Source of the DNA: the human T2T-CHM13v2.0 reference genome, Homo sapiens
NCBI RefSeq assembly: GCF_009914755.1
Contig: NC_060930.1
DNA length: 64,000 nucleotides
Direction: 5' to 3' (one strand)
Shown: positions 1-64,000 of the stretch, piece by piece
Numbering within the stretch: the first letter of the stretch is position 1
Layout: every line of letters starts with the position of its first letter
The notes under the pieces: generated by a model
What the model saw: only the letters and a program-made list of their open reading frames with translations
Told to the model about the DNA's origin: nothing
The model's database searches: none
Made by a program: the position numbers and the translations under genes

Positions 1-103
1 TGACAGGCCCTGGTGTGTGATGTTCCCCTCCCTGGGCCCACATGTTCTCCTTGTTCAACTCCCACTTATGAGTGAGAACATGTGGAGTTTGGTTTTGTTC
101 CTG
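1..103 (-). mobile_element. L1PA-type LINE-1 3' UTR fragment (runs off the window start)
   Basis: ggtgtgtgatgttcccctccctg...caactcccacttatgagtgagaacatg is the reverse complement of the primate L1 3' end. Confidence 0.85.
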
Positions 104-122
104 CATACACAGCTGTTTTTAA

Positions 123-552
<430 letters not shown>

Positions 553-2410
553 TAACTTATGTTCATTACTCTATTTCACAACACTCAGGCAGGACTTCAG
601 CATAAATGCTAGCTAGAATCTAATAACATTGTTTTATTTTCACAAAATTTACATTCATATAATTATAGCTTAGCTTTTATTTAGAATAAAGGATAAAATT
701 TTTCAGTAGTGATAAATGTTCTACTGTAGTGATATCAAGTTTTCCTATTAAATATTTAAGTTAAAATAAGTCAATTAAAAATATTAAGAAAATAATATAC
801 GTAGCCAGAAATGACCCAATTCCCAAGGATGTATATGATCATCCCAAGGATGATTAAAGCCTGGGAAATGCCGCCTTGAGAATACCACACAAGTGTAGCC
901 TTTTACTCAAATTTTACAGATTTCCATTAAAAGTAATAGAAGAGAGAAGAGAAAGGGGGAAAAAAGGAGAAAGGAGAAGTAGAACATATAAAATTACTAA
1001 TTAGGGCCACTGATGGATTCTCACCAGGCATGCATGCCCTGCTTTCTTTGGCTCTGACAATATACAGGTCAATGTCTGTGATTCATGGACAACAGGCCTA
1101 AATTACAAATGCCTAAAAAGCTGTATACAAAGTTTCCAAGTTATAGTCTTGTTAAGAAAAAGAAAAGGATAAAAAAATAAAATCAGTGAATTTTAGAACC
1201 AAAAATGGTATACTATTGTTTCATAACCAAACAATAGTATATTATGCACACATATATCCTATAACTTTGATTTTATAAAGATGAAAAAACTCCTATATCA
1301 TCATTTTCTAAACTCTTAAATAAAGGAAATATAGCAATTGAAGCACTTTAACGCTGAACCTTTCTTTTCCCATAAATTACGCACAGACTCTGATTTGTGA
1401 CAAGACTACTTCCGTACCTCACAAAGCTTACAACCATACCTGAATGGTAAATTAAAAATCAAATGACAACAAAAACAAAAGTTATTTGGGTATTATAGAT
1501 GAAAGGACTCAAAACTTAAACAAAAAATTAGTAATTCAGGTGTGGCGGAGTGCTTCTTTTCAATTGGGGATTACTGATCTATTTAAAATCTAAGTATAGA
1601 AACTCAACATTTCTCTCAAGAAGAAATCATCTTTTGTGAAATAAACCTAAACAATCAGTAATCTCAGAACCATCTTTTTGCATATTAAAAATCGGCCATG
1701 ACCTCAAGTTGTAGAGAATGTTTTCATTTAGCTTGAACTTTCTTTACTTACAGAGTAAATCATTCAGATAAAAAAAAATCAAACAGCCCATTTTCTCATT
1801 TGTTTCTAAAAGAAACCAGAATCAGGACATTTTTATTAGATATAAAGTTTTTACTACTATATCACTGAAAAATAAAATTTCTATAGAACTCTCTGAAAAA
1901 TCTAAAACTTTAACTTCCAGCACCAAAGCGGATTTGTAATAATCATCATCCATAAGCAATATAGAACTCATCACCACTTCTACAATACTTACAGACTTAG
2001 AGGGTATTTCCCATCCTTTACATGTGTTGCCCCACCCTTCTCTCTCCAGGAAGGGAGTTCAACAGGATTTGGGGCAGGAGCAGAAGCAAGAAGCTGCCTC
2101 TGCCCCCAAGCTTCCTCAGTGGCAGGCTGTGGCCTGTCAGGCTGCACCATGTCCCTTCAGCCCCCAGCACCACTGCCTTCCAGGAATCCACAGGACTCTT
2201 CTGATTTCAAAGTTTTAAAGCCAGGGTGCAGCTGATTAGGAACTTCAATAGAATCCCCTAGTCCTTGGGAACAGTACAGATACTGTTTCCCACAGCTCCA
2301 TAAGTTGGAACCAACTCTCCCTGCTCACTACCTGTCTAAATCCAAACCATTCAGCAGATCCAAGCAGGCTGCATTTAAGGATATGAAACAGAAACAACCA
2401 ATTGTCTAAA

Positions 2411-2618
2411 ACTATGTTTTCCAACATTGTAGCCATTAGTCTGCATATGGCTATTTACATTTAAATTAATTAAAATTAAATGAAATTTAAAAATTCAGCT
2501 CCTCAGTTATGCTAATCACCGTTCAAGCATTCAAGAGCCATTTTTAGCTAGAAGCTACTAACCTGGACAAAGCAGATACAAAACATTTTCATTATCACAA
2601 TCTATTGGACAGTGTTGG
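2411..2618 (-). mobile_element. MER3 (hAT-Charlie) DNA transposon
   Basis: tggctatttacatttaaattaattaaaattaaa...ctattggacagtgttg resembles the MER3 consensus in reverse. Confidence 0.75.
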
Positions 2619-4648
2619 TCAAATATAAATTTGGTGTGTGTTTGTTTTTAACTAAAGGAGTAAACACCTAAAGCTAGGGGGTAATTACCTGGTGGCAGTA
2701 AGTTTCTGGTGAAAAAAGAAACATAATTGGTTAGCATGGACCCAAGTGGAAGCATTAAAATGAAAGGAGAGTCTAGAAAAGCAGGTAGTTTACTTAAAAG
2801 CAAATACTAATTCTTTGATTATTAAAAATGATCATAAAATCAAAAACTAAGTTATTTGCTACCTACTGAAGATTCATAATGTGCAAAACCATATGCAACA
2901 GAATAAAGGAAAAACAAGGACACAACCTTTACTCTTTGTAAATTAACATTCCTAAGGAGACAGGACACACAGACAGACTGACGTTATTCTTTCTGTGACT
3001 ATGTTTTTTCGGAGCATGAAGTGGGGGATGCCAAGATTTCAGTCTCTGTCTGAGGAGTACCACTGAGGCCAGGAAAAAGGACAGCCAAGGAATTGAGGTC
3101 TATTGTAAATCATTTCTGCAAAAGTATGGGGTTATGAGCTGTTATACAAGGCAGATACCTGAGCTCATACTTGGCCCAAAAGGATTTAAAAATCACCTCT
3201 AATAACAGCAAACACCAAACTCAGAGTGACCAGGGAAGTAACACAAGTTTCCTCACCATTTCAAAGGCAACTTCAAAAAGTGGTAAATATGATGGAGAAA
3301 GAATCATAAAATTCATTCATGAAACATTCACTGAGTGCTTAACTAATGTAACGATTCTGAATATGCCCATCAGAAAGAGCACCTCATCTCACAGCATACT
3401 CAAGTAAATAACAACTGGGGACCTGTTTTCTGCTGTGGCTTAAGTGAATACATGTGTGTGCATGTGTGCGTCTGTATGTGTGTGTTGTGGTGTTGCCTAT
3501 GTATGTAACAATCTTTACCGAAAGATTGAATTGGTCACATAAATCAAATAAAAGAAGATAATTTTTAGATTTGAGGACAATACTTAAAACGGCAACAACA
3601 CAGGAGGTTATTCTAGACTGTAGAGGACAACACAGGAAACCAAGAAGGTCCACTAGGCTGATAAAAAGACAGAATAAGAAATAAGGGTTGCTGTTGGATG
3701 ATGTAGAATAAGGCACATTGGAGCTGTTAAGTTTACATTTGACTTTGACATGAAGGATAATGGGATTAGTCACTAATTGTGACTTTACTGAAGTATGTGG
3801 ATATATATATATTTGATTGGAAGAGGAGAGACTAAAGGTGAATAAACTACTAGCAGCAGCTTAGAGTAGATTAATTCTGAAATAACTTATGTTGGACCAG
3901 GGTTTAGGCCACAGAGATGGACTGAGTACAAACTGCATTAGCTACATCAGTTTACAAGCATCTAGGAAAGGAAGGGTTATTAAATGTTTCCAAAGAACAT
4001 TAAATAAGAATTAGAAACTTTGGTTTTAACAATACTGTAGTTACTATGTATGAGCGGTAACTTTATTTGTAATGTTTTCCCCTTTATTGATTTTTAAAAT
4101 CATAAGACAATTAGATGCTTCTTGTAGGAATTTAAACAATATGTAAGTGGAGTATATAAAATAAAAAGAAAGAATTGCTCTTTCTCATCTCCAGTACCTC
4201 CTAATCCATTCTCTTGAGGGAACCATTACCATTAAAATTTGGTATTTGTTAAGATATTTTGATATTTTGGTAAAATATACATTATTAGTGTGTATATAGG
4301 ATCATAGTATTCCTATTGTTCACTATATATTCTTTTTACTTAACATTATATATAGCCATATTTTCAGTTTTCACCATGGCATGATAGTTCATGATCCTAA
4401 GGAACATTCTTTAGATTACTGTTCTAGCAGAACTGGTGCAGTCTTAGTTGATAAAACATCATCATTCAACTGCCTCATCCTAATTAAAGAACATATAGCA
4501 CTGCAATTACCATCTGTAACACAGCACTAAAATTTTCTTTTTAAAGTATCCTTTTTATTAGAGTCAAAATAACAGCTAATCTGAGGTTAAACACAGTGCT
4601 CCTAAATTTATTATCCACATATGAATTTTCTTATATAATATGACTTAC

Positions 4649-4795
4649 GACACTTGTAAAGCGGCATTTATTTCCTTGAGTAGCTCGTTAGTCTTATTAA
4701 AATCTGCCCGCATGATATTTTTCTCTCTGAGGTGGTCTGCTGTCATGACATCCAACTCTTTTTCAAGTCTCTTGTTTAAATCTTGTTCATGCAAC
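4649..4795 (-). CDS. FAM184A: FAM184A exon 14 (147 nt, phase 2-2): LHEQDLNKRLEKELDVM...INAALQV(S)
   Basis: A-rich acceptor ...aaatcaaacag|, donor TC|gtaagt; frame continues from exon 13. Confidence 0.9.
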
Positions 4796-5244
4796 CTGTT
4801 TGATTTATTTTTAGTTAAGAAAATGTTATTCTGAAGTCAAGCTTTCAAAACTTTCTATTATTCTACCAGATTTGAAATGGTTTTTGGTATAATATATAGA
4901 AAATTTATGTAAACAGCCTAAATTAAGCTACTTACTTTCTGCTATAAGCTTCTGGCTTTGTTAAAGTTGTCTCCTTTAATGCTTTTTCAAATAACATTTT
5001 AAAAAGAATTCAGTTAATTATATACAATTTCCAAAGTGAATGAATACATGTTACATCATTCAAGATATAAACATTTCATCTGTGTTCTAGATTATAACAT
5101 AGTCATCAAATAAAGTAAAAAGAGGTCTTCAATATTTTACTAGAGAGCCAGTCTAGTCACAAAATTAGCATAGATTACTAAATATCAGCACAACAGTTTT
5201 TCAGATGACACTGCATATTCCTTCTGTTGTACTTAATGGCATAC

Positions 5245-5429
5245 CTTATCTGTTGGTTAGATTCACTTCGTATTCTGAGAATTTCTTTCCCCTTAAATTC
5301 CAGTTCTTTGGTTAGGGCACTTATATTCTCATGAAGGTGCTGAACCTCCTTATCCAATTCAGAGATGTGATGCTCTCTGTGTCTTAATTCCTCTTGTAGA
5401 TCTGTAATTCTACATATGTGCTCCTTACT
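5245..5429 (-). CDS. FAM184A: FAM184A exon 13 (185 nt, phase 0-2): SKEHICRITDLQEEL...SESNQQI(R)
   Basis: Acceptor tttttttttttaacag|, donor AG|gtatgc. Confidence 0.93.
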
Positions 5430-5927
5430 CTGTTAAAAAAAAAAAGTCATTTTTAGAAGTTTTCTACATATTTGATTTCTGTGTTTATCTGCGGGAAAGA
5501 AAATGACACACTGGAATGTCAAATGTAATCATTCTGACATTGCTTCTTCAAAAGCAAACTGCTGAAATGAGAAAACCTCAAGGCCTGTTCTCTTTCCACA
5601 CATATAGTGTGTATATGGATATAGCTTCAATAATGTCAGATTACAAAGAACCCAAAAGGTCAAAGGACATCTCTCTCATTTTACAGATGAGGAAACCAAT
5701 ACCCAAAGATGATTTATAATCAGTGGATTAGTTGAGATTAGAACACAGTGCTCTTACATCCTCAGTAAGTTTTACATGATTTTGAAGAATAATTGTGGCA
5801 CCACTGCCTATAATCTAAAGAGAAAGTGCATCTAAGGAGGCCCTCCTAAAACACACACATCACATGGCTTACAAAGCAGACTTAGTTTAGTGCTGCTCTA
5901 GCAGTTATCTGACAGTTAAGCTCCCTT

Positions 5928-5994
5928 CTGTGATTGTGCCACTCCACTCCAGCCTCAGTGACAAAGCGAGACCCTGTCTCAAATAAATAAATAA
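5928..5994 (+). mobile_element. 5'-truncated Alu 3' end with (TAAA)n tail
   Basis: gattgtgccactccactccagcc...gagaccctgtctcaaataaataaataa. Confidence 0.85.
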
Positions 5995-6137
5995 CTGAAT
6001 CAAATAAAGCTCTTCAATATAAATAGAATGTGATAACTAGTGAAAATAAGTTATTACAAAATAATTTTCAGGAAATTATGAACATTCAATCTATTCAAAT
6101 TTAAGAAATCATCAGAGTACAGAATACTCTTACTTAC

Positions 6138-6265
6138 CTGTCTTCTGCTGATGTCTATGCTTCTCTCTAATTCCATTTTAGCAGCTGCCAATTCTTGATG
6201 ATGATTATGCCGTAACAAATCAATTGCAGCTGCATGTTGATGGTTGAGTTCTGAGCGCAAGGAAG
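6138..6265 (-). CDS. FAM184A: FAM184A exon 12 (128 nt, phase 1-0): (A)SLRSELNHQHAAAIDLL...IDISRRQ
   Basis: Within ORF 6054-6299; acceptor caattccag|, donor CAG|gtaagt. Confidence 0.93.
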
Positions 6266-6601
6266 CTGGAATTGCAAGGCAAAAATACATTTGGCACATT
6301 TAAAAAATATTATCAATACTTTAGATAAAAATTATAGAAGTAAAAAATTATTTCAAAAATTAGAACACTTGTGTATGTCCATTAAATTAATAGATTATAA
6401 ACTATGACAAATTTAAATATTACAGACTACAATATACTATCATGAATTTAAAGTTAATGTAGCTTTGATGAGGATATAAAATATTTCAAATGTTTAAGCG
6501 GATCAAGGTATTTTTATACATGCTTTCAGTATGCAGGTAAAGTGCTAATGGAGATGAAGTATTTTTAATTCGTCTCTTTCACTATTAGGATAATAAAATT
6601 T

Positions 6602-6904
<303 letters not shown>

Positions 6905-7016
6905 TTAGAGTTTAATGGTACCATAACAAATATTTAGGAGGCAACTTCTCACCCAAATAAGAATTCTTCAAAAATATCCCTAAAGGAGCCTGGCTGGTCA
7001 ATGTTCTCATGATATT

Positions 7017-8137
7017 GAAAAATGTTCAATATCATGAGCCACTAGGAAAATGCAAATTAAAACCAGAATGAGTTATCACACATTCCTATCAGAAAGGATG
7101 AAATATAATGACAACATCAAATGTTGGTGAGGATGTGAGCAAAATTTATATGATGCTAGTAGGGATGGAAAATGGTACAATCACTCTAGAAAATGTTTGG
7201 CAGTTTGTTACAAAACTACATATGCAGCTGCCATATGACCCAGCAACCGCACTCCTAGGCACTTATCCCAGAGAAATGAAACTTATGTTTATATGAAATT
7301 TGTACGTGAATGTTTATAGCAGCTTTATTTGTAACAGCTAAGAACTAAAAGCTCAGGTGATCTTTAACGGGCAAAGGACAACAAACTACGGTGGATCAAA
7401 ACCACTGAATACTACTTGGCAATAAAAAGAAACAAACTGTTGATACACACAATAACCTAGATGACTTCAGATAATTATGCCGAGTGAAAAAAGGCCAACC
7501 TCTACATGTTAAATATTGTTGGGTGTGGTGGTTCACACCTGTAATCCCAGCACTTTGGGAGGCCGAGACCCGTAGATCACTTGAGGCCTGGAGTTTGAGA
7601 CCAGCTTGGGCAACATGGTGAAACCCTGCCTACAAAAATTACAAAAATTAGCTGGGTGTGGCAGCACACACTTATAGTCCCAGCTACTTAGGAGGCTGAG
7701 GCAGGAGGATTGCTTGAACCCGGGAGGTGGAGGTTGCAGTGAGCTGATAGCACACCACTGCATTCTTAACCTGGGCAACAGAGTGAGACCCTATCCCTTC
7801 TCCCCAAAAAGGTTAAATATTGTATGATTTCATTTATAAAATTAGAGCATTCTTAACCTGACAAAATCATAGAAATGAACAGGGTAATGGTTGCCAGGTG
7901 TTATAGGAGGGGAGGACTGGGAATATAGGTGTGGCAATAAATGAACAACATGAGTCATCTTCATGGTAATGGGAATGTTCTGAATCTTGACAGAATCTTC
8001 GTCATTGTACTGGTTGTGATACTGTACCATAGTTCTGCAAGATGTTACCACTGGAGGAACTAGTTAAAGAGATCTCTGTAGTATTTCTTAAAACTGCATG
8101 TGAATCTACAATTATTTCAAAATAAAAGTTTTTTTAA
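7017..8137 (+). mobile_element. L1MC-type LINE-1 3' fragment, interrupted by an AluJ at 7518-7810 (TSD gttaaatatt)
   Basis: aaatgcaaattaaaacca (ORF2 end) and 3' UTR ending aactgcatgtgaatctacaattatttcaaaataaaa. Confidence 0.8.
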
Positions 8138-8173
8138 AGACCCAAAACTCTTTTTGTCAACAAAGACATATTT

Positions 8174-8479
<306 letters not shown>

Positions 8480-9581
8480 AACAAAGACATATTTGAATCA
8501 TGTTTAGTGGAGCATGTTTCAATGGACTAAACAACAATAGTTCCAACACTGGGACTGTTTTTGCCTGCCCTGACAAAGCTGTGGAATGTGTATTCCCTTT
8601 TGGCCACATTTCTATAAAGGCGACCTCTACATTTCACTACAATTCCTGTGCAAAGACAGGGCAGTAGTTCATTTTTTAATTCTCCTTGCTCAGCAATCTC
8701 TAGCACATGAAAAGGCTTTTCACAAATCTTTGACAAATGTCTAAATTTAATCTGATTTTCATGCTAGCAGTCATAGTGGGTTTTAAAGGAGGAAGAGGAG
8801 AGCTTTAACGACTTGGTCTGGGACTCCCAGCAACATTATCGATGAGAAACAGGGTCAGACGGCTTTCCCTTTGAGGCCCAAAATATTGATAACACTTCAG
8901 TCTTCTTTGCTCCAAATTCCTACTTGGAAAGAGTGTGCCACTGAAGTATGACAACATGTTAAAAATATTAGCATAATTTGGAATAAAGCCAAACAGAAGG
9001 AAAATGAGATGGTAAGAATAAAAAGTTATTGAATGACATAAAAAACAAAACCCAAAACAAATCTTTAAATACATATCCAGTTTTTCTTCAAAACTCAACC
9101 TACCTCCTTATAAAAAGTAATGATGTGAACACCTCATAGGTAGAAATCTCAAAGAAATATATACCTCAACAGAAGAGTCAGACCTAATACTGACTTTTCC
9201 CATTAAAACAAAATCTTGAAGTGTAAAAAACCATATGACCATGCAGTCTAAGGACATGTGGCTCCATGTCCTTTCTACTGAGCAGTGATTGATTTCTGGG
9301 ACACCTCAATGTCCTGAGTCCACTTAGTCCAAAAAGGACAGATTAGAGTACCAGTGGTGTTGCTTGCATAGCTGGAGTACAGAGAGAGCTGAGGGGAATT
9401 CACTTTACTGTTTGTGTCCTGCCTATTCATGTGGTAACTTCAAATAAAATATGCAGTACACTTAGATATTCATTTTGACGTTTCAAAATTTTAAAATAAA
9501 ACTTGGTGATTTTATGTTGAATTTAAAAAATGTTAAAAATGTACATATGAATATGACAAGATTGTAATCTTTTCAAAATAC

Positions 9582-9735
9582 CAAGCATAGCCTTTCCTTC
9601 ATCTTCTAATTCAAACCGAAGAGTCTGAAGTTCCTGTTCCATTTCTATCCGGAAGCCCTCCATTGACTCTCTGTGTGCATCTTTTAGTGATTGAAGCTCT
9701 GCAGAATGCTTCTGTTGTAAATGATTTTCAAGAGC
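9582..9735 (-). CDS. FAM184A: FAM184A exon 11 (154 nt, phase 0-1): ALENHLQQKHSAELQSLK...EDEGKAML
   Basis: Acceptor gtcttgttctag|, donor G|gtattt. Confidence 0.92.
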
Positions 9736-9977
9736 CTAGAACAAGACAAATTCAAATTATTATGCTAGAATATAGGAAGGAAAATGCAAACAAAATAGAA
9801 AACAGTTACTAAAACTCAGTTATTATTTAAGAAATACAAAATGTTTTAGGTTCATTTTCAAGAAAACTAGACATAAGATAATCAACATTAGAAAAAATAA
9901 TTAGGGTCATTTCAGTAGAATAAAGAAATCATCATGAAACCAATTTGATTCAATGTATTTTGTCTATATATTGAACA

Positions 9978-10282
9978 GGCTGGGCACAGTGGCTCACCCT
10001 TGTAATCCCAGCAGTTTGGGAGGACAAGGTGGAAGGATTGCTTGAGCCCCAGAATTCAAGACCAGCCTGGGCAACATAGCGAGACCCTGTTTCTACAAAA
10101 AAAAAAAAATTAAAAAATTAGCCAGGCATGGTGGTGTGCGCCTATAGTCCCAGCTATTCAGGAGGCTGAGGTGGAAAAATCACGAGTCTAGGAAGTCGAG
10201 ACTGCAGTGAGCCATGATTGTGCTGCTGCACCTCAGCCTGGGTGACAGAGTGAGACCCTGTCTCAAAAAATAGAAAAAAAAA
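9978..10282 (+). mobile_element. AluJ in intron 10
   Basis: Dimer with J-type gattgcttgagccc motif. Confidence 0.9.
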
Positions 10283-10354
10283 TTTTTTTAATTTGAAGAC
10301 TAATTATTATTAGGCAGTTGGGTTACATTTGAACGTATGTCACATAAAACTTAC

Positions 10355-10567
10355 TCTTTGCTCCTTTTCCTTTTCCTCTTCCATAGTTTGAAATGCAAGG
10401 ACATGTGCTTCTTTTAATGATTTGTGTCTTTGCTGATGTTGCTCCTCTAATTCTTCAAGCTCTTGCGTAAGCCGCTGTCGTTCTTGCGTAAACTGGGCTT
10501 GCAGTTGTTGCAAAGAAGTCTGAGACTGGGAAAGCTGTATCTCCAGATTCTGTTTCAGCAAGGAAAT
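10355..10567 (-). CDS. FAM184A: FAM184A exon 10 (213 nt, phase 0-0): ISLLKQNLEIQLSQ...EEEKEKEQR
   Basis: Overlaps ORF 10340-10561; acceptor ...ggcatag|, donor AGA|gtaagt. Confidence 0.93.
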
Positions 10568-13500
10568 CTATGCCCCAGAATGGTACACAATGAAGAATAA
10601 ATACAAGGCATAGTTCACAAACTACCCAGCAAAGGGGGAAAAGCATTTCAAAGATATTAATGATAGTAAAATAACTGCCTTAATGTTTCCATTTAAAATA
10701 TTCTAAAATATATCATAAAAATAACCATTTAATATCACCATTTAAAATTCCACTTTCTGTAATTATTCTGAAAATAGTTTAGTTATATTGTTTATAGACT
10801 GTCTAAAGAACACTGCAGCCCACATTTAGAATACAATGAATATCTGTCTTAAGTTTCAATAAAAATTCATAATATGAAATAAAAACAGAAGACAACTAAC
10901 ATATTCATTAGGTTATAGTCACTTTGAGGAAAGAGTATGTTAAACCACTTATTTGTAAAGTAGTAAAGTGAAATAGGAGTGTGAGCTCTGAGTTAAAATC
11001 CTAGCTCTGTCACTTGTTAGTATCAACACCTCACCAGGCTATGTTACTACATATAGCTCACTTTGAACAGACTCTGGCATGTACTAAGCATTCAACAAAT
11101 ATTAGCTAAGATTATTTGAGAATTAAAAACCTACTGTTTAAAAGATACATCAGTTTATAATTTAGAATCATCATGTAAATTTTTATTTTTCATTTAACTC
11201 AAAGTTATTGAAAACCTTTAAGTTTCTAAAATGTCTCAAACGTCCCACAATCTTTTATTCAGCCATTATAATAATGTCAGGTGCTTTTCTTTCACTATGG
11301 AAAACTGATTTGTCACTCCTTTTGAAAACAGACATCAGCCTCAGTATGTCTGTATCACTTCTAGATGTCTTAATATACTTAAAATTAAGTATTTTGGGAA
11401 GAATAAAAACATAAAACAGGTATATGTATGTATTATATACGTTCATATATGCATTTGATAAAACCATTTAATTGACCTATTTCTATTCTCATACACAGGA
11501 TATTGTAACTTGAAACTACGTATCTGTATTCTAAAAGAAGTCTAAATCTAAGAGGAACTTAGGAGAACCAGATACAAAGTTGTAAAATGTGTTCCATAAG
11601 CAACTTAAAACACTCTATGCTTTTATATACTGGTAAAACAGTTTCTGCGGCCAAAAAAGCCAATGAAAAGAGGAAACTTTAAAGTGAGTTTTTGTAAATG
11701 GGAAAATACTCTCTTTTAATTGATGGAAGGCAGACATAAGTTGCCTCACATGCGTCACAAAGAAAGGTACCTGGGAAAGAAAGAGAAAAGGCGGGGAATC
11801 ACTAGACATGCAAGAGAAGAACGGAGGAAAGAATCATTAATTGGAAAAAGAAAAGGTCGAAAGCAAGCCACCATATCCCTTTAAAAAGCAGCAGGAACAG
11901 TCACAGACTGTAGTGAGCTTAGGGTGATGATTAGCCTTCCAGAAGGGTTCTGGACAAAGTTATCAATCAGAGTTAGTTATAAAGGTTAGCATATGGCTTT
12001 ATGGAAACAGTCAAGCACTGGTGAGAAATCGTATGAACAATCTAGGTGTAATCTGTTTTAATGTATTTCCGAATAAGTGACTCCACCTGTTCAAACTTTA
12101 TGAATTCTGCTTATTAATTTCTACAAAAACCTAAGGTTTCAGAGGTTATTTTAAAGTTTTGGAGCCAAGGTGGAACTGCAACCCTCTGATACCAAATATC
12201 ACAACTCCTTATACCTCTAAATGGCAGCAGCACCCACGACTTACAGACTGAAATAAATCCTGCAAATGTGAGAATGTGATATGCGCATAAGAATCTCACA
12301 GCCACAGCTAAGGCCATACTTGTGGAATATGATAAATTATACCACATGACTTCTCACCATTTTATGCAATGAAAATCAGGATAAAACGAATATTGAAGAC
12401 AACCTAGAAAGAAAAAATAAACCACAAAAGGGTAACAAGAACAAAAATAGACATTTGTGAACACTGATTTGTAACCGGTAGAGCCGTTCTCTTCCCAGCA
12501 AGTTGGTTCTTGAAATAGAGAAAGCACCTACCCGCTCTCTTTGGAAGTTCAACCCTAGTCCCAGCCTAAGCATGGGGACCCATGGGACTGCCTTTTTTGT
12601 TTCTGAGGATAACTTGTTGAAATGTATACGGGAAAGCTGGAAAGGGTGTGTCACATGCAGAATAACAATATTCTCAAAGCTATTACTTGGCACCTGACCA
12701 AGTGGGGATTAAAGTCTACCCAGCATTCTGCTCACCAAGCTGTCTGCCCTGGTACAGATCTGTGTCCATCCAAAAAGAATGGACATGTTTTTCTGCTTTG
12801 CACAAAGGTGCCATATAGGCTAGCAGTGGCCCTGGATCCCATCCTCAAATTTAGTGTGTACTTCAATTAGTAGGAAACCAATCAGCTCACAGTGGTGTTT
12901 CTTATTTTCTGCAATACCTACTTCAAAATTTGCTGAATCGACAGACCTCTCATACGTTAATTTGACTCACGTTTGACCTATTAACAGATGAAACTTATGA
13001 AGAAATGCAATATTTAAAGTGAATGACTGGAAGTACCACAGTGCATAATAGTTACATATTTAAAATCTACAGAGTTTTAAATTTCTCCAGCTAAAATAAA
13101 ATACACTTAAATATTTTACATTGTAATATACTTTACCTTGAAAGAACTCCAAAATAGTACTTTCCATCTTAGGATATGTGATTAATCTTTGTATCTACAC
13201 TCAAGAAAATAATATAAACTATGTGCAGAAAGATATGATCATGCAATTTAGTGTTCAAACATACTTAGATATTTTGTATTCTTAACTTTGAAAGCACATC
13301 AAAATAATATTAAGGCCATCGAAAATCTTTGAATTCATGCTCAAGACAGTAATGTGAATTATATGCAGAAAGCCTTAATCATGCAATGCAATATCAAAAT
13401 TTATTTTGTTCTTTTTAAAAACAAGTTAGCAGAATTGCAATAAATAGCTTTTATTCAGCATGAAAAGTACATGGCACTTTAAAAGACAATGAGCAAAGTA

Positions 13501-14083
13501 ATGTAAAGTGAATTAATTTTTATAGCTATAATTTAAACAGCTGAGTTTAATATAATCAATAGAAATACATATTAATGTAAAACTTTAACTCAAAAGATAA
13601 AAAACCTCTGCTTTAAAAGGTTTAGGCAATTTTGGTAAGTATTTTTATTACAGAATTATAGAATATCTAGAAAGGCTTGTGTTGAATAAAGAATGAGAAC
13701 AAGTAGTTGCTTCAAACTATATATTATATTCAAATTATGTAGTGCACGGTATTAGTTTCTATACATTCGTTAAAATTTAAAAAATTCTATTTCTTATTTT
13801 GTTTAAATAAACCAAAATATTTTATTTCAGAAAATAATTTAATCTTTAGTTTTTAAATTCTTAGCATAGCAATTTAGATATGAAATATATTCTACTGGTT
13901 GATAGGTGCCAGACATTTTAGAGACAATTTTAAAGGTCAAACTGCACTGATAGTAATTGCCACCTCCTGTCTCTACCATTTAAAAAATGATTGTCTTTTT
14001 GAAAATAAAGTTTTACAGTCTTTTTGAAAATGGAATATTAAAGTTTTATAAAAATTTCAAAAAGAAAAAATTAAAAATATATG

Positions 14084-14472
<389 letters not shown>

Positions 14473-14694
14473 TGGCTCACTGCAGCCTCAACCACCTGGG
14501 CTCAAGTGATTCTCCCACCTCAGCCTCCTAAGTAGCTGGGACCGCAGACATGCACCAACTGATTTTATATTATTTCTAGAGATGAGGTATCACTCCACTG
14601 CCCAGGCTGGTCTTGAACTCCTGGGCTCAAGCGATCCTCCTGCCTCAGTGTCTAAAAGTGCTGGGATTACAGGCATGAGCCACTGTGCCCAGCC
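14473..14694 (-). mobile_element. AluJ, 3'-truncated and internally deleted
   Basis: Begins mid right arm (tggctcactgcagcctc), no T tail. Confidence 0.9.
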
Positions 14695-14989
14695 TACTTT
14701 TTACAGACCAGTTTCACAAAGACTCTGTACCTCTATAATGGTGTTTGTGGAAGAACTCTCTCAAAACAAAAAGTGAAACATCAAATCTGAGGTACTGGGT
14801 ATGACAGAATGTCAATATGAGACATGTCATTAATTATCTACATCTTACCTACAACCTTTGGTTTTTGATGCAATATCGGTGTTTTTTCTTCAAAAACCAT
14901 TGAGCCTTGTTACAAAAGTGAAAGAATACAGAAAGTATACAAATGATGTGTTCTCCAAATAAAGCATGTCTTGAGATAGTAAACGTAAT

Positions 14990-15115
14990 CTGTGATTCTC
15001 AAACCTGGCTGTGTATCAGAATCATCTCTGCAGATTTTCATAAAGACAGTTGCCTGTGCCCTGATCCCTTGAGATTCTGATTTAGCAGGTCTGGAATTGG
15101 GCCCAGGCTGCCTAA
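14990..15115. mobile_element. MER5-type (hAT-Charlie) fragment
   Basis: gtgattctcaaacctggctg...gagattctgatttagcaggtctgg. Confidence 0.6.
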
Positions 15116-16228
15116 GATATTTTTATTCCTATTTATCAAAGTAAAAAGTGGTTCGTTATGAAAATTTTAAAAATACAGGAACATATAAATAAAAGGAAAA
15201 GTCTCCTTCATTCCCTTTCCTCACTTAATCCCTAAGGGTAACTGGTGTTAATATTTTGGTATGCCTTACTGCAGACTGTAATGGCTTAGGTCTCTCTTGA
15301 TATAATTCACCGTTTTGTTTTCTTTTGCTTTCTTACCTAGATCACGTGTAAATGGCTAGATGATTTTACCAAATGTAGAGATATATCTGATAAAATGCTG
15401 GCTATGCCTTATATACAAAAGTTACAAAGGCTCCAGGGCACACCTCAAAAGATCAGTGCTTAATGTCCATAGCAGCTGAAACAGAGACACCTGGGGCAGC
15501 TGATGGGGACAGACATCCTGTAAGTATCACATAGAGAAACAAACACCACTTCAAATGTGAAACCATGAGAGTGTCCTGACCTGCAGATGTGGATGAGGTG
15601 GTTTTCACACACTCAACTTTATATATCTTCCAAGATGAGTACGCCAAGGGATTTAATGATGTTTAATAATTTTTCCAGTAGAGGGGCCAGCCAGTTTGTG
15701 TTTTTGTAGTTTTTTCCTTCCCTTCAAAGTGGCATTTATAAGGTACTCACGATATTCAGATATGACCCATTCCTTTTAATAACCACATAGACTTCCTAGG
15801 GCTGGCACTGTCCCTCACTTCTACAACAGCTGTTCTCCCTCCTTCCTTTCTTCCCAGTTGGCTGCCTGGGTTTATTCAGGGATTAAATGGAAATCCCTGG
15901 AAGGTAAGCCCCTCTCGTAGCACCTACAGATGAATTATGACTGGGACAAGAAAGTAATCTAATTCTAAAGTATTAACTCCAATCCTTTCAAATATATAAA
16001 ACATTAAAAACTGCTAGCCTATCAGTCTGAGCAGATCTCAGGAAAAAAACTGCTAACCTAGGCTTAGTAGAGGACAGTAGGAATAACTTATTATTATGCC
16101 AATGACTTAACGAAAATGGTCATGTAAAATGTTTAAAGGTGCTCAAATATTTTAATTATATGATTTATTTTTCTTCTTTAATCACTAATGTGCTATTACT
16201 GAGGAGGCTAGTTAAGAAAAGTAAATTT

Positions 16229-16572
<344 letters not shown>

Positions 16573-17361
16573 TTAGAAAGTTATCTATGAAGGACAGATG
16601 TATCAATAACAGTCACTTGTTTTTGAATGTGCTAAGCACTGAATTCTTGTATGGAAAGCTGGGGTACACACCATGTACAGAGGGAGTGGGCAGGTGCTCA
16701 TCCTGCAGAGCACGGCACTCTGACAAAGTCATGTTTTGCTGTGGATGATGACAGAGTAAAAAGGTGATCCTCAATGACTATAATGTTATAAAAGAGATTT
16801 CATTGTGTTACCAGCCCCTTTTACTTTTTTTGTAGGAGATGAATCAAGGCACTTTCATTCTAGTTATTAATAGGCAATTTCAATAAGGTGGTTTTTGTTT
16901 AATGAATAAAAAGTACAACTGTTAAAGAAAATGTGACTGTGCTGTCACAAATATTCTAAAGTATAATTCAATTAATTTTAAAAATAATCATATCCTATTT
17001 GGGTTCTTATTTCTATCCCAATTAGCACATATGTCAAAATGTCTATATTGATATAGCTATCATGCCAAAATTTGTACTATGCTCTATGTCACTGCTAAAA
17101 AGAATTTCTAAATATAGCCTATTTCAGCAACACTGAGATAAATGTTTGTTGTTTCTTTTAAGAGATGAAAGAAAATGCTGCTAAATGTATTTGCATATTT
17201 TAATTATTTTTTACATAGAAAAAAGACTGAATATGAAAACTAGGTAAAATTTTTATTTTCTTGCATAGTAGGAAAAACTTATGGGGTATGAGGAAATAGT
17301 TTCATTCCAGGAGTATCAGAATTTCACAGGACATCTCTAGGCTCAAAGCTTTGATTTCTCT

Positions 17362-17557
17362 AGGGCTGGCATTAGTAAACTACAATCTGTTTTTGTAAAT
17401 TGTTACTGGAATACAGTCATACCTATTCGTTTACATACTGTCTATAAGTATTTTCACACTACAATGGCATAGAGTTTCTGCCACAGAAACTGTCTGGCCC
17501 ACAAAGCCAAAAGTATTTACTATCTGGTCCTTTACAGAAAAGTCTGCTGACTTCTGC
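17362..17557 (+). mobile_element. MER58A DNA transposon
   Basis: tggcccacaaagccaaaagtatttactatctggtcctttacagaaaa. Confidence 0.75.
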
Positions 17558-18295
17558 CTTAGGACATCAAGAAAAATATTCAACAATGTTCAATTCTGTG
17601 TCATCTAATTTTAAAGGACAAGTTGAGTATGGGTTTGGTGTGAAAATAAATCTCACTTTTTCTTATGATATACAAAGAAAAATGTTTTTAAATGAGTGTT
17701 AAATGGAATATTATTTTGAAGATGAATTTCTGCATACCTGAGTGTACATAAGTAAAGAGTGATCACTTTGTCAATGCTTAGGAAAGGGATTTACTCTATT
17801 TTGCTTTTCATCTGTTGATAATTATAACATTACAATGTATAAAATATGTTCTAATTCCCATAAACCTTCATAACAATCCAGTACTTTTAAAAAAGGAAGT
17901 CACTAATGCTAGTTTTTCAAAAAATAAACTAGTTTAACAACAAAAAAATTTTACATTTATTTCCATTTTTATGATTCAACTAGTTAATAGTTTTTCAAAA
18001 ATATTACTATATCTTTCAAAGTAAACATAAAAATAATGAAATTTATGTCTGAGATATAAAATCTCAATTGGCTTTATAATAAATATATGCTTATTAATAC
18101 ATGTGGTAGATGTATGCATACACAAATGAATGACTGAAAGTTAGAAGCTTTTATTACCCATACACAAAATATATCTTATTGAATGCCAAACAGTATTTTT
18201 TATATAAGTTGAAGCTTTAAAGCAGTGATGTTGTTTATGCAAAATGAAAAGTGCAACATGCCCTTGTGTACAAATTGTAAGTGCCGCTCACTTAC

Positions 18296-18337
18296 ATTGC
18301 TGATAGATTTATGCAAAGCTTCACCCAGAGACTGCCG
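18296..18337 (-). CDS. FAM184A: Candidate 42-nt in-frame cassette exon in FAM184A intron 9: RQSLGEALHKSISN
   Basis: Long polypyrimidine tract ending tcttttcttcatag|, donor AAT|gtaagt, 14 codons with no stop, phase 0-0 matching the host intron. Confidence 0.65.
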
Positions 18338-18996
18338 CTATGAAGAAAAGATTACAGGAATAAAGGGAAACATTCAGAAATCAACTAAGTGAAAGAAAGA
18401 GGAATAAGAAGGGAGAGTAAAACACAGAACATTAATTATAATGTGCTCAAGAGAAAACAAGTTGAAAACAGTTCTAAGAAACAAACTAAACAAAAAGAAA
18501 TTAAAGACACACAGTCTAAATTATCTATAATCCCTTAAAACAATGTCTGATATATTTGTGGGCTTGCAGACTTACCTATACAAACTACTAAAGGCTAGGC
18601 CATATAAATCAGAGTTCAGTTTAAAAGATGATGGTTACTGAGGGACCAAGAGGGGATATTACTGTTCTAAATTCCTCCCAGAAAGCTACAAGATAACTAT
18701 TCAAAGCATTATGCCCACTTTGCTGTAGGTTCACGGAGAATTTCTCTTAAGAGAAATGAGTTGCGGTGAAAACCGCCAACACTAACTTGACTGACCATAT
18801 AATTTGGAAGCCAGAAATAAATATGACATAATCACTAGAAATTAAGGATTTAATAATAATCTGGTTTTATATTAGGGGGAAAGGAAGAAGAGACACCCTT
18901 ATATCTTTTTAATCCTATTTCCTAGGATATATTTGGCAAAATTATTTACAACATAGGCTCATTTTTCAGAAGTTCATTGAAATTTTATGTTGATAC

Positions 18997-19655
<659 letters not shown>

Positions 19656-19950
19656 TCAGAAAGAATGCAATTTTCTTTTGTTTCCATTTTTTGCATATTG
19701 CAATTATTTCTTCAAGTGACACAATCTAAAGATAGTTTTTATTGGAAAATAATTTTTACTAATAACTTAGACTAAGATATCCAATGATATAACTTATTAA
19801 AGTTGCAAATATGAGATAAAAAGATTAATTTTCTATGTTGACTTCATAACTTCTCAATCTCAACTTTCTCATGCTTTTATGTACATCACTAGTTAATTTT
19901 ACTTTTTACTTTATTCTTTCTCATACTCAATATTCTTTATACAATAATGA

Positions 19951-20342
<392 letters not shown>

Positions 20343-20799
20343 AACATCTTTTTATTTCTTAGAACTGATGTCCTAGTACTAGAAGTTAAACTAAAATTTA
20401 TACCATTTACTTATGAAGTAGATTTTATTTTCACTCTTTAAGGTGTCATCAGACAAAATATGTATGTTATTTAAGATTCCTGAATTATTTGATAAATTAG
20501 AATATGCCAAATCAGAGTGACATGCCAAATCATCCCTTCCCTAGGTGTAGATTTGGGGCTTTATATGACAGAAATATATTTGAAATCTAAACTCATATGG
20601 TCACTACCTCTGTCCACACCCAGTTGCAGGCCATGAAAATATTGAATCCAATCGGTACAGTGCCCAAGCTGTGACCTCAAGTGAGCTTACATCACAGACC
20701 TGGCATGGCAATTGGTAAAGGCATAGTAGTGCTGCTGGGTGGCAATACCACTGTTTGTTAATACATAACTGAAGTAACCTTTTTCATTTAAAAATACTA

Positions 20800-21128
<329 letters not shown>

Positions 21129-21366
21129 ATTAGAGTACTATTATGTTCCAGAAAACATCCTAAGTGCAGGGTGAGATACAGAGTTGAGTAAGATGTATCA
21201 ACTTATTCAACTATGTATCTCACCCTGTATAAATTTTATACATTTATTTAAAACAAATGTATAAAAATTAAAAAATAAGGAAAAAAGTATTATGATTTTT
21301 AAAAAGGCTGGTGTGATAGGGAATGACTGGAGGAGATATTGAGTTGATGGTAAGAAAAGATATTTT

Positions 21367-21679
<313 letters not shown>

Positions 21680-21906
21680 AGAAAAGATATTTTAGAAGTG
21701 TAACATTTAAACTGAGGTAAATGCAAATAGGAGATAACTTTGGGGAAAGAGTACCTGGCAAGTGGATCAGCTAGCACAAAGCCCCTGAAGGTGAAAGCAA
21801 GCTGGGAGCAAGTGGGTGTGGGAGCGGAGAAAGGGTTAGTGAGGGACAGTTAGCTGAAATGAGACAGGAGATACACAAAGGGGCCAGCTGGCTTAAGGTT
21901 TAGTAG

Positions 21907-22278
<372 letters not shown>

Positions 22279-22552
22279 TCCCTGAGAGGATTTTAAGCAA
22301 GGGAGTGGCAGGATCTGATTTACATCATGAAAGATCACTTTGAGTGCTGTAAGAAAAGTGAAATTGATGAGGACAGACAGGAGACAGACCTTGGTAACAG
22401 TGGCTTGGACTAGTGTTTACTAGGGAAGATGAAAGCAAATAGAGCTAGAATATGTTTTGGAGGTGGAATAAACAGGATTAAAGGATTACATGGGAAGTAA
22501 AGGAAAGACATATGGATGGTATTTAAACCACAGACTGGTTGAGATCCCCAAG

Positions 22553-23234
22553 CGCTGTGGACTAAAAGTGTTCCCTTAGCCTCAGATTCATGTGTTGAAA
22601 GCCTAACCTCCAGTGTGAGGATAATAGCAAGTGCAGCCTTTGGTAGGTGATTAGTTGATGAGGGCAGTACCCTTGTGAATGGATTTAATGTCCTTATAAA
22701 GAAATCCCAGAGAGCTCCCTTGGTGCTTTTACCACGTGAGGACATAGTAAGAAGATAGCTGTCTATGCACCAAGAAGCAGGCTCTCATCAGACACCAAAT
22801 CTGCTGGCACCCTGATCTTGGACTTCCCAGAATCCAGAACTGTGAGAAATGAATTTCTGTTGTGGGCAGGCACAGTGGCTCATGTAATCCCAGCATTTTG
22901 GAAGGCCGAGGCGGGAGGACTGCTTGAGCTCACAAGTTCAAGACCAGCCTGGGCAATAAAGTAAGACCCTGTTGCTACAAAAAAACAAAAACAAAATTAG
23001 CTGGCATAGTGGCATGTACCTGTAGTGCCAGCTACTCAGAAGGCTGAAGTTAGAGAATCACTTGAGCCCAGGGGGTCAAGACCACACTGAGCCATGACTG
23101 TACTACTGCACTCCAGCCTGAGAGACACAGCAAGACCCTATCTCAAAAAATCATAAAGTAAATTTTAATTAATGAATTTTGTTTTAAAGCCATCCAATCT
23201 ATGGTATTCTGTTATTGCAGTCCAAGTGAAGACA
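22553..23234 (+). mobile_element. MLT1A-type MaLR solo LTR interrupted by an AluJ (22864-23150)
   Basis: gatcttggacttcccag...aactgtgagaaatgaatttctgttg and ctatggtattctgttattgcag. Confidence 0.8.
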
Positions 23235-24619
23235 CCATGTCTGCTTAAATAAATACTGGATAAACTAAACATTTGTATGTAAAAATACTTATTTGGGAAG
23301 CATTCTATATGAGTAAGATCCATGTTAACAAAAAGATGGCCTATATAATAGTCAATTTGTTTTAAAGCATCTTAAATTTCTTGTTAATTTTTGAGATTCA
23401 TGAAAAGAGCCTTAAGAGAGCCTTTTCAACTGAGAAGACTTGGAGACTTCAGCATAGTGAGTTTACTGAATGTATTTCAGGAATTCTATTATTGAAGGAT
23501 AGATATAATGAGACGTTGAGATAAGTGAGGAAGAAAATTTACAATAACTAAAAAAAGTTGCTGCAGTTAATTAGAAATTTAGCACTTGGTACATAAAAAA
23601 CAATGTTCTTAGTTATCTAATTGTTCTAAACCTCAGTTTAATCATTTAGAAAATAGGACAAGGTTTTACATGCTTGTAATTTGCAAACATGTTATTATAC
23701 AAATACTGAAATCCATTGAATTGTAAGCTTTTAGAGGACAGAAGCCTGTCTTATTCACATTCTGCATCCAAACTGGTGCCTGGCACAGGGTAAATGATTA
23801 ACAAATGTTTATTCAAAAACTTAATGAATGATATGAACTCTTAACATTGATTAGTTTTTGCTACTCTCTAAATTAATTCTCTCCTAATAATAGCAGAAAG
23901 AGAAAATTCTAGATTGCTAAAAAGAAAACATATTATTTGTCCGGAAAATATAAATCTGAACACAGAAAGGCTTCTAAGAGGAAAGCAATGTTCATTGAGT
24001 GACACCTAGCTTGTCCTACCTTAATCTATTCTCCACACTGCAGCCAGTTTTGAAATCACAGTATTTGAATATTTCACCCTCCTGCTGATCAAAGCCCTTC
24101 AACAGTTCACTGCTCTTTGGATAAAGTCCCAAATCCCTAACAAGGCAAAGAAGGCCTGGCGTGATCTGATCCTTCTTACCTCCCCAGCTTCCTAGCTCTC
24201 ACTCTCCAGAATAAAGGTGTCATCAGGGCTTCCTCAGGGGCTGTGCACACACTGCCCGCTCTGCTCAGAATGCTGTTCTTCTGGCCAGGTCTCAGGTAAA
24301 GAATTCCACATTTAGAGACGCCTTCCCCAAGTTACACATGAATGTTTACCACAGTTGCAATTTAACACCCAATTTGCAGTTCAGATTGTAAGCTCCAGGA
24401 AGGCAAAGATCACTCTGAGCCAGTTACTATTCTGGCACAAGGCCTAGCATATCAGAGGCACTTCATTTTGACTGAATAAATGGATAAATGCATGAAAGAA
24501 CATGCAAAAGTAATTTCTTACTACTGATTTCAATACCTCGAGTTAAAATAAATAAATAAATAAATAAATATGGAGGTGATGTGGGCCAAGATTAGAGCCA
24601 CTTAAAAAGCCAGAGGGTT

Positions 24620-25032
<413 letters not shown>

Positions 25033-25346
25033 TTATAATTTATCAGAATCACCATACTATTGTGTAATCAGAGCAACATTGCCATAGGGCTTAATAAAAA
25101 GCACTACTAATGCTTTACACGTACAAGATATTACACATGCATATATCCATGAATTTCCATAATTGTTATTGCTCGACTTTCAATTCTACTTTGAATAAGA
25201 AATCTGAAGCAATAGAAAGGAATTCTCATTACTGACAAAACCTGTGTCATTTAAAAAATTTCTAACTTCCTTGAAACAATATTGATACTAGTCTTACATT
25301 GTAATTCAAGTAAAATACATTAAAGTTTTAAAAAATTCCAATTTCA

Positions 25347-25645
<299 letters not shown>

Positions 25646-26916
25646 TGTCCAATTTCAACATTTAAAATACAACACTATAACTTCTCAAAGCAAATTATGT
25701 AAACTCTTTTTCTAATGTTAATTTCAAGTATACTAATATCTAGAGGAAAGCAACAAATTAAGATACAGAAGTGGGATTCAAAGCTCTGAAAATTTCCCAA
25801 AACAAAAAGTCACAAACTGTTGTTCGATATTTAACTAAAATTCAATGACATGAATTTCATTCATACAAATAAAATGAAGGTAGAAACAAGCTAATGTGTT
25901 AGGTTATGCTTAATACTTTTTCTCAGAGACTCGGTCTAACATAACTTCATAATCATATGATCACTGAACCCTTTCAGATTGAAAATATTTTAATTATTTT
26001 TAGTATCTCATCACATGAAAGAGAAACAGATTAAGTTGATTTGTTACTATAATGCTGTCTAAATGTTCTTAAGCATTTTTTAAGTGTGTCCTGGGCTGCA
26101 GCACCTCTGAAGTCACCGACTGTTCTGCATTTCATCACAGGTGTTACTACAGTACTTCATAGAACAGATTTTGCTCAGTATTCATTAAAGACTGCCCAGT
26201 ATTCTTAACGCACACTCTCTTTTAAAGCTAGGTACAGATTTCATAGTTCCATCTCTTCATTCTCTTCTCCTAAAGGTGACAATTTAAGAACTGGATGGAC
26301 TTAAATTCTAATAAGGGAGTTTTGGGTAGGGAAAAGAAAATTAAATATTAATTCATAATAAAATTATTTAGATCAATTCAGAAAACAATTTAGCATCATT
26401 TATCTTAGAAGAAAAAATCTTAAGAGGAAGAATACTAACCACATAAGTGTGATAAAAGAGGATATAATGTAGCCAAAGTAATAATGTCATTCAGTTTTTT
26501 GATTGAAGAGAAATTAAAAACTTTCATATTTAAAGGAAAATATCACCAATTAACTTTGAATTCAGGACTTGGCGTAGGAAAAATAAGGATGATGGACTTG
26601 GATTGGTTTTGGTAGACTTTAATTCCATTCCACATTTTCTAAGAAAGTGAAATTAGGTCATGCCAGCTATTCTCACTTTCCTTTCTAGCTGGCTTTTCTC
26701 TTTTCTTCATACACTATTTCTCTTTAGTCTTTTTGTTTCTCTCTCCTATGACTTTCCCTTATCTTACTCCAGCCATCTCTTTCCCCCAGGGCTCTGAATG
26801 TACATTCAACATAGGTTCTTGCTTTCCTGACGGCTAGAGAGAGGACTCAGAGCCTTCAGGGTCAGCTTCACTATCTGCTGTCACTGCTTAGGGAACCTGT
26901 CAAGGAATCTGACTGA

Positions 26917-27235
<319 letters not shown>

Positions 27236-27329
27236 GGAAGAGATCATTATTCTAGGTATCTTGCTATTCCCTCTACCTCAGAATCTACTTCCATCTATTC
27301 TTCCATTGAAAGTTGAAAGGTAGTGGTAT

Positions 27330-27552
27330 GGCTGGGCGTGGTGGCTCACACCTGTAATCCCAGCACTTTGGGAGGCAGAGGTGGACAGATCACTTGAAGT
27401 TGGGAGTTCAAGAACAGCCTGGCCAACGTGGCAAAACCCATCTCTACTAAAAATACAAAAATAAGCCAGAGGTTGCAGTGAGCCAAGATCACCTCAAAGC
27501 ACTCCAGCCTGGGTGACTAAGTGAAACTCCATCTCAAAAAAAAAAAAAAAAA
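27330..27552 (+). mobile_element. AluS missing about 80 nt of the right arm
   Basis: Linker aaaatacaaaaataagcc joins directly to agaggttgcagtgag. Confidence 0.9.
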
Positions 27553-27617
27553 TTAAAAGAGACAGAATACATTTCTTGCTAACATAATGAAAATTCAAAG
27601 CTAAGAAAAAGAATAGC

Positions 27618-27930
27618 AGCCGGGCGCAGTGGCTCACACTTGTAATCCCAGGACTTTGGGAGGCCGAAGCAGGTGGATCACCTGAGGTCAGGAGTTCAAG
27701 ACCAGCCTGGCCAACATGGTGAAACCTCGTCTCTACTAAAAATACGAAAATTAACCAGGCAGTGACATGCACTTGTAGTCCCAGCTACTTGGGAGGCTGA
27801 GGCTGGAGAATCACTTCAACCCAGGAGGTGGAGGTTGCAGTGATACAGTGGGCTGAGATTGCACAACTGCACTTCAGCCTGGGTGACACAGCAAGACTCC
27901 ATCTCAGGGGAAAAAAAAAACAAAAACAAC
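27618..27930 (+). mobile_element. AluS
   Basis: Full dimer. Confidence 0.93.
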
Positions 27931-28559
27931 AGCAGAATGAGTACTGAGCTCTAATGCCAAATTTAGTCAATATTTTCATGATCTAGATAGTCTGCATCAG
28001 TGCTCTTTAACTGAAACATGAATGTGAGCCACATGTACAATTTAAAGTTTTTCAGTAACCATATTTAAAAGAGCAAAAAGAAAGGATACTTACTATCATA
28101 TTGGATAGCATTGGTCTAAAAATCAGAAAGCAGTTTACAACAAACCTTACTGAAACTGGCTTTTCAACTGCTCTTGATAAAGAGCATTTATTTTAATGCT
28201 GTTTCTTAGTCTAGTCATTGCCCTTTCCTACTGAGTATGAAAAATTCTAAAATACTCTATGATTGTAAAATCAATACATCTAAGAGAAAACTTACCATCT
28301 CATCTCCCCAGTCACCCACACCCCACCCCAAATAAATAGCTCATCTTGACTTCCTTGTCTCAGATGATGATTTCCTTTCTGTCTGGCTCAAACCCAAGTC
28401 AACTTTAATATTTTCTTCTCTTCTACCAAAGCAGATGATTGATCCTTTTACAGTTTCTCTTGCACTTGCAGTGAGATAAACTTAATCCAGGTCCTAATTG
28501 GGCAGAATTATTTGTATTTCATGTATCTGAAAACGTCTTTGGTCTCTGTGCCTCATTCT

Positions 28560-29480
28560 GTTCACTCTATTCAACAACTGCCAAGTGCTTACTATGTGCC
28601 AGGAACAGTTTTAGGTGCTGGGGATACCCTAGTGAATACCACAAAGGTCCAGGTCTCGTGGAACTTACATGTGAATAGGTGAGAGAATCAATATATACTG
28701 TGTAGAAGTAAATGTTCTGAAGGAATACAAAGGAGAACAAAGCATAGGAGGCTAGTGAATGATGATGGTGCTATTTTAGAGAAAGTAAGTAAAGAAAGCT
28801 CTTTTTGTGGAGTTAAGATTTGAGTAGATAACTGATTAAGTGAAGGGAAAAGCTGTGCAGATCTCTAGAAAGTGGGTTCCATGTGGAGGGACTGGTAGGT
28901 GCAAAGTCCCCAAGATGGGTTCAGCTTGTTGTGTGTGTTCCAAGAACTGCAAGGATCCAGCATGGCTGTAAAAAAGAAAGGGAGAGAGTGACAGGAGATG
29001 ATGTTGGCAATGCAGCCAGAGACCAGATCATGAGCGTACTAGAGGCTATGGCATGAGTGTGGACTGTATTCTAATTGTGGTAGGTAGTCACCAGGCATCT
29101 TGAAACAGGATAGTAATATAATCCAACTTAATATTTTAAGAGCATCACTTTGGCTGGTTAGAAAATAATCTGTAGGTGGTAAAGAGTAGAAACAAGGTAA
29201 CAGTTGCAGTACAGGAAAGAACTACAAGTGTCCTGGAATCAGATGGTGGTAGAGGTAGTAGGGAGAAGCAGGATCTATTTTGAAGGTAGAGCAGTGGGGA
29301 CTGCTGATGAACTAGTTGTCTGGTGTACAAGACAGGAGTCCAAGATGGCTGAGCAGTAAACAGTGAACGGACGCTAGTTCTAGAAAGAGCAGTTTGGCTG
29401 AGGTTGAGGGGAGCTGGCGGTACATGGTATCCATTCAAGAGTTCAGTTCCAAACACTTTAATTTAGATATTTAAATTGAA
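28560..29480 (-). mobile_element. L2 LINE 3' fragment
   Basis: ttcaacaa...gtgcttactatgtgccagg is the reverse L2 3' end, followed by purine-rich L2 body. Confidence 0.7.
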
Positions 29481-29887
29481 ATGTCTCTATTTCATTCTTA
29501 CTTCAATATAAAAGTCATATTAAGCTTCCTAAAATAAAATTTTCAACATGTTATTCTCTTTTCCACAAACCTTTGACAGAATCTCATAGTTTACCAAGTA
29601 ATCTTTAAACTCCTAAGCTTGGAAGTCAAGGTTTTCCACAATAACCTCTACCCAAACTGCCCCCAACACTGTTTTTCTTATTACTGTATTCCTCGTAATG
29701 CCTGGGAAATATACACATATGTTTAATAAAATGTTTACTAAGTGAATAAAAACCTTTATATTTTTGTCACTCCTCTGTGTTCATCCTTTGCCCTATTCAT
29801 GAGTCCCACTAAAGCTGGCCTCCTCAATGAAACCTTCCCCAAGCACACTGGCTATATTATACTGTTTCTTGACTTTATACTCCTGAC

Positions 29888-30089
29888 CAGTTGTATGCTG
29901 GTAAATGTTTAACAGCTCTCTGAAAAGCAATGACCCGATTTGTAGCATTTGCTGATATCTGTGATATAAATGCAACTACCACAGGAGACTGCAAGTCATC
30001 AACATGATGTCCCCCAATGTGGTGCTGGTAAGAGAGGTGCACAATTAGCTATGATGAGCTGGTAGGAGCCAGCACCAACACATCATTAC
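29888..30089 (-). mobile_element. MER63A-type hAT DNA transposon
   Basis: cagttgtatgctggtaaatgtttaac...gatttgtagcatttgctgat...gagctggtaggagccagc. Confidence 0.7.
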
Positions 30090-33000
30090 TCAGTACAAAC
30101 TGCTTGGATCATTTTTAAAGTCACCTACTGCACAGTGACTTTTAAGTACCTATATATAAATCTTCCTATTAGATTGTAAATTTGTGAAGTATAAACATTG
30201 TGTCAGATACAGGGCTATAATCAGCTAAATGACTTTGTCTCAAAGTTCACATCTACAAAATGGAGAGTCAGACTCAAACTGTAAAATTCCATAGTTCTGT
30301 GTCTCAATGGTCTGTGCATCTCCCTTAATTTTTCAGTCCAATGCTTTAAGGCTGAATAAGTAAATCATTATATTGGACCCAAAATAAAATCTGCCTTAAA
30401 AAAGATGAAAGAAAGGAACAAGTGATGGCATTTTAAAATCACAAATAGAAAATATGATCACAGAAAACTCTATATAATCACTTTTCCTTGGATAGAGTTG
30501 AAGAATAAGAATGTAGTTTTTTCGCTTTAAAGAATTCAAATGTATACACTGATCAACCCAAGAAGCATAATTAGCCTTGGACTAAAGTGTAATCATTGGA
30601 CAGAAAGAGAGAACACAATGAAATATTAAAAGGAAACTAAAAGATACAAAATTGACTGAATCGTAGCACAGAATGAAAATAATAGCTTTTGGAAAATTCC
30701 ATGAAGTGAAAAACATCTGATTCAAGTAAAATGAAAATTTTATGCTTTTAATGCTCATTTTTAGATAGGCAGCCCATGATGGCCGGCTTAAATCTAATTT
30801 AACTCTCAAGAGATTCATAGGAAAGACAAGTTATTTCACTCCTTTCCTCTAAATAGGATGAAATTCAGGTATGTTAAGGTATAAAAATCTCATGTTTTTC
30901 ACTCAGAAATAGTTAAAATATGTGAAAACGCACATCCTCTGATACTTTTTCATAGCATATGCCTCTGCCTAAGCCCTAGCCACTCCAATTCTATTCCTGT
31001 CTTACTCCTTTAATATCATGAATCCCAAGCCATGTCTGTTTCCCTTATGTGCTGAATGCTGCTGGCCTTGCGGGGCTAAAGGAAATGAGTGAGACCAGTA
31101 GGAGTGAAGGCAGTGAAAGGGTCCTAGGGGTAGGGCTGGGGGTGGAGGTTATGGGGAACAGGGCTTAGCAGCAGGGGCAGGCAAGTAGAAGGTGGTAGAG
31201 GGGCTTTAGAGCACAGGCTCTAGAAATCCATCCAAAGGAGTCGAGACAACAAGATCCAGAGCCAAGAAGGAAGGTTTTGTCCATAACGACGTTCCATTTA
31301 AAAAGAACCACTGGTCCTACTATAATTTTTTGTCATCTAGTATGCCTAGAAAGGATGAAACCTTGATAGCATCATACCCATTTTTACTTTAATGGGGCAT
31401 CTTTTTGTGCACTTGTTTTCTTAATTTTCTTCAGGCATAGACAATCCTGGAGTGCAACAGCTACTTGCCAGTTTCTCTATGGCAATGCGTGTGCCTAAAC
31501 AATTCAGAAGTGTGGAAAAAGGAAGATATTATAATCTTGGAAATGGTCTGATGGCATGGAGCATCACAGAATAGTTTTACCTTTGGAACCAATTAATTCC
31601 CGGTTATCTTGATATTTATGGTTAATCTGCTTTGAAAATTGATTTAGAAATTCTGTAAAGCTGGCAAAAACTGGAGCTAATATGTAATACATTATTTTAT
31701 GATATACAGAACCACAAGATGCAAAGCATTAGGTCCTCTCAGGAAAGAACTGCAGAATAGACACCCAAAGAAAAAAAGAAGAAAACAAAATTCAGAGATG
31801 TATGGATGGCATCTGACAAACTAATACAAGAGATTAAAGGAATAACAAATAAAACAATTTGATAGAAAATCGGCAGGAGAAGCGGTGGGCCACTTTACAG
31901 TGCAAACCCAGCCGAAAACTGTCTATGTGCAATACTTTCTGGTTGAAAAAATATATCTCTATTAAATAATCAAAGTAATTTAATCTTTCTACGGGCAGAA
32001 TCTTACTACTCGTCTAACAATAGGGGATCAGTAGCACCCTACCCAGTAAAATCTGTCCTTGTGGGTCCCTAAAAGGAATGTAAAATAAGTCTATCATAAG
32101 CAATGCTAATGTGGTGTCCAAATTCTAGTAAAAGTTGTTCCCTTGTTCTTTTTTTTGTCTGAGTTTCAAGTGACTGACAAAAGCTCATATATACACAAAT
32201 GTAAACATACATATGTATTCTCTCTTTTCAGAGTAACATTATAATTATGAGATACTAGACACAAATTGGCAGGCCCCAAGTATTCTTGAAAGACACTGCA
32301 TGTATGTAGCTATGTAACAAATGATCTTACAAAAAGTCTATCCTATTTATTTTGAAATTCATCATGCTCACAAATAGAAAGATAATGGTAGGTTTCTGGA
32401 ACTACATTATTGAGCTGCTTCTTGTCTAAGTTCTGCACTTGCTTATCAACTGGTGATTCATGCAGTTAATCCTATTTAATGACTTGCTCTGCGGAAGAAT
32501 GTTAAGAATTAATAAATTTAAAAGTTGTGTAAATGAGTGAAAATGTGCAAATTCTTTTAATTACAGTTACAAATGTTATGGAAATAAGCAAGCATAACAT
32601 AAGAACACAGATTTAGGAATACTACCACCTTTTGTTTATGTTATACTCTAAGGGGCTTAAAGCATTTTGAAGGATAGCAGGCAACGCTCCTTTGGTGAGA
32701 AAAGTAAGCTGTTCATTTTTGGTAAGTGGTTTTAGGTAATCATGATACATATAATAAATTCTACCCTCTGTTGCCCAAACAGTATCTAAGGACATGAAAA
32801 AAGATTTTATGCTTTCAAAACATAGGTAACTTTCCCATTTAAAATCTTAAATATATTCAGGTCAAATATTAAACTAAAAAATCATAATAAATTCTTCTCG
32901 GTATTCAGACTGCATATATAACAATGATTTAGCAAAATGTTTTATAAGTTTATAAATACATCTTCCTGGTTTTATGTATTTTTAGAAGTTTTAAGTTTGT

Positions 33001-33108
33001 CCCATGAAAAATAACAAAATTCAGTGAATTAACAGAGTTTTACAATATTTGCCTAGCCAGAGAATGTCAAGGGAGATGAAACTTCATCATGTACACATTA
33101 TTAATTAC

Positions 33109-33259
33109 CTGGTTTAAGAGATCTTCTACTTTCTTCTGCCATGAATCTCTTGCTGCATTTTTCTCTCGATCTTTCAACTGCAAAAGTTGAGACATTGCTG
33201 ACTTCTTATCCTCTTCATGTTGAAGCCTTAACTCTTCACGAAGTTTAGAACACTCTTGT
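33109..33259 (-). CDS. FAM184A: FAM184A exon 9 (151 nt, phase 2-0): QECSKLREELRLQHEEDKK...KVEDLLNQ
   Basis: Within ORF 33067-33279; acceptor ttttattttag|, donor CAG|gtaatt. Confidence 0.93.
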
Positions 33260-33710
33260 CTAAAATAAAACAACTGCATTTACTTTGTAAAGAGAATTAT
33301 TCCTTTCACTGACTGTAATAGAGTCTACAGGTTTTTTAAGCGCTTAATTAATCCTCTTCAAAAGTCTATGATGCTGAGGAAAGCAGATTATTTACTTAAG
33401 GGCTGTAAAGTAAATTGGTAACTTACCCCAATATCACTCATTTATCAATTTATTAACAGCAGAATAGGTACCAGAACAAATAAGTCTTCTGACTTTAGGT
33501 TAGTTTACTGCCTATTTTATATTCAAGGAAATGCAAAAAGTAAATCTGAATTCAAACGGAAAATAAATCCAATTTCTCTGTCTCTAATCACAGGAAATTT
33601 TAATTTAAAATACTGCTACTATGTCTTTAACAATAGGATAATGTGAGTCATACAAGAGAAAAACTTTCTTGCATGTCTTTATTGATAAGATTACAGAATA
33701 AAAAATGTAC

Positions 33711-33832
33711 CTAAGATTTTCAGTCCACTTAATTTCTAAGTCATGGGCCATTTTGTCCACTTTGAGCTTCTCTTCTTCTTTCATGGCAGCAATTGTTTCT
33801 TCATGCTGTTGCCTTTCTTGTTCTAGCTCACC
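33711..33832 (-). CDS. FAM184A: FAM184A exon 8 (122 nt, phase 0-2): GELEQERQQHEETIAAMK...IKWTENL(R)
   Basis: Acceptor ttattcttcag|, donor AG|gtacat. Confidence 0.93.
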
Positions 33833-35704
33833 CTGAAGAATAAAAACTTTTCAATGAAGACTAAACTTCAAAAACAAACACTGCTGGTTATTTTAAATAA
33901 GTAAAGTGCTTGTATTAAAACTTTTAATTTTAAATTCTTACAGCCCAATACTTGATAATGCTATCTGTGAAAATGACTCAAGATTTTCTGAAAATAAAAT
34001 ATGTAAAACAAATTTTATATTTTACATGTTCTTGTCTAAACTGTATTTTATTAAGGCTTATATCACAAATTATTTAAATAGTTTAAAGTCAGCATTAATC
34101 ATCTTAATTACACTTTCCATATATTAGGTATCTAACGGTAGACTGATTATCCAATTACCTTTACCTGTACACCCATTACATAGACAGATATGTTATTCAA
34201 ATTCACTTATATTCAAAAGTATGTTACTTGCTCAAAACTTAAGTATATAGCTGTACCTGACACCATAAAAATAATTATGCAGAATTTAGGCTACTGTTTT
34301 TATTATGTAACTGCAAACTAGTGGTCCGTGTGTTCATTGTTATGGCAATATGCTGCAATATATACACAATTCCTGTAGATTAGCATGAATCAAGTGGCTC
34401 TGTGGAGCCTGGGGATAGAGGTGACCTGTTTGGACAACAGTGGCAACCATCGGCCCCTGCCAGCAGAGCAGCTGCTCTTGGGACACAAGGCAGAAGAGGA
34501 GCAGATGATGGTCTATCTTCCTGTTATCACAATGACCCTTTCTAGATCATCCACTTGCTAATGACATGTGGTGTGGCAGTTTTTGAAGGGTATACCCAGA
34601 TTAATGAGAAAAAAACAAGCCAATGTTGAAATTGCCATTCTACATTGTTGGCCTGGCTACTAAGCAGTAAGTATTGAGAATTGAAGGCAGCCATCTTAGC
34701 CAACTGTTCTTTTCACTAAGTGTTTTGCCTCTAGTAATTCTTTAATTTTCCGCCAAAGGCAACATTAAACGGAGTAGACTGCTTAAAATGTATTTCTTTT
34801 CCTCAATGCAAAGTACATCATTAGACATTATTGGGGTAGGTTAAAGGAAAAGAGGTACCAAAAAAACACTTGGTCTTAAGGAGCTTACGCAGAGTTGTGG
34901 TAAACCAGGATGCAGCATCTATATTTTGTCAGTTAAAATTCTCCAGCAGAACAGAAAATGAAGAATTGATAGAGTTTTGCTTAAAGTGTTTATTATTTTC
35001 TACTACTGGACAGAAGTACGATGTAAATATGAAAAAAGACCTGAAAGAAATGAAACTGAATCAGTAAGCCCAATACTCAGTGCCAGGACAGCCGGGGGAA
35101 AGGCAGCCAGGATAAAATACCTTAAAGTCAGGAACTGGGTGCGCACCAAGGCAAGACAGAACTTCCATGATACCATATAAACACAACCTATATTCAATTA
35201 ACATTCATTAGAAATATTTCAACTGTCTACTTTTAAATATATTTGTATTACCTTAAAATATCATTTTCCTTTTATTTGTTGACAATGGAAAAAACACCTC
35301 TTAATATAGTTTGGTCATCGAGTTCAGCTTCACACCACAGAATGCTACCATCGAGATTATAGTCAATATATTTGGCATCACAGAAACTAAATATATCAAG
35401 TTGTATATTATACTAGCTCTAAATTCCAATTATTTCTTGTTATATATTAACACTGTCATATCACACAGCCACCGGAGAAAGGTAAACATAAGGAAATGAT
35501 TCGAGGAAAATGAAGTAATTTATTGTCACATAATTCAAAATGGAAGGTAAATATTCAATGCACACAGAATATATCATAGATAAAATATAAATAGAATTAT
35601 GTATGCCCCACACACAAGGTAAATTCACTAAAGTGTCCTTGTTTATATGCTTTTGAAATGTCACCAATTCTGAACTAAAAAAGAAAATCTGAAATAATAT
35701 TAGT

Positions 35705-35932
35705 AAAAGGCAGTATTTACTGAGTGTTTACTATTTTGCTAAGCACTGTGCTATAAATGGTTCATCTCATTTAATTATTACAACAGTGCTGTGAAGAGTG
35801 TTATTACCCCCCACCTCTCCTTCATTGTGCAGATGTGGAAGGTGAGGCTTTGCACAAAGCTACACACTATGTGGTGGATTCAGAATTTACATACAACCAA
35901 CCTGACTTCAGAGCCTATACTCTAAACCATCT
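35705..35932 (-). mobile_element. MIR
   Basis: atttactgagtgtttacta...ctcatttaat...cagatgtggaaggtgaggc. Confidence 0.65.
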
Positions 35933-36149
35933 CTCTGAAGGAAAAGATTAAGAACTTCCTGGGTACTATACACCCAGTTTTATGGATTCTTTTTCTCTAC
36001 TATCTAAGACAATCTAAATCTTTGCTGTGCTTCATAAGAGTGGAAGAAAAAAGGCAGAGTCTTTCTGAAATCTGCAGACACAGAGAAGCACTTAGTTGCT
36101 GTATATGAGAGTTCTACCTCTTACTAGTAAAAGAATTGCACGTTCCAAT

Positions 36150-36556
36150 TGTTATCGGTTGAACTGGGTCCCCAAAAAGATATACCGAAGTCCTACCCTC
36201 CCAATACCTCAGAATGTGACTTTATTTGGAAATACAGTCAGTACAGATGTATTAAGTTAAGATGATGTCAAACTGGAGTAGAATGAGCCCTTGTTCCAAT
36301 ATGCCTGGTATCCTTTTAAGATGTGAAGATAGGCAGAGATGGAAATTATGTTGCCGAATGCCAAGAATGCCTGGTGCTACCAGAAGCTGGAAAATACAAG
36401 GACGGATCTTCCCTTAGAGTTTAGGAAGGAACATAGCTGTGCCAACACCTTGATGTTGGACTTCTAGCCTCCAGAGCTATGAGAGAATAAATTTCTGTTG
36501 TTTTAAATTCCCCAGTTTGTAGTACTTTGTTATGGTAGTTCTAAGAACTAATATAC
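36150..36556 (+). mobile_element. MLT1C-type MaLR solo LTR, 100 bp from the exon 7 donor
   Basis: tacctcagaatgtgactttatttggaaata...ttggacttctagcctccaga...aataaatttctgttg. Confidence 0.8.
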
Positions 36557-36656
36557 TAATTATATACAATGTGCTGTTTAAATAGCTCTAGGTCAAATGG
36601 CTAAATTCTATTTTTATTTTGCCGCTGTTTAGATTGCAGTAGAATTATGAAATTAC

Positions 36657-36818
36657 CTCCACATTTAATAGAGCATCCTTGGTCTCCTTTAGGCTGTCTT
36701 TAGTCAAGTCAAGCTCATTCTGAAGCCTTTCCTGGGAGTCCTGAAGACTAGCAATAAGTCCTTCTGCAGAGCCAAGACCTTGTTCACTTTTCCTTACCAT
36801 ATCTTGGAGGTGGCCAAT
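36657..36818 (-). CDS. FAM184A: FAM184A exon 7 (162 nt, phase 0-0): IGHLQDMVRKSEQGLG...KDALLNVE
   Basis: Acceptor tttacttacag|, donor GAG|gtaatt. Confidence 0.93.
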
Positions 36819-37868
36819 CTGTAAGTAAATAGAGTACTTTTAATATATTTCATTGTAATAGAATAGCAAAATAGTCTTACAATTTCTTCCTAAAGTTTTT
36901 TATTTAGTTGTAATTTTACTGAATGGATGATTTCCTGATTAATTTGGAAAAAGCACTCAAATAACCATGACAGCTTTCTTCTGCTGTGTTTTGAAAAGAC
37001 TTTCACATTTAAGATCTTCTTTTTTCATGACAACCATGTAAAGGAATAGATATACCTTTGTTTAACAAAGAGAATTCCTAGTTCCACCATATAATAAAAT
37101 ACCTATAAGAAGCTGAAGCAAGATAAAGATTATATAAAAGAGTAAAACAAAATTTTAGATAAAAATATCTTAAAAACCATCCTTTAAAATTTAATCACAT
37201 ATTTCATTTGAGTCCATATCTCCTGCTATTTGCAAAGGGGATAAATTTAGGTCAATATTGATAAGCTGGTAAATGTATTATAAACTAGAGTAAGTTATGA
37301 TTCCTGTGTTTCCATACAAAATTTCTCATTAAATCTTTAAGAGTTGAATTTATACACTCGAAATTAGAAGCTAATAGATAATTGCTGATTAAGCATATCC
37401 CTACCATAAAGTTATGAATACTAAAATACATACATGAAATATTTCAAATTATTTAGGACAATGCTATAAAGTAAAAACCGCATTCTTATAAAATGGCCAA
37501 GCCTATGAAATTTCTACAAAAGTTGAAATTGGTAATTTAAAAATAATACCTATTTTTCCTTGTAAATACAGACATTACAAAAAAAAAATACAAAAATTCT
37601 CCTTCAATCCTTCTCTGACCCACAATTCCCTCCCCAAGTGCACGGCCTTCCTGTCCCCTCTCTATGCAGGTATATGCTCTGCAATACTGGTGGTGGTAGT
37701 ATTTTATCTTGGTGGTGTCTCTAAAGGAATGCTAATCTCATAAGATAATTAGGGGAGCTACACATCTTTTCTGTGCTCTGAAATATTTTCACAGCAAAAG
37801 AATTACCTGTTTTTTAAAAGTTTGGTAAAATTCTTCCATTAAATAAATTATAAAGAATAGTATTCTAG

Positions 37869-38163
37869 GGCTGGGCGCGGTGGCTTATGCCTGTAATCCC
37901 AGCACTTTGGGAGGCCGAGGCAGGCTGATCACCTGAGGTCAGGAGTTCAAGACCAGCCTGGCCAACATGGCGAAACCCCGTCTCTACTAAAAATACAAAA
38001 AGTAGCCGGGTGTGGTGGCGCGCGACTGTAATCCCAGCTACCTGAGAGGCTGAGGCAGGGGAATTGCTTGCACCTGGGAGGCAGAGGTTGCAGTGAGCGA
38101 GATTGTGCCACTGCATTCCAGCCTGGCAACAGAGCAAGACTCTGCCTCAAGAAAAAAAAAAAA
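37869..38163 (+). mobile_element. AluS, TSD agtattctag
   Basis: Dimer with flanking direct repeats. Confidence 0.93.
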
Positions 38164-39455
38164 CAGTATTCTAGTAACAATGTAAAGAATTCAAAGAGAA
38201 GGTCTATTAAGGCAATTACAAATCTAGAGATAGAATATTTAAATAGGCAAAAACTTCAAACTTCTGCAAAGTTAAATGTAATAAAATATAAAAAGCAAAT
38301 AAGTGTTGAACATAACTGATCAGTTTGTTTTCTTAAATACAATAAAAATGGATACATGGGGAAAACACCTATTGTCTCCCAATAACAAAATCTCCTTATG
38401 GCATTTGGGGCATCTACTCGCCTTCTCTATCGGTCCATGTGGTCTTAGTAAGCGCTCAACTTAAACTCCAGAATGAAGTGCTTCATTGAAACGTAAACCA
38501 ATAAGGTCATCTCATTTTGTTTGTATGTGGATTGGTTCAGGGGCAGGCACATGGTTTAAGCTTATCTAGTCACAGTGATCTCAGGACTTTAAAAGGAGCT
38601 CCCAGAAAAGGTTTTTTGCCAGCTCCACGTATACCTCAGGGAATATGTGATTGAAGCATGAAGTCAACACAAGAACAAACCCAATTTAAGAGAAAAAGAA
38701 AAGCTGGGTTCCATTGTCACAATTTCAGTTCTGAATCTAGTCTTGCCTGATGCTAACATTATCCTTGGACTTTACAGTCACATGAGTCAATAAATTTTTT
38801 TTTCTTTAGGCTAGTTTGAGGTAGGATTTCTGTCATTTGCAATAGAAATAAATACTCAGATTCTCCATATTAATGTACAAACTGAGGGAATACAGTAAGT
38901 AGAAACCTCCTCCCTGAAATATCCGTCTACCTCTATTTGTTCTTCTCTAATCCACTCTCCTTGCAACACTACAGTGAGTTTTTTATAAATTACAAATATG
39001 GACACGAGCATAAGCCCCATCCACTGCACAAGCATCCACATATTTATACTTATCATCTTTCAACTGTTTTTCACTGCCCTTAGGATAACTTTCAAAATCT
39101 TTCATGGGGCTTACAAGACCTCCACAACATAGCCCCTGCTGAAATCTCCAACCTCAGCATGGCATCCCTTCTTCTTGGTCTTTATATACTAATTGAGAGA
39201 AAGAGTAGGGTTAAGAATTGAGTTCTGAAAGCACACTACCTGAAATGGAATTCTGGCTTTACCTACTTATTATGTGCTGACTTGGGCAAGTTATTTTAAC
39301 TTTTCTATGCTTTAGTAACTGGTACCTACTGCACAGGGTTGCTGTGAGGATTAAAGGAGAGAACAGTATAAAGAGGCTATATAAAACAAAGTCTGGGACT
39401 CAGTAAGCACTAAATAAATATTATTATAGTTGCTATCACACTCCGTTTTTTCTGG

Positions 39456-39825
39456 TGATATGGTTTGGCTGTGTCCCCACCCAAATCTCATCTTGAATTG
39501 TAACTCCCACAATTCCCATATGTTGAGGGAGGAACCCAGTAGGAGGTGACTGAATTATGGGGTGGGTCTTTCCTGCGCTGTTCTTGTGATAGTGAATGAG
39601 TCTCATGAGATCTGATGGTTTTTAAAAAATGGGAGTTTCTCTGCACAAGCTCTCTCTTTGCCTGCTGCCATCCATGTAAGATGTGACTTGCTCCTCCTTG
39701 TCTTCCACCATGTTCGTGAGGCCTCCCTAGCCATGTGGAACTGTGAGTCCAATTAAACCTCTTTCTTTTGTAAATTAACCAGTCTTAGGTATGTCTTTAT
39801 CAGCAGCATGAAACAGACTAATACC
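39456..39825 (+). mobile_element. THE1 (THE1A/B) solo LTR
   Basis: tgatatggtttggctgtgtccccacccaaatctcatcttgaattgta...cagactaatac; flanks tctgg/actgg. Confidence 0.92.
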
Positions 39826-41518
39826 ACTGGTATTCTTACAATTCCTAGAAATTTCTCATGCCTCAGAGCGTTTGCATAAGCTTTCCTAAATTTATTATTT
39901 TGACGAGCCCTTGTTAATTACTTACCACCCTTTGTAATATGCCTCAGACTTGTGTTTACTTGTTTTTGTGTCTGTCTGTCCATAGTAGTAGGGACCATGT
40001 CTGACTGACTTATCACTGAAACCGCAGTGTGTAACAGTGCTTTGGTACCTAATAGGCATTCCATATTTATTAAATAAATGAATGAGTCACTTACAGAAAA
40101 ACTTCGTATATACTTACTAGCAATTAAGAATAAAATCTCTTTAACATCTCAGAATGAAGGTATTTAACTCCTAGAAGGACCCTAAATGCCTTCACTTTCT
40201 TGACCTTGTATTGTACCAAGGCAGCTGCTAGGCCATGTGTGCCTCTAAGCAGGAAAAAGGCAATACCCCTCAGTGTGGAAGCAGCCCCAGAACATGGAAA
40301 GAGAAGCAAACAAAACTTGTGTGAACTGGGAGAAGACTCCCTTTCTTCCAGGCAGCAGACTTCAGAGAAAATTTAAGTTTTTCTATACTTCTTCTACTAT
40401 AAACAGTGCTGAAATTTTGTCAACAATCCGTAGTTATCTGCTTAGGTTAAATACACAAAAAAATGAAACTGTTGAGTTAAAGGACATGCCTGTCTTTAAG
40501 GCTTTCATATGTGCTGATAAATCCCTTTCGAGGAAAATTATACAATTTTGAATCCCCATCAGCAGTTTCTGAGTGCTTATTTCTTTATCGTTATTAACAC
40601 TGCATGGTCTCAATTTTTTTATCATTGTTAATTTTATGGTGATGGAATGGCATCTCATTGATTTCATTTCCAGTTCTTAAATTATACAAATTATTTTTTC
40701 CTGCTTATTTTTAGCTTGTAAAAAGATAATCTGGGTGTCTGTATTTTTCTTATTGTTTTGTAAATACTCTTAAAAGTGTTAAAGACATGAACTCTTCATT
40801 GGTCAATTTGTCAGTCTCTTCATCTCTCCCAGTTTTTCCTCTTTTTAAATTTTGCTTATGGTGTGTTTTGATATAAAGAAGTTTTAGCTTTAACTGTACA
40901 AATATTCCATGTTTCAATTCACAACTTTGATATCATGTTCAAACAGCCTTCTCTGTCCTCAGGTTTGTCATTTTTGTTTTCATATTTTATTTATATTCAT
41001 ATCCATGATTTTCATATTATATTCCAATCCTTAACCCACCTGGAACTTTGCCGATATGAGATTGAAGAAGAGCTCTAACTTCCCTCTTTTCTCCTCTTTC
41101 ATTTATATCTAGTCTTAAAAGGGCAATGTCACAGACTGTAATTCAAATTAAGCCTACTGATTCTAGCTACCATCCTCAGTTTCTGTTGAAATTGTAGAAA
41201 AAGAGGCAGTATAGAGAATAATAAGCTATTTTTTGGCAAAAGGGTAGAGAACTCTCTCTTGTTCTTTTCCTATGTGGTGATATTCTGTTTTGCTTCTCCC
41301 CACAACAGCACCTTAGTTTAATGTTTTTGACAGTAAATTTTACCTGGTGGAACATAATCAGAGTGTCATGAAAAATTCAACACCAATTAAAGTTTTTAAA
41401 TTATTTTTATTCTAGATATGTTACCTTTACTGAGACTTACCTACCTATACAATGTCACCAGAATAAGTTATTATTATTAAAATCTATAACATAGGCAACA
41501 GGTCTAAAGAATTCTTGC

Positions 41519-41641
41519 CTCTTGATTGGCTGTATTCAACTTGTCTTCCAGTACTTCCTTTAGGTTTTCTAGCTCTTGTTGAAGCTGATTTTTATCCTCT
41601 TCCAGGTTTAGTTTATCTTTGTTATGTTGTTCTTCCAAATC
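41519..41641 (-). CDS. FAM184A: FAM184A exon 6 (123 nt, phase 0-0): DLEEQHNKDKLNLEEDK...KLNTANQE; GC donor
   Basis: Acceptor tttctttttctaag|, donor GAG|gcaaga; this boundary joins in frame to exon 7 (IGHLQ) and read-through stops after 4 codons. Confidence 0.9.
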
Positions 41642-42493
41642 CTTAGAAAAAGAAATTTTTTAAAAATTAACAAAATTGCAAGTATTATATACTTTGAAGA
41701 CTCTAAGAAAAAGACTATTCTGTTTTGTATTTTGAAACTTTGCTCTTCAAATTAGCCTTACCCTTAATTAACAATATCTGAATTAACAGTGACACCCATA
41801 GTGGCTTAGATTCTATCATTCTGACTCATTTATAATGTAGTTATACTTTTTTTAAATGGTGAGAACATGTGACTGGACTAGATCAAGCTGAAGTCCAAAA
41901 ACAGAAAAGTGTGAGATAAAAAATTCTAATTACCTCTTGAATTCAAAATTCTTTTTTTCCCTCAAATTCTTTTATGTTTGCATAAAAAATGAAATCCAGT
42001 AACACTTCTACAAATCAGTGGTCTAGCACTGGAACACAGTAGAGAATGAGCAAGTATAAAATGAAGGCAAATTAAAGAGCAAAACTGGTAAAACTGATAA
42101 TTACTGAAGATCACTTACTATTTGCCAGGCATGCTACTTAACACTTGGGTAACAAAGGCAATAAGATATGGAGCCTGCCCTTAATAAGCTCATGGTATCA
42201 AACAATTAAAGAATATTAACTAAATTAGACATGCATAGGGAGTACGGGAGTATATGGAAGGGGAACTAATAACGTCTAGCTTGGCAGGGAAACCTTTAGA
42301 GAGAAAGCAATTCCTAAGCATGGTTTGAAGGAAGAAAAGGTGATGGAGCAGGAGGGGAACATCACATTCTAGGCACGGGAAAAAGCATGTGCTAAGGCTT
42401 TTTCACACCACAAAGGGACAAAGGAGCACAGTATGTTACAAGCAGTTCAATATTTCTGTAGTGTAAAATGAGAAGAAGAATCTATAGGGTTCT

Positions 42494-43076
42494 GTGTCAG
42501 AGGACCCCAAGACAAACCCAAGTTTGATGATTTACATTCACGGGTATAGTCACACTCATGGCTGTGATTATGGCACAGGACTCAAAGCACACACCACAAA
42601 GGAAAAAGACACATGGGGTGAAGTCTGCCAGAAACCAGACACAGGTACAAAGTTTCCAAAAGCCCTCTCACACAGGACACACTTAATACCTCCAGACACC
42701 TGTAACAACTTGTGTGAAATGTTGTCCTTATACAAGACAGGCTGAATACCTCCAGCAACCTGTGACAATTTGTGTGAAATGTTGTCTACTAGGAAAGCTC
42801 ATGAGAGACTTAGTACCCAGGTTTTTTATCGGCAACTGATCATACAGGTACCATCTTCCTGTCACATGTCAAAATTCCAGATTCCCAGAAGGAAAGCAGG
42901 TGTTCAGCATAAACCACATTGGCTGTGTGGTTAGGCCACAGCTTAGGCCAGTGAGTCATTCTTATTAGGGAATGGGGGGATCTCCAGAAATCCAAGTTCC
43001 CAGATGCCAGCCAAGGGCCAACTTGCCTTTCTAAGGATGGTAGCCTCAAGCCTCCTATGTTAACAGTTTTCTGCAT
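42494..43076 (-). mobile_element. ERV LTR, MER77/MER68/MER21-like
   Basis: tg...ca ends; ccccaagac, aaattccagattcccagaaggaaagcaggtgttcagcataaaccaca, ccaagttcccagatgccagccaagggcca. Confidence 0.65.
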
Positions 43077-44954
43077 GGGTTCTCTGTATATTCACTCTCA
43101 GTTGTGGTGGGTCAACTACAGTTATGGACAGTACAATCCTTTTTGATAACTCAATAATAAGACAATAGAAGTCGTCTTCAGCTAAATGTTCCTTAAGAGA
43201 GAATCTGACACTAGAGGAAGACTATTTTGGAAGGAGGCTGGTTTCAGCTCAGGTTCAGACATGAGGTAGACAGGCAAGAGTGGAAGAAAGAGCAAGTGAT
43301 ACACAAGTTACTCTGATAAAAAAAAAAGAAGGGTAGAAATAATGCTGCAATAGGGTGGTGAATATATTCACCTATAGGAAATTTCATGTCATCTGTCTTA
43401 CGGCAACCATGTTTTAAAGAAAGACTTTAAGAAATTTAATTAGCTTAAGGCAGGTGCTAGAAAATTAAAATTTAATCAGGTGAAGGGATAATGAGGAGTA
43501 AAGTAATGAGGTAAAAATGACGTTGATGAAAGATGCCTCAATTCTAGCACTTATAACTTAATAGAGAGGAATAAAGGCTAAAGGCAGGACATATGCAATT
43601 TAAATATTCCAATAAGAAAGAAAGTGGCTACAGTGAAAATGAATGTAGAAATGAAAAGTAATACCAAAAGATAGCTAGGAAACAGAGTACAGAAGAAGCA
43701 GTTACCATGAAACACTTTTCTATAAAACTCTGAACACGTGATACAGGCACCCAGAACTGCTAAGCATGCACATGCCTCACTAACTAATGCTGTGCAAACT
43801 GGTTCTGGAATAGTGACCTGGCACAGAGAATACTACAGTCAGAGTCTTGAGAAATAACATGTCATTAATTTTTGTCTCTGGCTACATAAACATATAGTAG
43901 TAAGTTTAGTAAGAAATAACATTCTAATGGGAAGTTTTATTTGAATTTTAAATTAAGTTTAGGTCTTAAATATTTTTCCCAACTAGTCATGTCACAAAAG
44001 GAAAGCACACTGAGGCAGATCTCAATTCATATCCTATCTCTTCTTAATAGCGCTGTGGCTCTCACGAAATCATCGAGGTTTATTAAACCTATTTTACCAT
44101 CTATATAATAAAAATGACTTTAATCTCCAAGTCGTAAGTATTAAGGTATATATAAAAAAGCTCTTTGTAAACTGTAAAGTACCATTAGTGAAATATATAA
44201 CAACCATCATTACTAAATGCCTACATGATGGTATTTAGATGTCTGGGATTTGACAGATCTGGAACCTGAGTTCAAGGCCTGACTGAGTCTTACTAGTTGC
44301 ATGTGCTTGAGCACATCCCCTCTTCAGTAAAATGTGTAGAGAAATCAAACCAAAGTGTCATAAGAATTAGATTTTTTAAAAGATGCAAAACATTACTGTA
44401 GTATGTGGTACATAGTAAGAAGTACTAATAACTAATTTTTATCATCATGTGCTAGAACATGGCTTGGTACTCAACACTTTATCTGACTTAATCCTCGAAG
44501 GAACATTTTAAGTTGAATCATATCTTTTGTCAGATGAGGAGCCTAAGGCATAGCTTTTGAGGCCCAAAGTAATACAGTTAATAGGCAAAGAGCTCAGTGT
44601 AAGGCCAAGGTCTGTCAGATACTTTGCTTTTTCTACTCTGCAATTCTGTCTGTCATATATTACTATTAGCAAGCTGAATACTTAATTGTGGAAGAAACAA
44701 ACAAAACAAAACATAAATCATTTTCTCAAAGAAGAAAACTATCTACGAGAGAATACATACTTTCAACTAGTTGAGGCTTCCTGAAGAGCACACCTATTAA
44801 ATTGTCTCATGAAGAGACAGCTCAAGAACAAAAACAGTGTTTCTATTATGGCTTATATGAAGTAGCAATGTCTTAAATCAATTCAATAAGCTATATCTCA
44901 TTTCAAGAGCTACCAGGTATGTTACTCTTTGAACCATGACTTCAAGAATGATTA

Positions 44955-45317
<363 letters not shown>

Positions 45318-45351
45318 TCATTGCTCTACAATATAGGTCACACTGGACTAC

Positions 45352-46899
45352 TGAGAGGTGACAGCGTGCTGGCAGTCCTCAGAGCCCTCGCTTGCTCTCG
45401 GCGCCTCCTCTGCCTGGGTTCCCACTCTGGTGGCACTTGAGGAGCCCTTCGGCCTGCCGCTGCACTGCGGGAGCCCCTTTCTGGACTGGCCAAGGCCAGA
45501 GCCGGCTCCCTCAACTTGCAGGGAGGTGTGGAGGGAGAGGCACAAGCAGGAATTGAGGCTGCACGCAGCACTTGCGGGCCAGCTGGAGTTCTGGGTGGGT
45601 GTGGGCTTGGCGGGCCCCACACTCAGAGCGGCCGGCCGGCCCTGCGGGCCCCGGGCAGTGAGGGGCTTAGCACCCGGGCCAGCGGCTGCGGAGGGTGTAC
45701 TGGGTCCCCCAGCAGTGCCAGCCCACCGATGCTGCACTCGATTTTTTGCCGGGCCTTAGCTGCCTTCCCACGGGGCAGGCCTCGGGACTGCAGCCCGCCA
45801 TGCCTGAGCCTTCCCCCGCCTCCGTGGGTTCCTGTGCAACCCGAGCCTCCCCCGACGAATGCTGCCCCCTGCTCCACGGCGCCCAGTCCCATCGACTGCC
45901 CAAGGGCTGAGGAGTGCGAGCACATGGCACGGAACTGGCAGGCAGCTCCACCTGCAGCCCCGGTGCGGGATCCACTAGGTGAAGCCAGCTGGGCTCCTGA
46001 GTCTGGTGGGGACCTGGAGAGTCTTTATGTCTAGCTCAGGGATTGTAAATACACCAATCAGCACCCTGTGTTTAGCTCAAGGTTTGTGAGTGCACCAATC
46101 GACACTCTGTATCTAGCTGCTCTGGTGGGGCCTTGGAGAACCTTTATGTCTAGCTCAGGGATTGTAAATAGACCAATCGACACTCTGTATCTAGCTCAAG
46201 GTTTGTAAACACACCAATCAGCACCCTGTGTTTAGCTCAAGGTTTGTGAGTGCACCAATTGACACTCTGTATCTAGCTGCTCTGGTGGGGCCTTGGAGAA
46301 CCTGTGTGTGAAACTCTGTAACTAACTAATCTGATGGGAATGTGGAGAACCTTTGTATCTAGCTCAGGGATTGTAAATGCACCAATCAGCGCCCTGACAA
46401 AACAGGCCACTCAGCTCTACCAATCAGCAGGATGTGGGTGGGGCCAGATAAGAGAATAAAAGCAGGCTGCCCGAGCCAGCATTGACAACCCGCTCGGGTC
46501 CCCTTCCACACTGTGGAAGCTTTGTTCTTTCACTCTTTGCAATAAATCTTGCTACTGCTCACTCTTTGGGTCCACGCTGCTTTTATGAGCTGTAACACTC
46601 ACCACGAAGATCTGCAGCTTCACTCCTGAGCCTAGCAAGACCACGAGCCCACTGGGAGGAACGAACAACTCCAGACGCGCTACCTTAAGAGCTGTAACAC
46701 TCACCGCGAAGGTCTGCAGCTTCACTCCTGAGCCAGTGAGACCACCAACCCACCAGAAGGAAGAAACTCCGAACATATCTGAACATCAGAAGGGGCAGAC
46801 TCCAGACGCGCCACCTTAAGAGCTGTAACACTCACCGCGGGGGTCCGTGGGTTTATTCTTGAAGTCAGTGAGACCAAGAACCCACCAATTCCGGACACA
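45352..46899 (+). mobile_element. LTR12C (HERV9/ERV9) full-length solo LTR, 1548 bp, TSD ctac
   Basis: Starts tgagaggtgacagcgtgctggcagtcc, ends cccaccaattccggacaca; ctac at 45348-45351 and 46900-46903; CpG-rich 5' U3 and tandem CCAAT repeats. Confidence 0.97.
46025..46546 (+). promoter_or_regulatory. LTR12 enhancer/promoter: seven CCAAT (NF-Y) boxes, GC-box-like ggtggggcc, GATA site, AATAAAA TATA-like element, downstream AATAAA
   Basis: CCAAT at 46054, 46095, 46173, 46214, 46255, 46382, 46420; agataagagaataaaagc at about 46446-46463; aataaa at 46541. Confidence 0.75.
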
Positions 46900-46955
46900 C
46901 TACTACAGAAATATCATCAATTTACAATGCAATGATAAATTAAATTTTTACTCAC

Positions 46956-47153
46956 CATTTGCAGTTTTTTCTTATCCCTAATTGCATTACTGTGGACAGC
47001 TTCAATTGCCATATGGTGCTTCCAAGCTAATTCTTCCAAAGTCTTAGAATGGGCCTCGTTTAATTGAGTCACCTCCTCTTCCAATCTACTTTGCAGGTTT
47101 TTAAGTTCCCTTTCATAATATTCTTGCTGAGTTCTCTTTGCTTCATTTACTTT
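46956..47153 (-). CDS. FAM184A: FAM184A exon 5 (198 nt, phase 0-0): KVNEAKRTQQEYYERELK...IRDKKKLQM
   Basis: Acceptor aattttag|, donor ATG|gtgagt; open frame read manually. Confidence 0.93.
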
Positions 47154-47425
47154 CTAAAATTAAAACAAAGATCAATAATCGGCACCTGCTTTTTTCATTA
47201 CTGTTATTAGGGTAATTTGAATACCCTATAAATATGGAAGCTTGAATAAACTGAGTGCTACGGGATCTAGACTATGAAACATGACAACAAATCATTAGTG
47301 TTCTCAGAAAGTGAAAGGGGAGCCTATACAAAATCAAAAATGTTAAAGCAAGAGATAAAATAGACTATTATCATATTAGACCAAATGTGAGTTAATACAT
47401 CTGCAAGCTTAAGAGTAAAGGGCTG

Positions 47426-47771
<346 letters not shown>

Positions 47772-47909
47772 TTAACCCACTCAAAGGATATCACTCAATA
47801 CAATTTTGAATGCCAATTACGTACCTTTTGGGCATTCACAGTTCTAATAATGAAAAAAATACAAAGACTATGGCAATATAGTTTTATAAGTTCTATGAAA
47901 AAGGGATGT

Positions 47910-48328
47910 TGACACAGGTTTGGATTTTTTTGTCTCCACCAGATCTCATGTTGAAATGTGACCTCCAATGTTGGAGATGTGACTAGTGGGAGGTGTCTGG
48001 ATCATGGGGGTAAATCCCATATGAATAGCTTGGTGCTGTCCTTGCAATAATGAGTGAGCTCTCACTCTATGAGTTTATGTGAGATCTGGTTGTTTAAAGG
48101 AGCCTGGCACCTCCTTCCTCTCTCTCGCTCTCTCTCTTGTCCTGTGACATGCTGGCTCCCCTCCTCCTTCCAGCATGATTGTAAGCTTCCTGAGGCCTCA
48201 CCAGAAACAGATGCCAGTACTACATTTCATGCACGGACCGCAGAACTGCAAGCCAAATATCCGTCTTCTCTTCATAAATTACCCAGTCTCAGGTATTCCC
48301 TTACAGCAATGCAAAATGAACTAATGCA
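47910..48328 (+). mobile_element. MSTB-type MaLR solo LTR
   Basis: atctcatgttgaaatgtgacctccaatgttggag...aaattacccagtctcaggtattcc...aactaatgca. Confidence 0.85.
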
Positions 48329-50186
48329 GATGTATATCCCGTGTTATGGGAGTATATTAGAAGGATGCCTAACTTGGACGCGGTGAGAAAGTGCATGTGC
48401 GTGTGCATGTGTGTGTGTGTTTCAGAGAGAGAGAGACAAAGACAGAGACAGAGAGATATCAGGGAAGGCTTTTCAGAAGAGAAAGCATCTGAGCTGGTGA
48501 TGACATTCTCTCATTTAATTCTTACAACAACCCCAGAGGAAATTAATGATAAGAAAATGTCAAGCCTAGGTCTGTTGTCAAAAGCCTACATTCATAACTG
48601 TTTCTATTGTTGTGCAGCATTGGAAAGATGGCAAGTAGCTAACCAGATGGGAAAGTTTAGGGAGACAGAAAGTCTGTGCAGCTAAGCAGTCTGGATAGAA
48701 TACAGGATACAAGGTGATAAAGTGGTGAAAGACGGGGCTCAGAAGTAGGCAGGAATAAAATAATGAGATGGGGTCTTTTACACCAAGAACTTTGAATTTT
48801 CTTCTGAAGGGACTGAGAAATCACTGAAGTTTTAAGCAAATTATATACTTTTAAAAACAATCATCTTGGAAGCAGGCTGGTGAGCCAACTGAAATCAGAG
48901 ATTGCTGCTAGGCAGTTGTGACTATAATCCAGGCAAGCAATGACACGTGCCTAAACCTCGGATCTATAAATGGGTATGAGCAGGGGAGGATGGAATAAAA
49001 ATATATTAAGGAAGTAGAACCAACAGGACTCTGTAACAGATAAAGGGGCTGAGAAAACAGTAATCAAGAATGACTTTCAGCTTTTTGATTTAGCAACTAG
49101 ATAGACAGTGGTGCTATTGGTTGAAATAAGGAGTAAAAGAAACTTAGTACTTTTGAGGGGAGAAAGTTCTGGGCATGGTAACTTGATGTTTGTGAAAAAC
49201 ATAAATGGAGATATCTAGTGGAAAGGATAAAAGACTTAAATTCAGAGAAAATGTCTGGCCTGGACCTAAAGATTTAGAAGCTATCACTGAATAAGTGACA
49301 GTTGATGTTACTGGAATGAATGAGTGCGTAGAATTAGATGAAAATACTGGAAACATCAATGGTAAGGGAACAGATGGAGGAGGGAAGTTCACAAAGAAGA
49401 CTGTAAGGCCAAGGAGGTACGAGAAAAATGTGAAAGAATGTGAAATACCAAGAGATGAGAGATTGTAAATCAGTGGGTAGTAAGTACCACAGTAAGATAT
49501 GATCCACCAAGTCCACCAATCAGGATGGCACTGAGGGCTGAGGCAAAAGCAAATTCTGTGGACTGATGGTCAGAGAGGACTGCACCAGGTTAAGGAATGA
49601 ATGGAAGTAAGTAAAGAGCAAAGAGAATAGACATTTTCAAAATACTTAGACGTTGAGGGAAAGAGAAAGAAAAGTATGTCCAAAACTCCCACTTGGTATT
49701 GTGGGCATCTGAAAAACTGGAATACATATTCAGCAATTACTCTATAAATGATGTTTCACTTGTTAAACTAGAAATTCAATTATCTTGGTATACATTTTCA
49801 GAGCTTGAAGCTTGTCATATTTTCAGTTCTACAGAAATTTCCTACATGGATATGCAGTAATATATTTCATTAATAGAAAACGAATAATGATTATAAGTAT
49901 ACACTCCACTGAAATAAGAGTTTACTCAATTTCTGGCTTGAAATAGGTTGAAATGTCTTAAAGTTTTTATATTATATAGATCGTTACCCACATATTTTGA
50001 ACATACATACAGCATAGGATAGTCTAGCTATATACCCATTTCCTCAAAATTAGAACCAAAAATAACTACTAAAGTAGGAAATGTATTGTTACTGGGGAGT
50101 AGCAAGAAATACTCCAAATACTTCAAATGTGAAAAAGAGAAAAACGGAACTCTTTCGGGGGGAATGGAGTGTCCATTACTTTTTAC

Positions 50187-50368
50187 CTTCTCCAGTTCTA
50201 GAATCTGTTGCTTCTGCTCTTCATCCAGACTTTGGGTTTTGCTTCGCAAAAAAGCTCTTTCCTCTTCAAGTTGAGATAATCTCTCATTGACTCTCGATTT
50301 TTCTGATTCTAAATCTTTAATTGTAACTTCCTGGGTCATTTGAGTTGCTTGAAGCATTCCAATATGAC
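50187..50368 (-). CDS. FAM184A: FAM184A exon 4 (182 nt, phase 1-0): (S)HIGMLQATQMTQ...QQILELEK
   Basis: Within ORF 50028-50396; acceptor ...gggggatag|, donor AAG|gtaaaa. Confidence 0.93.
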
Positions 50369-51237
50369 CTATCCCCCAAAAAGAAAATCCCTTCAATTTA
50401 AAAATCAGTTGTACTATGAGATAAACAGTTTACATTTAATAACACAACTGTACTTTATACTTAAGTAAAATAAATGGTCTACATGTACAAATTTTCCTTT
50501 TGTTTCTTCACTACATAAAATGGAAATATTTACATGAAAATACTTCTTAGCGCACTAGAATAATTTAAATTAAAACGTCATTTTCACATGATTAATGTTG
50601 CTTCCTGCACCTCGTACCGTTTTACTGTTTTTTTTTGTTTTTGTTTTTGTTTTTTTAAGATTGCAAGCTAAACAGGTTGAAGTAGGCGCAACTCCTCAGT
50701 AGGCTTCATAAGAAAGTCTCCTGGGAATAAAAGAAGGACGGAGAGGATGCACTGACTGACACTGTGGCGCCAAAATGAGTGATTCGTTCTTTTCTAATTT
50801 ATTTTCAAATTCTAACATAAAAAGGAAGAAGTTTGTATGTAGGAAACAAAGATGGCAGATAGCAGTTTGGTTGAAATTGAATTTGTTTCAGGCAAGAGGC
50901 CAGATAAAGACCTAAAGTGGAGCTTGTAGTTCCAGCTACTTGGGAGGTTGAGATGGGAGGATTGTTTGAGCCCAGGAGTTCAAGGTTGCAGTGAGCTATG
51001 ACTGCACCTGTAACAGCCACTGCACTATGTCCTGCAACATAGCGAGACCTCATCTCCAAATAAAAACAACCAACCAACCAACAACTAAGGTGATGTAAGA
51101 CACAGATAAAGACAGCAAGGTTATGAAAGAATCTCTTAAATGACAGCAAAAAGCAGGGAAGGTGGAGAAAAATGAGGAGAGACAGAGAGATGAAAAGTGA
51201 GTGAAGAAAAAGGTCTCATAGAAAGGATAGTTTAAGG

Positions 51238-51420
51238 CAGAGGTTCTCAAAGTACCCAGGACCAGCATCACCAGCATTACCTGGGAACTCTGGTTAGAAA
51301 TGTGACCCACCCCAGACCTAAAAGTGAATCAGAAACTCTGAGGGTGGGGCCCAGCATCTGTAGTTTCACAAACCCTTCAGGTCACTCCAATGTGCACTAA
51401 AGGCTATTAAAAACAACTAT
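51238..51420 (+). mobile_element. MER5A
   Basis: cagaggttctcaaagt...gaatcagaaactctgagggtggggcccagca. Confidence 0.8.
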
Positions 51421-51723
51421 TTTAGAGGAAGGAAAATCTGAGATTCACTGATAAGCCAATCAAAATCAAATGAGATCCTCAAAGAACCAGCTCAAACAGC
51501 CTTCCTGGGCACACTAAACACTTAGACAAAATATAACTTCAGAACTGACACAAGTCACCCACTTCCTCCAGTAATGGTTGTGAAAAAGCATACCAGCCAC
51601 TTGAGAAATAGGCAAGTCAGCTTTAGTATGTAAAAATGAACCTTAGTAACAAGCCCTAAGAAATGAACTGCTGTAATTTACAAACTTCAACTAATTTGAG
51701 CACTTTAAAATGTGTATTTTTTC

Positions 51724-53118
<1,395 letters not shown>

Positions 53119-53153
53119 CTAAGCATTACATCAAAAACTGTGGTCACACATAC

Positions 53154-53289
53154 TAGCTTTGAGGACAAGATCTGAAGCTTGCTGTTGTAAACGTTCTCTG
53201 GCAGCTGCTAGCTCACTTTCCACTTCTTTGTGCTTGCTTAATAGGGCCATTTCTCCCTCCTTGGCATCATCAAGCTGTTTTTGAAGAAC
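53154..53289 (-). CDS. FAM184A: FAM184A exon 3 (136 nt, phase 0-1): VLQKQLDDAKEGEMALL...ASDLVLKA
   Basis: Acceptor tctttcttag|, donor A|gtatgt; continues the exon 2 frame. Confidence 0.93.
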
Positions 53290-53802
53290 CTAAGAAAGAT
53301 TAAATAGCCATTGTTAAAATGCAGGAATAATACTAAGCTAAATAATTCATTTAAATTATAAGGGTCAGCTTTCTCTTATTCAGAAGTCATACTAAACTAT
53401 ATACCAATTTTTAAATCTGTAAGTATTAGTGATTTATAACTTGATGTTTTCATAAACATGACCCAATCAGGAAAGGCTATTCCACACTTTCTAATCCATT
53501 CTAATGTTGCACAGATATTAAAAACATGGCTATGAAATTTTCTAAGCCAACAAAACAAAACTTGTGGACTTCTGGCATTTTTTTCCCCCAGACTTGTGCA
53601 ATACCCCTATTAAATTCAGGTTTAGAAAGCAAGCAATTTCTTGATCAAATTCTAAATATCAGCTAGCAGGCAAACCATTATTAGTGAAAGGAAAAGAAAA
53701 AAATGTATTTAAACTTTAAGCCCAATATTAAAATCCTTTTGTAAATAATTAGCAATATTGTCCCCCCCCCCGCCAGGAACAGCGTATTACCTCGCTAAGC
53801 TC

Positions 53803-53901
53803 ACTCACCCAGGCTGGTTTCTAACACCTGGCCTGAAGCGATCCTCCTGCCTGGGCCCCCCAAAGTGCTGGGATTACAGGTGTGTACCACTGTGCCTAGC
53901 C
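53803..53901 (-). mobile_element. Alu left-arm/FLAM fragment in intron 2
   Basis: cccaggctgg...cccaaagtgctgggattacagg. Confidence 0.8.
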
Positions 53902-54165
53902 AATAATTAGACAAGGTTTTAAGCTTGTCTTTTTGGGCCCCTAATATCTGAAAGTCTGAAATAACAACTACAGGGTAATACAAATTATCCTGTCATTGAT
54001 TTTTCTCACAAAGGAAAAGCAGGAAAAGTTAAAAAAAAAAAAAAAAAAAGTCTAAGTGGTGTGAAGCCACTGATTCTAAGTGGGCCAGACTGCTCTCCAG
54101 CCTACAAAACAAATATTTTTAAAAGAAAAAAAATCCATGTGTTGAATATAATATTCTTTACTTAC

Positions 54166-55020
54166 CTGAACATTGTTCTCTGCTATGGCAAGTGCCGTCT
54201 GAAGCTTTTGGCATTTGTCAAGAAGACTTCCAGCTTCATCCTGTACCATCTGTAACTCTGTCTTTAATTTTCCTATAGTTTTTCGTAAAATTGCTTCTTG
54301 TCCCTGAAATTCTTTTCTAAGATCAGCTTCCTTTTCTTTGCTGGCCTGTAGGCTTTCTGCTGTAAAAAGCTGTGACCTTTTCAAAGTATCAAGCTCACGT
54401 TCATAAAAGGACTGAGCTTTATTCAACTTGCCTTCATAATCCTCAATTAGTTTCTTCCGTTCAAGTCTTAGCTCCTCAAGCATTTTGTTTAGGGACTCCA
54501 CCTCCATTCTGTGTAGTTCCTCTGCCTTTTCCTGGCCTTTATTTACTGAGGCACTGTGATCCTGCTGTGACTTCAATAGCTCTTGTATCTCCCGTCTGTG
54601 AGCAGCTTGCAAGTCTTCCAATGCCAATCGTTTGTCTTTTTCAAACTGTACTTGAAGTTGTCCAAAGCTCCGTAATTTTTCTTCAAATTTCCTTCTAATC
54701 TCTTCGACTTCTCTAGACATGGTCACTATGCGTTGGACATGCTGGGCTTCTGCACAAAGTTGCATGTCCTCAACTCTGTGCTTATAAGCTTCAAATTCTG
54801 TCAAAGCCTGCTGCTTCATTTTTATGTGATCTTCTAATGATGATTCTAAAACTTGAATCTTTCTTCTAAGGTCTAGCTCCTCTGTTACTTTGCTTTTATA
54901 CTGCAATATTTTTTCTCTTGTTTCAGCAAGAATTTGTTGAATTTCTTCTTCATGAGCATCTTTGAGGGCTTGAATTGCAGATTCATGCTCATCATTTTTA
55001 GTGTTTAAAGCATATATTAC
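54166..55020 (-). CDS. FAM184A: FAM184A coding exon 2 (855 nt, phase 0-0): VIYALNTKNDEHESAIQALK...TALAIAENNVQ
   Basis: 316-aa E/K/Q/L-rich ORF 54076-55026 matches the FAM184A N-terminal region as I recall it; acceptor ...catgcag| (ct at 55021-55022), donor CAG|gtaagt (ac at 54164-54165). Confidence 0.95.
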
Positions 55021-56672
55021 CTGCATGGTTTTGAATAAGAAGGGAGAAGGACTGTGAATCCATATTATTTTCTAACTTGAAGTCAATTCTTTCATTTGGA
55101 TTGATATTTTTCTATGCACATAATATTGGCTACAGCTAATGTTAAATATGGAATCTTGATGCAATTGTTTTTTTACTCATAGATTGATTTGCTTAGCAAA
55201 TTTCTATCTTAGCACAGTCTTAAGATTTGTATTTAAAGACTTTTTAGTTATAATTTTAAAACATTCAAATTTAAGACTATTTTTTACTACAAATGAAACA
55301 GCAAAGAGGAAATGGACAAAGGAGGCAATTGGCCTAAGAGAAAGGAGTTCTCATATGTCCCAATCTAGCTTACCGGGGACTGTGAAGGGGTGTTCAGGAG
55401 AAAAAGTCTCATAGTAAGACTCTGCCCTATATTGGTGTCCTAGAGATACGAGAGGCTTCACATGAAGAGAAGCCCTAGGCCCTAAGTCTTCCCAAAAGCC
55501 TTTTATCTTTGTAATGGCCTGTTTAAATATTTCAAATTTTAAACTTTCCTTTCCCAATTCCCCTATAGTTTGCTTCTAAAGCTGATCCTCTTCTCTCTTC
55601 AAGTTTCTAGTGATCTCTTTATAAAATCCAATTTGTACTTTTTCTCTTCATATTTCAAATGCTGTAGTTTTACTCTTTGGCTAATTTTCTCTCTGCCTCC
55701 AAGCAACCCAATTCCTTAAGCCAGAGTTTTGAGTACAGGTCTTTATTTTCATTTTAGTTCCTAGGTTTTAATGATTTCACTGAGATGTCCCAACCTTAAT
55801 TTCAAATGACAACAAATTCCCTGCACAGTAACACTCTCCTTCCTTCCCTCTGTTCCTCGGATGCCATCCATCATGCCACTGTGGTCACACGGTGAAATTT
55901 TCATGACTGTTATTTAAGGCTTTGAGATGAGCCCACTTTCTTCCCCCGGAAGCGAAAAGAAGTAAACACTGTACAATCAAAAAATCCAGCAGCTAAAAAT
56001 CAGTGTCTGGAGATTTGCTCATTTTAATGTGATATTACTCTGGCTTTAGAAATGAATTCCAGCATCAGATACCAGAAACTGCAGTTATGATGGAAAACTG
56101 CTGCCATTTTTTGTAGAGAAATTATTCATGCAGCCTGAGGTAACTGTGGCAGACTGGCTGGCTCTCCAAATACCACAGTAACTCCAGATCCCACTCGCTA
56201 AAGATAGGCTGTCACTGTCTGGGACAGCAGTTGTGCTTGCAAAAGAAACAAGAAGGCTGCCTCAACACAGGGGCATCACTTTCTCCACATAGGGCTTTGT
56301 CTTCCAGATCCAGTGGCCCTGTCCATATACTCGCTTAGTCTGCCATCATACCAAAGGTAAAAAGATTGAGAGATGGCAGGAACCCATCTGTCTTGCCATG
56401 CTATCCCTTTTTGCAAAGTCTACAGGAAAAAATGTGAACAGAAGTACTTATTCACATTCTGTTTTTAAAAAACCCTAATTTCAAATTCCAAATTATGTTC
56501 CCAATAAGGTAACACAGATCCCAAGCAGGACTCCTTCATTTACACATTTACTCATAAAGGTAGCTTATAAGCCAAGAAAGCTGACTGACTTCCTATTCCC
56601 ATCCCCTTGGGTCATATCCGCCCACCAAGTCAAATGGCCATAAAAGACTGAAAGGATCTGTGATATAACAAG

Positions 56673-57602
56673 TGTACCAAAAATATAATTCTAAGCCCCC
56701 AACCGATTGAACGGACCCTCCTCTTAGCCAAGTGGACCCCAAAGAAACCTGAAAAAATAGTTTAGGCCATGACTGAAAGGGAGGGGTCAGACATGCCTCA
56801 TTATGGATTGGACATGCTGGGCTTTTCTGCACTCTATACTTCGGGATTTAGACACAACTGACCGACGTTAACATTAAAACAGAGATCATAAGACTGACAA
56901 AACAGACTCTTCATAGCAATAAAATACCAAATTCCAAACAACATCATGTGATACTATACCAAGAGTCAGGTTGGAGTTTGGTATTTTATTGCAAGCCCTG
57001 AAGAAAATCAAAGTATTTTACCCTAAAATTTTTTTGTTTGACATTCCATATTCTGAAATGCCCCTGTAAAGCTGCCTCCTGTAAAGTAAATTTGCATTCT
57101 GTAGAGAATCTCCTTCCCATACTCGGTCTTCTCCAGAGAGCATGACACCTTTTAAGGTCTGATAAGAGATATTTACCATCTATTCTCTCTGAAGCCTGCT
57201 ACCTGGAGGCCTCATCTACATGACAAGAACCTTGGCGTCCACAACCCCCTTATCTAACTAAACTCAAGCATTTCTTTATGCTGAATTCAACTCTTTAGTC
57301 AGGGCTTAACTCTTTCAACCAATTGCCAATCAGGAAATCTCTGAATCCACCTATGACCTAAAACCTCCCTCACGCCCACCTAGAGATGTCCCACTTTCCA
57401 GGCTGAACATTACACATACTGATTTATGTCTTTGCCTGTAACTTCTGTCTCCCTACAATGTATAAACCAAGTTGTAACCAAACCACCTTGCGCATATGTT
57501 CTCAAGATTCCCTGAGGCTGTGTCACAGACCATGGTCTTTAAGTTTGGCAAAATAAACCTCTAAATTGACTGAGACCTGTCTCACATACTTTTTGGTTTA
57601 CA
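56673..57602 (+). mobile_element. MER4D/E-type ERV1 solo LTR (TSD caag/taag)
   Basis: tgtaccaaaaatataattctaagccccc...aaataaacctctaaattgactgagacctgtctc...tttggtttaca. Confidence 0.85.
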
Positions 57603-57695
57603 TAAGAAATATATATTTGGTCTCTGCCCCCAGTTCCTGACACAGAGCTCCTAAGACTTTTGTAATTTCCTGTGCGATAGGATCATTGGACACAG

Positions 57696-58491
57696 TGAAA
57701 TATAGCAGGGACCCCACCTCTCCTTTTAGGGACCTGCAAACCCCCAAACATGGAAATAAAGGAAAACCCCAAAGTTCCTTTAAGAAACATTCCAGGCATC
57801 TAGCTAGCCCCGGAGGTAATTCAGTAACTTGTTAAACGAAAAGGTAGCAGAACAATAGCCAAGGAAGTTAAAGCTCCAGAGATGTTTGCTTTTCCTACAG
57901 AAACTAAAGATAACATCCTAACATACATCCTTGAGTTGTCTTTTAGAGGCTTGAAACCCCACTGAATGGATCTGCTGGCATACAGACTCCAGATAAGGGG
58001 GAAATGAAGACTAAATTTTAGCTATTACCCTTTGTTTTATTAGTAAGTTTCTTCCTGAGGAACTTAGAGAAAGTCATTCCCTCTAGCAAGTCAGCATTTT
58101 TCTACTGAACTTAAATGTTTTAAACAAAGCTTCCCTTCCTTAATCAACTGCAAATCCGAAGAGTTCTGAATCTACCTACCATCTGTGAGTGCCCCCCACT
58201 TCAAATGTCCTGCCCTTTTAAGCTTAAGCCAATGTGTAACCTCCTTGTATTGATTTATGATTTTGCCTGTAGCTTCTGCTTTCTTGAAATTTACCCCTGC
58301 CTTTAAAAATCCTTGCCTGCAAGCCTAAAAATCCTTGCCTGCAAGCCATCAGGGAGGCCAGATTTGAGCATTTAGCTGGCTGGTCCCCCCCTGCTTAGCA
58401 CTCTGCAATAGGCAACTTTCTGTCACTGCAAAAACCTTGATGTGTGTTTTCACTGTGCCAGTTGAGCAGACTCCAGTTCAGTTCTTTAACA
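57696..58491 (+). mobile_element. MER4-group ERV1 solo LTR, subfamily not assigned (TSD acag/gcag)
   Basis: tg...ca termini; motifs gaatctaccta and tattgattta shared with the adjacent MER4. Confidence 0.7.
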
Positions 58492-59965
58492 GCAGAGCTC
58501 CTAAATCCCTTGGAATCTCTTGCGGGATAGGAGCATCTTTTGTTCTAATGACATGACTCCTAGTGGGCTCTTGGGAAAGCCTCAGGATTGGGGCTGGCTG
58601 CCAGAGGAACCCATCATGTGACTATACAGTTGGAACTTCCAGCCCCATACAGGGTCCTCTAGGGAGGAGACAAGGTCGGAGAGTTGAGTTGATCACCAAC
58701 AACCAATGATTTAATCAACCATGCCTACACAGCGGAGCCTTCATAAAAACACAAAAGTCAAGTTTCCAGATTTCTGAACACGTGGAGGTGCTGGGAGGGT
58801 GGCATGCCTGGAAAATGCAAAGAAACTCCACATTCCTTCCCACAGACCCTGCCCTATGCATCTCTTCCCTCTAACTAACTTCTTCTGTACCCTATAAATG
58901 GGGGTAAACATGTTTTTCTGAGTTCTGAGAGCCATTCTAGCAAATTAATCCAACCCAAGGGAGGGTAGTGTGAACCCTCTACTTACTTTTTTGCCAGAAG
59001 AACTTGCAGTTGGCATCTGAATGAGGGCAGTCTTGTGGGATTGAGCCTTTAACCTGTGGAATCTGACGCTATCTTCAGGCAGATAGTGTCAGAAATGAAC
59101 TGAATTATAGTATACTCATTTGGTGTCCACTAGAGAACTGGTTGTTGGGAGAGAAAATCCACACACATTTTGGTGACCAGAGGTGAGGTGTTATGTGTTC
59201 TATCCAGTGTAAGGGTAGGAAAAACTGTTTTTTCCTATCTCATATAGGGACACTAAGGAAAAACAAGCCAACCAGCCAGAGAGAAGCCCATTTGCTAGAG
59301 TGCCTAGAGCAACACTGGTATAGGCCACAGGCTTCAGGCCTTTCCAAGGCTGGTCAGTCCTAGCCACAAGGAAGGAAAAGAGAATTCAACGAGGTAAAAT
59401 CCAAAGAGAGAACTAAGTCACATCATTAGCATTCTGTGCATTCTGTTCCAGGAAATGATCTGGGAAAGAACCAGTCCCTGGTGGAATTCATATTTTGGGG
59501 ATGAAATGAGGGAAGGAGGAAATATGTGAGTTTCCCCTTGTCGACAATTTATTGAAATAATCTTCTCTTTTTTCTAATATTAAATTTCCCTCGAAGCTTT
59601 GATGAATCAGTTCCAGTCCTGCCTCCTTTAATGAGTCTTCCATGACCACCCAAATCCATAAGAGTCTATCTTTTCTTTATATCTAGAACCTCCATTGCCT
59701 TACCTCACTCACTCCTGATTGTCAGTAAATATATAATTAAATTTGGAGGAGTCTTGATAAGGTTGGAAAGATGTATGAGGATATTAGAGAGCCTAAAAAG
59801 AAGCTGAAGATATAAAAGCACGGTAGCAATCAAAAAGGTGAAATTTAAAAAGAAAAATGTACAAATTAAAGCATTAAGTTAGAATAGGATTTAAGTAAAC
59901 AAAACATGGCAAATAATTTAAAAAATATTATAGTGAGGAGCTTTTATTTCACTTGACATTCTAAT

Positions 59966-60148
59966 GCAGGAGTTAGCAAACTACAACCTGTAGGGCAAAT
60001 ATGGCTGCTGCTTGTCTTTGTATTAATAAATAAAATATTATTGGAGCACAGTTATGTCCACTTGTTTATGTATTGCCTATAGCTGCTTTCCCACTATGAC
60101 AGCAAAGTTGAGTAGTTGTGGAAAACACCTTATTACAAACTCCTGTTC
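59966..60148 (+). mobile_element. MER58A fragment
   Basis: caggagttagcaaactac...ttattggagcacag...gcaaagttgagtagttg. Confidence 0.7.
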
Positions 60149-61416
60149 TAATCTATACATAGAAAAGCCATCTTATCAGCCAAAATTGGCAGCCACAAAT
60201 AAAAAATAATAAAAGATCTAAATTTGCAATAGCTTGGTTTACTCCCTATTAAATAGTACAGGGTTCTTTCCACTACCACTCATACACTGAGAAAACCAAT
60301 TAAGAGATTCTGGAAGCATATTTTATAAAAGAATATATATTCATGCTGACCATATATTGGTATTTCCCAAGGAAAGCCATGTTAAATAAGTTTCTAAAAA
60401 CTTAAAAAGAAATAACAAAATGAAGCCAAACATAATAACAAATTAATACTGCTTTCATTAGTGATCACTTGAAATACACCACTACTAACTTATTTTTAAG
60501 TAAGAATGCTACATATGAATTTTCAAGTTGAGCTTAACTGGATATAGTATCCTCTAATTGTTCATTTTTCTATGTAATTATAAAGGTAACTATTTATTAG
60601 TGTCCTTCTCTGAACACTATTTTTCAGATCAAGGTAATATAAAAATTCCCTATGTTCTTTGAACATACAGAAGATATAACAAAGGTTTGACACTAGATAA
60701 AATCACTTAATTTCTTCAAGCTTTGAGTTTCTCAAATATTAAATAAAGATCATATTATCTACCTTAGCAGCACCATTGATATAAGATCAACTGATCACTG
60801 AAATTTCAAAAATTGATGTTATGTAACTATTTAAAAATATATATGTAAGGCACTAAAACATGGTAAGACTTCCTTATTAGTTGTATTATTTATTTATGGA
60901 GAGGGTGAGACTAATTTTAAAAGGAACTTTAGTAAATGATCATAATCACCCATAAAATTGGCTATTTTTTTACAAATAGAAAAAAAAACTCTCTTAAAGT
61001 CTCTTTTCATAAAGTACTTTAAAAGACATTAAGAGACATTTGCACTTTTTATGGAACTATGAACATTCATGGGATGGAATAGTATAGGAATCATTTCAGC
61101 AATTTCATAGTTCATTTTATGAACTATGTAACATTTCATAGTTCCGTTTTATGCCAATGATGCATAATTTAACTACGTATTTAATGATGAATAAGCAATA
61201 GTAATTTTTACTTTTCCTATAAATCTTTTACTTTTAACTATGTATTTCATGATGAATAAGCAATAGTAATTTTTACTTTTCCTATGATAAATCTTTTTTT
61301 TCCTATGATAAATCAGATAATCTTTCCCCCAGGTAAAATGTGAACAATTCTAGATCCTAGGTTTAACATGATACTTAGGTAAAATAAGAAGTTTCTGAAA
61401 TAGTCCTCATTTATGC

Positions 61417-61795
61417 CTGCTCTGGACCAAATTGCCTACCTCAAAAATTCTTATGTTGAAGCCCTAACGCCCAATATGATGGTATTTGGAGACGGGACCT
61501 TTGGGAGGTAATTAGGTTTAGATGAGACCAACAAAGTGGAGCCCTCATTCTGGGACTGGTGCTATTACATGAAGAGACACCAGAGAGACTGCCTCTGCTC
61601 TCTCTCTGTAGTGTGACGACACATCAAGAAGGTGACCACCTGCAAGCCAGGAACAGAGCGCTCACTGTGGAACTGAATTGGCTGCTACCTTGATCTTGGA
61701 CTTCCCAGCTCCCAGACTGTAAGAAATAAATTTTTATTGTTTGAGCCACTCAGTCTAGGTTATTACATTATGGCAGCTCAAGCTGAATAATATCT
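61417..61795 (+). mobile_element. MLT1A-type MaLR solo LTR
   Basis: tatgttgaagccctaac...gatcttggacttcccag...aataaatttttattgtttgagccac. Confidence 0.8.
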
Positions 61796-62196
61796 TGGCA
61801 ATATGTAAATACGTTCCCATTAAAATCTAACTCATTAGTCATAAGATAAATTCACTGAAAGAGTAATAAAGCACATTTGTAATAACATACATTCACTAAA
61901 GTGATATATATTAGCTTAGTAATGTAAAACATTTTAACTGGACCTTAATTGTTGCATATTACACCAACAGGCTTAACATTGCTAAGGTAAGGGAATCACT
62001 GAATAAATGATGGTATATTCATACAGTGTAATACCATGAAACCATCAAAAGCACATTTCATTTGGAAGAGTATTTCACAATATAAGAAAAAATGATATAA
62101 GGCAAGTATACAACGTTACATACAATAAGATCCCATTTTACAGGAGGAAAAAGTGAGTACAGATATATAGATATAGATATGTAAAGAAATAAACCA

Positions 62197-62502
<306 letters not shown>

Positions 62503-62678
62503 AAACCAAATTTTTACCGATGAGATTTCAGTATTTCTACACATTCTATAATGAATGTATGTTCCTATTATAATCAGAAAATATTAGACCTTTTTAATAA
62601 GTTAACAGTGACTGCCAGTCTCAGTCTCATTTTTTTACTATTAAATTCTGGATACTGCTTCTCTATCCCTTCCAGACC

Positions 62679-62910
62679 AGGGAGGGGGTGGGGGAGGGGG
62701 AGAGGGAGAGGGAAGAGGGAGAGGAAGAGGAAGAGGGAGAGGGAGAGGGAGAGGGAAGAGAAGGAGAAGGAGAAGGAAGAGGAGGAAGAGGAGGAGAAGA
62801 GCAGGAGAAGAGGGGGGAGAGGGAGGGGGAGGAGGAGGAGGAAGGGAGGAAAAGAGGAAGGGAGGGAGCAGGGAGGTGGAAAGGGAAGGGAAGAAAAAGG
62901 GTGGGAAAAG
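62679..62910. repeat. Polypurine (GA/GGA-rich) low-complexity tract
   Basis: About 230 nt almost all G/A on the + strand. Confidence 0.95.
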
Positions 62911-63590
62911 ACTCTCCCTCAGAATACATAACCACTACATGAGGCAAAAGGTAGCTTACCAAGTTAATAAAAGAGTAATCTCGGATTCAGTAATTGTTTA
63001 AAAATAGATCTGGTACATTTTAAACAAAGAGAATGTTTGTATTATTAAATCTTCAATTCTTCTAGTTGAGCTAATCACCAAAAGGTTACTTGAGCCATAA
63101 GACATCAGAGTTAAAGAATATTGAAAACTCTCAAACTTCTCAAAAACAGTGGGTTACTTCCTTCTGCCAGAGGCTATTCTATCGGTTCCAGAGCAGGAAC
63201 ATACACTAAACCTCTGTACCTCAATTTATATTCAATGGTACTCCCAGACCAGCCTTATAAATATAATTTTTTTGCAAATTATCCAATTTATTAAAAAAAT
63301 TATTAAATATTCCTGATGAGCCCTAAGTAGCTTACTAAGGGAATCTTATGTTTCTATAAAATGGGTCACTGTTTGGAGCCGGGGTATTAGCACCACATCT
63401 CAATATGTCATCCTTACTGTATAAGGGCATGTTAATAAAATGTTTTTAAAACTGGCTTGCTTCGGAGGTGATGAAATTGCACAAATCCTTCCATATTTTC
63501 TTACCTATTTTACTGGTGATCAATAACAGCACACATTTATGCTACCTAAATTATCTGGATGACAGGATCAATCACTGCAACATAAGAAAA

Positions 63591-64000
<410 letters not shown>

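What the first reader, a model, noticed from the sequence alone, without database searches (positions are those of the whole stretch)
18276..18296. The candidate exon's 5' splice site is folded into a perfect 8-bp stem-loop
Seen: the + strand is TGTAAGTG-ccgct-CACTTACA, so the pre-mRNA reads U|GUAAGUG-agcgg-CACUUACA. The stem covers positions -1 to +7 of the donor, most of the U1 snRNA pairing site. Established: hairpins over the 5' splice site control MAPT exon 10 and SMN2 exon 7 (TSL2). Inference: an RNA-structure switch keeps this exon skipped by default and could be opened by an RNA-binding protein or helicase, possibly via the GCATG 14 nt beyond the stem.
Basis: partly seen in the sequence, partly recalled or inferred. 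Interest (0 to 1): 0.8.

Follow-up and report, generated by a model that had tools for sequence, protein, structure and literature searches.

The report
Donor hairpin on hidden FAM184A exon
An 8-base-pair RNA hairpin covers the splice donor of a 42-base FAM184A exon that is conserved across jawed vertebrates but missing from the human gene models seen here, and it probably limits use of that exon.

Summary
The palindrome TGTAAGTG-ccgct-CACTTACA is at 18276-18296. On the gene strand it folds into a perfect 8-bp, 5-nt-loop hairpin of -8.0 kcal/mol that covers donor positions -1 to +7.

The "candidate exon" (18296-18337, minus strand, 42 nt, phase 0) is real. Its 14 residues sit exactly at this junction in 114 of 114 FAM184A proteins retrieved with a query spanning the insert and its flanks, from rays and coelacanth to marmoset and macaque. 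No hominoid record has it.

Orthologous DNA could not be fetched. Antisense ORFs from unnamed contigs gave a codon-level view instead. The residues encoding the 3' arm and a 4-bp outer extension are unchanged in 5 of 6 orthologues. In one non-primate clade, only the loop and bulge codons changed. The sixth orthologue keeps exon and donor but lacks the arm.

A GCAUG at +35 is compatible with all 6 orthologues.

An 8-bp hairpin alone is common: 61 in the window. About 230 donor-covering ones are expected genome-wide by chance.

Verdict: observation confirmed; interpretation partly supported. It is probably a conserved donor-masking stem-loop and a new member of the MAPT exon 10 / SMN2 TSL2 kind. 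The switch, helicase and RBFOX steps are untested, and so is use of the exon in humans.

The parts
18276..18296 (-). The 21-nt stem-loop on the pre-mRNA: an 8-bp stem and a 5-nt loop covering donor positions -1..+7.
   Evidence: Sequence. Fold of -8.0 kcal/mol with z -3.42.
18289..18296 (-). 5' arm, which is the splice donor: U(-1)|GUAAGUG(+1..+7).
   Evidence: The residues S-L-T encoded on the opposite strand are invariant in all 8 rows of alignment A1.
18284..18288 (-). Loop AGCGG (+8..+12). It contains one of the rare CpGs of the window.
   Evidence: The loop codon changes R to K in P0222, P0223 and P0224, which needs 3 nt changes. Window CpG observed/expected is 0.23.
18276..18283 (-). 3' arm CACUUACA (+13..+20), complementary to the donor.
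   Evidence: The residues C-K-C encoded on the opposite strand are unchanged in 5 of 6 non-window orthologous ORFs and replaced in P0225.
18270..18273 (-). Outer extension, 3' side (+23..+26, UUGU). It pairs with exon positions -2..-5 (18297-18300) across a 2-nt bulge (18274-18275).
   Evidence: Minimum-free-energy structure, with pairs listed. The Thr codon at 18270-18272 is invariant in all 8 rows. The bulge codon changes N to S in P0222, P0223 and P0224.
18296..18337 (-). The 42-nt, phase-0 alternative coding exon of FAM184A, encoding RQSLGEALHKSISN. It is absent from NM_024581.6 and from every human-type protein found.
   Evidence: Phase and translation. The insert lies exactly at this junction in 17 of 120 listed proteins. 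It is also in 114 of 114 proteins retrieved with a query spanning it.
18338..18372 (-). Acceptor and polypyrimidine tract (…uuuccuuuauuccuguaaucuuuucuucauag|).
   Evidence: The opposite-strand residues RYEEKITGIKGNIQKSTK are 17 of 18 identical in P0222, so the upstream intron flank is strongly conserved.
18257..18261 (-). GCAUG at +35..+39, the core RBFOX-type motif. It is preceded by G, not U.
   Evidence: It is the only GCATG on the gene strand between 18000 and 18600. 0 of 13 annotated exons have one within 100 nt. The aligned residue triplets of all 6 orthologues allow CATGC, against 274 of 8000 random triplets.

Best explanation
The palindrome is a conserved donor-masking stem-loop on a genuine, ancient alternative exon of FAM184A. 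The exon is 42 nt and phase 0 and encodes 14 residues. It lies in the 22.5-kb intron between the annotated exons 33109-33259 and 10355-10567.

Its last codon is Asn (AAY), so donor position -1 is never the consensus G. U1 recognition must therefore rest on the intronic GUAAGU(G). That is exactly the part that pairs with CACUUACA 5 nt downstream.

The hairpin is 21 nt long, so it could fold soon after it is transcribed and compete with U1 snRNP. This would lower the effective strength of an otherwise consensus donor, so that inclusion of a very short exon depends on activators.

Shown here: the hairpin, the reality and age of the exon, and retention of the arm-coding residues in two mammalian clades while loop and bulge diverged. 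Inferred: that the hairpin forms in cells, that it reduces inclusion, that the downstream GCAUG recruits RBFOX proteins, and that a helicase or RNA-binding protein opens the stem.
For: 1. Hairpin: -8.0 kcal/mol, 0 of 200 shuffles as stable. It is kept and extended in context and reaches -10.7 kcal/mol for a 39-nt piece.

2. Real exon: 17 of 120 listed FAM184A proteins carry RHSLGEALHKSINN exactly between ...DLLNQ and ISLLKQ.... All 114 proteins retrieved with a 40-residue query spanning the insert and its flanks carry it, with consensus R-H-[SCFY]-L-G-E-A-L-[HQ]-K-S-[IV]-[NS]-N. They come from rays, coelacanth, lungfish, amphibians, reptiles, birds, monotreme, marsupial and many eutherians, including marmoset, capuchin and macaque.

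3. Conservation of the arm: in alignment A1 of opposite-strand ORFs, the residues encoding the 3' arm (C-K-C) and the outer extension (T) are unchanged in 5 of 6 non-window orthologues. In P0222, P0223 and P0224 the only changes between -5 and +26 are the loop codon (3 nt changes needed) and the bulge codon. Further out, 12 of 21 intron codons differ between human and P0222 (my count).

4. Folding of back-translations: every donor base +1..+6 is paired in 383 of 384 codon choices for TNCKCR and in 297 of 384 for TSCKCK.

5. Accessibility: predicted P(unpaired -3..+6) is 0.00013. That is below all 13 annotated donors (0.0008-0.117) and ranks 2 of 29 GTRAGT sites.

6. Precedent: stems of 7-8 bp at donors control SMN2 exon 7 and tau exon 10 through U1 access (PMC1802598 passages; PMC6720520 abstract start; PMC11802352 passage).
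Against: - No orthologous nucleotides were available. Residue identity cannot exclude synonymous changes, and invariant arms give no covariation.
- The conserved comparison is essentially one independent contrast (primates against one other clade). My rough probabilities for it are only 0.03-0.07.
- The intron flanks of this exon are conserved in general, for example 17 of 18 residues upstream in P0222. The arm could be conserved for another reason.
- P0225 keeps exon and donor but has NCKC replaced by VSAA.
- 7% of all GT sites are predicted to be as occluded. Two donors of exons in the selected RefSeq transcript score 0.0008 and 0.0014.
- A 9-bp donor stem had no effect in a yeast reporter (PMC1802598 passage).
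- About 230 such donor hairpins are expected genome-wide by chance.
- No human or ape protein record contains the exon: 0 of 40 named hominoid entries and 0 hominoid entries among the 114. The human copy also has a unique His-to-Gln change at an otherwise invariant position. The element may therefore be idle in humans.
Confidence: 0.5

Rival explanations
1. Incidental complementarity. The sequence at +13..+26 is conserved as part of the generally conserved flank of an ancient regulated exon, for instance as a protein-binding intronic enhancer or silencer. Its match to the donor would then have no measurable effect on splicing.
For: Both intron flanks are conserved well beyond the stem (upstream 17 of 18 residues in P0222; downstream blocks such as KAV and MQ). 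P0225 shows that the exon persists without the arm. Two donors of exons in the selected RefSeq transcript have predicted accessibilities within tenfold of this one. A 9-bp donor stem was without effect in a yeast reporter (PMC1802598 passage).
Against: The chance of an 8-bp perfect match to the donor at loop distance is 1.1e-3 per donor. In P0222, P0223 and P0224 the variable codons within -5..+26 are exactly the two unpaired ones, and the loop codon changed at all 3 bases. I know of no protein motif that matches CACUUACA (my own inspection, no tool).
Confidence: 0.25
2. Relic or chance. In the hominoid lineage the exon is no longer used, and the palindrome has no present function in humans, whatever it did ancestrally.
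For: 0 of 40 named hominoid entries, and none of the 114 insert-bearing proteins, are hominoid. The 8 human-type proteins lack the exon (4 named Homo sapiens plus 4 unnamed that share the human Asp variant). Human has Gln at position 2, where 114 of 114 other proteins have His, and also N13S relative to other therians. Perfect 8-bp hairpins are common: 61 in the window.
Against: Both splice sites, the open frame and the hairpin are intact in human. Ser at position 13 is the form in 32 of the 114 proteins, all of them outside therian mammals apart from a single rodent, so it is tolerated. Many non-hominoid primates also lack an annotated insert isoform, so absence may reflect tissue sampling. 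The database is clustered at 90% identity, which could hide an isoform differing by 14 residues.
Confidence: 0.15
3. The hairpin acts positively. For example, it could place the downstream GCAUG closer to the donor or present it better, or it could shield the donor from a repressor until the exon is defined.
For: A review states that splicing regulatory elements downstream of stable hairpins tend to show elevated activity (PMC11802352 passage). The GCAUG lies 14 nt past the stem and is compatible with all 6 orthologues.
Against: The stem buries the bases that U1 must pair with. In the characterised cases of this geometry the stem is inhibitory (PMC1802598 passages). P0225 keeps a GCAUG-compatible triplet without the arm.
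Confidence: 0.1

Closest known systems
MAPT (tau) exon 10 donor stem-loop
   Same: It is a hairpin at the exon-intron junction of an in-frame alternative exon. Its loop and most of its stem are intronic, and the stem masks the donor from U1 snRNP. It has about seven stably formed pairs (PMC6720520 abstract start; PMC1802598 passage). The helicase p68/DDX5 promotes U1 access to it (PMC3326330 passage).
   Different: The tau stem is bulged, GC-rich and has a 6-nt loop (PMC1802598 passage). Here the stem is 8 perfect pairs with 3 G-C pairs and a 5-nt loop. The tau stem is validated by disease mutations; nothing here has been tested. Here the exon is not known to be used in humans at all.
SMN2 exon 7 terminal stem-loop 2 (TSL2)
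   Same: It has an 8-bp stem with low GC content on a short exon, and it is inhibitory through competition with U1. The effect scales with stem stability and with the length of the U1 duplex (PMC1802598 passages).
   Different: TSL2 is almost wholly exonic, has a triloop and sequesters only 2 donor nucleotides of a weak donor (same passages). Here only 1 stem base is exonic, +1..+7 are all sequestered, and the intronic part of the donor matches the consensus.
RBFOX-activated cassette exons with a downstream (U)GCAUG
   Same: There is a GCAUG at +35 of a short, deeply conserved alternative exon. The motif is compatible with all 6 orthologous ORFs.
   Different: The motif is GGCAUG, not UGCAUG. 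A GCATG within 100 nt is expected in about 9% of cases from the window density. No binding or knock-down data were found: 0 papers hold Fam184a, alternative splicing and Rbfox together. That downstream GCAUG activates exons is from my own knowledge.

Membership tests
Donor-sequestering stem-loop regulating an alternative exon (MAPT exon 10 / SMN2 TSL2 kind) | The stem includes donor nucleotides that pair with U1 snRNA. | tested here: met
   The stem covers -1..+7. P(unpaired -3..+6) is 0.00013.
Donor-sequestering stem-loop regulating an alternative exon (MAPT exon 10 / SMN2 TSL2 kind) | The exon is a real, alternatively used exon. | tested here: met
   In other vertebrates, forms with and without the insert are both recorded: 17 with it and 97 with the direct junction among 120 listed proteins, and all 114 proteins of the second search carry it. 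Use in humans is not shown: 0 of 8 human-type proteins have it.
Donor-sequestering stem-loop regulating an alternative exon (MAPT exon 10 / SMN2 TSL2 kind) | The structure is conserved or covaries across species. | tested here: inconclusive
   At residue level only, arm codons are unchanged in 5 of 6 orthologous ORFs, the loop and bulge codons changed in one clade, and the arm is lost in P0225. No nucleotides were available, and no compensatory changes are possible to score.
Donor-sequestering stem-loop regulating an alternative exon (MAPT exon 10 / SMN2 TSL2 kind) | The structure forms in the RNA (chemical or enzymatic probing). | not testable with these tools
   Only thermodynamic prediction was possible.
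Donor-sequestering stem-loop regulating an alternative exon (MAPT exon 10 / SMN2 TSL2 kind) | Destabilising mutations raise inclusion, and compensatory mutations restore skipping. | not testable with these tools
   This needs a minigene. P0225-type species may offer a natural experiment, but their identity and inclusion levels are unknown.
RBFOX-dependent exon | A (U)GCAUG lies within the proximal downstream intron and is conserved. | tested here: inconclusive
   GCAUG is present at +35 without the leading U. The residue triplets NMP, KHA and DMP all allow CATGC, against 274 of 8000 random triplets, but half of the codon choices lack it.
RBFOX-dependent exon | RBFOX binding, or a response to RBFOX loss. 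| not testable with these tools
   No paper links Fam184a, alternative splicing and Rbfox in the searched library. Supplementary tables were not searched.

The most novel reading that the evidence does not exclude
An exon of FAM184A conserved across jawed vertebrates is governed by a donor-masking hairpin retained in at least two mammalian clades, with a GCAUG just beyond it. Lineages that lost the 3' arm (P0225-like) include the exon by default. Hominoids, which keep a perfect stem, have all but silenced the exon and are now letting its coding sequence drift (the unique His-to-Gln change). That would be a natural series in which one small RNA structure sets the inclusion level of a deeply conserved exon across species.
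Probability: 0.15. Interest if true: 0.65.

Novelty: new member of a known kind. Interest (0 to 1): 0.5.

Why it matters
Two things come out of this finding.

First, human FAM184A contains an intact 42-nt coding exon with both splice sites. It is not in the selected RefSeq transcript and is in none of the human-type proteins retrieved. Yet it is almost invariant from rays to monkeys. Such exons are usually functionally important and tissue-restricted.

Second, its donor is buried in a simple hairpin whose arm-coding residues persist in two mammalian clades. This is a compact, easily mutated and cross-species testable case of structure-controlled splicing, comparable to tau exon 10 and SMN2 exon 7. 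It could be opened with an antisense oligonucleotide against the 3' arm.

The gene itself is poorly understood, and the mechanism is of a known kind, so the general impact is moderate.

Tried and rejected
- Orthologous DNA: a degenerate pattern for the exon plus donor found 0 matches in genome contigs and 0 in viral contigs. Metagenome scans are capped at 0 and were not attempted. All cross-species evidence is therefore at residue level.
- Repeat or RNA family: the 221-nt region is single-copy in the window's own genome. Rfam gave 0 matches at E up to 1 over 17800-18800.
- Paralogue: a degenerate pattern for the core peptide gave 18 hits in the own genome, none in the FAM184B region on contig 4 near 17.69 Mb. 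This is weak evidence, since the pattern also misses the human FAM184A exon, which has CAG instead of CAY.
- Literature: no paper found describes this exon or hairpin. Searches were Fam184a + exon (43 papers); Fam184a + alternative splicing + Rbfox (0 papers); and a six-term search in which no listed paper mentioned Fam184a. Two FAM184A mentions that I read concern expression or a gene list only. Supplementary tables were not opened and might list the exon.
- The "all synonymous" rows were cut at 200,000 combinations in product order and are not a fair sample, so I do not use them.
- P0226 (891 aa, E 3.6e-4, 27 aligned residues) is an unrelated repetitive protein and was dropped.
- Recursive splicing was considered and rejected. 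The exon begins CGG, not GU, so no donor is re-formed at the acceptor.
- For P0225, back-translation cannot decide whether some other pairing covers the donor: 1370 of 18432 codon choices pair all six bases.

Full report
**1. The observation**

The + strand at 18276-18296 reads TGTAAGTG-CCGCT-CACTTACA. FAM184A is on the minus strand, so the pre-mRNA reads AAU|GUAAGUG-AGCGG-CACUUACA. The 21-mer folds into 8 Watson-Crick pairs with a 5-nt loop at -8.0 kcal/mol. Its z-score is -3.42, and 0 of 200 dinucleotide shuffles fold as well.

In a 151-nt context the hairpin remains in both the minimum-energy and the centroid structures. It gains four outer pairs, between exon positions -5..-2 and intron +23..+26, across a 2-nt bulge. 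The context as a whole is no more stable than shuffles (z +1.17). A 39-nt piece folds at -10.7 kcal/mol. The GCATG is 14 nt past the stem, at 18257-18261.

**2. Chance**

Perfect 8-bp hairpins with loops of 3-10 nt are common. The window has 61 distinct ones, 11 of them with at least 3 G/C in the stem. First-order Markov simulations give 11.4 and 5.4.

Stems that cover +1..+6 of a GT are rarer: 7 of 3303 gene-strand GT sites, and this is the only one at a consensus donor. The analytic chance is 1.1e-3 per donor. That is 0.016 for the 14 real donors of this window, and about 230 cases genome-wide if one assumes 200,000 exons, which is my own round figure. The hairpin alone is therefore not evidence of function.

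**3. The exon is real and ancient**

The putative exon is 18296-18337 on the minus strand (42 nt). It is flanked by a good polypyrimidine tract with AG and by GUAAGU. The exons of the selected transcript upstream of it within the window sum to 1929 nt. The 22.5-kb intron between exons 33109-33259 and 10355-10567 is therefore phase 0. The exon reads RQSLGEALHKSISN in frame.

A search with the downstream exon (71 residues) found 1276 proteins, of which 120 were listed. Their junctions fall into four groups:
- 97 have the direct junction ...DLLNQ|ISLLKQ...
- 17 carry RHSLGEALHKSINN exactly at the junction.
- 5 carry only a rabbit-specific extra exon.
- 1 is a camel fusion model.

A second search used 40 residues centred on the macaque insert and returned 114 proteins with E up to 0.001. 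All 114 carry the insert. They come from rays, coelacanth, lungfish, frogs, a newt, lizards, snakes, turtles, birds, echidna, opossum, armadillo, rodents, rabbit, bats, pangolins, carnivores, horses, ruminants, pigs, whales, marmoset, capuchin and macaque.

The consensus is R-H-[SCFY]-L-G-E-A-L-[HQ]-K-S-[IV]-[NS]-N. This is a deeply conserved alternative cassette exon.

**4. The human and ape state**

None of the 114 is hominoid. Of the 120 proteins, I count 40 named hominoid entries from seven species, and none has the insert. The 8 human-type proteins also lack it (4 named Homo sapiens and 4 unnamed ones that share the human Asp variant).

The human exon has Gln at position 2, where all 114 others have His. 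It has Ser at position 13, where therian mammals have Asn. Ser is also the form in 32 of the 114, nearly all non-therian.

Three caveats apply:
- The database is clustered at 90% identity.
- Many non-hominoid primates also lack an annotated insert isoform.
- I could not see GENCODE or the other two RefSeq transcripts directly.

Whether humans use the exon remains open.

**5. Conservation of the hairpin**

No tool gave orthologous DNA (metagenome scans capped at 0). The opposite strand, however, carries a 59-codon open frame (18213-18389) spanning intron +1..+83, the exon and the upstream flank.

A search of the representative library with this frame found the window's own ORF, five orthologous ORFs from unnamed contigs and one unrelated protein, which I dropped. 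A further search added P0227.

In this frame the RNA 3' arm is encoded by C-K-C, the loop by R, the donor by S-L-T, the bulge by N and the outer extension by T. Alignment A1 shows three patterns:
- P0221 and P0227 (90% and 93% identical to the window's ORF, His-type exon) are identical to human through the whole hairpin.
- P0222, P0223 and P0224 form a second clade with the Cys-type exon. They share motifs with each other and align with human far into the intron. They read T-S-C-K-C-K-S-L-T. The only changes between -5 and +26 are the bulge codon (N to S) and the loop codon (R to K, which needs three nucleotide changes). Further out, 12 of 21 intron codons differ between human and P0222 (my count).
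- P0225 keeps exon and donor, but N-C-K-C is replaced by V-S-A-A, so the arm is gone.

Folding every synonymous back-translation with the human donor side gave these counts for all six donor bases being paired:

| Residues | Codon choices with +1..+6 all paired |
|---|---|
| TNCKCR | 383 of 384 |
| TSCKCK | 297 of 384 |
| P0225 | 1370 of 18432 |

Both synonymous alternatives in the arm codons (TGY, AAR) turn a Watson-Crick pair into a G-U pair, so they would not break the stem.

Arms kept while loop and bulge change is the pattern expected of a selected structure. But it rests on essentially one independent contrast. My rough probabilities are 0.03 for four of four stem codons being conserved given 11 of 24 conserved overall. 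They are 0.07 for the two changes falling on the two unpaired codons out of six. Conservation usually decays with distance from an exon anyway, and no compensatory change can be scored.

**6. Accessibility and strength**

Local folding gives P(unpaired, -3..+6) = 0.00013 for this donor. That is lower than all 13 annotated donors (0.0008-0.117) and ranks second of 29 GTRAGT sites. However, 7% of all GT sites score as low or lower.

Position -1 is a pyrimidine in every species, because the last codon is Asn. The donor must therefore rely on the intronic GUAAGU, which is the part in the stem.

**7. The GCAUG**

It is the only GCATG on the gene strand between 18000 and 18600. None of the 13 annotated exons has one within 100 nt. 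The window density predicts one in about 9% of 100-nt stretches. The aligned residue triplets (NMP, KHA, DMP) all allow CATGC, as do only 274 of 8000 random triplets, but half of the codon choices lack it. This is suggestive and not shown. I found no paper that links Fam184a to RBFOX.

**8. Comparison with known cases**

- SMN2 TSL2 has an 8-bp stem and a triloop and is almost wholly exonic. It sequesters two donor bases and inhibits U1 recruitment in proportion to its stability. The same paper warns that a 9-bp donor stem had no effect in a yeast reporter (PMC1802598, passages read).
- The tau exon 10 hairpin has about seven stable pairs (PMC6720520, abstract start in the listing). It interferes with donor recognition (PMC11802352, passage). 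The helicase p68/DDX5 opens access for U1 there (PMC3326330, passage).
- The present element has the tau geometry (intronic loop and 3' arm) with the stem length and low GC content of TSL2.

**9. Verdict**

The exon is real, the stem masks the part of the donor that matters, and the arm is retained at codon level in 5 of 6 orthologues.

Three parts of the interpretation are untested: default skipping, opening by a protein or helicase, and RBFOX dependence. Use of the exon in humans is also unshown.

I put 0.5 on a conserved, inhibitory donor stem-loop, 0.25 on incidental complementarity within a conserved flank, 0.15 on a relic without present function in humans, and 0.1 on a positive role. 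It is a new member of a known kind, of moderate interest.

Noticed in passing
window 18296-18337 (-): An intact, in-frame 42-nt FAM184A exon that is conserved from rays to monkeys (114 of 114 retrieved proteins). It is not in the selected human RefSeq transcript or in any human or ape protein found. The human copy has a unique His-to-Gln change at residue 2.
   Followed up: yes
window 18332-18340 (-): The human-lineage change CAY to CAG creates a second AG 6 nt inside the exon (uag CGG cag|UCU). This is a possible tandem acceptor that would give a 36-nt in-frame version. The other species have His (CAY) here and so lack this AG.
   Followed up: no
window 18282-18288 and 18333-18339: The CpG-containing 7-mer AGCGGCA (gene strand) occurs at the acceptor/exon start and again in the hairpin loop, 51 nt apart. 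It occurs only 5 times on that strand in the 64-kb window. The loop copy is not kept in P0222, P0223 or P0224, so this is probably coincidence.
   Followed up: partly
window 41511-41518 (-), donor of exon 41519-41641: This annotated exon has a GC donor (GAG|GCAAGA), so the intron is GC-AG.
   Followed up: no
window 18213-18389 (+): A 59-codon open frame antisense to the exon and its flanks appears as predicted "proteins" of 83-181 residues in public protein libraries (P0220-P0225, P0227). These are spurious ORF calls on vertebrate DNA, but they served here as a proxy for intron conservation.
   Followed up: yes
proteins P0027, P0029, P0032, P0071, P0080, P0097, P0098 (rabbit) and P0219 (turtle): Further lineage-specific inserts lie in the same intron, downstream of the 14-residue exon. 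Rabbit has a 21-residue insert (LTDETKWSSPSLRIDKAVVFY), and a turtle model has a longer extension.
   Followed up: no
window 10347-10357 (-), donor of exon 10355-10567: The donor AGA|GUAAGU is, by my recollection, of the GA|GU type that risdiplam- and branaplam-like compounds can act on. One paper lists FAM184A among genes over-expressed under risdiplam (PMC13297622 passage). No link between the two was tested.
   Followed up: no

What the first reader, a model, noticed from the sequence alone, without database searches (positions are those of the whole stretch)
18296..18337. Hidden 42-nt in-frame cassette exon in the 22.5-kb intron 9 adding exactly two coiled-coil heptads
Seen: the minus strand reads ...tttccctttattcctgtaatcttttcttcatAG|CGG CAG TCT CTG GGT GAA GCT TTG CAT AAA TCT ATC AGC AAT|GTAAGT. 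It has a long pyrimidine tract, a consensus donor, no stop codon, and phase 0-0 like the host intron, and it lies in about 1.4 kb free of recognisable repeats. It is too short for the ORF track and is absent from the reference protein as I recall it (...LLNQ|ISLL...). Inference: inserting RQSLGEALHKSISN keeps heptad register (a positions V,R,L,I,L; d positions L,L,S,L), as expected for a real regulated microexon-class exon. A GCATG (RBFOX-type) motif lies 35-39 nt downstream (18257-18261), where RBFOX binding typically promotes inclusion. It may already exist in predicted isoforms; I cannot check.
Basis: partly seen in the sequence, partly recalled or inferred. Interest (0 to 1): 0.85.

Follow-up and report, generated by a model that had tools for sequence, protein, structure and literature searches.

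The report
Ancient 42-nt alternative exon of FAM184A
The 42-base segment deep in a FAM184A intron is the human copy of a small alternative coding exon that gene models include in species from rays to monkeys; this makes it a real exon, but one already in public models of other species, and its use in humans is still unproven.

Summary
Window 18296-18337 (minus strand) reads AG|42 nt|GTAAGT, has no stop codon, encodes RQSLGEALHKSISN and lies in a phase-0 intron of 22,541 nt.

The pattern alone is not beyond chance. Simulated introns give 0.21 such candidates on average, P(>=1)=0.20, and a second candidate lies at 28669-28716.

Conservation decides it. A 14-residue insert, RH[S/C/Y/F]LGEAL[H/Q]KS[I/V][N/S]N, sits exactly at the LLNQ|ISLL junction in 17 of 120 listed FAM184A proteins. 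It is also in 114 of 114 hits of a junction-centred search, covering 61 species from rays, coelacanth and lungfish to macaque and marmoset. Eleven of its 14 columns are invariant. The macaque insert maps uniquely to 18337-18296.

It is therefore an ancient alternative exon that public models of other species already include.

No human or ape protein listed carries it (0 of 40 hominoid entries). No paper I found describes it, so human inclusion is untested.

Human differs at the otherwise invariant His2 (Gln, CAG), which creates a second in-frame AG 6 nt inside the exon.

The RBFOX cue is weak: one GGCATG. The T-rich, UCUU-rich 200 nt upstream is more striking.

The parts
18296..18337 (-). 42-nt alternative coding exon (phase 0-0) encoding RQSLGEALHKSISN. 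It is the human orthologue of the vertebrate FAM184A insert RH[S/C]LGEALHKSI[N/S]N. T2T-CHM13 chr6:120174296-120174337, computed from the hub's window start.
   Evidence: Searches give the sequence and translation. In one search the macaque insert maps here by tblastn (E 6e-5, 12 of 14 identical; next best hit in the window E 0.28). Searches show the insert in 114 of 114 hits, 61 species.
18338..18370 (-). 3' splice site: TAG acceptor, pyrimidine tract, and a candidate branch-point A at 18361 (tttAt, -24). The branch-point consensus yUnAy is recalled, not tested.
   Evidence: One search gives the sequence. In one search the pyrimidine fraction at -20..-3 is 0.78. In one search the nearest upstream AG is about 47 nt away.
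18288..18295 (-). 5' splice site, AAT|GTAAGTGA.
   Evidence: GTAAGT at +1..+6, 7 of 11 matches to the recalled U1-complementary consensus.
18338..18537 (-). 200 nt upstream of the exon, unusually T- and pyrimidine-rich with 20 UCUU/CUCU/UUCU-type motifs. Candidate binding region for a PTBP-type repressor (inference).
   Evidence: pyrimidine 0.685, T 0.52 and 20 motifs against intron-window means of 0.518, 0.329 and 4.3. These are the 99.2, 99.96 and 99.8 percentiles of 200-nt windows of the intron.
18257..18261 (-). Single GCATG 35-39 nt downstream of the donor (context GGCATG). Weak RBFOX-type cue.
   Evidence: one GCATG and no TGCATG within 400 nt on either side. Background is 1.06 per kb in the intron.
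18332..18334 (-). Codon 2, CAG (Gln), where all 114 orthologous proteins have His. The G creates an AG at exon positions 5-6, a possible competing in-frame acceptor that would give a 36-nt exon.
   Evidence: One search gives the sequence. Searches show His invariant. The created AG follows from the genetic code, since His is CAY.
18299..18301 (-). Codon 13, AGC (Ser). The other mammals listed have Asn, except Fukomys, which like human has Ser (SVSN). Non-mammals have Ser.
33109..33259 (-). Upstream constitutive exon (exon 9 of NM_024581.6), ending ...VEDLLNQ in phase 0.
   Evidence: Hub table.
10355..10567 (-). Downstream constitutive exon (exon 10), starting ISLLKQNLE... in phase 0.
   Evidence: Hub table.
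10568..33108 (-). Host intron 9, 22,541 nt, phase 0.

Best explanation
Window 18296-18337 (minus strand) is the human orthologue of an ancient alternative cassette exon of FAM184A that is strongly conserved at the protein level.

Shown:
- The segment has canonical AG/GT splice sites, is 42 nt and open, and sits in a phase-0 intron.
- The same 14-residue insert occupies exactly this exon-exon junction in gene models from cartilaginous fish to Old and New World monkeys.
- Eleven of its 14 residues are invariant.
- The insert and its flanks form one of only two hyper-conserved patches of the protein.
- Models with and without the insert coexist within species.

Inferred:
- When the exon is included, the spliceosome joins exon 9 to it and it to exon 10. 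This adds two heptads, roughly 2 nm of helix, into a long continuous helix without a shift of frame or register.
- The insertion places a conserved LGEALHKS surface in the middle of the conserved KKVEDLLxQ-ISLLKQNLE patch. Splicing would then toggle a probable interaction surface of this poorly characterised coiled-coil protein.
- Inclusion is probably restricted by tissue or stage. The very T- and UCUU-rich 200 nt upstream suggest repression by PTBP-type proteins, and a single downstream GCAUG is a weak hint of RBFOX enhancement.

The human copy keeps intact splice sites, so it is probably still spliced in somewhere, at about 70% given orthology. No tool here could look at human RNA.
For: Sequence and phase.

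First protein search: querying with exon 10 alone returned 120 listed FAM184A proteins. Of these, 17 carry RHSLGEALHKSINN between LLNQ/LLSQ and ISLL.

Junction-centred search: macaque isoform X5, residues 687-726, gave 114 hits at E<=0.001 among 452 candidates. All 114 carry the insert. The 61 species include 2 rays, coelacanth, lungfish, frogs, a newt, lizards, a snake, turtles, an owl (clusters of 441 and 71 members), echidna, opossum and many placentals, among them Macaca fascicularis, Callithrix and Sapajus.

Independent sources: some entries are named by UniProt only and not by NCBI, including pig, opossum, dog and rabbit.

Conservation: in an alignment of 27 insert-bearing proteins, R, H, L, G, E, A, L, K, S, I and N of the insert are invariant. 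Only 38 of 1095 14-residue windows have >=11 invariant columns. They fall in two places, residues 44-70 and 690-730.

Orthology: tblastn of the macaque insert hits only 18337-18296 significantly.

Splice sites: they match those of the annotated exons in strength.

Structure: AlphaFold2 puts residues 700-713 inside the continuous helix 572-939, with block pLDDT 85, 81 and 78.

Upstream region: pyrimidine and UCUU enrichment above the 99th percentile of intron windows.
Against: - No human, chimpanzee, bonobo, gorilla, orangutan or gibbon entry carries the insert: 0 of 40 hominoid entries among the 120 listed, and none among the 114.
- The exact human peptide is in 0 of 367 proteins fetched.
- A search restricted to shorter proteins found nothing.
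- The six transcript-assembly-derived ('lgn') entries all skip the exon.
- This absence is weak evidence. Only 1 of 18 Old World monkey entries and 0 of 14 strepsirrhine entries carry it. The database is clustered at 90% identity, so isoforms can hide inside clusters.
- Human has Gln at the otherwise invariant His, plus a second change in 14 codons. That would fit relaxed constraint.
- Most supporting proteins are computational gene models, and I could not see the RNA evidence behind them.
- The regulatory proposals rest on motif counts in one species only.
- pTM of the AlphaFold2 model is 0.25. A monomer model cannot show a coiled coil.
Confidence: 0.7

Rival explanations
1. An orthologous relic. 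The exon is real and used in other vertebrates, but in the human (perhaps hominoid) lineage it is no longer included, or only at trace level, and is drifting.
For: - 0 of 40 hominoid entries carry it and there is no human-type peptide in 367 proteins.
- By the hub table, the human RefSeq selected transcript lacks it.
- Human Gln replaces a His that is invariant in 114 of 114 proteins.
- Two amino-acid changes in 14 codons, where the 35 other placental species listed show only pig position 3 (Cys for Ser) and Fukomys IN>VS.
- The CAG creates a second AG 6 nt inside the exon.
Against: - Acceptor, pyrimidine tract, donor and open frame are all intact.
- Absence from models is equally the rule in Old World monkeys (1 of 18) and strepsirrhines (0 of 14), so it may reflect which tissues were sampled.
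- Ser at position 13 is the non-mammalian state and is evidently tolerated.
- One substitution at a constrained site does not establish drift.
Confidence: 0.25
2. An annotation artefact. The insert was propagated between species by homology-guided gene prediction and is not spliced into mRNA anywhere.
For: Most of the 114 proteins are automated models (XP-type names). Homology-guided predictors can copy an exon from one species to another.
Against: - A 42-nt stretch of a long intron would not keep 11 of 14 codons invariant, an open frame and exact junction placement from rays to primates without selection on the protein.
- Entries come from more than one source or pipeline (ncbi, uniref-only, eukprot).
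- The exon appears in the sole or first-listed (X1) model in several species, for example Gastrophryne, Protopterus, rat X1, Hyla X1 and Lacerta X1.
Confidence: 0.03
3. A chance pseudoexon: good splice-site look-alikes and an open 42-nt frame arising at random in a 22.5-kb intron.
For: Such candidates arise by chance. Simulated introns give a mean of 0.21 and P(>=1)=0.20. A second one exists at 28669-28716.
Against: The encoded peptide matches an insert at the same junction in 61 species. The other candidate's peptide occurs in 0 of 367 proteins.
Confidence: 0.02

Closest known systems
Predicted FAM184A isoforms carrying the 14-residue insert in other species, e.g. Macaca fascicularis isoform X5 (P0062), Callithrix jacchus X3/X7/X10/X19/X21, Sapajus apella X3, rat X1 and Tyto alba X4/X6 (names as given by the sources)
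   Same: Same gene, same exon-exon junction (LLNQ|ISLL), same length (14 residues) and 12 of 14 residues identical to placental mammals.
   Different: Human has Gln for the invariant His2 and Ser for Asn13. No human or ape entry with the insert was returned.
Micro-exons of 51 nt or less regulated by RBFOX and PTBP1 in human brain (Li et al. 2015, PMC4317164; I saw the abstract in the search listing and searched 5 supplementary files)
   Same: Length class (42 nt), frame-preserving, deeply conserved, pyrimidine-rich upstream region and a GCAUG downstream.
   Different: No evidence here of brain-specific inclusion. There is only one GCATG and it is not UGCAUG. FAM184A does not occur in the 5 supplementary files searched; file 1 could not be searched.
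SRRM4-dependent neuronal microexons of 3-27 nt (definition as in the abstracts of PMC7935315 and PMC8378409, seen in the listing)
   Same: A small, conserved, in-frame alternative exon that modifies a protein surface.
   Different: At 42 nt it is outside the 3-27 nt class. In PMC7935315 I searched 12 of 18 supplementary files. FAM184A appears there only for two other VastDB events, of 147 nt and 95 nt, and in an expression table.
Intronic pseudoexons (splice-site look-alikes that are not used; general knowledge, recalled)
   Same: Deep in a long intron, good splice-site matches, absent from the reference transcript.
   Different: Conserved as coding sequence across jawed vertebrates. The true look-alike at 28669-28716 has no counterpart.

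Membership tests
Conserved alternative cassette exon of FAM184A | Canonical AG...GT boundaries, length a multiple of 3, no in-frame stop, host intron phase 0 | tested here: met
Conserved alternative cassette exon of FAM184A | Orthologous peptide at the same exon junction in other species' proteins | tested here: met
   114 of 114 hits, 61 species. Unique tblastn mapping back to 18337-18296.
Conserved alternative cassette exon of FAM184A | Both inclusion and skipping forms exist (alternative, not constitutive) | tested here: met
   At the level of gene models only. For example, Myotis daubentonii P0107 lacks it and P0111/P0116 have it; Glossophaga P0110/P0117 lack it and P0113/P0120 have it; Macaca fascicularis P0044 lacks it and P0062 has it.
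Conserved alternative cassette exon of FAM184A | Purifying selection on the encoded residues | tested here: met
   11 of 14 columns are invariant across 27 sequences from rays to macaque, against 20% invariant columns overall.
Conserved alternative cassette exon of FAM184A | Inclusion in human mRNA | not testable with these tools
   No human RNA-seq or junction resource is available. 0 human or ape proteins carry the insert.
Conserved alternative cassette exon of FAM184A | Conservation of splice sites and flanking intron at the DNA level | not testable with these tools
   No vertebrate genome DNA other than this window is held.
RBFOX/PTBP1-regulated micro-exon (51 nt or less) | Length of 51 nt or less | tested here: met
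   42 nt. The definition is from the abstract of PMC4317164.
RBFOX/PTBP1-regulated micro-exon (51 nt or less) | (U)GCAUG in the downstream intron | tested here: inconclusive
   One GCATG at +35..+39, preceded by G rather than U. Background is 1.06 per kb. Conservation could not be tested.
RBFOX/PTBP1-regulated micro-exon (51 nt or less) | Pyrimidine/UCUU-rich upstream intron (PTBP binding) | tested here: met
   As a sequence feature only: 20 motifs in 200 nt against a mean of 4.3, above the 99th percentile. Binding was not tested.
RBFOX/PTBP1-regulated micro-exon (51 nt or less) | Brain- or muscle-enriched inclusion that responds to the factors | not testable with these tools
   No expression or CLIP data. 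FAM184A is absent from the supplementary files searched.
Heptad-preserving coiled-coil insert | Insert length a multiple of 7 and predicted helical continuity with the flanks | tested here: met
   14 residues. In the AlphaFold2 model, helix 572-939 spans the insert at 700-713 with block pLDDT 78-85.
Heptad-preserving coiled-coil insert | Hydrophobic a/d pattern of the insert in the register of its flanks | tested here: inconclusive
   Crude a/d scoring gives the insert 0.5 in two registers, with flanks at 0.2-0.66. No coiled-coil predictor or oligomer model was run.

The most novel reading that the evidence does not exclude
An alternative exon kept almost unchanged since before rays and tetrapods diverged has been altered specifically on the human (or ape) lineage. 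The invariant His codon became CAG (Gln). This also creates a second in-frame acceptor AG 6 nt inside the exon. The exon is missing from every human and ape model listed. The reading is that humans have silenced, weakened or re-tuned (a 36-nt versus a 42-nt form) an ancient isoform switch in one of the two most conserved patches of FAM184A.
Probability: 0.2. Interest if true: 0.5.

Novelty: already known. Interest (0 to 1): 0.3.

Why it matters
FAM184A is a long helical protein of unknown function. The papers I read list it only as a candidate Rab-GTPase interactor: PMC6639074 (passage) and PMC13596360 (table passage).

The alternative insert lies in one of the protein's two most conserved patches. 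The two isoforms therefore probably differ in an interaction that matters, and the exon marks where to look. This is a useful handle for anyone studying the protein.

For human annotation, the practical point is that a deeply conserved coding exon is missing from the selected reference transcript. Variants in it would then be scored as deep-intronic.

As biology it is an ordinary case of a well-known kind, and models of other species already include it. Only the human-specific change at the invariant His adds a small open question.

Tried and rejected
- Shorter proteins: I searched for partial proteins carrying the insert, to catch partial human transcripts. There were 6 candidates and none significant.
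- Distant relatives: 0 of 150 listed representatives at 50% identity contain LGEAL or GEAL[HQ]K. In one search, 19 of them align with a gap of exactly 14 residues at the junction.
- Literature:
  - FAM184A + isoform: 39 papers, 20 listed.
  - FAM184A + microexon: 0 papers.
  - FAM184A + alternative splicing + exon: 7 papers.
  - FAM184A + splicing: 28 papers.
  - A mixed-term search returned nothing containing FAM184A.
  - Passages read in PMC8141138, PMC8535871 and PMC3351417 mention the gene only in lists. One is an alternative-terminator event, and two are gene-level lists of alternatively spliced genes in mouse neural tissue and retina.
- Supplements:
  - PMC4317164: 5 files, no FAM184A; file 1 not searched.
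  - PMC8187152: 1 file, none.
  - PMC7935315: 12 of 18 files searched; only two other FAM184A events, 147 nt and 95 nt.
  - Supplements that I could not see may list this exon.
- Heptad scoring did not discriminate between registers.
- Rfam, window 15000-22000: no family matched.
- Repeats, window 17300-19300: only two short, weak pairs.
- Extra exons: rabbit (21 residues) and turtle (25 residues) models have a further insert after this exon. Neither has a convincing match in the window, so I treat them as species-specific or as model errors.
- I did not run complex prediction, because the report makes no claim that proteins bind.

Full report
**Observation**

A pyrimidine-rich tract ends in TAG, then 42 nt follow (CGG CAG ... 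AGC AAT), then GTAAGT. The 42 nt translate to RQSLGEALHKSISN without a stop.

I concatenated the hub's 13 coding exons and found the open frame. The intron between 33109 and 10567 is phase 0 on both sides, 22,541 nt long, and interrupts ...KKVEDLLNQ|ISLLKQNLE.... If one coding exon lies upstream of the window, as the translation suggests, this is intron 9.

The GCATG at 18257-18261 is there, 35-39 nt past the donor.

**Is the pattern more than chance?**

Not by itself. I required a GTRAGT donor, a YAG acceptor with at least 75% pyrimidines, a length of 9-300 nt in multiples of three, and no stop.
- The intron then has 42 acceptors, 9 donors, 8 pairs and 2 in-frame open candidates. The other is at 28669-28716.
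- In 300 second-order Markov simulations the mean was 0.21 candidates and P(>=1) was 0.20.
- The splice sites are as good as those of the annotated exons in the window, but pseudoexons can have that too.

**What settles it**

A protein search with exon 10 alone (71 residues, longer proteins allowed) returned FAM184A proteins of many mammals, 120 of 1276 listed.
- In 96 of the 120, ...KKVEDLLNQ is followed directly by ISLLKQ.
- In 17, a 14-residue insert RHSLGEALHKSINN lies exactly between them. Two of these are rabbit models with a further exon after it.

A second search was centred on the junction of the macaque isoform X5 (residues 687-726). It gave 114 significant hits among 452 candidates, and all 114 carry the insert. 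They come from 61 species.

| Group | Insert |
|---|---|
| Placentals | RHSLGEALHKSINN |
| Pig, echidna, opossum | RHCLGEALHKSINN |
| Lizards, turtles, owl, newt, coelacanth | RHCLGEALHKSISN |
| Frogs, lungfish | RHSLGEALHKSISN |
| A snake | RHYLGEALHKSISN |
| Two rays | RHFLGEALQKSISN |
| Fukomys | RHSLGEALHKSVSN |

Further points:
- The primates with the insert are Macaca fascicularis, Callithrix jacchus and Sapajus apella.
- The macaque insert maps by tblastn to 18337-18296 (E 6e-5, 12 of 14 identical). The next best hit in the 64-kb window has E 0.28.
- The rival candidate at 28669-28716 has no counterpart in any of 367 proteins fetched.

**Strength of conservation**

In an alignment of 27 insert-bearing proteins from rays to macaque, 11 of the 14 insert columns are invariant. 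Across the whole protein only 20% of columns are invariant. Only 38 of 1095 14-residue windows reach 11 invariant columns, and they fall in just two places: residues 44-70, and 690-730, which is this junction with the insert. An unselected piece of a long intron could not show this, so I reject both the chance and the annotation-artefact readings.

Models with and without the insert coexist in the same species, so it behaves as a cassette exon. In several non-mammals it is in the only or the first-listed (X1) model.

More distant relatives show no trace of it. 0 of 150 representatives at 50% identity contain the motif, and 19 of them align with a gap of exactly 14 residues at the junction. I can trace the exon back to the common ancestor of rays and tetrapods within FAM184A, and not beyond. 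No teleost entry appeared, which may mean loss or simply no model.

**Structure**

Fourteen residues keep a heptad register by arithmetic.
- My crude a/d scoring does not discriminate.
- An AlphaFold2 model of the macaque isoform, built on the 27-sequence alignment, places residues 700-713 inside one unbroken helix, 572-939. Block pLDDT there is 85, 81 and 78, among the highest in the C-terminal half of the model.
- Overall pTM is 0.25, and a monomer model cannot demonstrate a coiled coil.

The inference is that inclusion lengthens a continuous helix by two heptads. It also inserts a conserved LGEALHKS face into an already conserved patch, which would change a binding surface.

**Regulation (inference only)**

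The RBFOX cue is a single GGCATG. There is no TGCATG within 400 nt, and GCATG occurs 1.06 times per kb in this intron.

The 200 nt upstream of the exon are more striking. They are 68.5% pyrimidine and 52% T, with 20 UCUU-type motifs against a mean of 4.3. These values lie at the 99.2 to 99.96 percentile of windows in this intron, and the zone free of AG is about 47 nt. From general knowledge, this is the look of exons repressed by PTBP-type proteins. No binding or expression data could be consulted.

**Human use**

This stays open.
- No human or ape entry carries the insert: 0 of 40 hominoid entries, none, and nothing among shorter proteins.
- The six unnamed transcript-derived entries skip the exon.
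- The same absence holds for 17 of 18 Old World monkey entries and 14 of 14 strepsirrhine entries. The database also hides isoforms inside 90% clusters. The absence is therefore weak evidence.
- The hub table shows only one of three human RefSeq transcripts, so I could not inspect the other two.

Human differs from all 114 proteins at His2. The codon is Gln, CAG, and because His is CAY the change creates an AG at exon positions 5-6, a possible in-frame competing acceptor. Human also differs from most mammals at position 13, with Ser, which is also the non-mammalian state. This could be drift after loss of use, or a tolerated change. I give the relic reading about 25%.

**Literature**

I found no paper that describes this exon.
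- Searches.
- Passages read.
- Supplements searched: each with files I could not search.

The supplement of PMC7935315 lists two other VastDB events of FAM184A. One is the 147-nt exon at window 4649-4795. Its coordinates give an approximate hg38 position for the 42-nt exon.

**Verdict**

The exon is already present in public gene models of dozens of species, so it is not new as an object. What remains to be learned is whether, and where, humans use it.

Noticed in passing
window 28669-28716 (-): A second in-frame, stop-free candidate exon of 48 nt (NIYFYTVYIDSLTYSH) in the same intron. It has a strong acceptor (pyrimidine fraction 0.89) and a GTAAGT donor. Its peptide occurs in 0 of 367 FAM184 proteins fetched, so it is probably a chance pseudoexon.
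   Followed up: partly
window 41511-41518 (-), donor of exon 41519-41641: This annotated FAM184A exon is followed by GCAAGAAT, a GC rather than a GT donor, so the intron is GC-AG.
   Followed up: no
proteins P0025, P0027, P0030, P0069, P0078, P0095, P0096 (rabbit) and P0217 (painted turtle): Rabbit models carry a further 21-residue insert, and one turtle model a 25-residue insert, at the same junction after the 14-residue exon. Neither has a convincing match in the human window. They are species-specific exons or model errors.
   Followed up: partly
protein P0097: A 1478-residue camel entry combines the FAM184 domain with MCM-type Pfam domains (PF00493, PF17207). MCM9 is the neighbouring gene in the hub table, so this looks like a merged gene model.
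   Followed up: no
window 18332-18333 (-): The human Gln codon CAG puts an AG 6 nt inside the exon. If used as an acceptor it would give an in-frame 36-nt exon lacking Arg-Gln. Species with His (CAY) cannot have this AG.
   Followed up: no
alignment A1, residues 44-70 and 690-730 of P0062: These are the only two stretches of FAM184A with at least 11 of 14 invariant residues across 27 jawed-vertebrate sequences. The second is split by the alternative exon.
   Followed up: partly
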